The translations under genes and the position numbers were made by a program. Shown here piece after piece: positions 1 to 64,000 of a DNA stretch of 64,000 bases. The stretch lies in IMG/VR virus record IMGVR_UViG_3300018494_000083; one strand, 5' to 3'. Every line of letters starts with the position of its first letter. Positions within the stretch are counted from its first letter, which is position 1. The notes beneath the pieces are model-generated. The model was not told the origin of the DNA. It made no database searches and saw nothing but the letters and a program-made list of their open reading frames with translations. This stretch comes from a virus (Duplodnaviria; Caudoviricetes).

Positions 1-157
1 CATCTTGGGTTTGATACAAACATTGTCATGCTTGTGGATCTTGATGTACTGATCCTCGGTAAGGTCAATACCCCTGATGAGATCCTCGTAAGCGAATCTC
101 ATTTCACCTTCAGATACAGTTACTTTAGCGTCGAGTTCAAATTTAATAGACATAGCG

Positions 158-1486
158 TCATTCTCCTTTCACTCTATTATAAAACGACACCAGAGCCTTG
201 TAAATAACCATTTCATTGGTTACTTCATCAGACTGAGGGTCGAATTTTTCCTTATAACACTCAATGATCTCATTGAGACAAACAAGAAATACATTCTTGG
301 TTGCGGGATGAATATGGCTCCAGAAATCAACAGCAGTATCGATAAGAGGATCATCGGTTGCTTCCATGGTTGCCAATACATACTCAACGAACTGATTTTC
401 ATCAATAATGAGATGCGATCTGTGAGAAGCCCACTGACAATGGAATCTCTTCATGATTCTACGGTTCTCCTCACAGTTGAGATCGCTGTAGAATCTATCC
501 TTGAGGATATTGATATTGGTTCTCATAATATCACGAGTCTCTTCGTCGATAACCCTCGTACAGGGAGTAGTAACGAAATCTTTTGCAATATCTGCAAGTG
601 TGAGAACGTGAAGAATATGAGGATTCTCAACTTCGCAAAGGTAGCAAAGTTTATCGAGACAACAAGGAGGAAATTCGTTGTTGTATTCAATATCACCGCA
701 AACGGATGCCGGAGTATTTACAATACCAAGGAAGTGATATGCAGTTCCATCAGGTCTGCAATACACTCTGCTCAGATATGTATCAACATCGATGAAATAA
801 AGAATGTTCTCTTCATCGGGTTCATACTTGATGAATCTGATTTTGTCATGAGGCTTATGAATCTCGGTAGTCTCGGTGAGTTTCTTCTTAGCCTTCTTAT
901 CAGTATTCTTCATGTTGTCGGCATACTTCTTCTTGTCGATGTTATTATTAAAGTCATCCTTAGCAAGTTTATCCTTGAGATCGTTCTTATTGTTGGTATT
1001 ATCATGGATCTTCTTCGCAGAAGGTCTTCTGATATCCTTGGGGATCTTCTTGTTCTCATCTTCCTTTGCCATGGTACAAGGCTCGAGACCGTGGATGTAG
1101 TTATCGTAAATGGTGGTGATGCTCTTGGTAAGATAACCGGTATAGATTGCATGCATTGTATCCCAAATACTGAATCTGGAAAGGAACATCTGTCGAGGAT
1201 CGATAGTGAGAAAAGCACCAGTAGCAGTAAGGAATTCAGGACTGAGAATGCCATGAATTGCCTGACACATATACTCGTATACATCGATGTCATCTGCACT
1301 GATGTTCTCATTAGAACGAATGATATGACCACGGAGAATAGTTGCAAGTTCCTTCTCCATCACATCAACAGTCTCAACGAGTTCCAATTCATCGGCGTTA
1401 TCCGTAGGCTTTACGTTACCAAGGTGATTCTTGTATACCTTATTAGCGGCACAAATAGTAAAGATGGATTCGATCATAGTTTTCAA
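158..1486 (-). CDS. hypothetical protein (442 aa) with Lys/Asp/Asn-rich central linker
   Basis: Long ORF with AAGGAG RBS, co-oriented with neighbours; no recognisable motif. Confidence 0.8.
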   Translation of the reverse strand: MKTMIESIFTICAANKVYKNHLGNVKPTDNADELELVETVDVMEKELATILRGHIIRSNENISADDIDVYEYMCQAIHGILSPEFLTATGAFLTIDPRQMFLSRFSIWDTMHAIYTGYLTKSITTIYDNYIHGLEPCTMAKEDENKKIPKDIRRPSAKKIHDNTNNKNDLKDKLAKDDFNNNIDKKKYADNMKNTDKKAKKKLTETTEIHKPHDKIRFIKYEPDEENILYFIDVDTYLSRVYCRPDGTAYHFLGIVNTPASVCGDIEYNNEFPPCCLDKLCYLCEVENPHILHVLTLADIAKDFVTTPCTRVIDEETRDIMRTNINILKDRFYSDLNCEENRRIMKRFHCQWASHRSHLIIDENQFVEYVLATMEATDDPLIDTAVDFWSHIHPATKNVFLVCLNEIIECYKEKFDPQSDEVTNEMVIYKALVSFYNRVKGE

Positions 1487-1491
1487 ACTCC

Positions 1492-1809
1492 TTAATTGAA
1501 ATAATTATTTTTATCATCATCCGATACAAATCCAGAAGTGTTCTCTTCTTTATATGGGATTCCATATCGGAGATTCCAGAGTCTAACACATTCTTCAATC
1601 GATGAATGTGTGACTTGTCTACCACACTTGCATTTAAGAGTGTAGTTGAACATGCGACTAACAGTAGGTTTGTTAGCCTCATTGAAACAAGATACCTTAG
1701 GCTTCTCACAGCATAAACTACAAGGTTTAACAGTGGAAGCCTTTGCAAGTATCATTGTATTATTCACTCCACCTGGAGCATTCATTTTTGGTCTTCTTGG
1801 TACTTTCAT
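1492..1809 (-). CDS. Lar-like (restriction alleviation family) small Zn-binding protein
   Basis: KPCSLC...KCKCG...EECVRLWNLR matches the Lar-family pattern KPCPFCG..C..CG..EAI..WN.R. Confidence 0.55.
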   Translation of the reverse strand: MKVPRRPKMNAPGGVNNTMILAKASTVKPCSLCCEKPKVSCFNEANKPTVSRMFNYTLKCKCGRQVTHSSIEECVRLWNLRYGIPYKEENTSGFVSDDDKNNYFN

Positions 1810-4538
1810 TCTAACCTCTCGATATAAATAACATCGCTATCATCGCCATTGATATTAGCTCCAGGGAATGCAATCACACCTACATCATATCCGGAATAGA
1901 ACTCGTAGTTATGAGAGATCATAAACAACTGCTCGATACCAGAACGACGAATCTGGGTAGCCAAGATCTGAATGAACTTACTCTTGGCTTGATGTGCAAA
2001 TCCACGGTCAACCTCATCAAGGCAGACGATTGTATAACTATTAACGATCTCTTCGATAATAGCCAAGGTTAGACAAAGCGAAATGAATGAACGCTCAGAA
2101 GAGCTACTGTAGGATACATCAAGTCCTCGGTCTCCATTCTTCTTATATGGAATAATGAAGTCCTTAGAGTTGATGACAAACTCTTCGAGATAGAGGTTTC
2201 CATTAAACGCACTACTCAAGAGAGTATTTGCATTTGTACGGACACTATCCATGAAGAACTCAAGAGCACCAACAGGAATACCATCATCCTTAACAGACAA
2301 TGCTGCACGGACGATTTCACAGTTAACCATATCGGCTTCTACAGATGCTAACTCAACCTTGTTATCCTTAATCTTAAGAAGCTCCATTTTATAGAGCTCT
2401 CTGGTTCTGGTTAACGGATCGAGTTCATCATCAATCTCTTTGAGTTTCTCTTCTTTCTCGGATATGAGTTCAAGGAATTCTCTCATATCTTCCATTTGAG
2501 AACTGATAGCTTTCAGCTCTTCATCTTGTTTAACGATCTGTTCGTAAAGCGAATCATACTCAGATCGTTTGTTATAGAAGTCTCCCAAGGCATCAATAAT
2601 ACCCTTAACGAAGTCTATCCTATCGGAAATAGACTCAATTTCACTCTCCTTCGACTCGATGTTAGAGGAAACGAGATCTTTCTCTTCAGATAGTCTCGAG
2701 AGATCTTCTTTTGTAGTTTCGATAAACTTACCCTTAGTTTCAAGCAATTCAATCTCGTGATTTACTTTAGGAAGTTCGATATTCTCAAGAGTTGCAAGTT
2801 CTTCCTTTGACTCAAGAATTGCAATAAACTCATCAAAGTCATCACAATTGTCAAGGTTAGAACCATTCTTGGAAATCGCTTTCTTTATAGCTTCAAGAGT
2901 TGAATACTTTTCATGATAGGGAAGCTTCTTAATTACGCTGATATTGGTATTGATATACTGCATAAGCTGTCCAAGACGATTCTTGATCTCTTCGATCTGT
3001 TCGGCTTTGGAAATCTTATCTTCTATCTGAACCAATGCTTTTTCGATCTCATCCAGTCTGGAAGTATATTCAGGAATCTTCTCCTGGAACTTCTTGAGTC
3101 TGAATGCTGTTGCGATAAAGGGACAGGAATCAATCTTACAATTCTCAGGTCTCTTACCGAGGATATTATCAGAGTCGGTATCGGAATCGATTGTAGCTAA
3201 CTTAGAATAAATATCAGATCTTTCATCCATTAACTCTCTTCTCTTGACAAGTAACTCATCGTGTTTATAATCACGATACTCATCATTACATACAACCATG
3301 ACTAAGTCATAATAGTATCCGCCGAAAGAGTCGACAAAAGTTCTTACATTCTTGACTATCTCATATCCCAATAACAGATTCTCTTTAGTCAGACCAGGAT
3401 CAATATCCTGCATACTTTCTCGGAGACTCTTAATCTGTCTCTGGTATCCTTTACGAATCTCGATTAACTCTCCAAGTGAATGGCTAGTCTCAAGGTCCGC
3501 AATAGAATTCTTCTTAGACTCAATTTGTTGAGTCAAGAGATTTCTTCTTAAACGAAGTTCAGTAACTGAGTTATTCAAAGACATCAGTTGTACTTCGTAT
3601 CCCTTTCCTTGTTCACCAAGCTCAGCAATCAGAGTATTGATTTTCTCTGCTGTTGAATCTCTTGTAAGGAACTTGGAAAGATTATAATCATCGAATATGG
3701 ATTCGATCTTATCTTGAATCTTCTGAATATCGTCGTAGTTCTTACGAATTGCCTTCATAAGTTCCTTATTCTTATCCTCAATTCCAGTTTCTTTAATAAC
3801 CTGGATTCTGGTTCGATATTCAGATATTTTCTGCATGCACTTATCTCGTTTAGCTACGAGCTTGTTGATCTTCTCGGTTACGATCTTTAACTCTCTGTTT
3901 AGAGTTTCTTCATCATGCATTTTACCGATAGACTCTACTAGGAGATTGATTCTCATCTTTAACTCTTTGTATTGCTTATCGACAATTGCATAGTAACCAC
4001 TGTAGATATCATCCGGTAAGAAAGTAGACATATTCAACTTTCTTTCAGTTGATGTCATATCAACATGACCTTTACAAACATCGTTCTGATTAGCGAGCTT
4101 AAGAATTGCATCAGATATTCCGAGTTCTTCCTGAACTACTTCTTTGTAAGATGTAATATTACCATTCTCATTAAGTTCGGTCTCTTCTCCATTAGGTTCG
4201 ATCTTTGTCACGAATCCTTTTGTATTATGACCTGTCTTAGAAGGTGAATAGACTATCTTACATTCGAAACGGCATCCGTCAGATCTGTCATAAACAGTCT
4301 TCTTGATTCCTTCCTTTCCTTCAAGGATAAACTTATTACGACCATCAGTTGTACCAGGAAGACAATGAAGCACACTCATAAATGTAGATTTACCAGTTGC
4401 ATTGTCTCCGATGATCAAGACGATGTTCTTATCCTTAAATTTCTTGAAGTTGACCTCCAACTCTTTACGACCAAGACCAGTTTGAATACCTATAAAGTTT
4501 CTTAAGTATATTGATCTTAATCGAACGCTGTATGCCAT
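1806..4538 (-). CDS. sbcC: SbcC/Rad50-like SMC ATPase
   Basis: Walker A GDNATGKST, long coiled coils, central CKIDSCPF hook-like motif, Walker B CLDEVD, C-terminal ISH. Confidence 0.9.
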   Translation of the reverse strand: MAYSVRLRSIYLRNFIGIQTGLGRKELEVNFKKFKDKNIVLIIGDNATGKSTFMSVLHCLPGTTDGRNKFILEGKEGIKKTVYDRSDGCRFECKIVYSPSKTGHNTKGFVTKIEPNGEETELNENGNITSYKEVVQEELGISDAILKLANQNDVCKGHVDMTSTERKLNMSTFLPDDIYSGYYAIVDKQYKELKMRINLLVESIGKMHDEETLNRELKIVTEKINKLVAKRDKCMQKISEYRTRIQVIKETGIEDKNKELMKAIRKNYDDIQKIQDKIESIFDDYNLSKFLTRDSTAEKINTLIAELGEQGKGYEVQLMSLNNSVTELRLRRNLLTQQIESKKNSIADLETSHSLGELIEIRKGYQRQIKSLRESMQDIDPGLTKENLLLGYEIVKNVRTFVDSFGGYYYDLVMVVCNDEYRDYKHDELLVKRRELMDERSDIYSKLATIDSDTDSDNILGKRPENCKIDSCPFIATAFRLKKFQEKIPEYTSRLDEIEKALVQIEDKISKAEQIEEIKNRLGQLMQYINTNISVIKKLPYHEKYSTLEAIKKAISKNGSNLDNCDDFDEFIAILESKEELATLENIELPKVNHEIELLETKGKFIETTKEDLSRLSEEKDLVSSNIESKESEIESISDRIDFVKGIIDALGDFYNKRSEYDSLYEQIVKQDEELKAISSQMEDMREFLELISEKEEKLKEIDDELDPLTRTRELYKMELLKIKDNKVELASVEADMVNCEIVRAALSVKDDGIPVGALEFFMDSVRTNANTLLSSAFNGNLYLEEFVINSKDFIIPYKKNGDRGLDVSYSSSSERSFISLCLTLAIIEEIVNSYTIVCLDEVDRGFAHQAKSKFIQILATQIRRSGIEQLFMISHNYEFYSGYDVGVIAFPGANINGDDSDVIYIERLE

Positions 4539-4539
4539 A

Positions 4540-4935
4540 TTAGTCCTCGCTAGGTTTCAATTCGGGTTCGGGAGGTTTCTTACAACATCCCTGGGGATTT
4601 TGACAATCCATTTCGCAGTCACGATTAAAATCGCAATCTGTGCACTTCTCAGTGTCATCGAATAGTGACAACTGGTCGGGATTATTGGTTATATCTTTCA
4701 TATCAAATTCGGAGATATAGTCCTCAATCTCAATGCAATCTTCATCTTCGAAACAAACTGCACTTTCGTGAGGAACATTGCTGACATAGATTATCGGATA
4801 TGCTCCGTTAACTACGACAGACATCTCGTTTGGGAGATAGTTTAAAATACTCTTGAGTTCACCAACAGTAAGTCCATCAGTGCAGTCAATTTTCTCAAGT
4901 GTACAATCACCATTTGCATACTTTTCTTTCTGCAT
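4540..4935 (-). CDS. hypothetical acidic, Cys-rich protein
   Basis: ORF tightly packed in operon with GAGG RBS. Confidence 0.7.
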   Translation of the reverse strand: MQKEKYANGDCTLEKIDCTDGLTVGELKSILNYLPNEMSVVVNGAYPIIYVSNVPHESAVCFEDEDCIEIEDYISEFDMKDITNNPDQLSLFDDTEKCTDCDFNRDCEMDCQNPQGCCKKPPEPELKPSED

Positions 4936-4938
4936 GGG

Positions 4939-5640
4939 TTATACCTCTCTTTCGATGGTTTTGAAAGTATATTTCTCTGCGTTATCAAAGTCCAAAGCCT
5001 GATCATCGAATACACAGTAAACTGTGCTATAATCAGGAGACATCGGATTGGGACAACCATACTTATCCCAGATAATAATACCTGCATTCAAATCGAATAC
5101 ATCGGCGAATCTGGAGAGCATATCCATCTTCAATGTATTACCATGAGTCAGTGCACGACGACCATTGTTCTTAGTTGCCATATCACTGAACTTGTGACCG
5201 TACTGATTGAAGTTGATATTCTTCTGACCGATTGCATACTTCATTGCTGCAAGTGCAATATCATCAGTCTGACGAAGAGCAGGTTTGAAAACGTCTCCGT
5301 CTGTAATAACCTCTGTCTCGATAACAGGGTCGATAACCATATCATTCAGGTTTCTGAAGATACAGTCAGGTGTGAGCTGAATGATTCTATCTTTATGGAA
5401 GATCATTCTTTCTTCATCATTTCTGGGACGAACGGGGAATGCACGACCCTTGATGAGATAAATTCCTACTTGGACAGCTTCGTCCAGGCTATCTACCTCT
5501 CCACGATAGGGATAGACATAGTCATTATATTGACTAAGGAGGTAGGCATAACCTTGTTTCAGCTTGTCTTGATAAAACTTCTTTTGGACTACTCTGTAGG
5601 TTTCGTCCCGAAGTTTGAATATCATCGGCGTAGCCATCAA
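4939..5640 (-). CDS. hypothetical protein
   Basis: ORF in operon with GGAG RBS. Confidence 0.8.
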   Translation of the reverse strand: MMATPMIFKLRDETYRVVQKKFYQDKLKQGYAYLLSQYNDYVYPYRGEVDSLDEAVQVGIYLIKGRAFPVRPRNDEERMIFHKDRIIQLTPDCIFRNLNDMVIDPVIETEVITDGDVFKPALRQTDDIALAAMKYAIGQKNINFNQYGHKFSDMATKNNGRRALTHGNTLKMDMLSRFADVFDLNAGIIIWDKYGCPNPMSPDYSTVYCVFDDQALDFDNAEKYTFKTIEREV

Positions 5641-5649
5641 TGTTTCTCC

Positions 5650-6417
5650 TTACCATTTAGGTTTATTATTCTTATTGTCGACCTTGATAATCTCGGTCGG
5701 GTTTTCTATATCGATTAGACTACCCATGACGCTGATCTTGCTGAATGAAGGTGAGCGAACTGTATCATCAATATCGATATTCTGGTTTACTTTGTCTCGG
5801 CGGAAGTCAATCTGGTTATGACCAAGAGGACCTGTGCCGATATAGTTCACAAGTTGCATCGTGAACTGTGTGAAGTTAAGTTCTCTGAGTCGGTAATATA
5901 AACAGAGAAAATCTTGTACAGAAATGTAAGCCTCAGATCCTTCAGCTATGATCTGCATCTTTACCGAAGAGTCAGACTCATTGAAGATCGGTGTAAACAA
6001 AAGTGTCTGAACACCAACGACGACTTTGATAGTACCAGCCAGTTCACTTCTGATATGAGTACCAGTAGCATTTACTGTCAGGATATCTATTTCTCCATCA
6101 TCATATGCTTCAAAAGCCTGAGCTATCTTTGTGAGCTTTCGTACAATTCTCTGTTTGAATACCTCGGTTACATATATAACGACTTTAGCACCTTCTGAAT
6201 TTGGATGACAAAGTACCCATTCCAAATATGGTCTCGGTGCCAAGTTAATCGAGATTTTGTTTTTCTGTAAGATAAATTCTTGGTGGTAGAATTGCTCATC
6301 TTGGTTTTTATCCTTGGTGTACAATTTCACCTTGAACTTTACAGACAAACCTTTACGAGTTAATATCGAGTAAATTACCGTAGTAATATCTTCTCGATCA
6401 ATTCGTGTCATTTGCAT
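5650..6417 (-). CDS. hypothetical protein
   Basis: Start moved to ATG at 6417 after AAAGGGGAG RBS; early-type promoter motif at 6450-6459. Confidence 0.75.
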   Translation of the reverse strand: MQMTRIDREDITTVIYSILTRKGLSVKFKVKLYTKDKNQDEQFYHQEFILQKNKISINLAPRPYLEWVLCHPNSEGAKVVIYVTEVFKQRIVRKLTKIAQAFEAYDDGEIDILTVNATGTHIRSELAGTIKVVVGVQTLLFTPIFNESDSSVKMQIIAEGSEAYISVQDFLCLYYRLRELNFTQFTMQLVNYIGTGPLGHNQIDFRRDKVNQNIDIDDTVRSPSFSKISVMGSLIDIENPTEIIKVDNKNNKPKW

Positions 6418-6462
6418 ATTGCTCTCCCCTTTCATAGATTCTCATAAGTATGATGTATAAAT

Positions 6463-8049
6463 TTATTTATCCTTATTCTTATTGCGATGCATCACTATAT
6501 AACCATCTTTATTGACGGTTCGCCCCTCGGCGTCATAGCGAAAACCTTGTTTGAAGAAGGTATACATCATATGCAAATCTTGATCGGAGATCAAATGAAT
6601 CAGGATCTTTCCATCCTTTGCTTTTCTGATAAGAAAAGGCTCTCTCTTCTCATAATGCTCACGGGCTACTTTATGGTTAATATTAACCAACTCACAATAA
6701 ATACCTTTGCGATTCTTCTGAGCACGAATACGTCCAGAAATCTGATCTGCCAATACTTCAGATGCATAGGTAATTGTATTAATAGTAAGCTGATGGTTCT
6801 CAAACTCAGAACCAGTACCCATGGATTTGATAGTCGAGAAAACGATATCTCGATCCAGTTCTTTATTCTTATCTTTACCAGATCCAACAAATAGACCTGT
6901 GGTAAGATAAGGGAATACACTATTGGTATATTTCTGAAGCTGTTCTGCAAACTCAACCGTTATACAGATTACGAGAACTTTGCCTCCTCGCCTTCGTAGC
7001 TTCAATAAATAGAATAGCGCAAATGTGTAAGCCTCAAGGAACTCTTCTCGAGCTCCATCAGGATCTAACAGATACTCTCCATACTTAGCAAGAGAAGGTC
7101 CATATCTTGTCTTGATATCTTTCAGTTGCTTCTCAGTAGGAGTAGATTTAAACTGTAGAATCAGAGGTCTCATATGCTTCTGTTCTTTGGATATGAGTTT
7201 CTTACCATATCTCATTACATCTCTAAAGATGCGATTATAGATAATTCGTTCGGTCTTTTCCGAGCGGCTTGGAGAAGAACTCATGTAATAAGTCTTCTCT
7301 ACATTGGTAAAGCAGTCAATATTGACAACTGTGTTAAAGTCCATATGAGCCTCGTCTACAGCCTTGATATTAACATTCATTGCATCTACCAACTTAGTTA
7401 CCATGTCCCAACGATTCTCATACTTTCTTACGAAAGCAAGTATTGTTGATCTGGGAACTACGAAGACTTTGATATGCTTATATTTACCAGAGATGATGTC
7501 TGCACACATTTCACTTCCTTGAACATGAAGGAACTCAGTTCGGTTAAGAGAAGTGAAGTTTGATACAGCTTCAATCCACTGGTTTACAATCTTTGTGATT
7601 GCGGGTGTGAATACAACCATACGAGACTTAAAGTAACACATGGTTGCAATCATTATGTATGTCTTACCGAGACCTGTGTCAAGATCTACATACAACTGGG
7701 TCTTTTTCTTTGTAAATGAATAAGGTTCCACACCGAGCATGAATGCAAGAACGTGTTCCTGGATATAATCTCGAGGTGAATTTTCGAGCTTGATATTTAT
7801 CTGATCATTCGGCTCGATATCAACATCTCGGAAATAATGATCAGGAAAAGCACTCGCAAGATTCTCTTCAGGATATCCTCTTGGAATCCTAAGCTCTTTC
7901 TTTTCTTCGTCAAAGAAGTAACCGAGTTCGATTCGTTTAAAATAAACAGGATCCCACTTAGATAGTTCATTGACGATAGTATAAGGAACCTTCCATACCC
8001 CAGTGATCAGATAATAACTTGGATATTTATAGATTACTTTTTCTGCCAT
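6463..8049 (-). CDS. superfamily 2 (UvsW-like) DNA helicase
   Basis: Motif I DTGLGKT, motif II DEAH, motif III-like SSSP, motif VI QISGRIR. Confidence 0.85.
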   Translation of the reverse strand: MAEKVIYKYPSYYLITGVWKVPYTIVNELSKWDPVYFKRIELGYFFDEEKKELRIPRGYPEENLASAFPDHYFRDVDIEPNDQINIKLENSPRDYIQEHVLAFMLGVEPYSFTKKKTQLYVDLDTGLGKTYIMIATMCYFKSRMVVFTPAITKIVNQWIEAVSNFTSLNRTEFLHVQGSEMCADIISGKYKHIKVFVVPRSTILAFVRKYENRWDMVTKLVDAMNVNIKAVDEAHMDFNTVVNIDCFTNVEKTYYMSSSPSRSEKTERIIYNRIFRDVMRYGKKLISKEQKHMRPLILQFKSTPTEKQLKDIKTRYGPSLAKYGEYLLDPDGAREEFLEAYTFALFYLLKLRRRGGKVLVICITVEFAEQLQKYTNSVFPYLTTGLFVGSGKDKNKELDRDIVFSTIKSMGTGSEFENHQLTINTITYASEVLADQISGRIRAQKNRKGIYCELVNINHKVAREHYEKREPFLIRKAKDGKILIHLISDQDLHMMYTFFKQGFRYDAEGRTVNKDGYIVMHRNKNKDK

Positions 8050-8050
8050 A

Positions 8051-8755
8051 TTACCAGGACCTTCCGTGTTTCCATTTCACAAGAGAGAATTCTACGAAGC
8101 CTTGCTTACCGTCAGGTGTAACCTCACTCTTATTTATGATAACAAAGGTATGATTGTAAACCTTTGTCAAATAAAGCTCAGCCAATTTGTCAAGAGTCTG
8201 AGTTGTAATCTTGCCGGTACTTCTTATACGACCATGGATATAATCCCTACATTCTGCATTCAAACGCTCAGGATATACCTTAAAACCATCCATATCAGTT
8301 GCAGAGATTTTGATCTCTGATCTAGGTTGTGAATTGTCGTTAATCTTAACTTCGATTCTGAATACATCATGACGTTCCTTTGGTAATACATCTAAAAATC
8401 CCATTTTCTGATTCTCCTTATTTCCTTTTTTACTTGGGGTTACTGTATAGGTGAAAGTTATATAGATATGGTTTGCTTCTGAGCATTGATCATATACATC
8501 GTATTTGTATTCATTGAATACACGTATAATATCTTTTTCAATCTCTGCTTGTGTCTGTCTATTTATTTCTCTATAGAAATACTTAGATGTGATAAGCCTC
8601 TCAAGATCTTTTTGGATCCTGAGAAATGCCGAATAATTTTCAGAGCTCTTTAATTCAGCCTCTGTCATAATAGTAATCATATCAGGATAGAACGGTGTAA
8701 AAGTACAATTACCTTTTATGAGATCATACTGAATATTGATTCGTTTAATTACCAT
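8051..8755 (-). CDS. hypothetical protein
   Basis: ORF in operon. Confidence 0.7.
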   Translation of the reverse strand: MVIKRINIQYDLIKGNCTFTPFYPDMITIMTEAELKSSENYSAFLRIQKDLERLITSKYFYREINRQTQAEIEKDIIRVFNEYKYDVYDQCSEANHIYITFTYTVTPSKKGNKENQKMGFLDVLPKERHDVFRIEVKINDNSQPRSEIKISATDMDGFKVYPERLNAECRDYIHGRIRSTGKITTQTLDKLAELYLTKVYNHTFVIINKSEVTPDGKQGFVEFSLVKWKHGRSW

Positions 8756-9575
8756 GATTTATACCTTTCTCTTTCAATCTCTTAGCATGCATCTCCGCAA
8801 TGATTTCATCCATGGTTTTAGTACGGATGAAAATATCATGATCTTTAAAAGTGATCACAAGTTCAAGAATATTAAGTCCATCCAACAGAATCAATTTGTC
8901 AGCAAGGTCATTGACGGTTTTCTGTTTACCTGCCTTACCGAACTCATCTAACCACACATGAACAGTGGTCTTCGATTCTTTGGATGCAAACCAATATTTA
9001 ATTTCCTCAATATGGAAATGAATATTATAATCGGTAATATCGATCGTACCGATATTTTTCATAAAGAAATCTGACAGATAATCTCTGTAATAAGCCTGTG
9101 CTCTGAGAAATCTTTCAATTTCCATTGGTTTCCGTTCTTCCTCTTTCTGGATATCATAACGGACTCTCATCAGAATCTTTCCGAGTGTATTCTTACCTTT
9201 GGTATAGCGGCATCTGCTACATTTGCAGTCGCCCCAATAATTATCATGCCAGGTATTTCCCTCAATAAGATCTTCGTTTCCGGTATTCAATAACCATTCA
9301 CGAAGTTGAGGATCTCTGAATTTGGCTCGGACAATACTTAGCATTAGACCGAGTTTCTTTTCTTCCCAGTCTCTAGGAAGTCTTACTGATCTGCCTATCC
9401 GTTTAGCCTCATCTGGGCTTGATTTAGCAAGTAATCTTATCTTGCTAGGATCCTGTAACTTCTGTAATTGGAACGCCGATTCAGCACAACTGAATACTAT
9501 TCCATTATACATGAAGTCTTTGGTGTAGTAGTTGCTTAGGTAATAATACTTACCTTTAAATTCAGAAATAGCCAC
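8745..9575 (-). CDS. NADAR (YbiA-like) domain protein with C-terminal extension
   Basis: LSNYY, AESAFQ, AKRIGR, AKF, LLNTG, EGNTWHDNYWG, NTLGKILMRVR. Confidence 0.85.
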   Translation of the reverse strand: MAISEFKGKYYYLSNYYTKDFMYNGIVFSCAESAFQLQKLQDPSKIRLLAKSSPDEAKRIGRSVRLPRDWEEKKLGLMLSIVRAKFRDPQLREWLLNTGNEDLIEGNTWHDNYWGDCKCSRCRYTKGKNTLGKILMRVRYDIQKEEERKPMEIERFLRAQAYYRDYLSDFFMKNIGTIDITDYNIHFHIEEIKYWFASKESKTTVHVWLDEFGKAGKQKTVNDLADKLILLDGLNILELVITFKDHDIFIRTKTMDEIIAEMHAKRLKEKGINHGN

Positions 9576-9697
9576 AATAACACCCTCCCTTTCTATATTA
9601 AAAAGTTAATAAATTAATAGAAACTTATACGATTAGTTTCTTTATTTCTTTCTTATAGTGCATAGTTTTCTTTTGGTTTGTTTATAGACGACAAAAT

Positions 9698-9736
9698 AGG
9701 ATAGTAGACTCTCGTCTACTATCCCTTTTATTTTTT
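9698..9736. terminator. intrinsic terminator hairpin
   Basis: gatagtagac-tctc-gtctactatc stem with flanking A/T tracts. Confidence 0.65.
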
Positions 9737-10194
9737 TAAATGAAAGTATTGTTCTTAAGACAGTGATGATAGAGCTCAAGGATATACTTGTACTCTTCTT
9801 CAAAAACACCATTGGTAGTATCTGTCTTGTTCAAAAGATCTGTGTATTTGGCTTCAAGGCTGATAATGTGGTCAAACTCTTCTTTTGAATGCTTGGTTCC
9901 ACAACGACAACTATTAGCAAATCCAAGAATCTCCCAGCGGATTCTGTCCATTTCGTTATTGTCGACTGTCCGTTCGAGTTCTTCGACTTTCTCTTTGGTT
10001 GCTTTTGCATCAGCTTTAATTGTGTCGATTTCGGTTTTCAGTTCTGCATTGAAATGTTTTCCTAACCATTTTAAGATCGCTTTGATCGGGTTGAATTTAA
10101 TTGGTGTGATATCAATGATAGCCAGTATAACAGTGACTACTACTGTAATATTATCGAGACACCACGCCCAAATATTGCTCATGACCTCTCCCAT
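9736..10194 (-). CDS. putative holin-like membrane protein of Firmicutes-phage type
   Basis: N-terminal hydrophobic segment, IDITPIKFNP, RWEILGFANSC..HSKEEFDHII pattern seen in lysis-region proteins of Clostridia phages. Confidence 0.5.
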   Translation of the reverse strand: MGEVMSNIWAWCLDNITVVVTVILAIIDITPIKFNPIKAILKWLGKHFNAELKTEIDTIKADAKATKEKVEELERTVDNNEMDRIRWEILGFANSCRCGTKHSKEEFDHIISLEAKYTDLLNKTDTTNGVFEEEYKYILELYHHCLKNNTFI

Positions 10195-11048
10195 CAGACG
10201 ATACTCCTTTTGGTTATTTTCTTAGAGCCGAGAACATCAGCATACTGAAGACCAATAACTGACTCAATCGGCACGTTACAAGAAGTGCATTCATCAATAA
10301 TAAGCGTTACAGTGCCATTCTCCTGCAGTACCATGGCGAGTTTATCCAAGCCAAAGAAATCTGCTGCACGAGCTACGTTGTCACTCTTTTCACTGATATA
10401 CGATTTGATCTGTTCAATCGATTCGTTAATAGGTGCAAAAAGATCTACACTCTCGTTAAGATTGACGTAAGATGCACATTCAGAAAGAATCTCTGTTTGA
10501 TATGCCTCGATATGAGACGGACGGAAAACAGAGTCATACGTGATAATCTTGAGAGGAGCTTTAACTCGACGGGTTGCCAAGTCGACAGAACCTAAAGAAC
10601 GAAGAGAGAACGCTGCGGGAACGCCCTGCAGAATTCGATCACATAACATATCACCAGCACCACCGGCAAGAGTCTGCACATGACCGAGCAGAAGGTTACC
10701 TTCGGTACGATAGTTTAGAATTCTATGTGAAGCCGTTGTCGGATTAAAGACCACCTGTCTCTTAGGATCGGTATCCAGCGGATGACCATACTCTCCAATC
10801 CATTGTCCCTTCTTGATATCGTTCTGAATCATACCGTCGTTGTTAAGTGCATCAAGCACAAGATTTTTGCCATAAATACGACCGTTCCAGTTTTCAACTT
10901 CAAACGATTGCAAGCAAGTATCTATAGTAACAGTCTTGATCTTCTTACCAGAAGCAGACTCAACTGTCGATTCAGTAAGGACTTCAGTCCTGATATCTTC
11001 GGGAGGTGTCAGGCATTCACACATTATATACAATGTGTTATTATCCAT
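10194..11048 (-). CDS. prohead maturation protease (T4 gp21-like)
   Basis: NWNGRIY, GEYGHP (His), FSLRSLG (Ser), TYDSV..PSH. Confidence 0.85.
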   Translation of the reverse strand: MDNNTLYIMCECLTPPEDIRTEVLTESTVESASGKKIKTVTIDTCLQSFEVENWNGRIYGKNLVLDALNNDGMIQNDIKKGQWIGEYGHPLDTDPKRQVVFNPTTASHRILNYRTEGNLLLGHVQTLAGGAGDMLCDRILQGVPAAFSLRSLGSVDLATRRVKAPLKIITYDSVFRPSHIEAYQTEILSECASYVNLNESVDLFAPINESIEQIKSYISEKSDNVARAADFFGLDKLAMVLQENGTVTLIIDECTSCNVPIESVIGLQYADVLGSKKITKRSIV

Positions 11049-11101
11049 CGAAATTATTATCTCCTTCCCATAGTTTCATGTAGAAATAAGTTTTATTTCA
11101 T

Positions 11102-11113
11102 TATTTAAATGTT
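11102..11113 (-). promoter_or_regulatory. late-type promoter motif AACA-N6-TA for the protease gene
   Basis: Minus strand AACA-TTTAAA-TA; same motif recurs before other structural genes. Confidence 0.55.
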
Positions 11114-11164
11114 AGTCGTTACCCCGATAAAACCGTCGTTTCAAGGCTATTAAAGTACACTTGG

Positions 11165-11176
11165 AACATAAAATTA
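11165..11176 (+). promoter_or_regulatory. late-type promoter motif AACA-N6-TA
   Basis: AACA-TAAAAT-TA upstream of 11209. Confidence 0.6.
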
Positions 11177-11208
11177 ATGAATTTATTATATAAGAAAGGG
11201 GCATTTAC

Positions 11209-13989
11209 ATGATTCTTAGTAAAAAGTTTTTAGATAGCATAGATTCTACAAACTTGAACCCTGTGAATCCTAATGAACTCATGAAGGCGAAGTATGATCG
11301 CCTTAATAGTATTCAGGATGCTATCACTAATATTCAGTTTAATGATGCTGAGGTAATTGAATCCTTCGCTTCTAATATAAAGAATTGTGACAATACCGAC
11401 ATCAAATCAGTATGTCAGTTATTCGATCAGAAAGCTGACCCGTCTGATTGTCGTGATGTCTTCATGCTCTGTCAAATGATCGAGTGTATTCTCAATAATA
11501 TCACCGGTCTTGATAAAGAAGCATTTGAACCTCTGTATTCTGCATACAGAAGATTTGACAATAAGATCCTCTTCCTTAAAGAGAAGGATCCTACAAATAA
11601 ATACATTGATGCAACTAATGCGATCTCCAGAAGACTTGGTGAACGCATGTTGAGAATGCACAACTGGTTTGAGCAGGGTAGTGAACCTATGGGAGTTCCT
11701 CATATTACTGCAGTTGATGGTAAAGCTATTACCGAGGCTGCTTCTGTTCGACCTGGTGCAAGTGCAGGAGCTGATTCAGGTCCTGTAATTAACCATTTTA
11801 TTTCCTTCGAAACTTTCATGAGATTGCTTCAGACTTCTCAGTACAATAGAAGAGATATTGACTTCCTTATCAGTGGATTCAAGTTCCTTCCTTTGTACAT
11901 TGAAGCTATTCTCTCAAATGAGCTTCGTTCGGTTACCGATATCTATGATACCATTGTAAAGCTTCTCGCTGGATGTTGGGGAGCTGTTGAAAACAACTAC
12001 TATGGTCTTGAGTGTCTCTACAATGCAATCTCCGAATGTGAGGATGTAGTTGAGCACTGTGCTATCGGATCCTTTGACATCTATGAGACGAAGCAAAAAC
12101 TCGGAGGATTCTTTGAAACTGTCAAGGATAAGATTCTTGATTCCGAATATTACATCACTCATATGAACAGAACACCCGATGATGTAACAATCACTGAGGC
12201 TGTAGATGAGGATGATGACGATGAGTTTGATCCCGATGAAGACTATCGTGAAGATACTGAAGTGAATCCTCTTGTTGAGATGGGGCTCGGATATATCTAT
12301 GATATTCTTCCTCCCGATGAGGAGATGGATGAAGCCACTGCAGATAGAGTGCTCAATGCACTTGCAGAAGCAGCAACTCAGAATAATATGCTCGGTGTTC
12401 TGACAGAGGGTATCCTCAAGGATGAACTCGAGTTCCAGAAGCAAAAGAACAGAGATAGGTACGAGGATAGACGAAGCATCGCTAGAACTCGCCGTGAAAA
12501 CAGAGTAGCTCGTAAAGAGCGTATCAAAGACCGTAAGTCTGAAGATAAATACACTGATAAGCGTAGACCTATCGATGATAAATATGAGCGCGATAAGCGT
12601 AAGTCTGATGATCGCTATGCTGACAAGCGTAGAGAGATGGATGATGATTATGCTGAGGATCGCAGAAGAAGAGACGATAAATATGCAGATAAGAAGCGTG
12701 CATCTGATGACCGTTATGAGGATGAACGCAGAGAAAGATCTGACGAGTACGAACGTGACAAGCAGACCAGAGAGCGTCGTGAAGATGATCGTTACTCTGA
12801 TAAGAGACGTGCCGCAGATGACAAGTATGCAGATCGTCGTCGTGATGAAGAAGAAGAAAACCGTCGTAAGAACGATAAGTATGAAGATGATCGTCGCAGA
12901 GATACTGACCGTTATGAACGAGACAAACAAACTCGTGAAAGACGTGAGGATGATAAGTATGAACGCGATAAGCAGGTAAGAGAGCGTCGTGAAGACGACA
13001 AATACGCTGATAAGAAGCGTGCATCTGACGACAAGTATGCCGACAAGCATCAGAAGAAGCAGGATAAGTACGAGGATGATCGTCGTAGACAAAATGATGA
13101 TTATGAACGTGACAACCGCCGCGAGGAAGACCGGTATCAGGAAAAGAAGCGTGCGTCTGACGATAAGTATGAGGCAGTAAAGAGAGCTCGTGACGATGAT
13201 TACGAAGATGCTCGTACTGCTAAGAGAGATCGTTATTCTGATGAACGTGAAAGAACCAATCGTCGTATTAACGATGATTATGAACATGAAAAGAATATGC
13301 GTCATAAGCGTGAGGAAGACGAGTACGAAGATGAGCGTCGTCGTAAGAACGATGCTTATGAGGACGAACGTCGCCGCAGAAATGATGCATATGAAGACTC
13401 TCGTAGAGGAGCATCTGAAAGATACGATTCTAAACAGAGAGTCAAAGAAGATAAGCAGAGAGCGAAGGATGATCGTAAAGCCGAGAAACTTCGTTTGAAG
13501 CAAGAACGTAGAGAAGAGAAAGAAAGATGGAAGAGAGAAGATAGAGAGGAAAAGAGACAACAGAAGAAGATGAATAAGGATGCTCGTAAGATGGTCCTTG
13601 TTGAGAAGCTTCGTTCTCTCCCTCTTACCAGTAATGCAGCCAACAAGGCATATGAAGCATTGAGAAGAGCAGTAGGTGCAGCAGTAGCTGGCGGTATTGG
13701 CTCTCTTGCTGGATTGAATCCGATTGTTGGTGCAGTATGTTACCTCATTCCTAAATATCTTAAGTCTTCTACTAAAATGGATCCCTATGCTGCAGGTAAG
13801 GCTAGATCGAAAGCTATTGCTGAGATCAACGCTCAGATGAACCGTCTCGAGACTAAGATGGATGAAGCTGATCGTAAGGGTAACTATAAGGCTAAGGCTG
13901 AGTTGTCCGCACTTCACCAGAGACTCGAACATACAAGAGCTAGAATTGCTGCAGATGCAGGATCTAAGGGAGGAGCTGTAATTTTATGA
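11209..13989 (+). CDS. putative virion head protein with long charged 11-residue repeat region
   Basis: Located between protease and capsid genes; multiple (I/L)xE-A motifs; repeats such as SDDKYADKRRA. Confidence 0.7.
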   Translation: MILSKKFLDSIDSTNLNPVNPNELMKAKYDRLNSIQDAITNIQFNDAEVIESFASNIKNCDNTDIKSVCQLFDQKADPSDCRDVFMLCQMIECILNNITGLDKEAFEPLYSAYRRFDNKILFLKEKDPTNKYIDATNAISRRLGERMLRMHNWFEQGSEPMGVPHITAVDGKAITEAASVRPGASAGADSGPVINHFISFETFMRLLQTSQYNRRDIDFLISGFKFLPLYIEAILSNELRSVTDIYDTIVKLLAGCWGAVENNYYGLECLYNAISECEDVVEHCAIGSFDIYETKQKLGGFFETVKDKILDSEYYITHMNRTPDDVTITEAVDEDDDDEFDPDEDYREDTEVNPLVEMGLGYIYDILPPDEEMDEATADRVLNALAEAATQNNMLGVLTEGILKDELEFQKQKNRDRYEDRRSIARTRRENRVARKERIKDRKSEDKYTDKRRPIDDKYERDKRKSDDRYADKRREMDDDYAEDRRRRDDKYADKKRASDDRYEDERRERSDEYERDKQTRERREDDRYSDKRRAADDKYADRRRDEEEENRRKNDKYEDDRRRDTDRYERDKQTRERREDDKYERDKQVRERREDDKYADKKRASDDKYADKHQKKQDKYEDDRRRQNDDYERDNRREEDRYQEKKRASDDKYEAVKRARDDDYEDARTAKRDRYSDERERTNRRINDDYEHEKNMRHKREEDEYEDERRRKNDAYEDERRRRNDAYEDSRRGASERYDSKQRVKEDKQRAKDDRKAEKLRLKQERREEKERWKREDREEKRQQKKMNKDARKMVLVEKLRSLPLTSNAANKAYEALRRAVGAAVAGGIGSLAGLNPIVGAVCYLIPKYLKSSTKMDPYAAGKARSKAIAEINAQMNRLETKMDEADRKGNYKAKAELSALHQRLEHTRARIAADAGSKGGAVIL
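12530..13450 (+). repeat. intragenic ~33-bp (11-aa) degenerate tandem repeat xDD(K/R)Y(A/E)D(K/E)RR
   Basis: SEDKYTDKRRP/IDDKYERDKRK/SDDRYADKRRE/MDDDYAEDRRR/RDDKYADKKRA etc. Confidence 0.8.
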
Positions 13990-14729
13990 GTTTACTTTCA
14001 TCTACCCTTATTACTCGTAAGAAAGTCTCAGTCCTTAATGAAGCAGAAGATAGCAAATATGGTTTGTCAGATGCAATCATTGCTGGTATCAGCGATAGTC
14101 CTACTGATGAGCCCGAGAACGTTGAAGAGGAGACTCCCGCTGCGGAGTCTCCTGTAGACGATATGAGTGCTGATGCTCCTGCTGAAGGAACTGAAGATTC
14201 TGATAATGCCGATCCTACTGCTACTGGTGATGAACCTCCTATGGAGGACGATCCTACCAGTCCTGCAGATGAAACGGAAGGTATGGAAGATAATACCGAT
14301 GAGTTTACCGATGAAGAAATGGCTGGAGACGGCTCTATGACTGAAGATGAAATGCTGGCAGATACCCAGAAGACGCCTGGTCTTAGAATCCTCACTTCCA
14401 TATCCGATAATCAGTATAAACTCTGCAATGCTACATTGCATCAGAAGTTTACCAAATTAGCTTCTGAAATTACGGATATTATTAACAATACAATAATGGT
14501 TATCCGTCCTAATAACGATCGTGAAGCACAAGTAGTTGGGATAGTTCACGATAATCTGTCTAAAATGGTTACCGATATTCACAATTATTCACTTTATACT
14601 TTTAGCGATACTTATGAATCAAACGTTGTAGCCTACATTTCTTTCTTGAAAAGATACAAAATTGCTATGCAGATTATTGACGAACTTATCAAAGCTCGCA
14701 ACACAGAAGATCCTAAAGAGGATAAATAA
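13986..14729 (+). CDS. putative head scaffold/internal protein, acidic N-terminal half
   Basis: Immediately upstream of the capsid gene; VLNEA motif; D/E/P-rich disordered region. Confidence 0.6.
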   Translation: MSLLSSTLITRKKVSVLNEAEDSKYGLSDAIIAGISDSPTDEPENVEEETPAAESPVDDMSADAPAEGTEDSDNADPTATGDEPPMEDDPTSPADETEGMEDNTDEFTDEEMAGDGSMTEDEMLADTQKTPGLRILTSISDNQYKLCNATLHQKFTKLASEITDIINNTIMVIRPNNDREAQVVGIVHDNLSKMVTDIHNYSLYTFSDTYESNVVAYISFLKRYKIAMQIIDELIKARNTEDPKEDK

Positions 14730-14796
14730 CCACAAAATTTGTAAATTATTATCAATTATTTCCCTAATATTAAAGTGAATTAATTGTGTAATTTTT

Positions 14797-14808
14797 AACA
14801 TAATATTA
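14797..14808 (+). promoter_or_regulatory. late-type promoter motif AACA-N6-TA for the capsid gene
   Basis: AACA-TAATAT-TA. Confidence 0.55.
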
Positions 14809-14896
14809 AATATTAAGAAAAATTGCTGTTTTTTAATTACCATTTTCAATAACTCAAAATAAACAATATCATATCCTATATAGGAGGAATAAATAT

Positions 14897-16612
14897 ATGT
14901 CTATGAGAATTTACACTGAAGACAGTTTGGGTCTTTCCTCTTGTAACGAGTCTGCCATCCGTGGTAATTTTACCAAGATGCAGACTGCCATGAAAAAGGT
15001 AGGTTTGGACCCCTTCAAGAATGTAAGCGAGATTACTCGTACCCCTGAGTATATGAAGCTTATCACCGAGTCCGTAAAGCTCAGCGCAGACGCTACTGCT
15101 AACAAGTACGTTGCTGAGGATATGGCTCGTCTTAATACCCTTTACGAGAACGTCGGCGCACAGATGCTCAACGAGGCTGTTTCTTCTGTTGCTGACCTTT
15201 CCCCTATCATGATGAACTCCTTCGGTATCCAGGAGAGAGCACTTATCTCTGCTCACCTTCCTCGTGCCGTTAAGCAGGTAACTGCTAAGGTTGACAACTT
15301 CAAGCTCACCGAGCGTATTCCTTACATCGTTGACCTTGCTGGCAACAAGTCTAAGTTCATCGACGCATTCGTTCCCGGCGCAGACGGCGCTGCTGCTAAC
15401 CTTACTCTCCGTGAGGTTGTAGTAATGGGCTTCAATATCAATGACACTGACATCAACCTCTATGAGGGCTCCGGTGCAGATGTTCAGGCTACTGCTGCTA
15501 ACTATCGTCCTGCAGTTTCTACTGCAAACGCTTTCGGTATCGACAGTGCTCTTGACAGCGTTGTTATTACCGGCGATCCCACTGATGTCGCTTTCGAGAT
15601 CGGCTCTCTCCGTAGCCCTGATGCAGAGAACGGTACTTTCCGTGCAACTGTTACTTGGACTAAGGAAGGCGTTGCTCAGCGCGGCATGATCATGGGTCAG
15701 TTCGACCTCTCCAACGGCAAGCTCGTAACTGTTACTGCAAGCCATGCAGATATTACTGCAGTTAAGTTCAAGATGGTTCTCTCTCCTGAGACTCACAACA
15801 ACGCACTCTCCGTTGGTTACGATACGAAGCATACTCCTGTAAACATCCCTGTTGGTGACCACTTCGAGTATGGCTTGTCTGAGGAATTCAAGGATGCTTC
15901 CGACAAGTACTACAACGTTGACGCTATGGCTCTCCTCACTGACTACATGGGCAGAGCAGTTGAGCAGGTTAAGGATATCGTTACTCTTGGTAAGTACCAG
16001 GAGCTCGCTGACGGTGCTGTTCTTACCACTACTTTCAACTGCACTCCTACTTCCAGCTTCGCACAGGGCAAGGAAGAGTTCATCCGCAGAGAGTTCGGTC
16101 CCTTCATCGAGAAGGTTTGCATTATCCTTAAGAACAAGGTTCGTATCCCCAACTGCCACTTCCGCGTAGTTGGTAACCCTCTTGACATCCGTATCGCAGC
16201 TTCTGCTGGTACTGAGTACATCTACAAGAGAAACGAGCAGTTCGCAGGCGAGATCGGCATCGACTATGAGTTCTCCGTAACTTCCGATGTTCACAAGATC
16301 TTCTACCTCAGCTCTGAGCGTGTTCCTGTAGGTCGCCTCTTCGTATTCCTCATTCCTAACAGCATCGAGAATAACATCTCTACTGTTAACCACTATGAGT
16401 ACGCTACTTATGTATCCAATAAGTACCGCAACACGAAGAACAACCTTCCCACTGTAATGATCTCCACTCGTTACCTCACCAAGGAGTACTACCCTGTTGT
16501 GGCGACGATTAATGTAGTCAACAATCTTGTCGACGACGACTCCGTAACCACTGCTACCGGCACTGGCATGGAGAGCGCAGTATATGCCAAGATTTCCTAT
16601 GTGAATGCATGA
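14897..16612 (+). CDS. major capsid protein precursor
   Basis: 571 aa, strongly biased high-expression codons, AGGAGG RBS, own terminator, head-cluster position, N-terminal propeptide with xxE-A/S motifs. Confidence 0.75.
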   Translation: MSMRIYTEDSLGLSSCNESAIRGNFTKMQTAMKKVGLDPFKNVSEITRTPEYMKLITESVKLSADATANKYVAEDMARLNTLYENVGAQMLNEAVSSVADLSPIMMNSFGIQERALISAHLPRAVKQVTAKVDNFKLTERIPYIVDLAGNKSKFIDAFVPGADGAAANLTLREVVVMGFNINDTDINLYEGSGADVQATAANYRPAVSTANAFGIDSALDSVVITGDPTDVAFEIGSLRSPDAENGTFRATVTWTKEGVAQRGMIMGQFDLSNGKLVTVTASHADITAVKFKMVLSPETHNNALSVGYDTKHTPVNIPVGDHFEYGLSEEFKDASDKYYNVDAMALLTDYMGRAVEQVKDIVTLGKYQELADGAVLTTTFNCTPTSSFAQGKEEFIRREFGPFIEKVCIILKNKVRIPNCHFRVVGNPLDIRIAASAGTEYIYKRNEQFAGEIGIDYEFSVTSDVHKIFYLSSERVPVGRLFVFLIPNSIENNISTVNHYEYATYVSNKYRNTKNNLPTVMISTRYLTKEYYPVVATINVVNNLVDDDSVTTATGTGMESAVYAKISYVNA

Positions 16613-16666
16613 GGTAATTCAGTAAGGGAAGTAATCTCCGGATAATTTCTACTTAATGTAGGTTTA

Positions 16667-16704
16667 AATACCCCATACCCAATTGCGGGTATGGGGTTAT
16701 TTTT
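16667..16704 (+). terminator. intrinsic terminator after capsid gene
   Basis: accccataccc/gggtatggggt stem followed by T tract. Confidence 0.8.
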
Positions 16705-16781
16705 CGTATCTATTATTAGGGCATCTAGTTTTACTTGTGGAACATCCTAATAATAACAATTTGATCACAAGGAGGCTTTAT

Positions 16782-17993
16782 ATGAAGACCTTTATTTCTA
16801 ATATAACTGACGTCTTCGCAGAGCTCATTAAGAATCCTGATGCAGCTGGTGATTGTGCTGTTCGTCTTCAGGACCTTCTTAACGCAGCATTCGGAGATGA
16901 GCAGAAAACGATGACTCCCGTTGAATGTAAGAATGTATATATCTCTCGTAACAACAGCAACGATCCTTTCTATGCTATCGTTATTCCCGAGATGCCTGTA
17001 ACCGGCGATTCTATTCTTACTATCGATTACATTTATAGATATGATGTAGACATCGATCTTGACAATGTGATCAGTAAATATAATAACTGTGGATTTACTG
17101 CAGAAGAGCTTGCAGCTTGGCTGGTTCATGAGCTCTATGCAAATATCTTTACAGATATCACTTTCACGAGATATAAGAAGCTCCTTATTCACTACTATGA
17201 TGTACGTAATAAGGCTATCACAACTAGCCATAATAACCTCGGTTACATGAGCTGGTTCGGTGTATTCGGTAACACCAAGAAGGATATCATTACTGATAGC
17301 ACTTCTGATGCAGTTTCTGACAATCTTCGTCTCTATGGTCTTGCAGACAATTGGAACTCTGCTCTCAAGAAGTTCATCTTCGCTACCGGTGGAGACTGGT
17401 CCATTATCACTAATGGATACATCGAGCAGGCTGATAAGGCTTGTCTTGAGCAGTTCAATAAGCTTGCAAGAAAATATACTGCGTACTGTGTAAAGTATGC
17501 TAACCCTGACTGGAAGACGCTTGTTAAGTATCTGACTACCAAGGTTGGATCTGAGTGTCTTAAGAACTATGTATCGAAAGAGCCTGAGCATATCGCTGTT
17601 ATTCCTGAGAAGGACGTCAACGATATCTTTGATTCTCGTAGACTTCTCCGTGAGTCTTATCAGGCTGAGTCGCTCAATATCGATCTCGATGAATCTGTTC
17701 CCCAGACTCATGAAAATCCCCTCAAGATCGTTAAGGACTACTCCAAGATGACCAATGCAGACATCTTTGCAGAGATCTCCGAGCTTGAGCTTGATACTCA
17801 GAATGTATATACGCTTTCTGAGAAACTTCTCGTTGCTGCTAAACTGAAGGACTTCCTCAGAACCCTCCAGGATAGAATCGGCGACGATCCCACAAACGAA
17901 AATCTCCTGTCCCTCAAGGAAAAGGCTTACCAGCTTTCTAATAGATTGGTAGCAACCGATGTGAGTGAAGTATCTGAACTCGAAGTCGGCTAA
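16782..17993 (+). CDS. putative virion structural protein
   Basis: ATG at 16782 after AAGGAGG; AACA-TCCTAA-TA at 16741-16752. Confidence 0.7.
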   Translation: MKTFISNITDVFAELIKNPDAAGDCAVRLQDLLNAAFGDEQKTMTPVECKNVYISRNNSNDPFYAIVIPEMPVTGDSILTIDYIYRYDVDIDLDNVISKYNNCGFTAEELAAWLVHELYANIFTDITFTRYKKLLIHYYDVRNKAITTSHNNLGYMSWFGVFGNTKKDIITDSTSDAVSDNLRLYGLADNWNSALKKFIFATGGDWSIITNGYIEQADKACLEQFNKLARKYTAYCVKYANPDWKTLVKYLTTKVGSECLKNYVSKEPEHIAVIPEKDVNDIFDSRRLLRESYQAESLNIDLDESVPQTHENPLKIVKDYSKMTNADIFAEISELELDTQNVYTLSEKLLVAAKLKDFLRTLQDRIGDDPTNENLLSLKEKAYQLSNRLVATDVSEVSELEVG

Positions 17994-18024
17994 TTTATCA
18001 TTCTCGTAGAAAGGAGGTTTTCAT

Positions 18025-19266
18025 ATGCTCAAAAGACCTACTTATGAGGAATACGATGAGTATATAATTGACTATGAAACTACGAATGTAAGTTTTATTG
18101 CAATGGCATCTATTCTTCGAAGAAAAGGTGTTAAGAACTATAACTTCTTCCTGAAACTGTACGATGAAGACCTCCAAGGAGTGGATCCTAAAGATCCCAA
18201 TTTGTCTATGGCTATGAAGATGAAAGTCATCATGGAGTGTAGACGAAACTTCTGGTACTTTATCAGAGAAGTTATGTATATCCCTGGTGGACAGAGATTT
18301 ACTCTCCATCGTGGCAACTTAGCAGCACTTTGGTGTTGTCTAAACAATATTCCGACCTACTTGGTTCTCCCTCGTCAGCATGGTAAAACCTGGGCAGTGA
18401 TTGCATACGCTCTTTGGGTATTTAACTTTGCTTCTGAGTATACGAACTTCCTCTTTATGAACAAGCAGTTGGGAGACTCTCAGTTGAACCTTAAGCGTCT
18501 TAAAGATGCTAGAGCTGAGCTTCCCGATTACCTCAGAAATGATAAAGTTCAAACCTCTAAGGGTGAATTTAAAGATGGTCCTTCAAACGTTAATAAACTC
18601 TCTAACGCACTTCATAACGAAATTACCGTTAAAGCATCTGCTCGTAACCCGATCTCTGCCGATGAGCTAGGTCGTGGTATGACCGTGTCTTGGGTATGGA
18701 TCGACGAGATGGCATTCTTGCAGTTCAACAGAATCATCTACATGGCGATGTCCCCTGCATGGTCGAAAGCAGCAGAAGTTGCAGTTGCTAAGGGTAGACC
18801 TATTGGTAAGATTCTTACTACTACTCCTTCCGACTTGTCAACTGACATGGGTAAATTTGCATATGAAATTCGTGGAGATGCAGCAAGATTCTCTGAAGAT
18901 CTTTACAATATGGATTCTGATGAAATTGCTACCTGGATGGATAAGAACTCTAAGAATGGATATATTTATATCGAATATAACTATATGCAACTTGGACACA
19001 AAGATCCTGGTAAGTGGTTCAAGGAACAGTGTAAAGACATGCTCTTTGACTGGTCTAAGATCCGTCGTGAGATACTTCTTCAGTGGAACAATGCTTCTTC
19101 GAACTCTCCGTTCGACCCCGAAGATTTGCGACAGCTCAGAGCTATGTGCATAAACGAATCTGAAAATGACTCGATTACTATCAACAAGTACTACAAGCTT
19201 AATGTATATCGTCCGCTCCACTCTACTGATAAATACATCATAAGTGTGGATCCGGCGAAAGGACGT
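18025..19266 (+). CDS. terL: terminase large subunit, exon 1 (join 18025..19266,19608..20561)
   Basis: Walker A PRQHGKT, Walker B WIDEMAF, LTTTP, nuclease motif ISVDPAKGR interrupted by an intron. Confidence 0.9.
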
Positions 19267-19607
19267 TATTTCACTGGCGTCGTTGTACAGCAATGTGCAA
19301 CTAGAACCTATTTAAATTGCGACTATTTGCTAAAGCCCTTATGCTCGAAAGAGAACGAAAGTAGAAATAAGTTAAGGGATGACAAGTGGGAGAAATCCCT
19401 CTATTGCCGGTGCAATGCAAGATTCGCAGCTTAGTGAAATACACTAAGTTCAACGACTATCTCCATGTCGGAGAGTAGAGCACGTAAGTTAATGACGGCT
19501 CGAAAGAATAGGCTCCTCGAAAGAGGATGAAAATATAGTCTCAACTTCCAGAGAAAGACTGGAGCAGCAAAAGCGGGTTAGCGTTACGAACTAACCGAAG
19601 ATAATTG
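19267..19607 (+). mobile_element. group I intron (341 nt, no ORF) in terL
   Basis: P1 gacgU/Gcgtc with U.G at 5' site; core gttcaacgactat and aatatagtctc; terminal G; splicing gives in-frame VDPAKGR-GDKADRTVIEV. Confidence 0.9.
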
Positions 19608-20561
19608 GGTGATAAAGCCGACCGTACTGTAATTGAGGTTATCGATGCTCGTACTGATGAGCTTTGTGCAATATTCAAATCTTCTACAATCCAATATAAA
19701 GAAACCTTCCGATTTATCTATACTCTCTTTAACAAATACATTCCGAACTCGGTAATCGTAGTGGAGAATAACATCGATACGATCATTGAATACATCAAGA
19801 ACTCGACGATGAAACATGCTCTCTATTATGAGCCGACTAAGACAGTTGTTAAGGAAAAGAAGAAGAATGGTTTCTCCAAACCTCAGTCTCGTGATAATAT
19901 TGTCTATGGTGTCAACACCAATGCAGAGAACAGACCTAAATACTTTGACATTCTGTTCGGCATGATCAGAAATGAAAGAGAGAAGATCTGCTGCAGAGAG
20001 ATGATTGAAGAGATTGAGACACTTGAGTACAAGACACCTACTCGTATTGAAGCTACTAGCGGAACCCACGATGACGTTGTACTTGCATATCTGATTGCGA
20101 TGTATGTCAAGAGAATGGGTAACAACCGTGCTAGATTTGGTCTCTATTATACCGATGGTGAAGAGACAAGAACTAACACTGTAGCTGATTCTATATTCGC
20201 TTCTAAGATCACTGACTACAATAAACGTAGAAGTGTTGACGACGATGATGAGATGGATATGTATAATAATCCTTTCTGGGCTGACATTTTGACGGCTAGA
20301 GAAATGATGGATTATGATGACGAGAAACTTGCTGAGCGTCATGCTAAGAAGCGTGATATCAAAACGAAAGATGATCTACTTGAGTATCAAACAAACGTAT
20401 TCACTGGTCAGAAAGATGTGGCTGGTATTAAGAATATTTCTACCAATGCTTTCTTTGAACTGAACGATCGTGGTGGATCTCATGACTATAATGGTTTCGA
20501 TGATTTCGGAACTCATGCAGCAACGATCTACGACGATGACGGTGAAGGTGGTTGGTTCTAA
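19608..20561 (+). CDS. terL: terminase large subunit, exon 2 (nuclease domain)
   Basis: GDKAD, VVENN, HDDVVLAY nuclease motifs. Confidence 0.88.
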   Translation, partial: GDKADRTVIEVIDARTDELCAIFKSSTIQYKETFRFIYTLFNKYIPNSVIVVENNIDTIIEYIKNSTMKHALYYEPTKTVVKEKKKNGFSKPQSRDNIVYGVNTNAENRPKYFDILFGMIRNEREKICCREMIEEIETLEYKTPTRIEATSGTHDDVVLAYLIAMYVKRMGNNRARFGLYYTDGEETRTNTVADSIFASKITDYNKRRSVDDDDEMDMYNNPFWADILTAREMMDYDDEKLAERHAKKRDIKTKDDLLEYQTNVFTGQKDVAGIKNISTNAFFELNDRGGSHDYNGFDDFGTHAATIYDDDGEGGWF

Positions 20562-20572
20562 ATAAAATATAT

Positions 20573-20606
20573 GGGATAAGGCTAATAATAAGCCTTATCC
20601 CGTTTT
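20573..20606 (+). terminator. intrinsic terminator
   Basis: gggataaggct/agccttatccc followed by T tract. Confidence 0.75.
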
Positions 20607-20659
20607 ATTATATTCTTAAAAATATTATAAATATAAACCCGAAAAGGAGAATTCAATAA

Positions 20660-21388
20660 ATGAATCACACAGATGATATGATTGAACAGGCTATTGACCA
20701 AGCCAAGTCTGATGAAGTATTGTCTGATATCGATGTTGGATATATTCAGGAATGTCTTGAAGGTCAGCTGGAAGATCTTCTGTCTGACTCTACCAAGAAG
20801 AACTACCTGAAGAAACTCGAAGAGAAGCTCAATGCTTCCGATATCGATGAGTCGGATAAAGCACTTGTGCTCAATGGTACATATAACCACGTAATCGATA
20901 TGATTACTGAAAAGTTCAACTTTACTATTGATAGAACTGAGAACCGTCTTGATCTTATCGCTAAGACTCTGTATAAGTTCTTCGTTCTTCAGTACACCCA
21001 CAACGTTACATGCTTTATCGAGTCCTTCATTCTCGAAAACCAGAAGACTATTGTTACAGAACTGTCTGAGAGAGATGATCTTAACACCCGTCACATCGAG
21101 GGTGTAAGCAGCAAACTTTCTCTTGTTCTCAATAATATTTCTGATGTTATCGATATTATTGAAGGCTCGTCTATTACTTTTGATGAGTTCGTTGACTACA
21201 TCATCAAGCATGAAGATGCCAAGTCCTCTGTATCCCAGATTCAGAACTTTACGAATAGTATTATGTCTGACACTGAGGAGATCGTTGGTCTTATCCTTAA
21301 TGGATTGATTAACGAAGATGAAGGATTCTCGAGCATCTATACTGAGCTCCAGTTGAATCTTTACAACAGATTCGCAAATGATAATTAA
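20660..21388 (+). CDS. hypothetical protein (virion cluster)
   Basis: AAGGAG RBS, phage codon usage. Confidence 0.8.
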   Translation: MNHTDDMIEQAIDQAKSDEVLSDIDVGYIQECLEGQLEDLLSDSTKKNYLKKLEEKLNASDIDESDKALVLNGTYNHVIDMITEKFNFTIDRTENRLDLIAKTLYKFFVLQYTHNVTCFIESFILENQKTIVTELSERDDLNTRHIEGVSSKLSLVLNNISDVIDIIEGSSITFDEFVDYIIKHEDAKSSVSQIQNFTNSIMSDTEEIVGLILNGLINEDEGFSSIYTELQLNLYNRFANDN

Positions 21389-21404
21389 AGGAGAAACACA
21401 ACAC

Positions 21405-22787
21405 ATGGAAAATAATAACCCTAATGTAAATATCAACCCTAACAAGGTCTACGGATCCTCTGTACTTGAACAGATTCCTACTCCCGTTGAGGAGGAAGCA
21501 TTCAACGATCAGGAAACCACTAAGTTCACTGATGAGGAAATCTCTGAAATGCGTCAGGAACTCAAGGCTGGAGATGAAGGGGTTGTGAAAGAAAAGATTA
21601 CTACCGACGCACTCTCCGGAGTAACTGCATCTTCTAAGGTAAGCGAGGAATACGCTGAACTCGATAAGATTGATGCAAGCGTCGAAGCTCATAACATTCG
21701 TGGAAAGACACTTCCCGAGCATACTATCGAAAGAATCAAGACAATGGTTGGTGTTGATATCACCACCGATGATTCCCACCGAATTGCTCAGTACTTCGAA
21801 TCCTTTGGCGTAAATGCTGATGGAGAACCGGCACTTGTGGACGTAACTTTCCAGAACTGCAATAGTGAGGACGTTCGTGAAGCACTTGGTACATCTATTA
21901 TGGATGTAATCACCAAGCTTGCTGATAACGATGATGAAGCCGATCGTATTGCAAAGAGACTCATGGAGCAGATCTATGCGTCTTATCATGCTGCTGTCGA
22001 ATACAACGATGATATGAGAGAACTCTCTATGATCACAAGAAGAGTTAAGGAGATGGCAGATAAGGGTATTGACCCTAATATAAGAAATATTGACAATGTT
22101 TCTGAAGAGGCGGTTGAGAACCAGCTTAAGGATCTTAACCAGACTCAGAAGTGGATCGAAAGATATCTTGAGATCAGAAGCAAGCTCGATTCTCGCAACA
22201 AGAAGCTCAAGCAGGATTATACCATTGACGATATCGATACGAAGACTATCGAGGAAGTTAAGGTAGCTCTTGATGATGCACTTGAGATGAAGACTCTCCT
22301 TGAGGGCTGTCTCTCTCCCAAGTTTGTTGCGGACTTTAAGAACCATAAGGAATGTGACAGAATCATCAAGAACTGGATCACTGATATTAAGAATGATCCG
22401 GATACTCTGTATACATTCCCCACTAATGATTACTACACGATCGAGAAGACAAAGACTGACGTACTTGACTACTTGTACGGAGCTTTGTTAGCTCAGCAGT
22501 ATATTGATCATCCTATTCCCGAGGATGCAATGACTGATGATCCTGGTCAGTATTATATTAAGTCTGGCGTAGCTACGAAGCAGGATATCCTTGTTATTAA
22601 GGAGAAAGCATACCTTATCCTGTTTACTATCGCTAAGACTTTTAAATATAAGAAGCTCAGATTGAATATTTACATGAGAAGAGTTCTTTCTTACACTCTC
22701 GATATGATGAGTAAGATGAACAATCCTGTTTACCGTGTGAAGTTCTTCGATCTGGCTAATACGCTCTATTCACGTTACATCAAGTAA
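21405..22787 (+). CDS. hypothetical protein (virion cluster)
   Basis: ATG at 21405 after AAGGAG. Confidence 0.8.
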   Translation: MENNNPNVNINPNKVYGSSVLEQIPTPVEEEAFNDQETTKFTDEEISEMRQELKAGDEGVVKEKITTDALSGVTASSKVSEEYAELDKIDASVEAHNIRGKTLPEHTIERIKTMVGVDITTDDSHRIAQYFESFGVNADGEPALVDVTFQNCNSEDVREALGTSIMDVITKLADNDDEADRIAKRLMEQIYASYHAAVEYNDDMRELSMITRRVKEMADKGIDPNIRNIDNVSEEAVENQLKDLNQTQKWIERYLEIRSKLDSRNKKLKQDYTIDDIDTKTIEEVKVALDDALEMKTLLEGCLSPKFVADFKNHKECDRIIKNWITDIKNDPDTLYTFPTNDYYTIEKTKTDVLDYLYGALLAQQYIDHPIPEDAMTDDPGQYYIKSGVATKQDILVIKEKAYLILFTIAKTFKYKKLRLNIYMRRVLSYTLDMMSKMNNPVYRVKFFDLANTLYSRYIK

Positions 22788-22814
22788 TAAACCATGAAAA
22801 GGAGATTTTAACCA

Positions 22815-23294
22815 ATGGAAATTTTCATCGATGTACTATTTGTGATTCTCGCTGTGCTTATTACCGGCGTGCTCGCAGTTCTTGCAGCTCTTGCATTCAA
22901 GGCAATCAAGAGTCTTCTCAAGAAGATGGGCATTCAGATCAGCACTGAACAGGAGAACGCTATCAAGAATGGCGTCACTCAGGTAGTTCAGTGGCTCAAC
23001 CAGACACTTGTCGGAAAGCTTAAAGAAGCCAACCCTGATAACAAGCTGACAGAAGAGCAGATCGCTGAGATCAATAAGAAGGCGAAAGATATGATTGGAA
23101 CGATCCTTACTGCAGATCAGATTGAGTTGCTTATGGAGAAATACGGCGATATGGATCTGGCACTGGATATTCTTATTGAGTCGACAGTTGACACGAACCA
23201 TGCTACAGTCTACACTGCACTTCCGATCATCGCAAATACTGATTCCACAAGCGGCAGCGTACCGGCTGAACCGACCGAAGAAACTGTGGAGTAA
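22815..23294 (+). CDS. putative holin (LL-H-like architecture)
   Basis: Single N-terminal TM helix, then NKLTEEQ...YGD....IESTV pattern of Clostridia-phage holin-like proteins. Confidence 0.55.
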   Translation: MEIFIDVLFVILAVLITGVLAVLAALAFKAIKSLLKKMGIQISTEQENAIKNGVTQVVQWLNQTLVGKLKEANPDNKLTEEQIAEINKKAKDMIGTILTADQIELLMEKYGDMDLALDILIESTVDTNHATVYTALPIIANTDSTSGSVPAEPTEETVE

Positions 23295-23306
23295 TCAAAC
23301 AAACAG

Positions 23307-23340
23307 AGGTAGATAGGAGAAATTCCTATCTACCTTTTTT
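23307..23340 (+). terminator. intrinsic terminator
   Basis: aggtagatagga/tcctatctacct followed by T tract. Confidence 0.8.
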
Positions 23341-23385
23341 ATCATTTAAGCCGTAAAACAACTATATAAAAGGAGGAGACTGCCC

Positions 23386-24123
23386 ATGAAAACTAATTTA
23401 CTCAAGTCTGAAAATGGACAAATCTTTTATACTGGTGCTAAGATGGAGCTCTTTGTTCCCTCCGAGTACTTTAAAACTAGATTAGCTGAGGAAGTTGGTA
23501 CGGGGTATAAGATCTTCGGATATGTTAGAGCCTATCATTACGACGAAAAGAATGATAATAGACAATCCGCAACTAAGAGCGTACTTGCATACCCTCTTAT
23601 GTTTTATACAGTCCCTGATTCGGTCACTGTTGAGAAGATTAATTTCTTCGGAACCGAAGAGAAGTACCATGTCTTCACTTACTACAAGAATAGTGTAGTC
23701 TTTGCTAATAGTGAAATTATTCAAGATGCTAATAATGTACAGACTTTCTTCAATATGTTGATGAATGGTAAACTGGACATTGTTGAGTATAAAACTATCC
23801 CGAGAATGCTCCAGCTCTGTAAGATCTATAATGGGGTATCTTTCGGAGTTCCTGCTATGTATGAGGAAGTAATCATTGCTGACTACTATCGTAATCCTGA
23901 TGATCCTAGAGAGCCTGCACGATTTGTTGCAGCTGTCACCGATAAGGATCCTTTCTTCGCAAGAGGTATCAGTCAGAGAGAGAAAGTAAGCTATTCTTCC
24001 ACCTTTGCAGGTATTACTTTTGAGGATATTAATGCGATGATGGTCATGGCTGATAACGCTAAGCGTGAGGGTCGTGAGGAGAAAATCTCCGAGGTTGAGA
24101 AGGTAACACTTGGTTTAAAGTGA
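23386..24123 (+). CDS. putative RNA polymerase beta' C-terminal fragment (virion RNAP)
   Basis: NGVSFGVPAMYEEVIIADYYR resembles RpoC GVKINDKHIEVIVRQM; GISQREKVSYSSTFAGITFED resembles [20 protein letters not shown]; late motif at 23357. Confidence 0.55.
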   Translation: MKTNLLKSENGQIFYTGAKMELFVPSEYFKTRLAEEVGTGYKIFGYVRAYHYDEKNDNRQSATKSVLAYPLMFYTVPDSVTVEKINFFGTEEKYHVFTYYKNSVVFANSEIIQDANNVQTFFNMLMNGKLDIVEYKTIPRMLQLCKIYNGVSFGVPAMYEEVIIADYYRNPDDPREPARFVAAVTDKDPFFARGISQREKVSYSSTFAGITFEDINAMMVMADNAKREGREEKISEVEKVTLGLK

Positions 24124-24217
24124 TTATTTCTTGCTATAAATAACATTACATTAATGATTCTGATATTTCAATTCAATAAATGATATAATTAATCCACGAT
24201 AAGGAGGATATAACTAT

Positions 24218-26065
24218 ATGGCTAAATTGGTTTATCCTAGCTCTATGCCATATGATGAAGTGAATATTGTAGACAATAGTGTCTATGAAGATATTATTGT
24301 TGATGTGAACGCTGGTATTCCCACTGGTCCCATTGCATTTATCCCCTTCATCTCACCTCGTGGCTATGGAGAAGATAATAAACTCGTCTATATGGACGCT
24401 ACAAGACTTAGCCGTTATGGAACTCCCAACCTGAACAAGTATGGTCTCTCCCTGTATCTTGCTGCAAGATTTATCCAGGGTGGTGGTACCGTTCTTGGTA
24501 TGCGTGTTGTTCCTGCTTACGACGAGACTAAGTCTACTGGTGCAACATATGCAAACGCATGTGTATACGCACTTGTTTCGGCTTCTAAGATTACCTACGG
24601 TGTCAAAGCCATCACTTCCGGCAATGTAGCTGCAGACTTCAAGACTGCATCTGCTGAAGATCTTGAGATCACGGTTGCAGAAGGCGAGACTCTCTATAAA
24701 CTTTTCGTAATCAGAGCTAAGGCTGCTGGTAACTTTGCTAACAGCTTCTACTTTACGATCACTGCAGATGCTACCATGAACACTGCTGCTGAAGAGGAAG
24801 GTCTCGATGCTTTCTTCTACAAGTTCGCAGACAGCGATGGTGGCGAAACCCTCGACGGTAACCTCGTCTTCACTTTCGCAGAGGACTTCCTCTACAATGA
24901 AGAGTCGATGGATCCCGTTGATGTATTCGACGACTACAGCGAGAACGTTGTATTCGAGAAGATCACCGGCGACAATGGTTTTGCTGCATTCATGACGGCT
25001 ATTAAGGCTGACGGTTCTGCCGACTTTATTACGGCTAGTACGTATGTTGCTAAGGATGAGACGGGCGTTGCTACGACCACTTACACCGTTGACAACACTG
25101 CTCTTGCTGGTACTACCATTAGCCTCTCCGGTGCAATTGACATTTGGGGTGGTAAGACCTTTGACTGGGATAATGACCCGTTTGCTGAAGCACTTGCTGT
25201 TGCTTACGGTAACGCTGGTGAAGCTCCTGCAACTGAAAACCCCTGCTACAACGACCTTATCTATGATCAGGCTCGTTATCCGTTCCAGTATATGTTTGCT
25301 CCTACCTATGACGCTGCTGTCATGCTTTCGATGCATAAGCTTGTTCAGGACAGACATATCACCCACGCAAACTATATCGTTCCCTACAAGGCAACCTATG
25401 CTGCTCAGATCACTAACTGGAAGGCTGTTGAGACTGCAAGTCAGGTAATCCTCGACGACTGGAGAGAAGTATTCGTACCTGAGTGGTGCTATGTACGTGA
25501 CGTTTACACCGGTAAGAAGATCAAGGTTCCCGCAGTGTACATGGATGCTTATGGCTATCCTAAGCACTGGATCGAGAGACAGGGTCGTCCTTATGCCGGT
25601 CTTGCTAACTACTCTTGGACTGACTACGAGACTAACACTGTTATGCCTTGTACTTCGTCTGCTGCTCAGCTCATTGCTAACCACAATGCTCGTTTCAATA
25701 CGATGGTTGAGGATGGCAACGGCGTAGCTGTTCCTTACGAGCAGATCACTCGTCAGACTAAGACTAGTGCTCTTTCCGAGATCAACAATACTTACGTATT
25801 GACTGATATGATCCGTATCGCTCTGGCTATCGCTAACCAGAAGAGATGGACTGACCTCACTGATGCAGCTGTTGAAGCTTATAAGGATGAGGTTCTCAAC
25901 ACTATTTCCGCTGAACTCGGTGCGTCTTACGATAGACTCACTGTTATCTCTACCAGAGAGTCGGCAAACGGCGCTGGTAGAAATAGAATCGCATGTACTC
26001 TGAACGTTAAGTTCAAGGACATCCTCAAGGGTGTTACTTACACGTTCTATATTGCTGCAAACTAA
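24218..26065 (+). CDS. tail sheath protein
   Basis: 615 aa, high-expression codons, sheath-like N-terminus (YGTPN..KYG) and C-terminus (SALSEINN), directly upstream of tube-sized gene; late motif at 24142. Confidence 0.75.
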   Translation: MAKLVYPSSMPYDEVNIVDNSVYEDIIVDVNAGIPTGPIAFIPFISPRGYGEDNKLVYMDATRLSRYGTPNLNKYGLSLYLAARFIQGGGTVLGMRVVPAYDETKSTGATYANACVYALVSASKITYGVKAITSGNVAADFKTASAEDLEITVAEGETLYKLFVIRAKAAGNFANSFYFTITADATMNTAAEEEGLDAFFYKFADSDGGETLDGNLVFTFAEDFLYNEESMDPVDVFDDYSENVVFEKITGDNGFAAFMTAIKADGSADFITASTYVAKDETGVATTTYTVDNTALAGTTISLSGAIDIWGGKTFDWDNDPFAEALAVAYGNAGEAPATENPCYNDLIYDQARYPFQYMFAPTYDAAVMLSMHKLVQDRHITHANYIVPYKATYAAQITNWKAVETASQVILDDWREVFVPEWCYVRDVYTGKKIKVPAVYMDAYGYPKHWIERQGRPYAGLANYSWTDYETNTVMPCTSSAAQLIANHNARFNTMVEDGNGVAVPYEQITRQTKTSALSEINNTYVLTDMIRIALAIANQKRWTDLTDAAVEAYKDEVLNTISAELGASYDRLTVISTRESANGAGRNRIACTLNVKFKDILKGVTYTFYIAAN

Positions 26066-26082
26066 GAAAGGAGGAAATGTAA

Positions 26083-27030
26083 ATGGCTACTGTTTATGAA
26101 TCTGCTAACGCGAAAGCTCAAGTAACCAGAGACTCTGCTCTTGGTCGTATGGCTGGTGGTACTAAAGGTGGTAAGGATCTTACCCTGAAGTCTGCAAGCT
26201 CTGCTTATAGCGTATTCAATGACCCTGCTGGTAAGGGTGCTGCTAACCGTTCGTTCCTCAACAGCCGTTTGTGGCACGGTGTTCCTCAGCTTACTGAGGA
26301 GCAGATGAAGATGTTTGAGGCTGCTTACAGCGGTCACACATTCTTCTTCGTTACGGGTCTTCCTAAGTTCATGACCACTGGTATGTATGCTGATGCAAAC
26401 ACCCATGTTCATGCACTTATCAAAAACTTTAAAACTATCGTCGAGAGATGCTGCGTATCCTACTCCGGTGCTCAGGGACTCACTCTTAACACTGCTGATC
26501 AGGAAGATGGTGCAACTCGTAAGATTTCGCACGCTATCAATGCTCAGAAGGAACAGGGTGATATCCAGCTTAAGCTCCATGAGTTCGCAGGTCTTCCTGT
26601 AAGAAATGCTCTTGAAGCATGGGTTAACGGTATCTTCGATTACAGATCTCAGCACGGTAACTATCTCGGCAACCTTGGTATCCAGGGTGGTTGGTGTCTT
26701 GCTAACCATACCATGGGTCTGCTCGTTGTCCAGACTGACCCCTCTTGGACTGAGATCCAGGATGCAGTTTACTACTGCAATATCCTTCCCACTGAAGTTC
26801 CTTTCGATTCCTTTAACTTTGATAAGGGTGAAGGCACGATCGTTCCCGATTACGACCTCACTTTCAAGGCTAACGAGATTCGTTCCGAGGCTGTTATGAA
26901 GGCAGCTGAAGCTTACATGAACAACAGAATTCTCACTATGGTGAATACTGCTGTTTACAAGGGCTCTGCTTTCGATCCTGGTCTCAAGACTACGAAGGCT
27001 GAAACTGACTGGGAGGGCAAGATCAACTGA
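26083..27030 (+). CDS. tail tube protein
   Basis: 315 aa after sheath gene; HEFAGLPV...WVNGIFD, QTDPS, NILPT resemble phiKZ-like tube proteins. Confidence 0.7.
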   Translation: MATVYESANAKAQVTRDSALGRMAGGTKGGKDLTLKSASSAYSVFNDPAGKGAANRSFLNSRLWHGVPQLTEEQMKMFEAAYSGHTFFFVTGLPKFMTTGMYADANTHVHALIKNFKTIVERCCVSYSGAQGLTLNTADQEDGATRKISHAINAQKEQGDIQLKLHEFAGLPVRNALEAWVNGIFDYRSQHGNYLGNLGIQGGWCLANHTMGLLVVQTDPSWTEIQDAVYYCNILPTEVPFDSFNFDKGEGTIVPDYDLTFKANEIRSEAVMKAAEAYMNNRILTMVNTAVYKGSAFDPGLKTTKAETDWEGKIN

Positions 27031-27062
27031 TCTTAACCAACAACCAAACAAAACAAATAAAT

Positions 27063-27096
27063 CCCCTATGGAGAGAAATCTCCATAGGGGTTATTT
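27063..27096. terminator. bidirectional intrinsic terminator between convergent genes
   Basis: cccctatggaga/tctccatagggg stem. Confidence 0.8.
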
Positions 27097-27110
27097 TCGT
27101 TTAGTGGATA

Positions 27111-29408
27111 TTAGAATACATCACCGGTAGCATCTGTTCCAGTCTGAATCTCTTCTTTCTTCTTTTCACCAACTGCTGATTCTTGTGCTTTCTTTACCAT
27201 AGTATCGATAGCATCCCAATCAAGGGTAGGCATGTTAGCTTTAAAGTATTCAAGTTTGAAGAGTCTGACCTGCTTGTCTGCGAGAGTCTCTGCTTCAGGA
27301 GCAATGAGAAGCTGCGACAGAGTATCTGCCATTTCAGTGATAGAGTTAATTCTCTCTCTGTTCATCTCGAAGACGATTACAGAAGGAGGATTAAGAGTAA
27401 GTTCGATATCACCAAGAGCTTCAAACTCAGGGTATTCATAACTTACAATAAGTCTGAACATCTTTGTCAGATCAGGAACGATTTCATTCTGAGCATCGAG
27501 AGTTGCCTTAGCCATATCCATGTTAGACATAGCGATAGTCTTAGCGAACTCAATATTCTCAAAATCATCAATTACAGAAGCAGGTACACCAAACGACTGG
27601 ATAATCGATTTGATAAGCCACTGTAAGAAGTCGTTGTTCATGTCGACATTCTGTCCAGAGATTGTTTCTGTTTCAATAGGTCTTTCGCCATCAACAGATA
27701 CAGGCATAAATACATCGACAGTGGAACCAACGAGGTTAAAGATCTCATTGATTGTACCCATGTCAGAGTATCTAATCTGGTTCTGTTTAATAGCTCTGAT
27801 AGCAGAGTTAGTATGACCCTCGATATCAGTAGTAAGACCAGTCTTAACATAGTAGATATTTCTATCTGCACCTCTGGTAACATTTGTGATTACGTTCGAG
27901 AGAAGGGTAAGGATATAAAGCTTTGCAAGGAACATGCAATTCTTCATAATGGATCCTTCTTTTCTTCTGAACTCACATACATCATCAGGATGGAAGAATA
28001 CTACTCGCTTCTTATTTCTATGAAGCGCGTTGTCTTTAACGAACTCATAGATAATATCAAGATCATCGTAGTTATCATTGATAAAGCGATGGTCGATAGC
28101 CTGAATGAGTTTATCGCCAATTGCTTTGATAACAAGTTCTTCAACACGAGCAGCATTGTTAGTTTTATCATTCTTCATATATACACTGGAATTGATCTTA
28201 TCCATAACAGAAGACAGGTTCTGAGACTTCGAAGTCTCATATTTATCCTCTACATAGAGGTAACCAATAAGTGTATCACGAAGCTTAAAGGGAATAACTT
28301 TACTTGGGGCAAGTTCCTCAAGATGACATCCACGGAAATCAACTTTCTCACGGATCTTCTTGATTGTCTTTGCGTCAACCATACCTTCTGCAGCAACCTG
28401 ATCGAAGTCGATAATCTTCTTCTTAGAGGATGCTTTAACTGCAGCTTTATAGTTACGGATGATTGTTTTCATATCACCATCCGAAGTATCAGTTGTCTTA
28501 GCAATAGCAACTGCTTCGTTGATGATTGCATTGCGATAGTAATTTGCACCACCGCGAATGAATTCGATACCTTCCAAGGCTTCGTTAATAGCCTTATTCA
28601 GTACTGTGTTATCGATTTTCTCCTCTTTCTTCTGACTCTTAGAGATGTTATTCGGGTCTTCATAATACTCAAGTGTAATAGCACTCTCAAGAAGATTATC
28701 CGTGAACTGAGAAGATTCTTGGAGAAGGGATTTAGCTTGGTATGCACCGACAAGATCGATGATAGAATTTACGAAAGCATCTGCAGACTCGTTATTAACA
28801 TTGTCACTATCAAGCATATCGGGGATAGATGCATAAGGAACAACAGTAACATACTTTACAGAAGCAATGAGATATTCCATGACATAGTCCTGGAGCTTCT
28901 CATTCAGTTCGTATTTGCCAATGAGTTTATCAATCTTATCTCTATCAGCCTGGCTTACATTGGTAGCATACTTGACACCAATAGAGCCATCAGCCATTGC
29001 ATCAGGAGAAATGATATTATTCTTAATCGCTGTGATAACTTTGTGGATCTGAGGAATGCAACGTTTAATAACCTCGTAGTCTTTCAAGGTCTGAGCGAAC
29101 TTTGCATTCTCTGCTCCGATAAGTTTCTGCACAGAGTTAAGCATATCCTGATTATTTATAATTTCATATAGATCTTCTTGGTTTTTAGCCCCATTTGATA
29201 CTTTTGCTTTAGTTACATAGGAGTTGATAACTCTACGGTCATCATCTATGATTTTAGCTTGAATATCGTCTATATATGAGTCAAGATCAGCCTTGACAAC
29301 ATCTTCAGGCTTACGACCAATACCGTAGATTTGTGCATCGGTAGATCGCGTTGCTGTGTTAAGATCTTTGATCTTTGTCAGCATCGAGCTTTTTCTATTA
29401 TCTGCCAT
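27111..29408 (-). CDS. portal protein
   Basis: TRGADRNIYYV, PIETETISGQ, SFGVPAS resemble T4 gp20-type portal motifs; late motif AACA-ATTATA-TA at 29446-29457. Confidence 0.75.
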   Translation of the reverse strand: MADNRKSSMLTKIKDLNTATRSTDAQIYGIGRKPEDVVKADLDSYIDDIQAKIIDDDRRVINSYVTKAKVSNGAKNQEDLYEIINNQDMLNSVQKLIGAENAKFAQTLKDYEVIKRCIPQIHKVITAIKNNIISPDAMADGSIGVKYATNVSQADRDKIDKLIGKYELNEKLQDYVMEYLIASVKYVTVVPYASIPDMLDSDNVNNESADAFVNSIIDLVGAYQAKSLLQESSQFTDNLLESAITLEYYEDPNNISKSQKKEEKIDNTVLNKAINEALEGIEFIRGGANYYRNAIINEAVAIAKTTDTSDGDMKTIIRNYKAAVKASSKKKIIDFDQVAAEGMVDAKTIKKIREKVDFRGCHLEELAPSKVIPFKLRDTLIGYLYVEDKYETSKSQNLSSVMDKINSSVYMKNDKTNNAARVEELVIKAIGDKLIQAIDHRFINDNYDDLDIIYEFVKDNALHRNKKRVVFFHPDDVCEFRRKEGSIMKNCMFLAKLYILTLLSNVITNVTRGADRNIYYVKTGLTTDIEGHTNSAIRAIKQNQIRYSDMGTINEIFNLVGSTVDVFMPVSVDGERPIETETISGQNVDMNNDFLQWLIKSIIQSFGVPASVIDDFENIEFAKTIAMSNMDMAKATLDAQNEIVPDLTKMFRLIVSYEYPEFEALGDIELTLNPPSVIVFEMNRERINSITEMADTLSQLLIAPEAETLADKQVRLFKLEYFKANMPTLDWDAIDTMVKKAQESAVGEKKKEEIQTGTDATGDVF

Positions 29409-29499
29409 GTGTCACAAAGCTCCTTTCTTAGTTATAAATCTTAATTATATAATTGTTTCTTCGGTCATTAATTAGCAATGTGAAGAAAAAAAATAAAGA

Positions 29500-29529
29500 T
29501 GTGGCATGGGAATCACCCATGCCACTTTT
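29500..29529. terminator. intrinsic terminator
   Basis: gtggcatggg/cccatgccac stem with A/T tracts. Confidence 0.75.
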
Positions 29530-29531
29530 CT

Positions 29532-30431
29532 TTATATCTTAACACACTTGTAAATATTACAAATAAAGGTACTAGAAGTATCTACTAATGCCGACATGTA
29601 ATATTCTTTTTCGTTTATATCAAATATATCCAATGACAGCTTTGACGCAGCAGACATTGTCAAGAATAAGTTTTTCATTATTCTGAGAGTTCTCTGTTTA
29701 CCATCGATAACTGGATACAGCTCGGTAGGAATATTAGAGTTCGATATATTAGATATCTCTTCCTGGTCGAAAGACTTGCTATAAACATGCTCACATTCCT
29801 TGAGCTTGTTCATAACTTTAATAACTTTCGCCATTACACGATTCTCAGTATTGGTATAATACAGAGTGGTAGTGTGCTTTACGAGTTCCATATGAGATTT
29901 GAGAGTTGCCAAATATTTCAGGTAGAGATTATATATTTCCATATTACTCTCCCAACCCTTCTTATATGCAACTACAATCTCAAAGTCTGTGAATCCTTTC
30001 TCGGTTGCATACTTGGCAAACTTGTTGATCTCGAATACTTCGTTAACCATCTCCTCACATTCAAATGTGAGTTCAAGTCGATTCATATATTCTTTATAAC
30101 CAACAAAGTTACCAGTCTGTAATAAACTATAGAGCTCTCCGCCATTAACTCGAATCATATGTCCAAGTAATGGAGATAGAGCACCCATAAGTTTAGGATC
30201 GATAAATCCAACAGAAATATGGTTACCAAAGATAACCTCATAACCAGGAGCAGTATTCGATGAATAATCATAAGCGAATAGCATACCCTGATACATATAA
30301 TACTCAGTGCTAGATGCTAGTTTTCTACCGAAGTTATTAACCTTCTTCAAGGCTGCTAACTCATCTTTAAAAGATGTGGAAAACTCTCTAGGATCTGAGG
30401 TATCTTTTATAGAAGAAAATAGATTATGCAC
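29532..30431 (-). CDS. hypothetical protein
   Basis: ORF coupled to polymerase gene, AAGGAG RBS. Confidence 0.75.
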   Translation of the reverse strand: MHNLFSSIKDTSDPREFSTSFKDELAALKKVNNFGRKLASSTEYYMYQGMLFAYDYSSNTAPGYEVIFGNHISVGFIDPKLMGALSPLLGHMIRVNGGELYSLLQTGNFVGYKEYMNRLELTFECEEMVNEVFEINKFAKYATEKGFTDFEIVVAYKKGWESNMEIYNLYLKYLATLKSHMELVKHTTTLYYTNTENRVMAKVIKVMNKLKECEHVYSKSFDQEEISNISNSNIPTELYPVIDGKQRTLRIMKNLFLTMSAASKLSLDIFDINEKEYYMSALVDTSSTFICNIYKCVKI

Positions 30432-31294
30432 TTAAGTCATTCTCCTTTCTTCTAGCCTTGATTCTTGCGAATCCATCAACCATCTCAATGGAATACTTGA
30501 TTCTGTCATGATGTCTCTTCTTCCATTCCTTGATCATCATTTCCTTGGTAGGAAGACCGAACCATGCACCAATCTTAGCCATATCACCTGTCTCATAATC
30601 CTCGATAAACTTACCAGCTCTCATGAACTTAGGATTATTATCAGGATTCTCATTAGGCAGAACTTTCTCAGGAATGATAAGTCTACCCCACTGAGTATGG
30701 CTTGCGATATTGGCAGTGATCTTTGCATTAGGATACATCGAACTATAGTCAAAGTCACAGGTCAGCTTAAACATACGAGAAGATCTAGAACCAAACAATT
30801 CAATTCCTTCTGCAGCATTCAGGTTAGGATCACCAACAACTGCACCAGGAAGTGACATATCGTCATAGTCTTTATCTTCATCGTCTTCTCCATCACCTCT
30901 GATACTCTTGTAAAGTTCAATATCCTCTGCAAGTTCACTGGTCGATGTATTGACGTAGTTTACATTTATATTATTACCTGGCACGATATCCATCATAAAA
31001 TAGTTAATCGCCCAGAAGTTCTTCAGATACACAGATTGTTTAAGAGTCTTGGAGAATCTTGTTCCTCCGTACATAGACTGGTCAAACAGGGTATCTAAAT
31101 CGTTTGTTACTTCATCAATTCCGTACTGAAGTAAAACGTCGTTGATAGAGTATTTTACAAAGTTCCAATACTCTTCAATAGCACCGTTAAGTACTGTAAC
31201 CGTATTCTTTGAATAACGGCGTTTCTCTGCCTTCAACTCAATATGTGCAATATTATCGAGGCTGTTACCTCCGTAGTCCGAGTAGGACTTTCTT
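30424..31294 (-). CDS. family B DNA polymerase N-terminal subunit, exon 2
   Basis: YSINDVLL (ExoIII), LPGAVV, DFDYSSMYPN (motif A); ends without motifs B/C. Confidence 0.85.
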
Positions 31295-31658
31295 CGTTAT
31301 CTTCACTAAGGTCGTTAATCTTAGCAGTTCTCTTATGAACTTCTCCAGTCTTTCTCTGGATGTCGAGACTATATCATCATCTATTAAAGATGTCTACCAT
31401 TTCGATTTAAGGGAATCTCACCCACCCACTTGGGTCCTACTTCTGTTGCAATTGCTTGCCAAGGAATAGTCGTTGAACGTTCTCTATATAGAGCTTCGCT
31501 GCTGATGATCCATTATAAAAATACCTAGGATTTAACCATATACCATCCTCTAACTTGTTTCTACTTTCGTTCCCGAATCAGGCATAGAGGCTTTAGGACT
31601 TTCCAGCAATTAGATAGAAATTTTTTCGAACACGTCTCCGTGAACGGGGACTAAATTT
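31295..31658 (-). mobile_element. group I intron (364 nt, no ORF) in DNA polymerase gene
   Basis: P1 GGGAU/GUCCC; core gttcaacgacta and gatatagtc; splicing gives DQMLNYAG-IRKSYSDYGGNSLDNIA in frame. Confidence 0.9.
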
Positions 31659-32728
31659 ATCCCAGCATAGTTTAACATCTGGTCAACCCACATCGAGTAG
31701 GAAGTACAATCAAATGACTCTGTCTTATTCTTGAAGTCGTTCTTAAAGACATTGTCATAGTTATACTGACACATATGACGCTTGAAGTCTTTGTGACAGA
31801 AATAATATTTAGGATCTTCCCCAAGATATATTAACCTGGAAATCATCTTGGGAATATCGTATCCCATGTTCCAGATCAGTATAAAGTCGGGACTCTTTGC
31901 ATGAAGCATACGGAATAATGCTCTCAAGAGATCCTTCTCATAGTCGTATATATTGATGATGAATTCAGGCTCATGATACTTTGCATCAAACTCAGCATGA
32001 CATTCATCAATAAACTTATCGAGATTAGCCTCGAAGTATTCCTGCTCTTTATAACGAGCATGGTTTCTTAACAGGAAAGTATATACCTGAGGATGATCAA
32101 GCTTTACTCCGAATTTATCATATGAGATAACAACTGATACTGCATTGATAGGTCCTCTGCCTTCGTCCATTTCAACAGTTGTTAAACCGTAGACATCAGA
32201 CTCGATATCAAGGAAGGCTTTAGAGACACTTAAGTTACCAATAGTGTCACCTTCAGACTCTTGGTACTTCTTGTTATTCAACAGATATGTTATCATTGCA
32301 TAGTCAGCAATGTTATAATCGGAATAATATGCATTTCTCCACTTGAATGCTTCCTTAGGTGCTTTCTCTGTTACAGGAAGATAGTCCAAGTCACGACCAT
32401 CTTCTTTAATCATATTCCTTACAAATGTGGTAATTCTGGAATATGGAACTTGATACATGTCGACATCATTAATCGGCAAGAATTTTCTTTGTGTTTTAAA
32501 AGAGCCACGTTTTTCGGGCTTCGTAATGAAAGTAGCCACCTGAGGATCTTCGATTTGTTTCAATCGTTTCTCACCAGTTCTACGATCTCTGTATACCAAA
32601 TACAGATAATCATTTGCAACCTTCTTCTTTCGACCACTTTCACTCTCTTCATAATATGGTGCAACGTACATTGCATTCAATAATAAGAGATCTTCATTAG
32701 GGTCAAGATATGGTGGTAAATGAACCAT
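31659..32728 (-). CDS. family B DNA polymerase N-terminal subunit, exon 1 (3'-5' exonuclease); spliced product 646 aa
   Basis: ExoI FLDIESD, ExoII WNMGYDIP. Confidence 0.85.
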
Positions 32729-32817
32729 ATTAAAATTCCCTCCTATATTGTGATTAATAAAAAGTTTTCAAACTTGTTAAATCATAAGCTCGTTATTTTA
32801 TGATCTATTACATAAAT

Positions 32818-32827
32818 ATAATGTATA
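32818..32827 (-). promoter_or_regulatory. early-type promoter motif TATACATTAT
   Basis: Same motif at 6450, 37131, 39520, 46191, 49233, 55192, 59213, 61688, always at the head of minus-strand units. Confidence 0.55.
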
Positions 32828-32896
32828 TTTAAATACGAAATCTAAAAACACTTAAATAACCAAGCAACTCTTGACTTATATCAAGGAGGAAATAAC

Positions 32897-34189
32897 ATGG
32901 CTAAGCCAAATAATAGCATATATGTCCCTGAAGTCGATCGCATTAAACAGGGTGTAAATAATTTCGATCCGCTGAAAGATGTAAAAGACGATGAGGGATT
33001 TGTAAAAGTCACCAGATCTAAAGCTGGTGCTGAGTCTCGTAACAGAGCAATCACTCGTGAAATCACTGAGCAGCAGGATGCACTTAAAAGACTTAAGGAA
33101 ATTGCCGATAACTACGGCATGTCTAAGAAGGACATCAAAGATACTCGTGAAGACATCGAGGAAGATGATTATAAGAAAGCCCGTAAAGAAGAGCGTAAGA
33201 GAGGAGAGCGAAATGAACTCGACTCGTATTTCTCTTCGCTGATTAATTCGGGCTCCATGCCCACAGATTTTGCTTCCTATGTACAGGATGGTGGTGAAAA
33301 GGGCGAAAAGAAAAAGAAGAAAAAGAAGAAGAAAAAGGACAAAGAGAGAGCCAAGATGGCTGGCTTGTATGTCAAAGAAAAGAAGAAAGATAAAGACGGC
33401 GAGAAAAAGAAAAAGAAGGATAAGGATGATGAGGACGCAAAGAATCGTTCTGAAGTAGCTGAGAGATTCCGTGAGGTTGAAAAGATCTCACGTAAGAACA
33501 TGGCTGAGATTGACGATACCGTTGACTTTATTAACGGACGTCTTAATGATCTCACCTCTTCTGCGGAGAGGCTCAAGAATAGAGACTATGTTATCTCGAA
33601 CTACATCAGTGCGAAATCCACCCTTATCTCTACAAGACAGAAAATCGCTACTGACATCGGCTCCAACAGAGCAAAGATCTACGAAATCGAGATGAAGAAG
33701 GAAAAGACTGCAAGAGATGCATCTGCATCCGACGCAGATATGATCGCTCGTCTGTTTCCTGGAATTGCTCTCGGTGGCGGTATGGGTAAAGATATCAATA
33801 AGTATATTGCTGAGAATGGCAAGAACAAGGATTCGAAGAAGAAGAAAAAGCATAAGTACTGGGATGAAGAAGATGATGACATTATCGACGATAAGGACCT
33901 TGACGCTCGTGAGCGTGCTCTCATGAAGTCTGGTGACTTAGAGTATTCTGACTATGACGAGAATATCGAGTATGAAGGACAATTCAAGATCGGTATTAAG
34001 AAAGCTTACACTACTGGTGAGTGGAAGTTCGTCGGTCTCGATAATGACGGCAACATTATCCCTGGTATTCCTAAGTCTCACTTTCCGTCCAAGAAGACTT
34101 GTCAGATGAAGTTCGATGATGAGAACGATGTGGCACAGGATCTTAACAGAAATGTTATCTACCCTGTAATCCAGGTTCCCACAATCTAA
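32897..34189 (+). CDS. hypothetical Lys/Asp-rich protein (late)
   Basis: AAGGAGG RBS, AACA-CTTAAA-TA at 32847, poly-Lys tracts. Confidence 0.8.
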   Translation: MAKPNNSIYVPEVDRIKQGVNNFDPLKDVKDDEGFVKVTRSKAGAESRNRAITREITEQQDALKRLKEIADNYGMSKKDIKDTREDIEEDDYKKARKEERKRGERNELDSYFSSLINSGSMPTDFASYVQDGGEKGEKKKKKKKKKKDKERAKMAGLYVKEKKKDKDGEKKKKKDKDDEDAKNRSEVAERFREVEKISRKNMAEIDDTVDFINGRLNDLTSSAERLKNRDYVISNYISAKSTLISTRQKIATDIGSNRAKIYEIEMKKEKTARDASASDADMIARLFPGIALGGGMGKDINKYIAENGKNKDSKKKKKHKYWDEEDDDIIDDKDLDARERALMKSGDLEYSDYDENIEYEGQFKIGIKKAYTTGEWKFVGLDNDGNIIPGIPKSHFPSKKTCQMKFDDENDVAQDLNRNVIYPVIQVPTI

Positions 34190-34214
34190 TACTTAAGAAA
34201 AAAAAATAAAAATA

Positions 34215-34248
34215 GGGAGAGTGCAATCAAGCACTCTCCCATCTTTTT
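34215..34248 (+). terminator. intrinsic terminator
   Basis: gggagagtgc/gcactctccc followed by T tract. Confidence 0.75.
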
Positions 34249-34419
34249 TATAGATTTTCACAGTTTCAATTGGATCGAAAATAATACCGAGATAGATTAA
34301 CCTCGGTTAGGTTTAAGAAGGTCGACAAGGTAGATAGCATCACGCTATCTACCCGTCTTTTTGGAATATTAAAGAATCACAACACATGGAGGAAACACAA
34401 ACCACCAGTTTAGCACTGG

Positions 34420-36300
34420 TTAATTTAATGTTTCTTTTTTCTCCTCTGTCATGACCTCCTGATTAATATGATGATGGCTAATAGAAACATAACCATCATC
34501 ATTCTCGAGCTTTTTACGTCTCTTAATCACAGCAAGATTATCTTCTGTGTTGACAATTCCGTCCGCATCCACGTAGGTTCTCTTATAGAAAGGATCCTTA
34601 GATTTGCGAGCGGATATAATAGCCATGTTAGTGACCATATTCTGAAGTACTTTGTATCGTCTGTGGATAACAAAGCAATTGTCTCTTATTTCGAGACCCT
34701 TCATACCATTGATTTGGTCAACGGTATGCATTCTGGCATCCTTGAGTTTTTCGATTTCAACCTTGCGGGAATCGACGGCTTTGTCTTTGAGCCGTTCCTT
34801 TAAATGACGTATATAGTCATGATACTCATCAGGATCTTGGCTTTCCTTACTAAAGAAGCCATTGCCATAGATTTTGCACTTAGGGGTTAAGAACCCTGTG
34901 AGTGCTGTGTTCTTACCGTGTGATATACCGTTAAGATCAATACGTCCCAGATGTGACGGATAAATATCACGGAATTCAGAACTGATGTTTTTACCACCAG
35001 TGATACCCTGTGCACCAAGCTGACTCATTCTCAAGCCGTTAAGCATGTCAAAGTCGTTGATCTCAGGATCATATTTGAGTAAGCTATTCTTTGCTGAAAT
35101 CATGGCACGAAATAGTTCGTCAGGATTCCAGTTAAAGATCTTCTCAATTGACTCAATCGTAATCTTCTTCTTATTCAGAAGAGTGTTTACTCTGTACGTC
35201 ATGGACTGAATGTAATAGAAGGCTGTAACCTCATTACATCTCAAACGTTTATTTCCAAAGTCGTGATTATCTTTTCTTCGGAGCTCTTGGTAGTTTCCTA
35301 TCATCCAGCGAATCAAAGAATAAGTACTCGTGAGGTTTCTCTTACCGAGTCTCAGGGTTGACTTTGTAATATCATCGAGTATACGTTCAAATGATACTAA
35401 GACATTGAGACCTTTCGAATGATGATTTTTGGTGTTGGTTGTAAAGATAGAACCAAGCTTTACTATCCAGAAATCAACATCATTAATCGCATCGAATTTA
35501 TCTCTATTACCTATCATATCATAGACCATATATGCGAAGGTTCTTACAAACTCACTCTCCATGAAGGCACGGCGATCAACTTCGACAAGCACCTCTTTGT
35601 TTGCCCTGAAATAACAGTTAATTTCTCTGTCATATTCAGTATCGACTACATCAATTAAGTCCTTTAACCCGAAGTACTTAATCGTTGGTTTGACACCGAA
35701 CTTTGCAAAGAAATAATACAAAGGATTAATCTCTTTCGTGAAAAGATTCAAGACAAAGGTTTTGATAGATGTTCGAAGCTCATCTGTAGACTCGAACGGG
35801 AGCTTTACGGGCTCTCGGTACAGGTCGATAGGTGTGAGCGTAGTCTTCAGCTTAACAGATCGTTTCTGTGTGTATGTAGACATATCCACGATCTGTTTTT
35901 GAGGAAGAACAAGTTTACCATTGATGAGGAAATGATACTGGTCAATGTAGCTTGGGATTAACAAACTCTTAGACACATATCGTGTTTCTCCATCGTAATC
36001 AATTCTAAACTTAAGGTTCAGCATCTCCTGTGCGGTATCTCGGATAGATACAATTCGGGAAATGTCTTTATCCTTGAGAATAGCTTTTGACTTGATATGC
36101 TTCCTATTTAGTTTAACATCAATCTTACTTGCGTCAGTAATGTGTTCCCAACCTGTAAAAGTGATGTAAGGAAGTGATTCGATAACTTTCAATCCTGAGA
36201 CTATAAACTCAGCAATCGATTGTTCCTTAGTTCTATCAAACAGACTAGAATTGACATCTTTTGTTTGATTCTTTGAAAATTCTGCAATAAAGTCATTCAT
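34420..36300 (-). CDS. multisubunit RNA polymerase beta subunit, N-terminal part (probably non-virion RNAP)
   Basis: FLING...Q, DNHDFGNKRLR (RpoB DIDHLGNRRIR), RDIYPSHLGRID (RDVHPTHYGRVC). Confidence 0.85.
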   Translation of the reverse strand: MNDFIAEFSKNQTKDVNSSLFDRTKEQSIAEFIVSGLKVIESLPYITFTGWEHITDASKIDVKLNRKHIKSKAILKDKDISRIVSIRDTAQEMLNLKFRIDYDGETRYVSKSLLIPSYIDQYHFLINGKLVLPQKQIVDMSTYTQKRSVKLKTTLTPIDLYREPVKLPFESTDELRTSIKTFVLNLFTKEINPLYYFFAKFGVKPTIKYFGLKDLIDVVDTEYDREINCYFRANKEVLVEVDRRAFMESEFVRTFAYMVYDMIGNRDKFDAINDVDFWIVKLGSIFTTNTKNHHSKGLNVLVSFERILDDITKSTLRLGKRNLTSTYSLIRWMIGNYQELRRKDNHDFGNKRLRCNEVTAFYYIQSMTYRVNTLLNKKKITIESIEKIFNWNPDELFRAMISAKNSLLKYDPEINDFDMLNGLRMSQLGAQGITGGKNISSEFRDIYPSHLGRIDLNGISHGKNTALTGFLTPKCKIYGNGFFSKESQDPDEYHDYIRHLKERLKDKAVDSRKVEIEKLKDARMHTVDQINGMKGLEIRDNCFVIHRRYKVLQNMVTNMAIISARKSKDPFYKRTYVDADGIVNTEDNLAVIKRRKKLENDDGYVSISHHHINQEVMTEEKKETLN

Positions 36301-36378
36301 AGTCTATCCTCCAGATAAATAAAGAAATTAGGTCTCACGGTGTTACCCGTGAGACCATATGTGGCTCTATTATCTGGA

Positions 36379-37071
36379 TTACGCGTTAGCCATTCTTTCG
36401 GCAAGCATATCAGACTTACAGTTACCCTTGAATCCCTTGTCAAAGGTCATGGTTACGGAATAACCAGACTTAGAAGGAGATACCTTGAACTTACCGAAAC
36501 CAGGTACTTCGTACTCGATATCGGAAGAGGAATCCTTGTAGTTGCAAAGGATGTTGATGATTGCAAGGAATACAGCTGCAGCAGATACTGCGATATCAGA
36601 TTCCTCGTCAAAGGTAAGACCACGAGCAGATGCAGACTCAGGACGATTGGTATCATCGATCCATTCGCCGTTGTTGTAGATCTTGCTCATGAATGCATTT
36701 CTGAAGCACTTGATGAGCTTCTCGTTCTTGATCATCTCAAGAGCCATGGAATCCATAGCATCGGAATCGAACTCGACAGAGTCAGAGTCAACAAGTTCCT
36801 GACCTACAGGACCAAGCTCGAAAGAAGGAACGAATGCAGCAGAGTCACCCTTCTTAACAGCGGTGAGCTTGAAGTTCATTACAACGCCGGACTTATTCTT
36901 GATGTCAAGAGATACTTCCTCGGAGTTGTTCTCATACATCTCGCTCTGAAGATAGCTAGCTACCGCAGTGGGTACGCCAGATACTACGAAAGAGCAGAGC
37001 TGAGGATAGGACTTGAATTCGAAAAAGAGACCGTTAAGGTAATTCTCAACAAATTCAGTAAAAGTTTTCAT
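36379..37071 (-). CDS. hypothetical protein with possible HU/IHF-like C-terminal segment
   Basis: GGAGG RBS, own promoter motif and terminator (36331-36356), VPGFGKFKV motif. Confidence 0.6.
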   Translation of the reverse strand: MKTFTEFVENYLNGLFFEFKSYPQLCSFVVSGVPTAVASYLQSEMYENNSEEVSLDIKNKSGVVMNFKLTAVKKGDSAAFVPSFELGPVGQELVDSDSVEFDSDAMDSMALEMIKNEKLIKCFRNAFMSKIYNNGEWIDDTNRPESASARGLTFDEESDIAVSAAAVFLAIINILCNYKDSSSDIEYEVPGFGKFKVSPSKSGYSVTMTFDKGFKGNCKSDMLAERMANA

Positions 37072-37299
37072 GATAGTTCCTCCAAATAATTGGTTTATTA
37101 GAATAGGTTTAACACCCGTTCTTCAAGTTAATATTGTATAAACCAATATACCCTTGAATATCGGGTATTGAAGTGTTTTCAATCTTGTATAAAAATACAA
37201 GTCTGTAATAAAGGTTTGATAAAATTGTGAGCCACCCTGACAAGATGCCATAAGCCCTTGCCTCCGTAGTTCCCACAACCCCGTTATATCCAACCTCTA

Positions 37300-39495
37300 T
37301 TATTTTCCACAATGAGCAATGAATTCTTTCCTTGTCATTATTGGTCGATTGTGTGCCATTGCAAACTTTGCTTTAGACGCACTCATCATCGTTTCATCTC
37401 TGATTACAAGAATATCGTATTTCGAGCCAGATTCCTTTACGGCATATCCAGCTTTATTAGCGATATCAATTAGCTCTTCATCGTTTCTCATTCCTGAGAC
37501 GAGAATCGATTTATCGAGACTATCTTTTGAGACTTCATCCTTTATCGGGATCAACTTCAAGAGTCTCTTCAATTCCTCACATTTTGAGATCAGACCATCT
37601 GCAATCTTCGTAGCGTTCTCATCGATACCATCAGCTGTTTTTATTGCAGATACCAGCATACGGCGGTCACCTGCTTCGCAAAGCGATATTAACTTATCGA
37701 CACATACGGTGTCCAATAATTTGGATGCTGTACTGGTTCTCAGAGTATCTATTCCGAGTGCAGAAATAATCGATGCTACAGATCGAGGTTTGTTGAGAAT
37801 GTCAGCAATAGTTTTCATACATTGCTGAGCAGCTCCTTCTTTGAATCCTTCCAATTTCATAAAGTCTTTTGCTTTCATTTGAAGAACTTGTGATGGAAGT
37901 GTTACACCAAGTTCAGAATGCAATTGTTCACATGTCCTCGGTCCAATACCCTTTGCATTCAACGACACAAAGAAGGTGACTAGTGAACCGCTTACTCGAT
38001 ATGGACAATTTGGATCGGAACATCTATACTTGTTCTTCTCCTCAACGAGTTTCGCACCACACTCACAATGGGTTGGGAATTTAATCTTTTCACCCGTACC
38101 GGCTTTGCAAGTATCATCCTTATATCCATAGGGAATTACATCCCCACTTAACTTAAGAATTATCTCGTCGCCGATACGAAGATTCATTTCCTTGAACCTG
38201 TTTAGTGAATGCACTTGTGCTTTGCCTTGAGATGTACCATTAAGAATTACCGGATCTACTTTAAGTAGCATTTCCTTAAACCCAAAGTTACCCGTGGTAA
38301 TAATGACGTCTCTTACGATAGTCTTACCACTTTCCTCAGGGAATTTGAATGCTATCTGATATTGGTTGATATTGTTTTTACGACCAAGCTTTCGCTGAAG
38401 ATCTCGGTCAACAATAGTTAAAACCATACCGTCAATAGCATGATTAAGTGATGCTCTTGTTTTAATCCATTCATTAGATAGCTTCTCAAACTTTTGTAAA
38501 ATCTCTTTCTTAGTTCCTTTAATGATCTCATAATCCATATCGATGTCACCATAAATAAATGTATCATTCACGGCTTTATACATCTTAGACCACTTGATCT
38601 TATAGAACGATTTATCCTCGAGATATTCATCGAGAATATCAAATCCTACAGGTACCAAAGAAATAAATTTTCTGAGCTGTTTGGCTTCCTTGCTTTTGGC
38701 AAAGATGATTCGCCTTAATAGACCCGCAACAGCGGATCTATTGTTAGCGAACGTTTGGTTTGTGAATTCCTCGAATCCAGCTTTCTGGGCATCAGATACC
38801 AGCATCTCATATTGGACGCCGATATATTTTGGTGCATATCCGAGTACCTCTTTAATTCTGTTTGACGGGAAGCTTACATTATCGGGAATTACTGCACTGA
38901 CATCTGTTCCTTCGCCATAATCTTTCTTACCGCGTGATATTGCAGACATAGGTACATATCGTCCCTGAATAAGCTTATAGTCAAATGTGACTGAGGTTCC
39001 ATCTTTTTTCTGGTTGACAAGCACTACTATCTCTTCATCTTTTCCAACGGGGATTCCCTTAATGTAATCCTCTAAAGACTCACGAGTTTCGAACTTGTCT
39101 TTTTTATCATTGTAGATAAAATGAACTTTGTCCAGCGTTCCAGAAAGCACATCGTATTTGTACCGAGCATTAGCTAACCCAGTACCGTTATCACCGAATG
39201 GCTCAGGTCGGAACTTCTTGAACTTTGAAAGCATCTTATCATACAATTCGTCAGAGAAAGGATCGGAATATTTGTCTGACTCATATACCGTTTTAGCACA
39301 AACGATAATCGTTGTCAGCAAATCAAGGACTCTATCAGACACTTCTGATTTGTCCATTCTTATGAATTTATCGATGAATTTCTTCACAGAACTATCTTGT
39401 AACCAGATTGCCAAAAATACAATCCTTTTGGTTTGCTCATGTTCATTCATCCTTTGGACGGCATATGTTACTCTCTCGAGTAATTTATCATTCAT
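37300..39495 (-). CDS. ligA: NAD-dependent DNA ligase
   Basis: KKDG adenylation motif, NNRSAVAG, IDGMV, IAFKF, GDVIP, Zn finger PTHCECG..C...CP, HhH, BRCT-like end. Confidence 0.92.
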   Translation of the reverse strand: MNDKLLERVTYAVQRMNEHEQTKRIVFLAIWLQDSSVKKFIDKFIRMDKSEVSDRVLDLLTTIIVCAKTVYESDKYSDPFSDELYDKMLSKFKKFRPEPFGDNGTGLANARYKYDVLSGTLDKVHFIYNDKKDKFETRESLEDYIKGIPVGKDEEIVVLVNQKKDGTSVTFDYKLIQGRYVPMSAISRGKKDYGEGTDVSAVIPDNVSFPSNRIKEVLGYAPKYIGVQYEMLVSDAQKAGFEEFTNQTFANNRSAVAGLLRRIIFAKSKEAKQLRKFISLVPVGFDILDEYLEDKSFYKIKWSKMYKAVNDTFIYGDIDMDYEIIKGTKKEILQKFEKLSNEWIKTRASLNHAIDGMVLTIVDRDLQRKLGRKNNINQYQIAFKFPEESGKTIVRDVIITTGNFGFKEMLLKVDPVILNGTSQGKAQVHSLNRFKEMNLRIGDEIILKLSGDVIPYGYKDDTCKAGTGEKIKFPTHCECGAKLVEEKNKYRCSDPNCPYRVSGSLVTFFVSLNAKGIGPRTCEQLHSELGVTLPSQVLQMKAKDFMKLEGFKEGAAQQCMKTIADILNKPRSVASIISALGIDTLRTSTASKLLDTVCVDKLISLCEAGDRRMLVSAIKTADGIDENATKIADGLISKCEELKRLLKLIPIKDEVSKDSLDKSILVSGMRNDEELIDIANKAGYAVKESGSKYDILVIRDETMMSASKAKFAMAHNRPIMTRKEFIAHCGK

Positions 39496-39568
39496 TCTTC
39501 TCACCTTCCTTTCACGAATATGATGTATATTTATAGACTATTTTTGATTCCATTTTACATACCTCGGA

Positions 39569-39868
39569 TTATAACATCTTCTTTATGTAATCTGGTATCG
39601 TGGGTATATCACAATCTGCTTTGATATTCTTTTTGGAATTCTTGTCATATGTGATATTAAGTTTATAGCCCATAGTTTTGAGATATGTATTAAGCATATC
39701 TACTGCCCTCGATTTCTCGGAAGGCATATTGATAATAAATCCATCAGTAGGATCATCTTCAAACAAATCACTTGCTCGTCTTCCTTCAGTGGAAGATGCA
39801 TGAGATCTGAGAAAATAGTCCAACGCGTCATAGTCGGCTGACAGCATCAAGATATTCAATTCCTGTTC
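39569..39868 (-). CDS. RNA polymerase beta C-terminal subunit, exon 3
   Basis: Begins EQELNIL, completing an RFGEME-like motif after splicing. Confidence 0.85.
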   Translation of the reverse strand, partial: EQELNILMLSADYDALDYFLRSHASSTEGRRASDLFEDDPTDGFIINMPSEKSRAVDMLNTYLKTMGYKLNITYDKNSKKNIKADCDIPTIPDYIKKML

Positions 39869-40132
39869 CAGTATCTTCATGTAGGTCGTTAATCTACATC
39901 GTCATTTAGACTGCTCTAGGTCGCCCTAGAAGTTGAGACTATATCTTCACTTTATAAGTGTCTACCATTTCCATTTAAGGGATTCTCACCCACTCACTTG
40001 AGCCGTACTCCTGTTGCTCTATTTACGATCGCCGAGCCTAGGGATAGTCGTTGAACGTTACTCTTTCGAGTCTTCGCTGCTGATTGTCTGCTAGAGACTT
40101 CCCAGCAATTAGATAGATAAGGGCTAATGTTA
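39869..40132 (-). mobile_element. group I intron (264 nt, no ORF), second intron of RNAP beta-C gene
   Basis: P1 GGGU/GCCC; core gttcaacgacta and aagatatagtc; terminal G before GAA CAG. Confidence 0.88.
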
Positions 40133-40144
40133 ACCCAAGCGATT
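40133..40144 (-). CDS. 12-nt micro-exon (Asn-Arg-Leu-Gly) of RNAP beta-C gene
   Basis: AAT CGC TTG GGT between two intron cores; yields PDQC-NRLG-EQELN. Confidence 0.82.
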
Positions 40145-40428
40145 CATTATGTTCACACAGGTCGTTAATCTGCGCAGTTCTCTTACGAACTTCTCTATAT
40201 TGCTATAGATGTTCAGACTATATCACCACCCGTTCTGGGTGCATACCATTTCGAATTAAGGGAATTTCACCCGCTCACTTGAGCCCTACTCCTATTGGTT
40301 ATTTCAAACCCGAGGGATAGTCGTTGAACGTTCTCCTTACGGAGCTTCGCTGCTGATTAGGTCTATGACCCTTCCAGCAATTAAATATGTTTGCTACTAG
40401 CTATTCCTAACTAGAGGTGCAATTGCTT
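40145..40428 (-). mobile_element. group I intron (284 nt, no ORF), first intron of RNAP beta-C gene
   Basis: P1 GUGU/GCAC; core gttcaacgacta and gatatagtc; 3' end tgaacataatG. Confidence 0.88.
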
Positions 40429-42174
40429 ACACTGATCAGGGTATGGAATTTTATGTCTTGCTGCCTTGGTGGATTTAATAGGCATTGAGGTTCGAGGATT
40501 GTTCATTGACTTAGAACGTACAGAGAACTTAGTAACAGGTTCCTGTTTAAGTCTCATAATATATTCGTCAGCCACAATTACTTTCTTGATCGTCTTATGT
40601 CGTTCACCATCCTCGTTAGTGTACGTCATATAGGTACGTTCAGGATTAAACTTATCATAGAGCTTGACCATAGTATCGCCATTTACGCAGTACATCGGAG
40701 ACTGGATGATATAGATTCGTCCATCTTCTATCTTCTTCATAAAGTCGATTACTTCATCATTACTCTTGTATGCGAGGTACTCTCTCATGGATGCGGCTTG
40801 TTCAGGGGCAGCAATATCCAAGAAGGAATAGAGATACTTAAACTTTTCGGAAAGAGAATCCATACGAGAGATTCTATCCCTTACAGTTTCAGCAATCCAG
40901 TTCAATTCCATCTCATAAAGCTGACCACTGTTAAGACGACCAAGAACGCCAAGTGCATCGATTCGGATATCAGGCACTACACCATCTTCAGTGCATCCCA
41001 TTTCCTCATCAGAAATGACGTTACTTAATACGGATTTATTACCGTATCTACCTGCAATCTTACATCCTCTACGGAGCTTCTCTATTTTATACATAGTGAA
41101 TTCCATCTGGATATTGGAGAAGATTTTGTCTTCATCTGCATACTTACAAGTAGGGTCGAGGTAGTCTTTTGCCTTCGAATACAGTCTGGAAAGTTCCTCG
41201 GTGTATTTAGAATCTGAATTGATTATCTTCTGGAACTCTTCATAGATTTCCGTATAATACTCAATCAGTCGTCTCATGTAACGCTTTACCTGTGCATATG
41301 CGGGAAGATCAGGTATGTCATCAATCGATTTGTTTGACCAAATATCGATATCTGCGATTACGAAGTTATCAGACATTTGGTATACATCATCGGATGGGAA
41401 AATCTTTCGCAGATTAGAATTCTTCAGATTGAACTGGTCCATTGCCTTGTTCTTTCTTCGAACTGCACAGATTACTGCCTTTTTGGTTTTCTCACCAATG
41501 TCAGGGAACGACTTATAAGTCTCGCTATTACCGTAGATATTCAGAGGAATATCATTATCGTTGATCGGTACATCGCAAGTATCTACATATGTCGTTGCCA
41601 TCTTCTTGGCGAAGCTTTCGGATACAACAACTGCATCCTCAATGGTTTCCTGTGATATCACGTAAACTACCTTGGCATTGACACCATATCGGTAGTTCTG
41701 GTACTCGTCAAAAGACGGTGACATATACATGACTGTGTCTTTTGGAACTGTGTCACCAACTGAATATGAGTCGATAACTTCATTGTTCCATTTATACCCA
41801 TACATCTCGGACAAGTTTCTCACTTCCTGTCTCTGAAGAATTCCGTATTCGTCTTTCTTCGGGTCATAGGTAATGAGAGTATACGAGAATCCAGGGTACT
41901 TCTCAATCTTCTTCACGATCTTGATTTTACTATCTGTCTTCTTATATCCCGTGGAATACTGACCGAACATATGTTCATAGCCGGTAAGCACACCAGGGAT
42001 TTCGGCATGGATAGGAACCAAGCATTGCATCAAGTGAGAACTCAGCATTGTAGCTCTTGCACTTGATGAGTATGAAGAGAGAGATAATAAGCCTATAGAC
42101 AAGGCATCGTCGAGAGAGTCAAGTTCATTTGCTCGATCTCGTATTTCTTGCTCGAAGTAAGCTTTGTTACTCAT
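40429..42174 (-). CDS. RNA polymerase beta C-terminal subunit, exon 1 (spliced product 685 aa)
   Basis: SARATMLSSHLMQ, EDAVVVS, GCKIAGRYGNKSV, GVLGRLNSGQLYE, YIMRLKQ. Confidence 0.9.
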
Positions 42175-42260
42175 TCAAACACTCTCCCTTTGCATTATTA
42201 ATATTGGTTGAGACGAAAGATGGATAGGCAGGTTAATGCCTATCCATTTGCTTGGTTTAA

Positions 42261-42734
42261 TTAAAAGTCATCGTCAAGGAAGTCGTCGAGTGTATCATTC
42301 TTAGAACGATCATCGTCGTCGTCATCAAGAGTTTCCTTAGTACCAAGATACTGCTGATAATAAGGAAGCATGAGATTGTATAATGTTACGATCAACATCG
42401 GGTTCTCAAATGCCACCTCACAGAAAGTCTTCTTAGAGAAAGGACAATCCTCATGACCAGGAATAACAAACTTGTTACCCTGCTTCTTAACGATATTAGC
42501 GTTGATTGCATTATGGAGAAGAGTCAGAGACTGACTGAATCCATTCTGCTTATCGAAGATCAGTTCGATATCTACATTGGATGCGTTGGTTCTTGACTTG
42601 TAGTATACAGCACTAATGATATTACCATTAATACCATATTCCTTGTCAGGCTTAAGCATTCCCTTATTCTTCAAACGAAGAGTGTTATTGGAAAGGTATA
42701 AGAATGCTCTACCACCGCTAAGTGATTCGTTTTC
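42261..42734 (-). CDS. recA: RecA/UvsX-like recombinase, exon 2
   Basis: ENESLSGGRAFLY corresponds to RecA ETTTGGNALKFY. Confidence 0.85.
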   Translation of the reverse strand, partial: ENESLSGGRAFLYLSNNTLRLKNKGMLKPDKEYGINGNIISAVYYKSRTNASNVDIELIFDKQNGFSQSLTLLHNAINANIVKKQGNKFVIPGHEDCPFSKKTFCEVAFENPMLIVTLYNLMLPYYQQYLGTKETLDDDDDDRSKNDTLDDFLDDDF

Positions 42735-43151
42735 CATTATCTTCACACAGGTCGTTAATCTGTGCAGTTCATTAAGAACTTCTCTAGGTCACCCTAGAAG
42801 TTGAGACTATATCTCGATCTTTACAGATCCGTTCCATTTCGATTTAAGGGATTCTCACCCACTCACTTGAGCCCTACTCCTATTGCCATTTTAAAGGGTT
42901 GGCTATTTCAGGATAGTCGTTGGACGTTTAATAGATTGGCTCTCCCGATGGGAATTGAACCCATAAAGAGATATTCATAGTGACGTCACTTCTATTATTA
43001 TTACCTCCACCCTTTCCGGTCGGGCGTCTTTACATTTGACCACGGGAGAATATACCATATCTATTACTTCGCTGCTGATTGTCTACTTGAGACTTCCCAG
43101 CAATTAGAAACGTTTCAGTTATAAGTCACCTTATAACTAGGCGAATGTTTC
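42735..43151 (-). mobile_element. group I intron (417 nt, no ORF) in recA, carrying a tRNA-like insert
   Basis: P1 UAGGU/GCCUA; core gtccaacgacta and agatatagtc; splicing gives LVGLG-ENESLSGG. Confidence 0.88.
42937..43049 (-). tRNA. tRNA-like element (113 nt) with non-canonical anticodon arm and very long variable arm, inside recA intron
   Basis: 7-bp acceptor UCUCCCG/CGGGAGA + G + CCA; T arm AUGGG-UUCAAUU-CCCAU; D arm GUC/GAC. Confidence 0.65.
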
Positions 43152-43943
43152 ACCTAACCCTACGAGATCCCGCGCCGGTGGGAGGAAGCCCGTCGATATC
43201 TTTCTACTGATCTGGTTGATTACGAAGAGGAGAATGTTTGCTTTCTTACACCAAGGCAAGATCTGCTTAAACATCTCGGAATTGAACTTGGCGTTTCTAG
43301 CACCTGCCATATTATTGGTGGCACTATCAAGACCGTCCATGTTTTTTGTTTCCTCAAGAATAGAACTATCCTCAGAACGCATCACAGCCAAAGAGTCAAT
43401 GATTACGACCGTAGGAATGAGTTTCTTAATAGGAGCACCGTATGTATCCTTAAGATTACTTTGGGTATCCTCAAACTCTTTTCTATTATTGAGTTTCATT
43501 TTTGCATGGTCAAGGAATCTATCTACGATCTGCTCAGCATGGGTATCCTGGTAGATAGCATAGTGATTTCTTACCCATTTGGTTTTCATACCGGTAATGT
43601 TAATTACACGGTTAATATGTGAAGACTGCTCAATATCCTCATGGATAGTGAAAGCATTCTCATATCTGGAAGTGATTGCTACTGCAATCTGTTGGGACAA
43701 TGTGGTCTTACCGAGACCAGGGTCTGCGATAAATGCGGTCATTGTACCATCAACGAGTCCAACGGAATCGTATTCTTCAATACACTCGTCATCATCGTCG
43801 TAAACTTTTACACGTTGACCGTTAACGAAGTCCAAGGGCATAAAACCGGTAGGATATGCAATAGGTGTAGTTGCCTTCATATCCTTGGCTTTCTTCTGCT
43901 CTCTGACATTGTTAAACATTAGAAGTCCTAGTGTCTGAGCCAT
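43152..43943 (-). CDS. recA: RecA/UvsX-like recombinase, exon 1 (spliced product 421 aa)
   Basis: PTGFMPLD, Walker A ADPGLGKTT, DIEQS, Walker B IIDSLA, VINQI. Confidence 0.88.
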
Positions 43944-44002
43944 GTTGGAACCTCCAATTATATTATATAGAGCAGGGCTTTGACACCCTGCTCATAGATT
44001 TA

Positions 44003-44965
44003 TCAGTTATAACCACCGTCGTGATTGCGGCGGTTATTCTTGTAACTCTTGTTGTTCTGGTAGCGGTTCTTTGCATGATTGCCGCCGGACTTTTTCTTCT
44101 TGTTATTCTGATACTTCTTCATGGGGCGATTGTTCATCTTACCATCATCGTCGTCAGAATCCTTAAAGTCCTTATTGAACTTAGCCTTGTTAAAGTTATC
44201 CTTGTTGCCGCCTCTGTACTCCTTGGTATTGAGCTTATTGTTGGCAATCTTATCGGAGGCATCTGCAGTCTTAACATCCTTGTCGGTGTTATCGTTCTTA
44301 GCCTTCTTAGGATAATCAATATACATAGGCATATTGATGTACTCGAAACGAAGCTTCTCGTCGCTGTTCGAAGTATCGCTGTCCGTGGTATGACCGGCGG
44401 TATTGAATGTGATCTTGCTGAGTCTCTGGAAAGTACCATTGAGGATACCTTCCTTAACGTTAACAACTACATCCTGACCACTGGGTGCGAATGCAATGAA
44501 CGCAATAGACTTTCTGTCTGCATCGATAAACTTCTTGAGAACCTTGACCTGATCACCTTCGAAGGAAGCGTGCATAATAGCCATGTCAGAAACATAGCCA
44601 CAGCAAACAACCATCACAGCGGGATGCTCATCATCAACAGGAACAAGAATTGCACGCTCAAGACCGTTAGTCTTGCTAATAATCTTGGATACGCCGAATG
44701 CAATGTCTCTGGGAAGCTGGTAATACTTGAATTCACCTGCATCCTTAACCTGCACAGGGATAAACATGTGCTTCATAACAAAATGGACAGGAATAGACAA
44801 CCAGGTTTCTTCGTTCACATAAATACCAAGCTCAAGAGAAGAAGCCTTACCGGTTTCGGGATTGATTCGCTCTCTTACATACCAACCAGCGGGCTTGTTG
44901 CCGTAAGCGGGGAGAGTGTTGTAGCGAGTTACTCCAGCAAAATGGGGATTTTCAATGATATTCAT
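44003..44965 (-). CDS. hypothetical protein with basic Asn/Lys-rich disordered C-terminal tail
   Basis: AAGGAG RBS, high-expression codons. Confidence 0.8.
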   Translation of the reverse strand: MNIIENPHFAGVTRYNTLPAYGNKPAGWYVRERINPETGKASSLELGIYVNEETWLSIPVHFVMKHMFIPVQVKDAGEFKYYQLPRDIAFGVSKIISKTNGLERAILVPVDDEHPAVMVVCCGYVSDMAIMHASFEGDQVKVLKKFIDADRKSIAFIAFAPSGQDVVVNVKEGILNGTFQRLSKITFNTAGHTTDSDTSNSDEKLRFEYINMPMYIDYPKKAKNDNTDKDVKTADASDKIANNKLNTKEYRGGNKDNFNKAKFNKDFKDSDDDDGKMNNRPMKKYQNNKKKKSGGNHAKNRYQNNKSYKNNRRNHDGGYN

Positions 44966-45006
44966 TAATATAGCTCCTTTGAGTTATTTTGGATAATGAG
45001 GGTTGA

Positions 45007-46149
45007 TTACTTTCTGAGGTACTGGATAATAGAGAAGTCCTTCTTCTCGAGATCCTTAAGTACCTTAGTAAGCTTCGGATAATCATCAGGATGTACAGTG
45101 CCACTACCACCGAAACGGCGAGCAATAGGACCATTCTTCTCCTGACGCTTTCTGTCGTTTACATACTCTTTAAGAACAGACTGGATGTCTTCCTTATCGA
45201 GCGATTCGAGATATTCTCTGATAAGAATATCGATGTTCGCATTGAAATCGATCTCAGCTTCGGAATAGCTTACATCGTTGCGAACCTTTTCAAGCATAAG
45301 GTTCTTAATAACCTTATCCATGTTGTCCTTACCGTAGCAGATCTTGAAGAGCTTAGTAAGGCTCTTGGTAGAAGTAGAGAAGAACTCTTCCGAGTCACTC
45401 TCTTTTCTGATGAACTTAAGTAATTGATAAATGGAGCTAGGATTTCCGCCAGCCGTAATGATGCAAATTCTCTTTGCATTAGCCTTGGACATACTCTTGA
45501 TCTCTTCTGTCAATTTCTTAACTTTCTTCTTGTTATACTTGTATAGGATGTCAGTATAACTTCTTCTCATAGACTCAACTGCTTCAGATCCATAGAGCTG
45601 GATGAGCTTCTTGTCATACGAGGAATTGAGGAAAATGAGGATCTCTTCCATGAGATAGCCAAGTTCTTTACGACTAAAGCTGTCATTTTCATCATACTTT
45701 TTACCAAAGATATCAGTAAGCGCATCCGGAATTGCCGAAGCTACTACGATATCTGCGAGAAGTTTCTGTACATAGGAAGCCTTGTAAGCTTGGTCAGGAT
45801 TCTTTCGTACAGACTTAAGGTCCTTGATCATAATGATAAGTCCATCTTTTCTTACGAGAAGATCGAGGACATCGTCACGATCATAAACCTTATCATTGCG
45901 GAAAATTTTGCAGACAGGGTTGTTCCACTGCTGATTATTATTTCCCCCATTGTTTTGACCATTCTGGTTACCGTTGTTGTTACGGTTCTGGTCGTTTCTG
46001 TTGTTCTGATGACCATTGTTATTGCGATCAGAACGGCGATCATCGTTGCGACGATCGTCATGACCATGGTGATTCTGACTCTTGTTATCGTCGTCATCTA
46101 CATAGTCCGTGCCGGAAAACATTAACATGTGATTTACATCACGTCCCAT
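45007..46149 (-). CDS. hypothetical protein with Asn/Asp-rich N-terminus
   Basis: GGGAGG RBS, early-type promoter motif at 46191-46200. Confidence 0.8.
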   Translation of the reverse strand: MGRDVNHMLMFSGTDYVDDDDNKSQNHHGHDDRRNDDRRSDRNNNGHQNNRNDQNRNNNGNQNGQNNGGNNNQQWNNPVCKIFRNDKVYDRDDVLDLLVRKDGLIIMIKDLKSVRKNPDQAYKASYVQKLLADIVVASAIPDALTDIFGKKYDENDSFSRKELGYLMEEILIFLNSSYDKKLIQLYGSEAVESMRRSYTDILYKYNKKKVKKLTEEIKSMSKANAKRICIITAGGNPSSIYQLLKFIRKESDSEEFFSTSTKSLTKLFKICYGKDNMDKVIKNLMLEKVRNDVSYSEAEIDFNANIDILIREYLESLDKEDIQSVLKEYVNDRKRQEKNGPIARRFGGSGTVHPDDYPKLTKVLKDLEKKDFSIIQYLRK

Positions 46150-46250
46150 TGTTATTCCTCCCTTGAGTTATTTTTAGCTTGGTCATACTTATAATGTATA
46201 TCCCAATATAAAATTGTTTCTGGGTCATTAAAATCGAAGAAGATCTAATA

Positions 46251-47545
46251 TTACAGACTAAAGATACCATGATATACCTGCCATTCAAACCACTCATCTG
46301 TACTAATTCCGGACCATGCAATCATAACACATCTCCCATCTTGTATATCATAGTTATAGGTTCTAGCACCTGGAGTAGCACCATACTTTTCATTAGGTGC
46401 AGATTCTCCACTCTTTCCACTTTTCTCAATATATACCGGTATTTGGCTATACCAGCTACGAATATTCTGACTGACCCACTCAGTTATTGCTCCATTCCAC
46501 GGAGTAAGCAAACACGGGCAGTATCATAAGGCAATATATTTTCAACAATATTACCATTAGAACCGATTAAGAATATGAATTGACTATACCAGTGCTTAAT
46601 ATTTTGTATTACCCAGTCATCTATATTACTCATCCATGGAGTAATTCACCAACTAGTTTAGATGATGGATTATATGATAGACATGTGCCATTGTTGTAAA
46701 TAGACATTATCTGATCTAGACTATATGTGCTGGTTGATTCATTTCGTGGAGTAAGTGCGTACCATTTATGCTAATTCCAGGATGTCTCAATGTTCTAGTT
46801 CCAGCTAAATAGATTATAAGCCAGTTATAATCTGTTGGATCCGTAGATTCAAGTAAATAAACTGGAGTAGATTTCACCACTTGCACTTTACGAAGTCATA
46901 TTCTTATTCATAGCTTGACCATAAACATGAATTTTATTTGTTATTTTACATTCTTTATCATTTTGAAAATATGGAGTCGTCATACTGATAATAGCAGATC
47001 CAACCCATACCTACATAATAATCATATATTACAAACATATCATCGCTAAATGATTGAGTATATGGTGGCAGATATGCACTACTTGGAGTCCATACGAACT
47101 AGTTGTCATATCATTATTGAAATCTCCTGTATCTCGTATTAAGCAAATTAAGTTATTCAACCAGGTATTTCCAGCAGAGGATAACCATCTTGGAGTTAAT
47201 CACCTGCACCAGTTCGTTCACCGACCCAGTGTCCCTGATATGTATAACTGGATCCAGCCCAATTAATTCCAGCTATCCTATTTATTTCTTTTTGATGTTC
47301 GGATTCTGGAGTAGATATTCACCAATTGCGGTGTATGAACTATATCCCCAGTCTTTTAATATGGATAATCCAGTTATATCTTCATAAGCAAACTTTCCTT
47401 GTTCAATATTGATCAAAGATGGAGTAATCCACCAATGTGAGCATTTACGGAATACGTGTGATCAAATGCTTCACCAATCTTGACTGTTTTCCAATGTCTA
47501 TGTTCATTATACGTTGACATTTCATGCCTTGCTAACGGAGTCAAT
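46251..47545 (-). repeat. array of 11 start-less coding cassettes (107-137 nt period), each starting ACT-CC(A/G) = Thr-Pro
   Basis: ACTCC starts at 47541, 47425, 47312, 47196, 47089, 46977, 46868, 46752, 46642, 46505, 46376; TP frame open across 10 of 11 units. Confidence 0.85.
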
Positions 47546-47551
47546 TTAAAC

Positions 47552-47593
47552 AAAAAAAATAAAGATTGAGAGGTGGGTTTTCCCCCACCTCTC
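47552..47593 (-). terminator. intrinsic terminator upstream of the cassette array
   Basis: gagaggtggg/cccacctctc stem with U tract on the minus strand. Confidence 0.75.
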
Positions 47594-47594
47594 G

Positions 47595-48404
47595 TTATTT
47601 TGTTTGATTCAACATTGTTCCGATATTACGATATCTGTTAGAAACAGTGGTCGGATGTATATTGAATACTTCTGCTGTCTTTTGAATTCCATGTTGACTT
47701 ACACATGAAACAAATGCAAATATCTCAGGCATTGTGTAGCTATCGATTTTCTTATGGAATAACGAATCGACATCTACGCCGTTAAACATAGAATCTTTCA
47801 AGACATCTTCTTTCGGAGTAGTACTTCTAATAAAGCGAATTGCTTTACCGGCTTTGTACTTATCCTTGATTCGTTTAGCTATATCATTAGCTGATGTTGT
47901 GATAGGTTTTGTTTCTTTCTTAGGTTCGTCTTTCTGATTGATTATCAGCACACCCTTAGACTCCCTGGTCTTTCTAACAGACTCGTGATATGTAGGAATA
48001 TTGCTGTACTTCTTAAAGAACTCGTTTCGGTATGCTGTCATCTTGTCCATCGCTTTATCATCTCTGATTATGCGACTCATAAATAATTCAATAACAAGAT
48101 CAAGATACTCGGGAGATACTCGATATGCAAATACTGCATGAGCGTCCATCTGTGAACATGTGATGGGATACATTTTGAACGGGTTCAAATAAGTGTAACA
48201 AACATTTCCTTCTTTGTCACGACTGTGGATTGGTAGATAGTCTGTATAAGCTGACGAGATCGGGACAGTGTAGATAACTTCGGCACCGTCATTAGATATA
48301 ACTAAGTATGGGTGCTCACCGGTTGTACCTGGTGTTGGTTTCTTGTCTTTAATGATATAGACATCACCTTGATGATAACGACTTAGTAAACTTTTGTCAT
48401 TCAT
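47595..48404 (-). CDS. PemK/MazF-like N-terminal domain plus C-terminal HTH
   Basis: QGDVY...GEHPYLVISND...VPISS; GIQKTAEVFNIHPTTVSNRY. Confidence 0.55.
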   Translation of the reverse strand: MNDKSLLSRYHQGDVYIIKDKKPTPGTTGEHPYLVISNDGAEVIYTVPISSAYTDYLPIHSRDKEGNVCYTYLNPFKMYPITCSQMDAHAVFAYRVSPEYLDLVIELFMSRIIRDDKAMDKMTAYRNEFFKKYSNIPTYHESVRKTRESKGVLIINQKDEPKKETKPITTSANDIAKRIKDKYKAGKAIRFIRSTTPKEDVLKDSMFNGVDVDSLFHKKIDSYTMPEIFAFVSCVSQHGIQKTAEVFNIHPTTVSNRYRNIGTMLNQTK

Positions 48405-48423
48405 TGCTTTTTCCTTTCGATAA

Positions 48424-49164
48424 TTATTTCTCGATGTCTGCGATTGTCATTCCAAACAATTCAGTCATACGAGCATCTATTCTATCAGCATATGCCGCAT
48501 TTGCAGCACTGTCAGTAGAACCATAGTAACGCTGAGCTGCCATCTCATAAGAGCCCCATCTATTATAGAGCCAAGATACCAGCTTTGTAGAGATATCCAT
48601 ATTGAGCTTCCAGTTTTTCATAAGCTCTCTATGGTTATCAATATCATATGTACCACGACGGAGAAGATCCTCATATACCCATTCAGCAGTACCCTTAGTT
48701 ACCTGGCAGTAACCAGTTGCACTACTAGTACTTGCCTGTGCACCAGATCTGAAAGAGCTTTCTGTTGCGATGAGAGCAAGCATGAATTCCATGGGAATAT
48801 CATAAGTCTGGCAGCATTCATAGAGATAAAGCATCTGCTCAGAACCGAAGTCCTGATCATCGTACCATTTCTGCCATTCATATACTGCTGCATACTTTGC
48901 GTCGAGTTGTTCGCTAAGTGTGGGAGTAGGTGTTGTAGTATCGGGGATAGTGGTGTCGGGTTTCGTTGTTGTATCGGGAGTAGTAGATCTTTGAGGTTCG
49001 TCCGAATCAGTTATATCACTGGTATAGTCGGGGATCTCATGTGTGTCAGGAGTGGTGTTCTTAACCACAATGAGCACGATTAATAATGCGACAAGTACTA
49101 CGAGAAGAACTGCGATTGTGGTGATAAAGAATTTGCACCATTTGTTGAACTGTGTTTGTGTCAT
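48424..49164 (-). CDS. membrane-anchored lytic transglycosylase (SLT domain)
   Basis: N-terminal TM helix, Thr/Pro linker, LIATESSF (catalytic Glu), ATGYCQV. Confidence 0.8.
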   Translation of the reverse strand: MTQTQFNKWCKFFITTIAVLLVVLVALLIVLIVVKNTTPDTHEIPDYTSDITDSDEPQRSTTPDTTTKPDTTIPDTTTPTPTLSEQLDAKYAAVYEWQKWYDDQDFGSEQMLYLYECCQTYDIPMEFMLALIATESSFRSGAQASTSSATGYCQVTKGTAEWVYEDLLRRGTYDIDNHRELMKNWKLNMDISTKLVSWLYNRWGSYEMAAQRYYGSTDSAANAAYADRIDARMTELFGMTIADIEK

Positions 49165-49270
49165 GATTTCTAATTTCCTTTCTCTTATATGACATCAAAA
49201 TTTATCAGTGATTCACTGATCCTTTCACAATTATAATGTATAATCTATACCTTCCAAAACCCAAAAAAAT

Positions 49271-49298
49271 GAGAGTATAGGATTTCTCCTATACTCTC
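49271..49298 (-). terminator. intrinsic terminator
   Basis: gagagtatagga/tcctatactctc stem. Confidence 0.75.
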
Positions 49299-49306
49299 TA
49301 ATTATT

Positions 49307-49480
49307 TTATTCAGGTTTCTTGACGTCAGTCTTCTGAGCGAGTTCGTGATCACCGATGGATTTACCGTACGCACACTCGGTCATAGAAGACAGCTCACCT
49401 TTTGCAAGGGAAGCCTCAAACTCAGCCATACGGGCTTTATTGAGCTCATCAAGAGTTGTAGGTTTCTTATTGTCTTGCAT
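49307..49480 (-). CDS. small hypothetical protein (57 aa, MQDNKKPTTL...), not in the ORF track
   Basis: AAGGAGG RBS, fills the gap before the terminator. Confidence 0.7.
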   Translation of the reverse strand: MQDNKKPTTLDELNKARMAEFEASLAKGELSSMTECAYGKSIGDHELAQKTDVKKPE

Positions 49481-49492
49481 GGTTGTTCCTCC

Positions 49493-50272
49493 TTATGAAC
49501 GTCCTTCCTTACGGTCAAGCGTACGAGCTTTCTCATACTGATCATTGATCGTTCTGGGAAGAATACCGTTCTTAGTGACAAGGTCAGTCTCAAGACCGGC
49601 AGCCGTAAAGTATACATTTGCAGTATTAAGACTTGTCTTGTTCATTTTATTGTCTGTGAGATCTTCAAGAGAAACAGATCCAGTGGTAGCGATTTGATGT
49701 TCCATCTCTGTACGCATCACAGGGTCGCCACCTCTAGGACCAAACATCTCTTTCAGAATGTTTTTAGATCCCTGACAGATCAAAGCGTACTGCTCGACAT
49801 CTGAAATACGAGCCGCTTTAGATTCCATAGAAACCTGACCTGTTTTAGGATCTCGCTTTTCGACATTGGTCGGAATGTGAGTTTTATGATTAACTACCTG
49901 TTGAACTCTACGCATGTTAATGTAACCGTTATAGATCTTATTAACAGAGACTACAGGATGCTCAGGATCATCAGATATGTGCGGGAATGCAATATAATCG
50001 AATAGATGGCAGTACTTATCGCCAACAATGTTATTTGCCGCGTCTTCAACCATCTCGTAAGAAGGCTCATTAACGAAAGCCTCTAGCTCAAGATACAGAT
50101 GTTTCTTGGGATCATTAACAAGAGTAGTGAAGTATGCGATGAACTGAGCGTCGCTCATTGCAGCAGTCTTAGCAAGGAAATTATCGGAATTCTTCTTGCT
50201 AGGGTCTAACTGATTGTAGAGATCAACTAAGAACTTTGTGATTTTAGTTCGTTTTTCTCGGATTGTAGCCAT
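49493..50272 (-). CDS. RNA polymerase beta extreme C-terminal fragment (probably virion RNAP)
   Basis: GYINMRRVQQ, RDPKTGQ, RISDVEQYAL, LKEMFGPRGGD align with RpoB GYMYMLKLNH, SLVTQQ, RFGEMEVWAL, LQEMLTVKSDD. Confidence 0.8.
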   Translation of the reverse strand: MATIREKRTKITKFLVDLYNQLDPSKKNSDNFLAKTAAMSDAQFIAYFTTLVNDPKKHLYLELEAFVNEPSYEMVEDAANNIVGDKYCHLFDYIAFPHISDDPEHPVVSVNKIYNGYINMRRVQQVVNHKTHIPTNVEKRDPKTGQVSMESKAARISDVEQYALICQGSKNILKEMFGPRGGDPVMRTEMEHQIATTGSVSLEDLTDNKMNKTSLNTANVYFTAAGLETDLVTKNGILPRTINDQYEKARTLDRKEGRS

Positions 50273-50290
50273 ATTTACTACCTCTATTTA

Positions 50291-50629
50291 TCAGTTGTTG
50301 TTATCGAATTCTCGGATTTCATTTATTCCCATGCCAACAATTCCTGGTGACTGGTCCGAATCCGATGCTTGGTAATGTGCTTTAGGATTCTTCGGAAACA
50401 TAAATTCCAACATAGCAAAATTAGCCACATCAACAAGGAATTCAGTATTTCCGGTTTCTTCATATTTCTGAAGTCGAAGCTTGAGTGACTCAATAGCATC
50501 GATATAGTTTTGCTTATAGTTGATACTAGCCTTTCCGTATTTATAGAAAGATGTCACCATAGCCTTCTTTCTGAGATCATCGAATCTCTCCGAATACTCA
50601 GTCTTAAGAATTTCATCATAACTTGCCAT
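50291..50629 (-). CDS. hypothetical protein of a common Firmicutes-phage type
   Basis: ATG at 50629 after AAGGAGG; KYEETGNTEFLVDVANFAM. Confidence 0.7.
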   Translation of the reverse strand: MASYDEILKTEYSERFDDLRKKAMVTSFYKYGKASINYKQNYIDAIESLKLRLQKYEETGNTEFLVDVANFAMLEFMFPKNPKAHYQASDSDQSPGIVGMGINEIREFDNNN

Positions 50630-50634
50630 TGGAA

Positions 50635-50997
50635 TCACCTCCTTCGGAACTCTTGGCACTCAAAGCCTGCATTGTTGAGCCATTCTGCCACAATGTGTCT
50701 GTGACAAAAGCCCGAACGTTCATAGCAGACTAGTGCAATATTCATGGATTTAGATATATGGCGAAGCTCCCCAACGACAATCTCTGGATCCAAAGGTTCG
50801 AGCACTTCAGATTTGAAATGCTTTACATAGAAATTGTTATCGTGATCGCGTTTCCACGCCATAAAAAATCCAGGTTTAGGAGCAAGTTTTTTGTATTGGA
50901 TTCCATCCCATCCATCAGGTGCATTCAGACAAATAGATATCGGAACTACATCAGATGGGAGATTTTTCACATTAGCAAAATAGGTTGTGTATATCAT
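50635..50997 (-). CDS. DUF488-like protein
   Basis: IYTTYF, KLAP, LVCYE..CHRHIV. Confidence 0.7.
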   Translation of the reverse strand: MIYTTYFANVKNLPSDVVPISICLNAPDGWDGIQYKKLAPKPGFFMAWKRDHDNNFYVKHFKSEVLEPLDPEIVVGELRHISKSMNIALVCYERSGFCHRHIVAEWLNNAGFECQEFRRR

Positions 50998-51017
50998 TGG
51001 TTTCCTCCAATGTATGA

Positions 51018-51785
51018 TTACAGCATTGCCTTAGCGTCCTTTACTTTTCCATTAAGAAAAACTCTAGGTCTATCCTTGGAAGCAGGTTTACAACCCATAG
51101 TCTCACCATATCCACCATAACTGAGGTTGGCAGATGTATTGACAAACAGCTTAGTTACAGGTGCAACTGAGCTATTGCTGAATGAGACTCTATAGAAATC
51201 TTCCTTGGTAATAATAGGCAAATGTGTATGAGAATGGATGTAAACATCGGCATCCACAATAGCAGCCAAATCACAAAGACGAATAATCTTTGCACCTTCT
51301 TTACGACCGCCACCAGAACCATGAGTAGCATAAACCGTATACAGATGTTTACGATTACGATCATTGGTTCCAAAGCGGATAAAGAGCAGTGTAGCTACAG
51401 GTGAATACTTAGCACCAAGACCAAGATTGTTGGCAATGACATAACCAGGGTCAATGCCTTCTTTCTTATAGGTACGTGCTTCATGGTTACCACCATTACT
51501 AAAGAGAATCTTATGCTTGATAGGCATAAATAATTCAGTAGCCAGATCAATCTGTCCCTGAGGATTCAGGGTTTCAGAATAAGTATCGCTTACCGAGGTT
51601 TTAGTAGCATTATTAATAATGTCTCCATTGAGAACGGCATATACATTGTCATGGGTTCTGACGTATTCTATTCTCGCTTTGAGATGATCTAAGTCACAGG
51701 CAGGATCACCGATATGTTCATCAGCAAAGAGTGAAATCTCGAGTTCCTCGAGTGTCTTAGGTAAATCACATTTTAATACTTGCAT
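51018..51785 (-). CDS. calcineurin-like metallophosphoesterase
   Basis: DEHIG, GDIIN, GNHE, THG, SHTH. Confidence 0.85.
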   Translation of the reverse strand: MQVLKCDLPKTLEELEISLFADEHIGDPACDLDHLKARIEYVRTHDNVYAVLNGDIINNATKTSVSDTYSETLNPQGQIDLATELFMPIKHKILFSNGGNHEARTYKKEGIDPGYVIANNLGLGAKYSPVATLLFIRFGTNDRNRKHLYTVYATHGSGGGRKEGAKIIRLCDLAAIVDADVYIHSHTHLPIITKEDFYRVSFSNSSVAPVTKLFVNTSANLSYGGYGETMGCKPASKDRPRVFLNGKVKDAKAML

Positions 51786-51837
51786 ATAGAAACACCTCAC
51801 TTATTGTAGATCTGTGCTACTCCGTGTGTTGGGTGTG

Positions 51838-53028
51838 TTATTTACAACATTGGAAAATTTCAAATACGAAGCATGTATAAATTGCCTTACGATAGTTATC
51901 CAACGAAGTCTTACCACGGCTGATAAAGTTTCTTCCGTATTTATCGGAAGTCAGATCAATCCAGTGGAGAAGAATGTCTTTAACCTTATAGGTAACAGGG
52001 TCTTGAGCATTGCTCTTATAGACCTGCATGCTTTCGGAAATGAATTTCATAGTTTTGACATCCTCGATAGTATTCGAGTTGCCCTTGTAAATGAATAGAG
52101 TCAAGATATGACTTATCATTATAGGAATATTGGGAATATCCATCTCAATAATAGTCCGAAGCATTGCATCCAGTTTCTTTTCAGATACACCAGGGTTAAG
52201 TGCAATCGAACGTTTGATTACATTATTCTGGTCAAAGCCTTTAGACACAATTTCAGATGTGACATTTTGGACTACTCTATCTATCTTGAAAGAGATATTA
52301 TCTGATAAATGGAAATTTTCCTCGGATGTATCTTCATCCTCATGGAATAAATATTTACCGTTTTTGCGGTTCTCATAAAACTCGTCTGCAATGTACTTTA
52401 CGAAAGAACTGATACGAGCATCCAAAGAGGAAATAATCTGACTGAAGTCGTCATCTTGTCCTCTACGGATTTCCATACTGAATCGTCCATGCATTGCCTC
52501 AAAGACAGTATGCTCGATTACACCATGGATAGTACCAAGTTTCTTAAGTAGGTATCTATTATTAAGATTATTGATTGTATAGTCCATAATCTGCTTGTTA
52601 GGGCAGTATGGGAAGAATGCTTTATGATTAGTTGTGTATAGTAAGTACCCAAGATAAACTGTGAGGGCATCTGCGTACGACATGCTCTTGGCATCACCCT
52701 TCTTAGAGAAGTAGTGAATAGTTAACAGCATGAGCATGTAGAATGGATTAGTTGCCTTCTTCCAGTTATCAGGAATCAAAGGAGCGTCACTTACAGCTTT
52801 CTTTACTTCAACTTCCGAGATGCCAGTTGCATTAAAGATTACCTTTTTATCAGTATCAGCAAAGATTAAACGCTGGGACATATCTGTAGTAAGCAGAATT
52901 TCAGAGTGCTTATCGGCATACTTTTGTACGCCAGTAAGAAGTGCTCTGATGTTTCTCTGCTCGCTTAAAGCTTCTTCGATTTGCGGGTAAAGTCTTTCAA
53001 CTAATACAAATTTTTCTTTGTTATCCAT
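51838..53028 (-). CDS. hypothetical protein, probably late/virion
   Basis: GAGG RBS; AACA-ATCATA-TA on minus strand at 53054-53065. Confidence 0.75.
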   Translation of the reverse strand: MDNKEKFVLVERLYPQIEEALSEQRNIRALLTGVQKYADKHSEILLTTDMSQRLIFADTDKKVIFNATGISEVEVKKAVSDAPLIPDNWKKATNPFYMLMLLTIHYFSKKGDAKSMSYADALTVYLGYLLYTTNHKAFFPYCPNKQIMDYTINNLNNRYLLKKLGTIHGVIEHTVFEAMHGRFSMEIRRGQDDDFSQIISSLDARISSFVKYIADEFYENRKNGKYLFHEDEDTSEENFHLSDNISFKIDRVVQNVTSEIVSKGFDQNNVIKRSIALNPGVSEKKLDAMLRTIIEMDIPNIPIMISHILTLFIYKGNSNTIEDVKTMKFISESMQVYKSNAQDPVTYKVKDILLHWIDLTSDKYGRNFISRGKTSLDNYRKAIYTCFVFEIFQCCK

Positions 53029-53097
53029 GACTTATACCTCTCTAAATCTTAATTATATGATTGTTCCAGGGATATTTGAATAAAAAAAAGAAAGATA

Positions 53098-53127
53098 AAC
53101 CCCATGGGAAATTAATCCCATGGGGTT
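53098..53127. terminator. intrinsic terminator hairpin at the left end of the non-coding region
   Basis: aaccccatggga/tcccatggggtt flanked by A and T tracts. Confidence 0.75.
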
Positions 53128-55134
53128 ATTTTTCTCGGCTACCGACGCAGAACATGAGTGTCTCTGTGTATAACTGTTTCTCCCTGCGCCCCTCATCGTG
53201 TCTTCCTCTATGGCTATAATATGTATTATTTCCATATGGTTGAACACCCTCATCCAATTAACTAATAAGGAGACTCTTGTTGGCGTAGTTTTGTTACGCA
53301 ATCGCCTACATTAATTAACTTAGTCACCTTTCGGGACTCGTCCTCGCCTCACATCATATAACGACACCCAATGACTGGGTGTCAAAAAGTTAAGGTGAGC
53401 TATTACCCATTGTAACTTCTCTACCTTATAGTGGTAGGTACGGATAAATTACATAGGTCCCAGGTCACTCATTTCTGGGGCTCTTCATGGTCTCTCCATA
53501 TTGAGGATCAATTTGAGGCTTACCATTATTGCCACCCTCTTAATGAAGGCTCTAGAAAGGACATTAAGTCTTTACATTAGCGGCTGGAGGTGTCGTAAAG
53601 AACAACGTAGAACTTCGACAAAATGTACCGCCCGGCATGTCGACTTGACCCATGCCGATATCGAGAAGCCAGCAATCGCGGGAAACATCACATTCATCAA
53701 ATGACTGTACCGGATTCACTTAATAAATTGAAAGACCGAGAATGCTAGCTGGATTGTGCCCACGACTGCTCTAGCATATCATGGGCGGATAGAAGACAGC
53801 GACTGCTCTAGCATATCGCCGTCTGAAAGGAAAGATGTTAAAGTCGTGTGCTCTAATTTAGAGACGTGTCAGGCTCTAACATCAACATGGGAGATTTGAG
53901 CTTCGAACTCACTGTCGCTTTGTTGATCTCTTTATCATAACGACATCCATCTGGGTCTGCGGCTTCCCACTAACCTCGAAATGACTCTGATTTCAACTAA
54001 CACAGAATCTCCATTTAGAAATTTGACAACCGGTCTAGAGACGTATATCACGGGACCATACGATCATATATACGCTATAGTTTAACTCTAGCTTGGCTCT
54101 ACTCTCATTCCACGTGCAGAGACCAGTAGATCTATATAGACTATCTTTCGATAGTTATATTTAGCTGGAGCAGATTTACTGTGCTTCGAATCACAGCTTT
54201 CCCAAACCTGCCAGAAACGTGCACCTTTTTACCAGCCGCAACGTAGCACTCCGTTACTTGGGCGATGTTTGAAACATCAACATATCTCATGCCCCGTGAG
54301 AGGTTCTTACTTACAGCGTGACCTACATTATCCATCAAACATACAGCTTTTTACTTACTTCAAGTTTCAAAATCCTTTGGGGAGATCCACTTTGGTAACG
54401 GTACTGTAACCCGGCTCAGAAAGTGCGCCCACCCAGCCAAGGGAGCCCGCTAGAAATGCCCACATGACCGCGATCACCGAACGACTCGGATGCGGATACG
54501 GGGGGATGTGCGGGCGGCGGCGAAGCAGCACCAAGTATATGTGTCTTAGCCCAGTCCTTAATATGTCGATGCTATGAGCGTTAAACCAAAAGTTCGTCAG
54601 AATTTTACTGACCGAGAACCTCGGGCATCGATAAATAAAAATAAGAGAGATACTTCATATCATCGCTTGACTATTTGATATATGAGTTTAACGTGTCTGT
54701 CGGATTCGACGGCAACGGCAAAGCAATTCGTTGATAAGACACTATGAAAACTCTAATAGGTTGATCACCGATGAAAAAGGATGCATTAAAAAATGACACG
54801 TATCCATAATGAAGGAAGCAATGGTACAAATGTCACAAGCGGCAAAAATGCAATCGCTCCAAAGCAATTTGGGGCTGGAAGATCGTCCTCCTTTTCATGA
54901 CAAAGCCAAACAGTTCTTAGATTACGAGAAACAAACAAGAAAACTTCAATTCGCAGGATAACAAGAAGGAATGTGAAGTCGTTGAATCTAGAATCAAATA
55001 TGAGTATCTCTCTATGGTGTTAGGTGGAGGGTATGACCCTCCCATTGGGTTTCCTGTGAGCAGTGTTTATTCTTCCTCGTGGGCAACGGGATTACCGGAG
55101 AAACCAAAGAACACAAATGTTACCTAACATATGG
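53128..55134 (-). ncRNA. candidate long structured non-coding RNA (~2 kb)
   Basis: No ORF above 82 aa in an otherwise gene-dense genome; many hairpins; two promoter motifs point into it; strand inferred from the promoters only. Confidence 0.4.
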
Positions 55135-55228
55135 TAATAATTTGTTAGAGAGTGTATTATTTTTTATTCTCACTAACCCATTATCGTAATTATAATATAT
55201 AATTATCTTTTGTGATAATCCAAATAAA

Positions 55229-55256
55229 TGAGGGGATAGTTTTGTCTATCCCCTCA
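55229..55256 (-). terminator. intrinsic terminator after gyrA
   Basis: tgaggggatag/ctatcccctca stem. Confidence 0.7.
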
Positions 55257-55264
55257 CCATTTGT

Positions 55265-57694
55265 TTACTTGTACATGATTTCAAATGCGTAGTCAACCAT
55301 CTTCAGCTCTGCTGCTCTTTCAGGTTTACCCAATCTGTTCAATGCCTTGATGTTCATATGATCAAGACAGAATACACCCATGGTTGTACAGATGTACATC
55401 GGATTAGGATTAGCTTCAGATACCGAGATGACGTCAACAAGCTGACCACAGGAGCTATTGATTTCTACTACTCTTCCGTTTCTCTTAGTGGCAGGCATAT
55501 TAAGAACTTTGATCTTCTTAACATATCCTCTATCGGTTAAGAGTGTGATACTATCATCTCCAACCTTAATAGTTGTTACACCAATAAGAGTATCGTCTTC
55601 AGGAAGCTTACATGCAGACACACCTTTGGTATTGAACGATGTCGTTTCAAAATCATCAAAGGGGAACATTGCTGCTTTACCACTCTTGGTAAATATCAAT
55701 ATTCTATCATCTTCAGTAGCTATCGAAACACCGCTTAAAGTGTCCTGTTTATCGAGCTTCATCAATACAAAGGATCTTTCCTTGTCGGCAAGTTCCTCAC
55801 AAGATGTCTTGGAAATCATTCCGTTAGTCGTGACAGAAACTACGTACTTTCCATCAGCTTCAGTTTCCGAGATATTGATAGCCTCTACGAATCCGTTATT
55901 CTTGGATCCACATTGAGTATATGCAATACCTACAGATTGGTTGTTACTGTTACCGATATCGGAAACCTTGATAGGTGTACATCTTCCGTCATTGGTAAAC
56001 AGTGCGATTGTGTCACGGTTATTTACAACCATGACCTTTCTCACCTTGTTATTGGTTTCGATTCGACCGATCTTATACCCACGCTCTTCATAAGGAAGCT
56101 TCTTTATATAGTTATCTGTAAAGATAAGATAATGTAAAGTGTCCGGAACCTGGGTAGAATCAAGAAGCTGCATAATCTCAGACTTTCTGGGAGTGCCGTA
56201 TTTCTTGATACCATCTTCAAGTTGTTTGATGATGATTTCATCAATATACTTATGATGATTTGTGATCTTATCGAGTCTGTCTCTTTCTACCAGGAGATCA
56301 GCCAACTCATCTTTGTAGGCTTGCAGTTTGTCTTTCGCCAAGTCTGCAATACGAACGCCGATGATTCGCTCAGCCTGATAGTCGGTGAGTCCCCACTTCT
56401 TCATGATCTTCGGAACTGCATCCTCAGACTTATTATTACGAACGATCTTAATAAACTCATCAATCTGTCCAGATTCAATGACTTTAATAAGAGGCTCAAG
56501 GAAGTGGATTCTCTTCATGACATTTACAAGGTCAGATTTGTAGATTCGTTTCAAGGTTTTTCTTCTTGCACGGATCCACTCGAGAATTGCGATACGAAGA
56601 GTATAGTCTACCGACTCGAGGCTGTTTACAAATGCATATTTCATGACATATGTATTCTCGAGCTGAGTAAGCTTATACAGCTTCTTCATCAATTCTTCTA
56701 TATTATATCCACGACGAACCTCGATGGAAAGACGGAAGTGTTGACCATAGTCACTGGAACATCCGTCAATATCAGAGATTTCAGGAAGTTTACCTTTTTC
56801 TACCGCAGTCCTGATTGCTTGCTTGATAGTCTTAGGGTCTACCTCAAACGGAGCAGATGCAATTTCAATTACATCCTTTCCATCATAATGGTTTCTGGAA
56901 TAGGTGGCTCTCATCTTTGCAGTGAGGTCAATCTTATCCAATACACCATGAAGATCCTTATAGTTAACAAGGTCACATCCTTCAGGATCGTCAGGATACA
57001 ATTCGAATTTAGCATTTGGATCTTTAATCAACTTAATGGTTGCTTCAAAAGCTTCCTTCAAGTTAAATCCAATAAGACCACTGTATCTACCAATACCCAT
57101 AGATCTATCCCACGTGAGCAGGAAGACAGGGTACTTGGAAGGAAGATACATTGGTTCAAGACCAGATTCATCAAAGTTGGGAATCCAGTCAACGATCATA
57201 TCTGTTTTGGGATTACGAAGTTTCCATTCTTCAAAGTAACAGTCATAAGCAAAATCAGACATAGTACACTCAGTATAACGCTGATGTGCATATCCAGCAG
57301 AGTCATAGGCGGTACCGAAGTTACCAACACCCTGGATAAATGTAATATTGTTTCCCCAAGGTTGTGCCATCTTTACAAGTGAGTTGTAAGTGGTACTGTC
57401 ACCGTGAGGACTGTAGTGTCTAAGTATATGACCGATTACATGTGTCGACTTAGAAACTTTGCCGTTATAAAGATGTAAATCATATAACGCCATTAAGATT
57501 CGACGGTGAATGGGTTTCAAACCATCCTTGATTTCACGAATTTGGCGGCGGAGATTTACATTGGCACCGTAGATAGCCATGCGGTCAGCATTGTATTCTA
57601 CAGGTTCCATCTTTACGGCGTTTGCATCAATTGCTTTACAGAGACTATCTATATCATAGACTTCTCTTTTACGCATTTGGTCTTTCTTAGCCAT
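55265..57694 (-). CDS. gyrA: DNA gyrase/topoisomerase II subunit A
   Basis: DGLKPIHRRIL, PHGD, GNFG, AHQRYTE catalytic Tyr, C-terminal beta-pinwheel-like repeats. Confidence 0.92.
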   Translation of the reverse strand: MAKKDQMRKREVYDIDSLCKAIDANAVKMEPVEYNADRMAIYGANVNLRRQIREIKDGLKPIHRRILMALYDLHLYNGKVSKSTHVIGHILRHYSPHGDSTTYNSLVKMAQPWGNNITFIQGVGNFGTAYDSAGYAHQRYTECTMSDFAYDCYFEEWKLRNPKTDMIVDWIPNFDESGLEPMYLPSKYPVFLLTWDRSMGIGRYSGLIGFNLKEAFEATIKLIKDPNAKFELYPDDPEGCDLVNYKDLHGVLDKIDLTAKMRATYSRNHYDGKDVIEIASAPFEVDPKTIKQAIRTAVEKGKLPEISDIDGCSSDYGQHFRLSIEVRRGYNIEELMKKLYKLTQLENTYVMKYAFVNSLESVDYTLRIAILEWIRARRKTLKRIYKSDLVNVMKRIHFLEPLIKVIESGQIDEFIKIVRNNKSEDAVPKIMKKWGLTDYQAERIIGVRIADLAKDKLQAYKDELADLLVERDRLDKITNHHKYIDEIIIKQLEDGIKKYGTPRKSEIMQLLDSTQVPDTLHYLIFTDNYIKKLPYEERGYKIGRIETNNKVRKVMVVNNRDTIALFTNDGRCTPIKVSDIGNSNNQSVGIAYTQCGSKNNGFVEAINISETEADGKYVVSVTTNGMISKTSCEELADKERSFVLMKLDKQDTLSGVSIATEDDRILIFTKSGKAAMFPFDDFETTSFNTKGVSACKLPEDDTLIGVTTIKVGDDSITLLTDRGYVKKIKVLNMPATKRNGRVVEINSSCGQLVDVISVSEANPNPMYICTTMGVFCLDHMNIKALNRLGKPERAAELKMVDYAFEIMYK

Positions 57695-57715
57695 AAATTA
57701 TCTCCTTAGTGGGTA

Positions 57716-59143
57716 TTAAACGTACAGAGGATCCTCGTCGTCGTCATCTACGATAGTTTCGGCTACCTTGTAGGGCTCACCCTGAAGGATATAGCTTCTG
57801 ATGCGATCCACGGTGTCAACCACAGATCTTGCGAGTTCCTCATACTCTTCTTCAGAGTTGAGACTTCCGTAAAGCTTCATATTCGAGATTCTCTCAGTCT
57901 CATCGACAGAAAGATCGAAGTACTTGAATGCCCACTGAACGCCGGAGATATCACCGGTTTCATTTGTCTCTTCAAGAGTCTCTCTGAGGAAGTCATCGAC
58001 ATTCTTAACAACACCGTTTACAAATACATTGCAGGTGTTCTTGTTGAAGCCGAGAATAAATCCTCTGGGGAATGCGGAAGACATGATGTAGGCTTTTTCG
58101 AAGCTCGGAATATAGGGAATAGTCTTGAGAGCATGTACATACTGCATAAAGGTATCACTGAGCGTGTTGCTGATAGATACCTGATCCAGGTACATTCTTC
58201 CGTTTTCACCGAAAGCTCTCGTAAACTCTTCACGGACCTTATATGCATAGTTACAGAAACTATCGCAGTTTACAGTAACTACAAGAGCATCGCCGATCTT
58301 ATAGAAGGGCTTGCAATGCTCATCCATAGATACGCAGTTGTAGAAGTCAACGAGCATGTTGAAGTTATCCATGAGACAAGGCGTAAAGATTACATCCTTG
58401 TGGAACTCACCGATAAATGCGTACAGCTCAGGCATGCAATACTCGGTTTCAATTGCATCGCCACGATTATAGATGATCTTAATCATCGCAGGGAACGCAT
58501 TCTCATTGATGTGTCCTTCCTTCATAAGCTTAAGCATATCGGGAGCAGTAAAATCAAATGCCGCAGAAGATCCTACTACGTAATTGGTAATATCCTCATC
58601 GGGTTGAAGAGATCCGAAGACAAGCTCATGAATCGCTTCATCCATGGTAACGAGACCAATGTCATAAGGATTGGCACCGTTAAAGCCAGCAAATGCAATG
58701 TCGAGAATATCTCTTGCACAGGTGGCACTCGATACGAGACCGGTAAAGAACTCGACATCGATAGAGTTACAAATGAGATTGAAGTAGAGGTAGCTCATAT
58801 CATCGATAGCATTTACATCATGCAGATACTTGTATACCTCCATATGATCACGAGACACCGTAAAGAACATGTCTTTCGATACTGTGACAAAATCGATTTC
58901 CGAAATATGATCTCTGATCATATTCCATGCATCAGAATTACGATGCAATGTAAACAGAACGCTGATTGCCGATTCGATATCAGGAACATTCTCAAACTGA
59001 TTTACATCAGACTCAGAGAGATTTACGCCGTTATTAATAAGCGACTCAATCTCCATTTCATTGAGGTAGAGAAGGTCCTGGTTGAACTCGACACCGAAGA
59101 GCGAACCATTCAAGATTGCAGGAATCATAGCGTTTGTGTTCAT
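57716..59143 (-). CDS. hypothetical acidic protein
   Basis: AAGGAG RBS, early-type motif at 59213. Confidence 0.75.
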   Translation of the reverse strand: MNTNAMIPAILNGSLFGVEFNQDLLYLNEMEIESLINNGVNLSESDVNQFENVPDIESAISVLFTLHRNSDAWNMIRDHISEIDFVTVSKDMFFTVSRDHMEVYKYLHDVNAIDDMSYLYFNLICNSIDVEFFTGLVSSATCARDILDIAFAGFNGANPYDIGLVTMDEAIHELVFGSLQPDEDITNYVVGSSAAFDFTAPDMLKLMKEGHINENAFPAMIKIIYNRGDAIETEYCMPELYAFIGEFHKDVIFTPCLMDNFNMLVDFYNCVSMDEHCKPFYKIGDALVVTVNCDSFCNYAYKVREEFTRAFGENGRMYLDQVSISNTLSDTFMQYVHALKTIPYIPSFEKAYIMSSAFPRGFILGFNKNTCNVFVNGVVKNVDDFLRETLEETNETGDISGVQWAFKYFDLSVDETERISNMKLYGSLNSEEEYEELARSVVDTVDRIRSYILQGEPYKVAETIVDDDDEDPLYV

Positions 59144-59261
59144 GTGTTTCTCCTTTGTGTTGAATTATTAGATTTTGGACTATTGGATTGTTGATAGTCC
59201 ACTATCATAATAATAGTGTATAATTTAGCCTTCTTATATGGACTTAAAGGAAAAAAATAAA

Positions 59262-59289
59262 ACACCAGTGGGACGTATCCCACTGGTGT
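59262..59289 (-). terminator. intrinsic terminator
   Basis: acaccagtggga/tcccactggtgt stem. Confidence 0.75.
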
Positions 59290-59303
59290 CTTTGTGATTT
59301 ATA

Positions 59304-60476
59304 TTAAGCTTCGATCTTGGTGATATAGTGCAACTCAAGAATAACGATCTGCTTCTTAACAGTATTCTTCTTCTTGTGCTGAGAGCCATCGATGACTCTG
59401 ATAACCGCATCGAAAGGATATCCATTCAGGATAACCTCGTAAGACTTAATTCCATACTTGCCGTCAGCCGCTACGGACTGAATAGCAGAGTGAGGAACGC
59501 CGATAGTGCTCATAGCATTCTGTGCAATGAGGTTCGGGATCTTGTGATTGACAATGGAGATACCGGTAATGGTGATTGCAACATCTCTGAAGGTTCCCTC
59601 ATCGGTAGTGATATTCTCGGTGGTCATACCGATTCTATACTTGCCGAGGCTGGAAGTCATCTGATCTGTGTCACTGCTTACGGTGGAGCCTGCCTTGAGA
59701 AGGTAGTCTTTTGCGATCGCGGAAAGAGCCTCATAGGTTCTTGCATTGGACATAAGCATCGTATCCATGAAATCGCTGATTACAGGGATCTCATAAGGGA
59801 TACGAGGCTTTGCTTCCATAGCTGCAGATTCATCGGTTTCTGCTACGACAACCTCTTCGGATTCGTCAACCTTTACTTCTTCAGTTGCATCAGCTACAAC
59901 CTCGGGAACGTTTTCGTCATCGTCACTTTCAACGACTTCGGTAACATCCTCTTCAGTTACAACTTCCTCAACGATAGCTGTATTGGCTTCGGTTTCTTCA
60001 GGATCATCGATTACAGTTTCGGTGATTTCTGTAACCTCGTCGGTCTCAGTCTCAGTGGCTTCAACAGTATCTTCAGCACTGTTCATTTCCTCAAGAGCAG
60101 CAGCGGTAAGATCTACGCTGTTGGTTTCTTCATCTGCGGGGATTTCGTCAACGGTTGTTTCAACAGCTTCATCAACGATATCGTCCTCGAGTACGAACTC
60201 TTCACCGAGGATCTCTTCGATTGCTGCAGTGGGATCTTTACAGAGATCGGACATCTGCATCTTCACGAGACGGAAGTCGACTTTGGTTTCGACCTTTTCA
60301 GTGTAGTCTACTACACTCTTGGCGTACTTTCCGAGAGCTTCAAGAGCCTTTGCTTCCTTCTCTTTTGCTTTGGCTTCTCTTCTTGCCTCTCTGTTGAGTT
60401 TCTTGTTGGATTTGGTTTCATTTGCGGTCTGATTGCTCTCGGCAACAACCGCATTCTTCTTCTTGAAAAGTTTCAT
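59304..60476 (-). CDS. hypothetical protein with very acidic E/V/T-rich central region
   Basis: Long ORF with AAGGA RBS. Confidence 0.75.
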   Translation of the reverse strand: MKLFKKKNAVVAESNQTANETKSNKKLNREARREAKAKEKEAKALEALGKYAKSVVDYTEKVETKVDFRLVKMQMSDLCKDPTAAIEEILGEEFVLEDDIVDEAVETTVDEIPADEETNSVDLTAAALEEMNSAEDTVEATETETDEVTEITETVIDDPEETEANTAIVEEVVTEEDVTEVVESDDDENVPEVVADATEEVKVDESEEVVVAETDESAAMEAKPRIPYEIPVISDFMDTMLMSNARTYEALSAIAKDYLLKAGSTVSSDTDQMTSSLGKYRIGMTTENITTDEGTFRDVAITITGISIVNHKIPNLIAQNAMSTIGVPHSAIQSVAADGKYGIKSYEVILNGYPFDAVIRVIDGSQHKKKNTVKKQIVILELHYITKIEA

Positions 60477-60574
60477 GGTTATATTTTCCTTTCTTAAATT
60501 AGTTTTTGATTGATGCCGAGATTTGCATTATATCAAATTCAGAACTATATCAGTATCTGATCAATCGCAGCATT

Positions 60575-61273
60575 TTATTCGCAGCACTTAACGTTGGTGT
60601 TCGTCGCATATCCGAGAACGAGGAATACGATCTCGATGATAAGGGCTACTGCCATGAGCTTTGCAATTGCGGTCAGGATGACAGGAAGGAGACGTACAAG
60701 ATATACGGCTACTACGCCTGCAAATGCTACAGAAGCAACAACAGCAAGTACCTTGAAGATTACCTGAATCACAGAAGCACGAGAATTTTCAGCGTTCTCG
60801 TCTACCTTTGCATTCTTGAACAGCTTCTTCATAAGCTTGCTGATGAACTTCGAGCATCTCATAGCGAGAGCTCCGCTCAGTCCGCAGTTGCGAATTTCAG
60901 CTTCACCTGCAGTAAAGTCCTTGGGTGCGAAGAAATTCTTGATCTTAGTCCAGAGATTGGACTTGCTATCGGTGGTGGTTCCCTCTGCAGATGCTTCTGC
61001 TTCGGTGGTCTCGTCGTTCTTCTTTCCGCGACGGAAAATCTTGGTCATGAAACCAAAGAGAGCAGCGATACCGGTGGTGGTGAGAGCGATAATCTTCTTG
61101 AAGATGTTACCGCTTGCCTTTTCCTCAACGACCTCATCTTCCATGGGGTCGTCCTCAACAACGACTTCCTCGTCGTCAGTTACAACTTCCTCAACAACTG
61201 CATCATCAGCTGCTTTGAGGGTTACGTTCTCATTCTCGTTCTCGAGAACATTGGTGTTTTCCATGTTTGCCAT
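60575..61273 (-). CDS. hypothetical membrane protein
   Basis: Acidic N-terminus, amphipathic segments, C-terminal hydrophobic helices. Confidence 0.7.
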   Translation of the reverse strand: MANMENTNVLENENENVTLKAADDAVVEEVVTDDEEVVVEDDPMEDEVVEEKASGNIFKKIIALTTTGIAALFGFMTKIFRRGKKNDETTEAEASAEGTTTDSKSNLWTKIKNFFAPKDFTAGEAEIRNCGLSGALAMRCSKFISKLMKKLFKNAKVDENAENSRASVIQVIFKVLAVVASVAFAGVVAVYLVRLLPVILTAIAKLMAVALIIEIVFLVLGYATNTNVKCCE

Positions 61274-61320
61274 GATAAAATATCCTTTCGGTAGTTTTGA
61301 TTATTTAGGGATTTTGCGAA

Positions 61321-61584
61321 TCATGCCGCAGCCGGCATTAGGTCGTTACAGCCGGACAGCCGTAAACAAATTCGAGACCAAAGAGAAAATCCAGGAAAGG
61401 ATTTCTTTTCTTTCCTTTTCTTTTTCATCTTCTTCTTGAATTTCTCAGGTAATCTATCGGAATCTTTGTTAAAGAAATACACGATGTGATACCAGAAATT
61501 CTTTAAAGCTTTCTTGACTTTCTTGAAAAGCTTTCGCAAAGTAATGGATCCAGTTACCTTGCCATCTTCGTGTTTGATTGCCAT
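61321..61584 (-). CDS. small basic hypothetical protein
   Basis: ATG at 61584 after AAGGAGG. Confidence 0.5.
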   Translation of the reverse strand: MAIKHEDGKVTGSITLRKLFKKVKKALKNFWYHIVYFFNKDSDRLPEKFKKKMKKKRKEKKSFPGFSLWSRICLRLSGCNDLMPAAA

Positions 61585-61723
61585 TAGTGTGTCCTCCTTC
61601 TTTGAAACGGCTATCATTTATAACGCCTGATAGTTATTTTATGTGGGCGAATATAATCGGCTGATCAGTTCCTCTTATATCACAAATATAATATATAATT
61701 GATATCCCTGGATTTCCAACTTT

Positions 61724-62032
61724 TTAATCGTCATCAAAGTTGTAAGTATAGGTCATTTTGTAACCGGACTTGACATGCTCATCCGAGTCAACTGCAATAA
61801 TGCATTCTGACATCAAGTTATCCAATGCTTCCTGTACTTTCTTCTTTGACAGATTAAGAGTGTCAGCTATCTGGGATTTATCAATGCGAGCTAAGTGTTT
61901 ACTACCAACTCGACAGCAGAGAAACATAAAGACTCTGAGATCTGTCTTTGAGAGATTCTCATTCTTTGCTACTTCTTCAAATGCCTCGATATCGGTAGAG
62001 AACTTAGAGGAAAATATTAAATGATTACTCAT
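61724..62032 (-). CDS. winged-helix DNA-binding protein
   Basis: LSKTDLRVFMFL...KSQIADTLNLSKKKVQEALDNL. Confidence 0.7.
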   Translation of the reverse strand: MSNHLIFSSKFSTDIEAFEEVAKNENLSKTDLRVFMFLCCRVGSKHLARIDKSQIADTLNLSKKKVQEALDNLMSECIIAVDSDEHVKSGYKMTYTYNFDDD

Positions 62033-62862
62033 CTCCGTTTTCCCTTCCCTTTCTTTGACTTACTCACAGGTCGTTGAAACTTATACGTAATAGATCCGTG
62101 GATTTCATAGACTGTGCCATCTGTCATCTTGTATATATGGGTTGCCATTAACTTACTAGTCTTTGCAGAATAGTCAGTAAGAGGCATATCCGAAATAGTT
62201 AACTTATCCTCAGCTATAGAAAGAACTGCACCGATATCTTTCAGTGCAGCTCTATGAAAGTTATTGAATGTACTCTTAACTGCTGATAGGTTAAAGTTCA
62301 TATTAGTCAATGTATAATTGACAGTATGATGCTTGTTACTATGTATAGGATCTTTACAATCTTCTTGAAGAATTTCATAATTTGTGCTCCACTTCTTCAG
62401 TATTTTAGTAACGATCGATAATACAGTCGCCGCATCGTCTTCCAATTTCTTACTCTCGAGTTCAGTCGTTGTGAATAATGTTGACTTTACGGTATATGAT
62501 CGATTCTTGAGATATTCCTCTGACTCCATCATTACTTTTGCAAGTCCATTAAGTTCCTCAATCAATTGAGGATGCTTTTTCAGGAAGTTCACTATGTTAG
62601 TCGCTAACATAAGTTCATCCTTCAGCTTTCTACGAGTCTTTCTTAAATTGCGAAGCTCTCTACCGAGATAAGTAATATCTTTTGCATACATCTTATCCGG
62701 TATCTCTAAGTCATGCAATAAGTCCTGCTGCTTATTATTGCATTCTGTAACAAAGACAGCATCTTCCGATGCCACCCGTGAACAATGTTCCAGAAACTTA
62801 ACAAACTCAAGTACCTTGTCATGGTTAATAATCAGAGTTTCATTTGCGTTATTATTATCCAT
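62029..62862 (-). CDS. hypothetical protein with N-terminal coiled coil
   Basis: ATG at 62862 after GGAAAGGA. Confidence 0.7.
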   Translation of the reverse strand: MDNNNANETLIINHDKVLEFVKFLEHCSRVASEDAVFVTECNNKQQDLLHDLEIPDKMYAKDITYLGRELRNLRKTRRKLKDELMLATNIVNFLKKHPQLIEELNGLAKVMMESEEYLKNRSYTVKSTLFTTTELESKKLEDDAATVLSIVTKILKKWSTNYEILQEDCKDPIHSNKHHTVNYTLTNMNFNLSAVKSTFNNFHRAALKDIGAVLSIAEDKLTISDMPLTDYSAKTSKLMATHIYKMTDGTVYEIHGSITYKFQRPVSKSKKGKGKRR

Positions 62863-62932
62863 ACGTACTTCATCCTTTCCATAAGAGGGATATACCATTT
62901 CTGGTATATCCCATTAATATAATGCTCGTCAA

Positions 62933-63132
62933 TTAAGTACTGAGCTCCTTAAGGTCAGGAATGTACTTCGACATGAATTCTCTACGAGAATCTCTAGCCG
63001 CCTGTTTACTTGAGTGCCACATTGCCATATCTTCGAATGCCTTCTCGGTATCTTTAACTGTGATCTGGACGAGTCTCTGATGAGTTCCATCCATACAAGT
63101 TGCTCGAAGATCTTGGGGATTCATTTCACCTA
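62933..63132 (-). CDS. gyrB: DNA gyrase subunit B, last exon
   Basis: LGEMNPQDL..T.MD...RLVQI....RREF. Confidence 0.88.
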
Positions 63133-63433
63133 CATTACCTTCACATGGGTCGTTAATCCATGCAGTTCATTAAGAACTTCTCTGGGCTTTCCCCAGATGT
63201 TGAGACTATATCTTCCTCTCATATTGAGAAGATTTACGCTTCGATTTAAGGGATTCTCACCCACTCACTTGAGCCCTACTCCTATTGCCGACTTCCACGG
63301 CTTATTTCAGGATAGTCGTTGAACCTTCCAGATATACTGGATTAGCTGCGGATTGTCCAATCTTTAGCATTGTTACCATTGGGTAGCTAAAGCTCTAAGG
63401 AGGTTCCCGCAATTTCGTAAATATGGACCATTG
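63133..63433 (-). mobile_element. group I intron (301 nt, no ORF) in gyrB
   Basis: P1 GGAU/GUCC; core gttcaacgacta and aagatatagtc; splicing restores RYKGLGEMN. Confidence 0.9.
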
Positions 63434-64000
63434 ATCCTTTGTATCTTGTAAGATCTTTCACTTTGTATTTACCAAAGATATTAAGAACTCCAGCGATACT
63501 CAAATTCTTCTCCCCGTCTGATCCTTCGACGCTATAACCGTAGATATTACCGATGTTGGCGTTCATCAATGTAATCAACTTCTTAGTCTTCTTATCATTG
63601 ACAAAGTCATCATCGAGCTCTATCATTTCCCAGTTAGAGTCTTTGATACCAGAGATCTCTACACAACCATCATTCCAGACTGCATTGAGCTGAGGGCTGA
63701 ATTCTTTCTTTACAAGTGCATCCCACTTTGCAACACTCTTCTTATCATAGCCAAGTCTTTGCAGATTAGCACAGATAAGTTCAATAAACTCAGGTGTACA
63801 AATACTGTTATCTGCCACCTTTTGGAGGTAATCAAGATACTGCTCATTTCTAAGCAGGAACTCTCTTACCTGGGTCTTAGACATCTTCTCCTTCTTGAAG
63901 TAGATGTCGTTATGTTTTGAGAACTTATTCTGGAGATAAGTAATGTACTCACGGTTACTTGCCACGAATACTCTCTTACCACCATCATTGAAACCGAACA
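63434..64000 (-). CDS. gyrB: DNA gyrase subunit B, upstream exon (runs off window edge)
   Basis: Ends at TRYKG of the RYKGLGEMN motif. Confidence 0.8.

Follow-up and report, generated by a model that had tools for sequence, protein, structure and literature searches.

Two Adjacent Group I Introns around a 12-Nucleotide Exon in a Phage RNA Polymerase Gene: Probable Co-Occupancy of an Intron Hot Spot

Group I introns are occasionally found so close together that very little coding sequence is left between them. In a 64,000-nucleotide (nt) stretch of DNA from a virus of the class Caudoviricetes (IMG/VR record IMGVR_UViG_3300018494_000083; here called the window), two such introns are separated by 12 nt of an RNA polymerase gene. 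This locus raises the questions of whether so small an exon can serve two ribozymes, whether it is retained or skipped during splicing, and whether the arrangement has a role of its own or reflects the way in which the introns arrived.

Anatomy of the tandem introns

Five group I introns were identified in the window with Rfam model RF00028, two of which are adjacent on the minus strand. Matches to this pair at 40438-40193 (71.2 bits) and 40164-39914 (73.1 bits) both exceeded the gathering score of 50. Reading along the minus strand, exon 1 (40429..42174; 582 codons) ends with TGT at 40429 and is followed by intron 1 (40145..40428; 284 nt), the micro-exon AATCGCTTGGGT (40133..40144; 12 nt), intron 2 (39869..40132; 264 nt, without P2, delimited from Rfam and folds), and exon 3 (39569..39868; 99 codons and a stop), which begins EQELNIL. 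The tandem totals 560 nt. The micro-exon codons AAT CGC TTG GGT encode N-R-L-G, residues 583 to 586. The last base of each intron is G, and no open reading frame (ORF) was found inside either intron from the ORF list or by reading of the sequence. An earlier note, made from the letters of this DNA alone, had proposed the junctions TGT/AAT and GGT/GAA and an NRLG exon between them; alleles carrying a single intron, which fix the boundary positions at the DNA level, and the protein of intron-less relatives both support these predicted junctions. Boundaries shifted by 1 to 2 nt were rejected by inspection, as they lost the terminal G, altered the protein, or introduced a stop codon.

P1 of intron 1 pairs exon GUGU with the guide GCAC, and that of intron 2 pairs micro-exon GGGU with the guide GCCC (40124-40121), in both cases with a U.G pair at the splice site. 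When the whole tandem precursor was folded, P1 formed with a probability of 0.86 to 0.89 in intron 1 and 0.99 to 1.0 in intron 2. P1 of intron 1, together with an AUU able to form P10 with micro-exon nt 1 to 3, occupies 40417..40432 on the minus strand. The 3′ ends of the two introns are AAUG and ACUG. Core helices P3, P4, P6, P7, and P8 were intact; when the introns and their alleles were compared (eight sequences in two related groups), 98.9% of cells were paired and 10 pairs had changed on both sides. Both introns thus combine a score above threshold, a P1 with U.G pair plus terminal G, and a covarying core, in agreement with the two complete intron cores described earlier. This sequence evidence confirms a 12-nt exon flanked on each side by a complete group I intron.

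Subgroup IA2, to which the T4 td and Twort-type introns belong, is characterized by an extended P9 region and by two additional stem-loops, P7.1 and P7.2, located between P7 and P3. Stem-loops were predicted between P7 and P3 in the tandem introns, as was a P9 tail with three hairpins, and the pair probably belongs to this subgroup.

Gene calling splits the interrupted gene into a truncated 587-amino-acid (aa) gene and a 103-aa orphan, as had been foreseen, and public gene calls are identical. The orphan ORF starts at an intron ATG at 39880. In-frame ATG codons for exon 3 are supplied by intron 3′ ends in the window (39880-39869) and at two other loci (L017 2094 and L029 3247), giving orphan ORFs of 103 to 104 aa; they probably arise incidentally, through conservation of the intron 3′ end.

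The window also has ORF-less group I introns, all on the minus strand, in a UvsX/RecA-like gene (43151-42735; 417 nt, between LG and E codons), in a family B DNA polymerase gene (31658-31295; 364 nt), and in a gene read as gyrB from the motif K-G-L-G-E-M-N-P (63433-63133; 301 nt). In other strains the recombinase gene carries a second intron upstream that leaves a 21-nt exon (L009 2710-3393; also L008, L010, L014, and L023-L025), and an HNH gene is present there in L014; the window gene is without this second intron.

Host gene and spliced product

Exon 1 contains Pfam domain PF00562 and shares 37% identity (tblastn) with the beta C-terminal subunit of the AR9/PBS1 non-virion RNA polymerase (nvRNAP). 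An intron-less public homologue, P0002, matched chain C of AR9 structure 7S00 (7s00_C; E value, 2.5e−101; residues 36-647), and AR9 was the sole solved structure matched by a profile of the C-terminal region. A UvsX-like recombinase gene lies on one side and an NAD-dependent ligase gene on the other, the same order as in AR9. By homology and gene order, the host gene is that of an AR9/phiKZ-type nvRNAP beta C-terminal subunit (beta-C). Near-identical proteins are encoded on contigs of up to 262 kb, and the source is therefore an uncultured AR9-like jumbo phage. The samples behind these contigs were presumably ruminant gut metagenomes, judging from their names.

Comparison with intron-less homologues had been put forward as a check and was carried out. 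Removal of both introns yields a protein of 685 aa that is colinear with P0002 (685 aa) and differs from it by two substitutions. Across 80 full-length homologues, the micro-exon columns hold I/N/V, R/K (78/80), F/I/L, and G (79/80), and an E three residues past this G is present in 78 of the 80. The AR9 structure has VRIG at the position, and some homologues read IRFGEME. These columns agree with the earlier reading of NRLG as the equivalent of the RpoB motif QRFGEME; the direct bacterial RpoB alignments ended before the motif. We take the NRLG-E region to correspond to bacterial RpoB QRFGEME (R-F-G-E-M-E), a last step that draws on general knowledge and is reasonable given the IRFGEME homologues.

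Four intron combinations in near-identical genomes

Loci from the same phage (exons ∼97% identical) displayed all four intron combinations: no intron at seven loci (L008 and L023-L028), intron 2 only at three (L009-L011), intron 1 only at three (L017, L029, and L030), and both introns at eight in addition to the window (L012-L014, L016, and L045-L048). These counts refer to fetched loci, reached through proteins chosen for look-up, and represent neither a random sample nor frequencies. A metagenome scan added five loci, none with both introns readable. Scans of viral_contigs identified no relative, and among cultured phages there was no match covering 80% of the tandem.

At both sites, base −1 was T whenever an intron was present and never when it was absent, with no exception. 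At site 1 the occupied codon was TGT and the empty codon TGC; at site 2 they were GGT versus GGC, GGA, or GGG. A T at this position is what P1 needs and also what co-conversion during homing would deliver, since exon bases near the insertion site travel with a homing intron (PMC2988022). Intron alleles from the same site were 93 to 98% identical, whereas introns 1 and 2 shared 73% core identity and stood no closer to each other than to the window's other introns, in recA, polB, or gyrB (69 to 76%). Deeper branches of the intron tree were without support.

Mobility and origin of the pair

Although the window copies lack an endonuclease gene, occupied and empty alleles with exon co-conversion were found, and intron-encoded endonuclease genes were present at five other loci (L029, L030, L031, L035, and L061). 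In L029 and L030, intron 1 takes a 921-nt form whose L1 loop encodes a NUMOD4/HNH protein of 203 aa (PHROG 59 for the L029 HNH; E value, 5e−24). Site-1 introns with a homologous HNH (65% identical) occur in related phages at ∼60% protein identity. Site 2 is occupied in L061 by an intron with a different HNH, located in the P6 region, and in Listeria phage LPJP1 by an intron without HNH. L033 and phage Machias use a third site within these 12 nt, located 8 nt past site 1. These observations mark the motif as a hot spot, and the tandem is best explained as co-occupancy by two separate elements.

Two side observations concern these alleles. The LPJP1 site-2 intron (L003 4124-4541) is an unannotated, 418-nt group I-like sequence below the Rfam gathering score, and the GenBank annotation of LPJP1 shows a truncated rpoB and an orphan ORF. 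The HNH-bearing intron 1 of L029 has a guide (CGAUU ahead of GCAC; L029 2960-2975) that complements five bases of the window-type micro-exon, AAUCG; the exon of L029 itself is AACAG, and the L029 P10 suits the other allele better.

In all likelihood, the tandem consists of two independently acquired group I introns, four codons apart at a hot spot, that are spliced in either order with mainly inclusion of the exon. Each intron would have arrived through endonuclease-driven homing that co-converted the exon bases close by, and its endonuclease gene would have been lost afterwards. Each would fold as its own ribozyme and follow the usual guanosine-initiated two-step splicing, whichever goes first, and given the mismatch of P1 and P3 between the introns, the main product should keep the exon and give the 685-aa subunit. 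The micro-exon would then be a by-product of hot-spot crowding, with no function of its own. The single-intron alleles could also have come about by loss or recombination.

Splicing order and exon skipping

The earlier note had assigned the micro-exon a double role, as 3′ exon of intron 1 and as P1 strand (GGGU/GCCC) of intron 2, and from this suggested that splicing order may be constrained. Pairing and folding bear out the double role: nt 1 to 3 (AAU) would form P10 with the AUU guide of intron 1, nt 9 to 12 are used in P1 of intron 2, and five bases are free. The suggested constraint is not borne out. Because the introns use different, nonoverlapping ends of the micro-exon, pairing imposes no order. 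Removal of intron 1 first gives an RNA like the intron-2-only allele, and removal of intron 2 first gives one like the intron-1-only allele, so that both intermediates resemble natural single-intron alleles. A steric effect on order is conceivable.

Skipping would join TGT to GAA and, as had been pointed out, delete four residues in frame; by arithmetic the product is 681 aa. Skipping is described as proceeding through a chimeric ribozyme or with the first junction serving as a distal 5′ site (PMC10136302). Pairing energies bearing on these routes were calculated as simple duplex energies, which ignore tertiary structure and protein helpers. Exon 1 paired with the intron 2 guide at +0.6 kcal/mol versus −6.0 for the micro-exon, and a chimeric P3 between introns 1 and 2 came to 0.0 kcal/mol versus −3.4 and −5.9 for the introns' own P3 duplexes. 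The same calculation for introns I2 and I3 of Twort orf142, used as a control, gave a cross P1 of −3.3, equal to the cognate −3.3, and a chimeric P3 of −6.7 against −8.9 and −9.1 for their own. The interchangeable P1 and compatible chimeric P3 of Twort-type skipping are thus not found in the window pair. For intron 1, P10 discriminates weakly between the true and distal 3′ sites (−6.9 versus −5.0, or ∼2 kcal/mol). Skipping in Coxiella takes place between introns of different subgroups, so P1/P3 mismatch is no guarantee against it (PMC10136302). We expect mainly exon inclusion in the window pair, with skipping disfavored rather than excluded. The 681-aa product would lack the near-invariant R and G and would probably be inactive; nothing suggests that it is used, and on the cross-pairing energies the possible inactive isoform that had been envisaged is not supported as a meaningful product.

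Comparison with known systems

A close phage parallel in layout is the skipped exon between I2 and I3 of Twort orf142 (Landthaler and Shub 1999, as cited in PMC10136302). Like the window pair, I2 and I3 are back-to-back, ORF-less phage group I introns flanking a short exon, are invisible in the annotation (RefSeq), and have a similar core and 3′ end (57 to 69% identity with the window introns). They differ in having an exon of 23 nt (measured in NC_007021) rather than 12 nt and a structural protein rather than an RNA polymerase subunit as host gene product, and in skipping with an identical P1 target and compatible P3, whereas P1 and P3 are mismatched in the window pair.

Intron-split RNA polymerase genes are known from the AR9-like jumbo phages AR9, Machias, Madawaska, and MarsHill (bioRxiv 10.1101/2020.12.14.422802). 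The nvRNAP beta-C gene of Machias (GenBank join, six exons) is the same gene as that of the window and likewise has closely spaced group I introns that vary between relatives; Machias has an intron in the same motif, as LPJP1 does at site 2. Its exons in this part of the gene, as read here, measure tens of nt, in contrast to 12 nt in the window, and AR9 has no intron in its beta-C gene. A further intron hot spot in this gene lies near G-R-Y-G (∼residue 377) and splits the gene in relatives (the P0157-P0170 cluster; L002, L007, and L004).

Short exons between tandem group I introns have also been described in Coxiella 23S (34 nt; PMC10136302) and in phages phiNIT1 and SIOphi (PMC11878797). In placozoan mitochondrial cox1, a 1-nt micro-exon lies between two group IB introns, and both splicing intermediates were seen (PMC5436844). 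There, as here, conserved coding sequence is stranded between two independent group I introns; the placozoan case is organellar, of subgroup IB, a single nucleotide long, and confirmed by RNA sequencing. The introns of T4 td and nrdD are homing introns with HNH endonucleases and exon co-conversion (PMC2988022). The window family resembles them in that some alleles carry an endonuclease gene in a loop outside the ribozyme and nearby exon bases move along with the intron; unlike them, the two window introns have no ORF, and the HNH proteins of their alleles are putative endonucleases. In a limited literature search, no published description of a 12-nt exon in this beta motif came up. The arrangement is a known one, of which the window tandem is a tight case with no sign of a regulatory switch.

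Alternative explanations

An alternative that shares the same origin but is unlikely holds that skipping is substantial or that order is obligatory, for steric or kinetic reasons, so that the 681-aa subunit without NRLG is frequent. The pairing segments are just 5 nt apart, the two introns have long identical core blocks in common, and a skip keeps the frame; moreover, skipping is known across the 23-nt exon of Twort orf142 and the 34-nt exon of Coxiella 23S (both according to PMC10136302) and in SIOphi (PMC11878797). The Twort introns, however, have identical P1 targets and a stable chimeric P3, and the corresponding energies here are unfavorable or nil. Ueda et al. found that differentiated splice-site sequences almost ended stepwise skipping (PMC10136302), and even with the 1-nt placozoan exon both intermediates were detected (PMC5436844). 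It is far less probable that the tandem is a selected regulatory device in which late transcription is tuned through an inactive or dominant-negative subunit. That the skipped residues include a near-invariant R and G, and that the two-intron haplotype is common among the fetched loci, would suit such a device, but strains ∼97% identical do without one or both introns, in related phages three distinct positions within the 12 nt are each occupied by single introns, and a search for conserved spacing or a regulatory element found none.

Mis-assembly or local duplication of a single intron, as an explanation of the tandem, is largely refuted and has very little probability left. It draws on two short contigs, L015 and L040, in which half of an intron from this locus is joined to the 3′ part of another intron and which show that faulty joins or recombination happen at such repeats. 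Against it, the same 560- to 561-nt insert was recovered from several samples through ENA assemblies (L013, L014, L016, and L045-L048) and, truncated inside intron 2, in JGI contig L012. In each intron, moreover, P1 is matched to that intron's own exon, and tandem duplication was rejected on the 73% identity between introns 1 and 2. In L015 (2630-2900) and L040 (2459-2780), 5′ sequence of intron 2 or of intron 1 is followed by the 3′ portion of another intron and a foreign exon; these joins are probably mis-assemblies at shared intron blocks, the alternative being real recombination between introns.

A recoded exon block around the insertion sites

Intron-less alleles (L008 and L023-L028) are separated from all intron-bearing alleles by 18 fixed differences in the 2,055-nt gene, 17 of which fall in gene nt 1710-1791. 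These 82 exon nt span 39836..40465 on the minus strand, introns excluded. All 17 changes are synonymous, leaving the protein unchanged there. The 100-nt bin concerned is 23.6% diverged versus 0 to 4% in all other bins, and the rest of the gene is 2 to 3% diverged between these alleles. Its 20 to 26 differences in 90 nt equal or exceed the number expected at synonymous saturation (19.3 ± 3.1). Codon usage log likelihoods of all block versions (−30 to −36, versus −28.8 ± 2.7 expected) did not discriminate a foreign version. Import from a sampled relative is unlikely because other species differ in amino acids there. The sequence pattern would fit either two old alleles that homing has kept separate or a recoded allele with immunity to the endonuclease. 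More tentatively, and with considerable doubt, the motif may be a long-contested homing target at which the old synonymous recoding of 82 nt makes intron-less alleles immune to the resident HNH, with the two exon versions held as a balanced polymorphism in an otherwise freely recombining gene. The mismatch of P1 and P3 may likewise have been selected so that an essential exon escapes skipping.

Biological significance

Recognition of the tandem corrects how an essential polymerase subunit is annotated, since gene callers divide it into a truncated protein and an orphan. Four intron combinations in near-identical genomes, with a tandem of 560 nt, form a compact natural test set. Since pairing rules predict inclusion here and skipping in Twort, the choice between inclusion and skipping by adjacent ribozymes becomes testable. 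The saturated synonymous block, if its reading is true, would be a natural case of escape of a host gene from a homing endonuclease.

Follow-up and report, generated by a model that had tools for sequence, protein, structure and literature searches.

The window analysed here, a stretch of 64,000 nucleotides (IMG/VR record IMGVR_UViG_3300018494_000083), is part of an AR9/phiKZ-like jumbo phage (family matches to split RNA polymerase subunits, UvsX, major head, sheath and topoisomerase). Relatives of this phage assemble to 257-262 kb, and the contigs that carry it come from animal gut metagenomes. Its uvsX/recA gene, whose first exon has its best phage matches in Staphylococcus jumbo phages and AR9/PBS1, is interrupted by a group I intron, named intron B. 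The P6a hairpin of this intron holds, between the Q and R motifs, an element shaped like a tRNA. The features of the locus are presented in Table 1.

Table 1. Features of the uvsX/recA locus and of the element within intron B.
Feature	Position	Strand	Remarks
uvsX/recA exon 1	43152..43943	-	264 codons, ending ...RDLVGLG; phrog_97 UvsX-like, E 1.3e-25
Group I intron B, 417 nt	42735..43151	-	IA2-like with P7.1/P7.2; RF00028 63.9 bits
P1/internal guide and P2 of intron B	43118..43151	-	identical in the tRNA allele and the endonuclease allele (vs L331)
P4/P5 module	43071..43105	-	near-identical to recA intron A and the second RNA polymerase beta intron; starts the swappable P4-P6 cassette
P6a 5' strand	43059..43066	-	8 bp with 42936-42929; pair probabilities 0.87-1.0
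9-nt leader	43050..43058	-	UGGU (43057-43054) pairs with GCCA when the insert is present
113-nt tRNA-shaped element, nucleotide 1 to CCA	42937..43049	-	Rfam tRNA 34.3 bits; null test; closest tRNAs Arg(CCG), Arg(UCU), Glu
D arm	43026..43040	-	position 19 (43032) U or C, not G; A20 present
Hairpin replacing anticodon arm	43009..43025	-	3-4 bp, 9-nt loop, non-canonical; no assignable anticodon
42-nt long arm replacing variable loop	42967..43008	-	linked A-U to G-C change (42995/42977); GGAGG motif; alternative folds compete
T arm, acceptor 3' strand, G73, CCA	42937..42964	-	22/28 nt identical to phage tRNA-Arg(UCU)
P6a 3' strand	42929..42936	-	fold prediction
uvsX/recA exon 2	42261..42734	-	starts ENESLSGG; phrog_97, E 1.8e-5

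Intron B scores above the gathering threshold of 50 bits of RF00028, and its P, Q, R and S core motifs are present. A U.G pair is found in P1 at the 5' splice site, and omega-G is the last nucleotide of the intron. When the exons are joined across it, the result is an open frame of 421 codons, in which RDLVGLG is followed directly by ENESLSGG, matching intronless homologues. By its sequence, intron B is a predicted self-splicing group I intron with a canonical core.

Group I introns are frequent in this phage. Rfam yields five in the window plus a weak sixth of 38.5 bits (19257-19561, plus strand), located in the terminase large-subunit gene. Tandem introns lie in the RNA polymerase beta gene at 39914-40164 and 40193-40438 on the minus strand, separated by a micro-exon of 12 nt (NRLG; 40165-40176 region), and strains have zero, one or two of them. 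In many strains (L011-L036) recA also has an intron A after codons PPA, which leaves a 7-codon micro-exon before intron B and likewise occurs with or without an HNH gene in P6 (L032 3934-4737). Contig L020 (1740-2100) contains a fusion of two introns, with recA intron A supplying the 5' part and an RNA polymerase intron the 3' part and with the intervening DNA deleted, which reflects either recombination between sibling introns or misassembly. Given that recA is apparently interrupted at several further sites in homologues P0008, P0014, P0027, P0038 and P0046-P0054, the gene appears to be an intron hotspot in this phage family. The distant relatives L001, L003 and L007 have a tubulin gene upstream of recA, at a distance of two or three genes, to which nothing in the window matches.

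A first-pass annotation, made from the sequence alone, had proposed a tRNA-like element nested in P6 of the recA intron, with a perfect acceptor stem, T arm and CCA and a non-canonical anticodon arm, and these descriptions hold. The segment from Q to R spans 146 nt in intron B versus approximately 20 nt in the sibling introns, whose P6 is short, as that annotation had noted. The acceptor stem has 7/7 and the T stem 5/5 Watson-Crick pairs, the latter with a UUCAAUU loop, accompanied by U8, a 3-bp D stem, G73 and CCA. When a 701-base stretch is scanned, the element scores above the gathering threshold of RF00005 (29 bits; E 2.3e-5). The recommended check with tRNA finders was thus positive with the Rfam model on this stretch, but cmscan of the whole window and ARAGORN at default settings both miss the element; standard tRNA finders overlook it. 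In 400 simulated 64-kb windows, the combination of a 5/5 T arm, CCA and a 7-bp acceptor stem with U8 was never obtained (0/400). The folding z-score of -1.0 is not significant alone. Given that contigs from two other studies span the element with 2 differences, and that 20 other contigs carry it, the element is real DNA rather than an assembly artefact.

In comparison with a functional tRNA (RF00005), the element has the acceptor stem, the T stem with a TTC loop, the D stem and NCCA. It does not have the anticodon stem of 5 bp with a 7-nt loop and U33, in whose place there is the hairpin of Table 1 or a mismatched alternative, nor does it have G18-G19 and the G19-C56 corner. The anticodon and long-arm region has an alternative fold within 1 kcal/mol. 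The D loop had been described as lacking GG; it lacks only G19, which is U in the window and C in the L011 allele, and the G19-C56 corner is therefore lost. Possible tertiary contacts by canonical numbering are U8-A14, A15-U48, G18-U55 and U54-A58. With G19 lost, the anticodon arm broken and a 42-nt arm for a variable loop, the element, as far as its sequence can be read, cannot decode. To read the anticodon as Ser(GGA) or as Arg(CCG) takes 3-4 edits in either case, and none was assigned. The low-score ARAGORN call of a "tRNA-His with a 44-nt intron" was likewise rejected, its stems being mismatched and no splice motif being present.

The origin of this shell was approached with two independent pattern searches, one for each half of the element, and each led to a tRNA-Arg: the 5' half shares 16/17 nt with a clostridial tRNA-Arg(CCG) (L252), and the 3' half shares 22/28 nt with a phage tRNA-Arg(UCU) (L339). 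A covariance model of the element yielded weak matches to Arg, Glu, Thr and Leu tRNAs, none of its own length, and A20 and G73 fit tRNA-Arg. The shell thus resembles tRNA-Arg or tRNA-Glu, and its parent isoacceptor was likely, yet not certainly, Arg. Like the bacterial and phage tRNA-Arg(CCG/UCU) and tRNA-Glu found (L252, L339, L346, L343) in the sequence of its acceptor, D and T arms, the element differs from them in having U1-A72, no G19, no anticodon arm of 5 bp and 7 nt, and the 42-nt extra arm.

Other classes of tRNA-like RNA were considered and rejected. Class II tRNAs (Ser/Leu/Tyr/Sec) and allo-tRNAs combine a long variable arm with a matching acceptor identity (for Ser, G1-C72 and G2-C71) or with 8/5, 8/4 or 9/3 stems, whereas the element has 7/5 stems, U1-A72 and C2-G71, and its best matches are class I Arg and Glu. 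A tmRNA would present G3.U70, A73 and a tag ORF; the element has U3-A70, G73 and no ORF, and both ARAGORN and Rfam were negative. For YrlA or Y RNA, which have a Ro60-binding stem, there was no RF02553 match at E<=10.

Deleting 43049-42937 in silico yields a perfect P6a hairpin of 10 Watson-Crick pairs plus a G.U, the 9-nt leader forming its top, as compared with 8 bp with the insert present. The closing stem of the first-pass annotation exists, but it has 8 bp and not 7. Deletion from nucleotide 1 to CCA ranks first among 340 boundary pairs; three others tie with it on pair count, being equivalents within an AT repeat that are compatible with a 2-base target duplication. The restored P6 segment of 33 nt is within the normal range of related introns. 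By chance, two extra pairs are expected in approximately 7% of 9-mers, and UGG in approximately 9%. An allele with the restored empty hairpin was not found among related P6 segments or with IMG/VR patterns, and the alternative allele replaces the whole P4-P6; hence, the ancestral empty hairpin is reconstructed rather than seen. The junctions are suggestive of, and do not prove, a precise insertion from nucleotide 1 to CCA.

With the insert present, the leader UGGU is predicted to pair with the GCCA end (P>0.9), extending P6a into the acceptor stem. Pairing between leader and RCCA slows RNase P, where the pairs adjoin the cut site at -1/-2 (PMC9433436). That the displaced leader pairing of intron B would have the same effect is an extrapolation.

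Strains that are approximately 98% identical in their exons fall into three classes at the intron B site. Contigs L010, L013 and L017 present an empty site directly, and further contigs encode an uninterrupted exon product. The tRNA-shaped element is found in 20 contigs, as four alleles, and a different P4-P6 with a 276-aa NUMOD-type endonuclease gene in five (L331-L333, L336, L337), counts that come from samples that are not independent. Between the endonuclease and tRNA alleles, P1-P3 are identical at 52/52 nt (L331, up to AATTGC) and the 3' half at 175/190. Given that P4/P5 is near-identical to that of sibling introns while P4-P6 differs between alleles, P4-P6 behaves as a cassette exchanged between conserved core motifs. 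Since sister alleles carry an endonuclease gene in P6 or have no intron, the element can be dispensed with and sits where such introns usually have their cargo. In the distant phages L001 and L003, an intron at the same codon has a plain short P6.

The element has four variable sites: position 19, one loop base (42987 G>T in L033 and L155) and the linked A-U to G-C pair at 42995/42977. All are loop or compensatory under the cloverleaf model. The covariation, which had been proposed as a check across homologous introns, amounts to a single compensatory event among strain alleles; it is not significant against shuffles (78/500), and the helix has a low probability of 0.07-0.27. None of the alleles varies in the acceptor, T and D stems or in CCA, an observation of low power given a strain divergence of only approximately 2%. 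The loop substitution breaks the palindrome of the long arm, which was noted earlier as a feature and is neither conserved nor, consequently, retained as a functional motif. A 16-codon ORF over the T arm was also rejected, being destroyed in the L145 and L011 alleles.

No homologue of the element was found outside this phage species with exact patterns in IMG/VR and GTDB genomes or with blastn of phages and plasmids. The covariance model, applied to the window, 100 loci and 151 genomes, matched only ordinary tRNAs of 75-87 nt, and short BLAST matches in L047, L113, L129 and L133 were attributed to chance. A pattern of T arm plus CCA just before the R motif retrieved at least 118 stretches, which look like prophage attachment sites; among the matches listed, none had intron motifs. 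In approximately 100 related P6 segments of viral contigs there were hairpins or ORFs and no tRNA. Two metatranscriptome runs contained only pieces of sibling introns and scattered gene pieces, none covering the element, which speaks neither for nor against an RNA product.

The position of the element is best understood against known cargo of group I introns. The td intron of T4, with I-TevI, is an example of a phage intron with an endonuclease ORF in P6. Such introns (reviewed in PMC3984707) are of the same class as intron B and have the same cargo position, and the sister alleles carry such an ORF; in contrast, the cargo of intron B is a structured tRNA-shaped RNA without an ORF. The first-pass annotation knew of no tRNA nested in a group I intron, which is too strong a statement. 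The hexacoral mitochondrial ND5-717 intron has a tRNA gene in P8 (PMC6545197), equally a peripheral segment, although its insertion is an ordinary genome block of up to 16 genes with a functional tRNA, and not a single 113-nt non-decoding module set flush in a hairpin. GOLLD RNAs embed tRNAs or pseudo-tRNAs (PMC12286853, PMC6582537) and are similar in that a tRNA shape is nested within a larger phage RNA, in one of its variable regions, whereas the host RNA of intron B is a splicing ribozyme in a protein gene. Twin-ribozyme introns also have a second structured RNA domain in a peripheral helix, the lariat-capping ribozyme GIR1 (PMC3679873), yet GIR1 is catalytic, intron-derived and serves an endonuclease mRNA, while the element derives from a tRNA and is accompanied by no ORF. 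A literature search, which covered few subscription journals, retrieved no description of a tRNA-shaped module in the P6 of phage or bacterial introns. New in intron B are the exact insertion boundary, the pairing of leader UGGU with GCCA, and the three allele classes, including an endonuclease in the same loop.

Around the observed shape, boundaries, three allele classes and loss of decoding features, the reading we favour, with a probability of about 0.5, is that of a tRNA-derived, non-decoding module that was inserted once and is kept folded as a passive cargo domain of P6. Its point of entry would have been the 3' strand of a P6a hairpin already present, and its ends exactly nucleotide 1 and the CCA. 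Because both junctions coincide with mature tRNA ends, the insertion may have proceeded via an RNA intermediate, by ligation or by template jumping of a reverse transcriptase. Once transcribed, the module would fold on itself, sealed at its base by the 8-bp P6a and by the pairing of UGGU with GCCA, and would project away from the catalytic core, so that the intron self-splices normally; P6 does project from the group I core (PMC3984707). RNase P would act poorly on the module, given its paired CCA end and the loss of the G19-C56 corner, and the intron would survive an occasional cut, its halves being held by P6a; group I introns cut or split at P6 still splice (PMC11879131). Selection would then act only on the module staying folded. 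Recombination between the near-identical core motifs on either side of P4-P6 would carry the cassette from strain to strain, and the endonuclease allele would supply homing to empty sites.

The passive reading is supported by the degeneracy of the module: it has U or C at position 19 and a disrupted anticodon arm, and in one allele the palindrome is disrupted as well. In addition, a pseudo-tRNA inside GOLLD RNA gave no detectable product (PMC6582537). Against it, the perfect and invariant acceptor, T and D stems and CCA exceed what a pure passenger needs, an argument of low power.

A tentative alternative is that the element is itself a tRNA-shaped intron, giving a nested "twintron": host RNase P would cut at nucleotide 1 and a 3' nuclease after CCA, and an RNA ligase would reseal P6a. 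Its kin would be the "enigmatic" tRNA introns of Lak megaphages, some of which are tRNA-like (PMC6784885, Fig. 4, Table S6) and which resemble the element as tRNA-like inserts, present or absent among strains, in RNA of a gut jumbo phage. The insert would have jumped from tRNA anticodon loops into a ribozyme hairpin, perhaps after loss of an endonuclease gene from the long arm, whose GGAGG motif resembles the ribosome site of the endonuclease allele. As in the Lak inserts, the boundaries are those of a mature tRNA, and removal restores the host RNA, here a perfect hairpin, although in silico only. The host, however, is P6a of a group I intron and not a tRNA anticodon loop: Lak inserts split that loop and must be removed, whereas excision from P6 is unneeded because this cargo-tolerant loop accommodates an 830-nt ORF in sister alleles. 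Moreover, Lak inserts are AT-rich, with an AT-rich leader inside the intron, and share no sequence with the element by eye; the CCA is sequestered in the fold prediction; none of the genes in the window was identified as an RNA ligase; and no second copy or relative was found. It is similarly doubtful that a mobile tRNA-shaped intron left anticodon loops for a ribozyme in a protein gene, with an inner layer cut out by tRNA-processing enzymes and the ends resealed by a ligase, releasing a CCA-ended mimic, and an outer layer self-spliced.

Equally speculative is a function as a tRNA mimic, in which the stable excised intron would be trimmed to a CCA-ended RNA that is a decoy for host defences targeting tRNA or binds ArgRS or EF-Tu. 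The perfect acceptor and T arms, the Arg-like A20 and G73 and the possible tertiary contacts agree with this, as do the absence of any other tRNA-like sequence in the window and the fact that the tRNA allele is the commonest intron B allele among the fetched contigs (20 vs 5, a biased sample). Nevertheless, a decoy for anticodon nucleases needs the anticodon loop, which is the broken part; G19 is lost and drifting; many strains of this one species, the only one in which the element was found, are without it; and the CCA end is predicted to be paired with the leader, a kind of pairing known to slow RNase P.

Far less probable is that the tRNA-like domain would recruit a host tRNA-binding protein as a splicing helper. 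Precedents are the mitochondrial TyrRS (CYT-18) and LeuRS, and both the position on the P4-P6 domain and the tRNA-like surface would suit such a role; yet in the siblings the same P4/P5 module functions with a P6a of 4 bp, and the core is canonical. The suggestion of the first-pass annotation that cleavage by RNase P or RNase Z splits the intron and so switches recA splicing off does place a cleavable shape inside an essential RNA, but it is highly improbable, as P6-split introns remain active (PMC11879131), the 8-bp P6a would hold the halves, and strains exist without the element or without the whole intron.

The cargo slot of phage group I introns, known for endonuclease genes, is occupied in intron B by a folded tRNA-shaped RNA, and a single phage species provides the natural controls, namely alleles with the endonuclease and alleles without the intron. 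Judging by the flush junctions, mature tRNA-like RNAs may be able to enter the genes of other RNAs, a point of relevance to the unexplained tRNA-like introns of gut megaphages. At 417 nt, the intron is small enough for in-tube tests of splicing, RNase P cleavage and re-ligation. If the module is only a passenger, it remains an oddity and a natural case of a self-splicing RNA displaying a tRNA scaffold; if the mobile two-layer intron were true, it would be a compact substrate, with a protein-free outer layer, for testing a postulated cut-and-ligate route and the spread of such inserts to new sites.

The element is the only tRNA-like sequence in the window. The region 46150-47590 is ORF-poor, and its length and gene calls vary among strains. 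The region 53030-55260, on the minus strand, comprises 2.2 kb without long ORFs; it matches no Rfam family, has hairpins and T-loop-like motifs near 54190 and 53910, and shares an 11-mer (near 53575) with the D loop of the element, possibly by chance.
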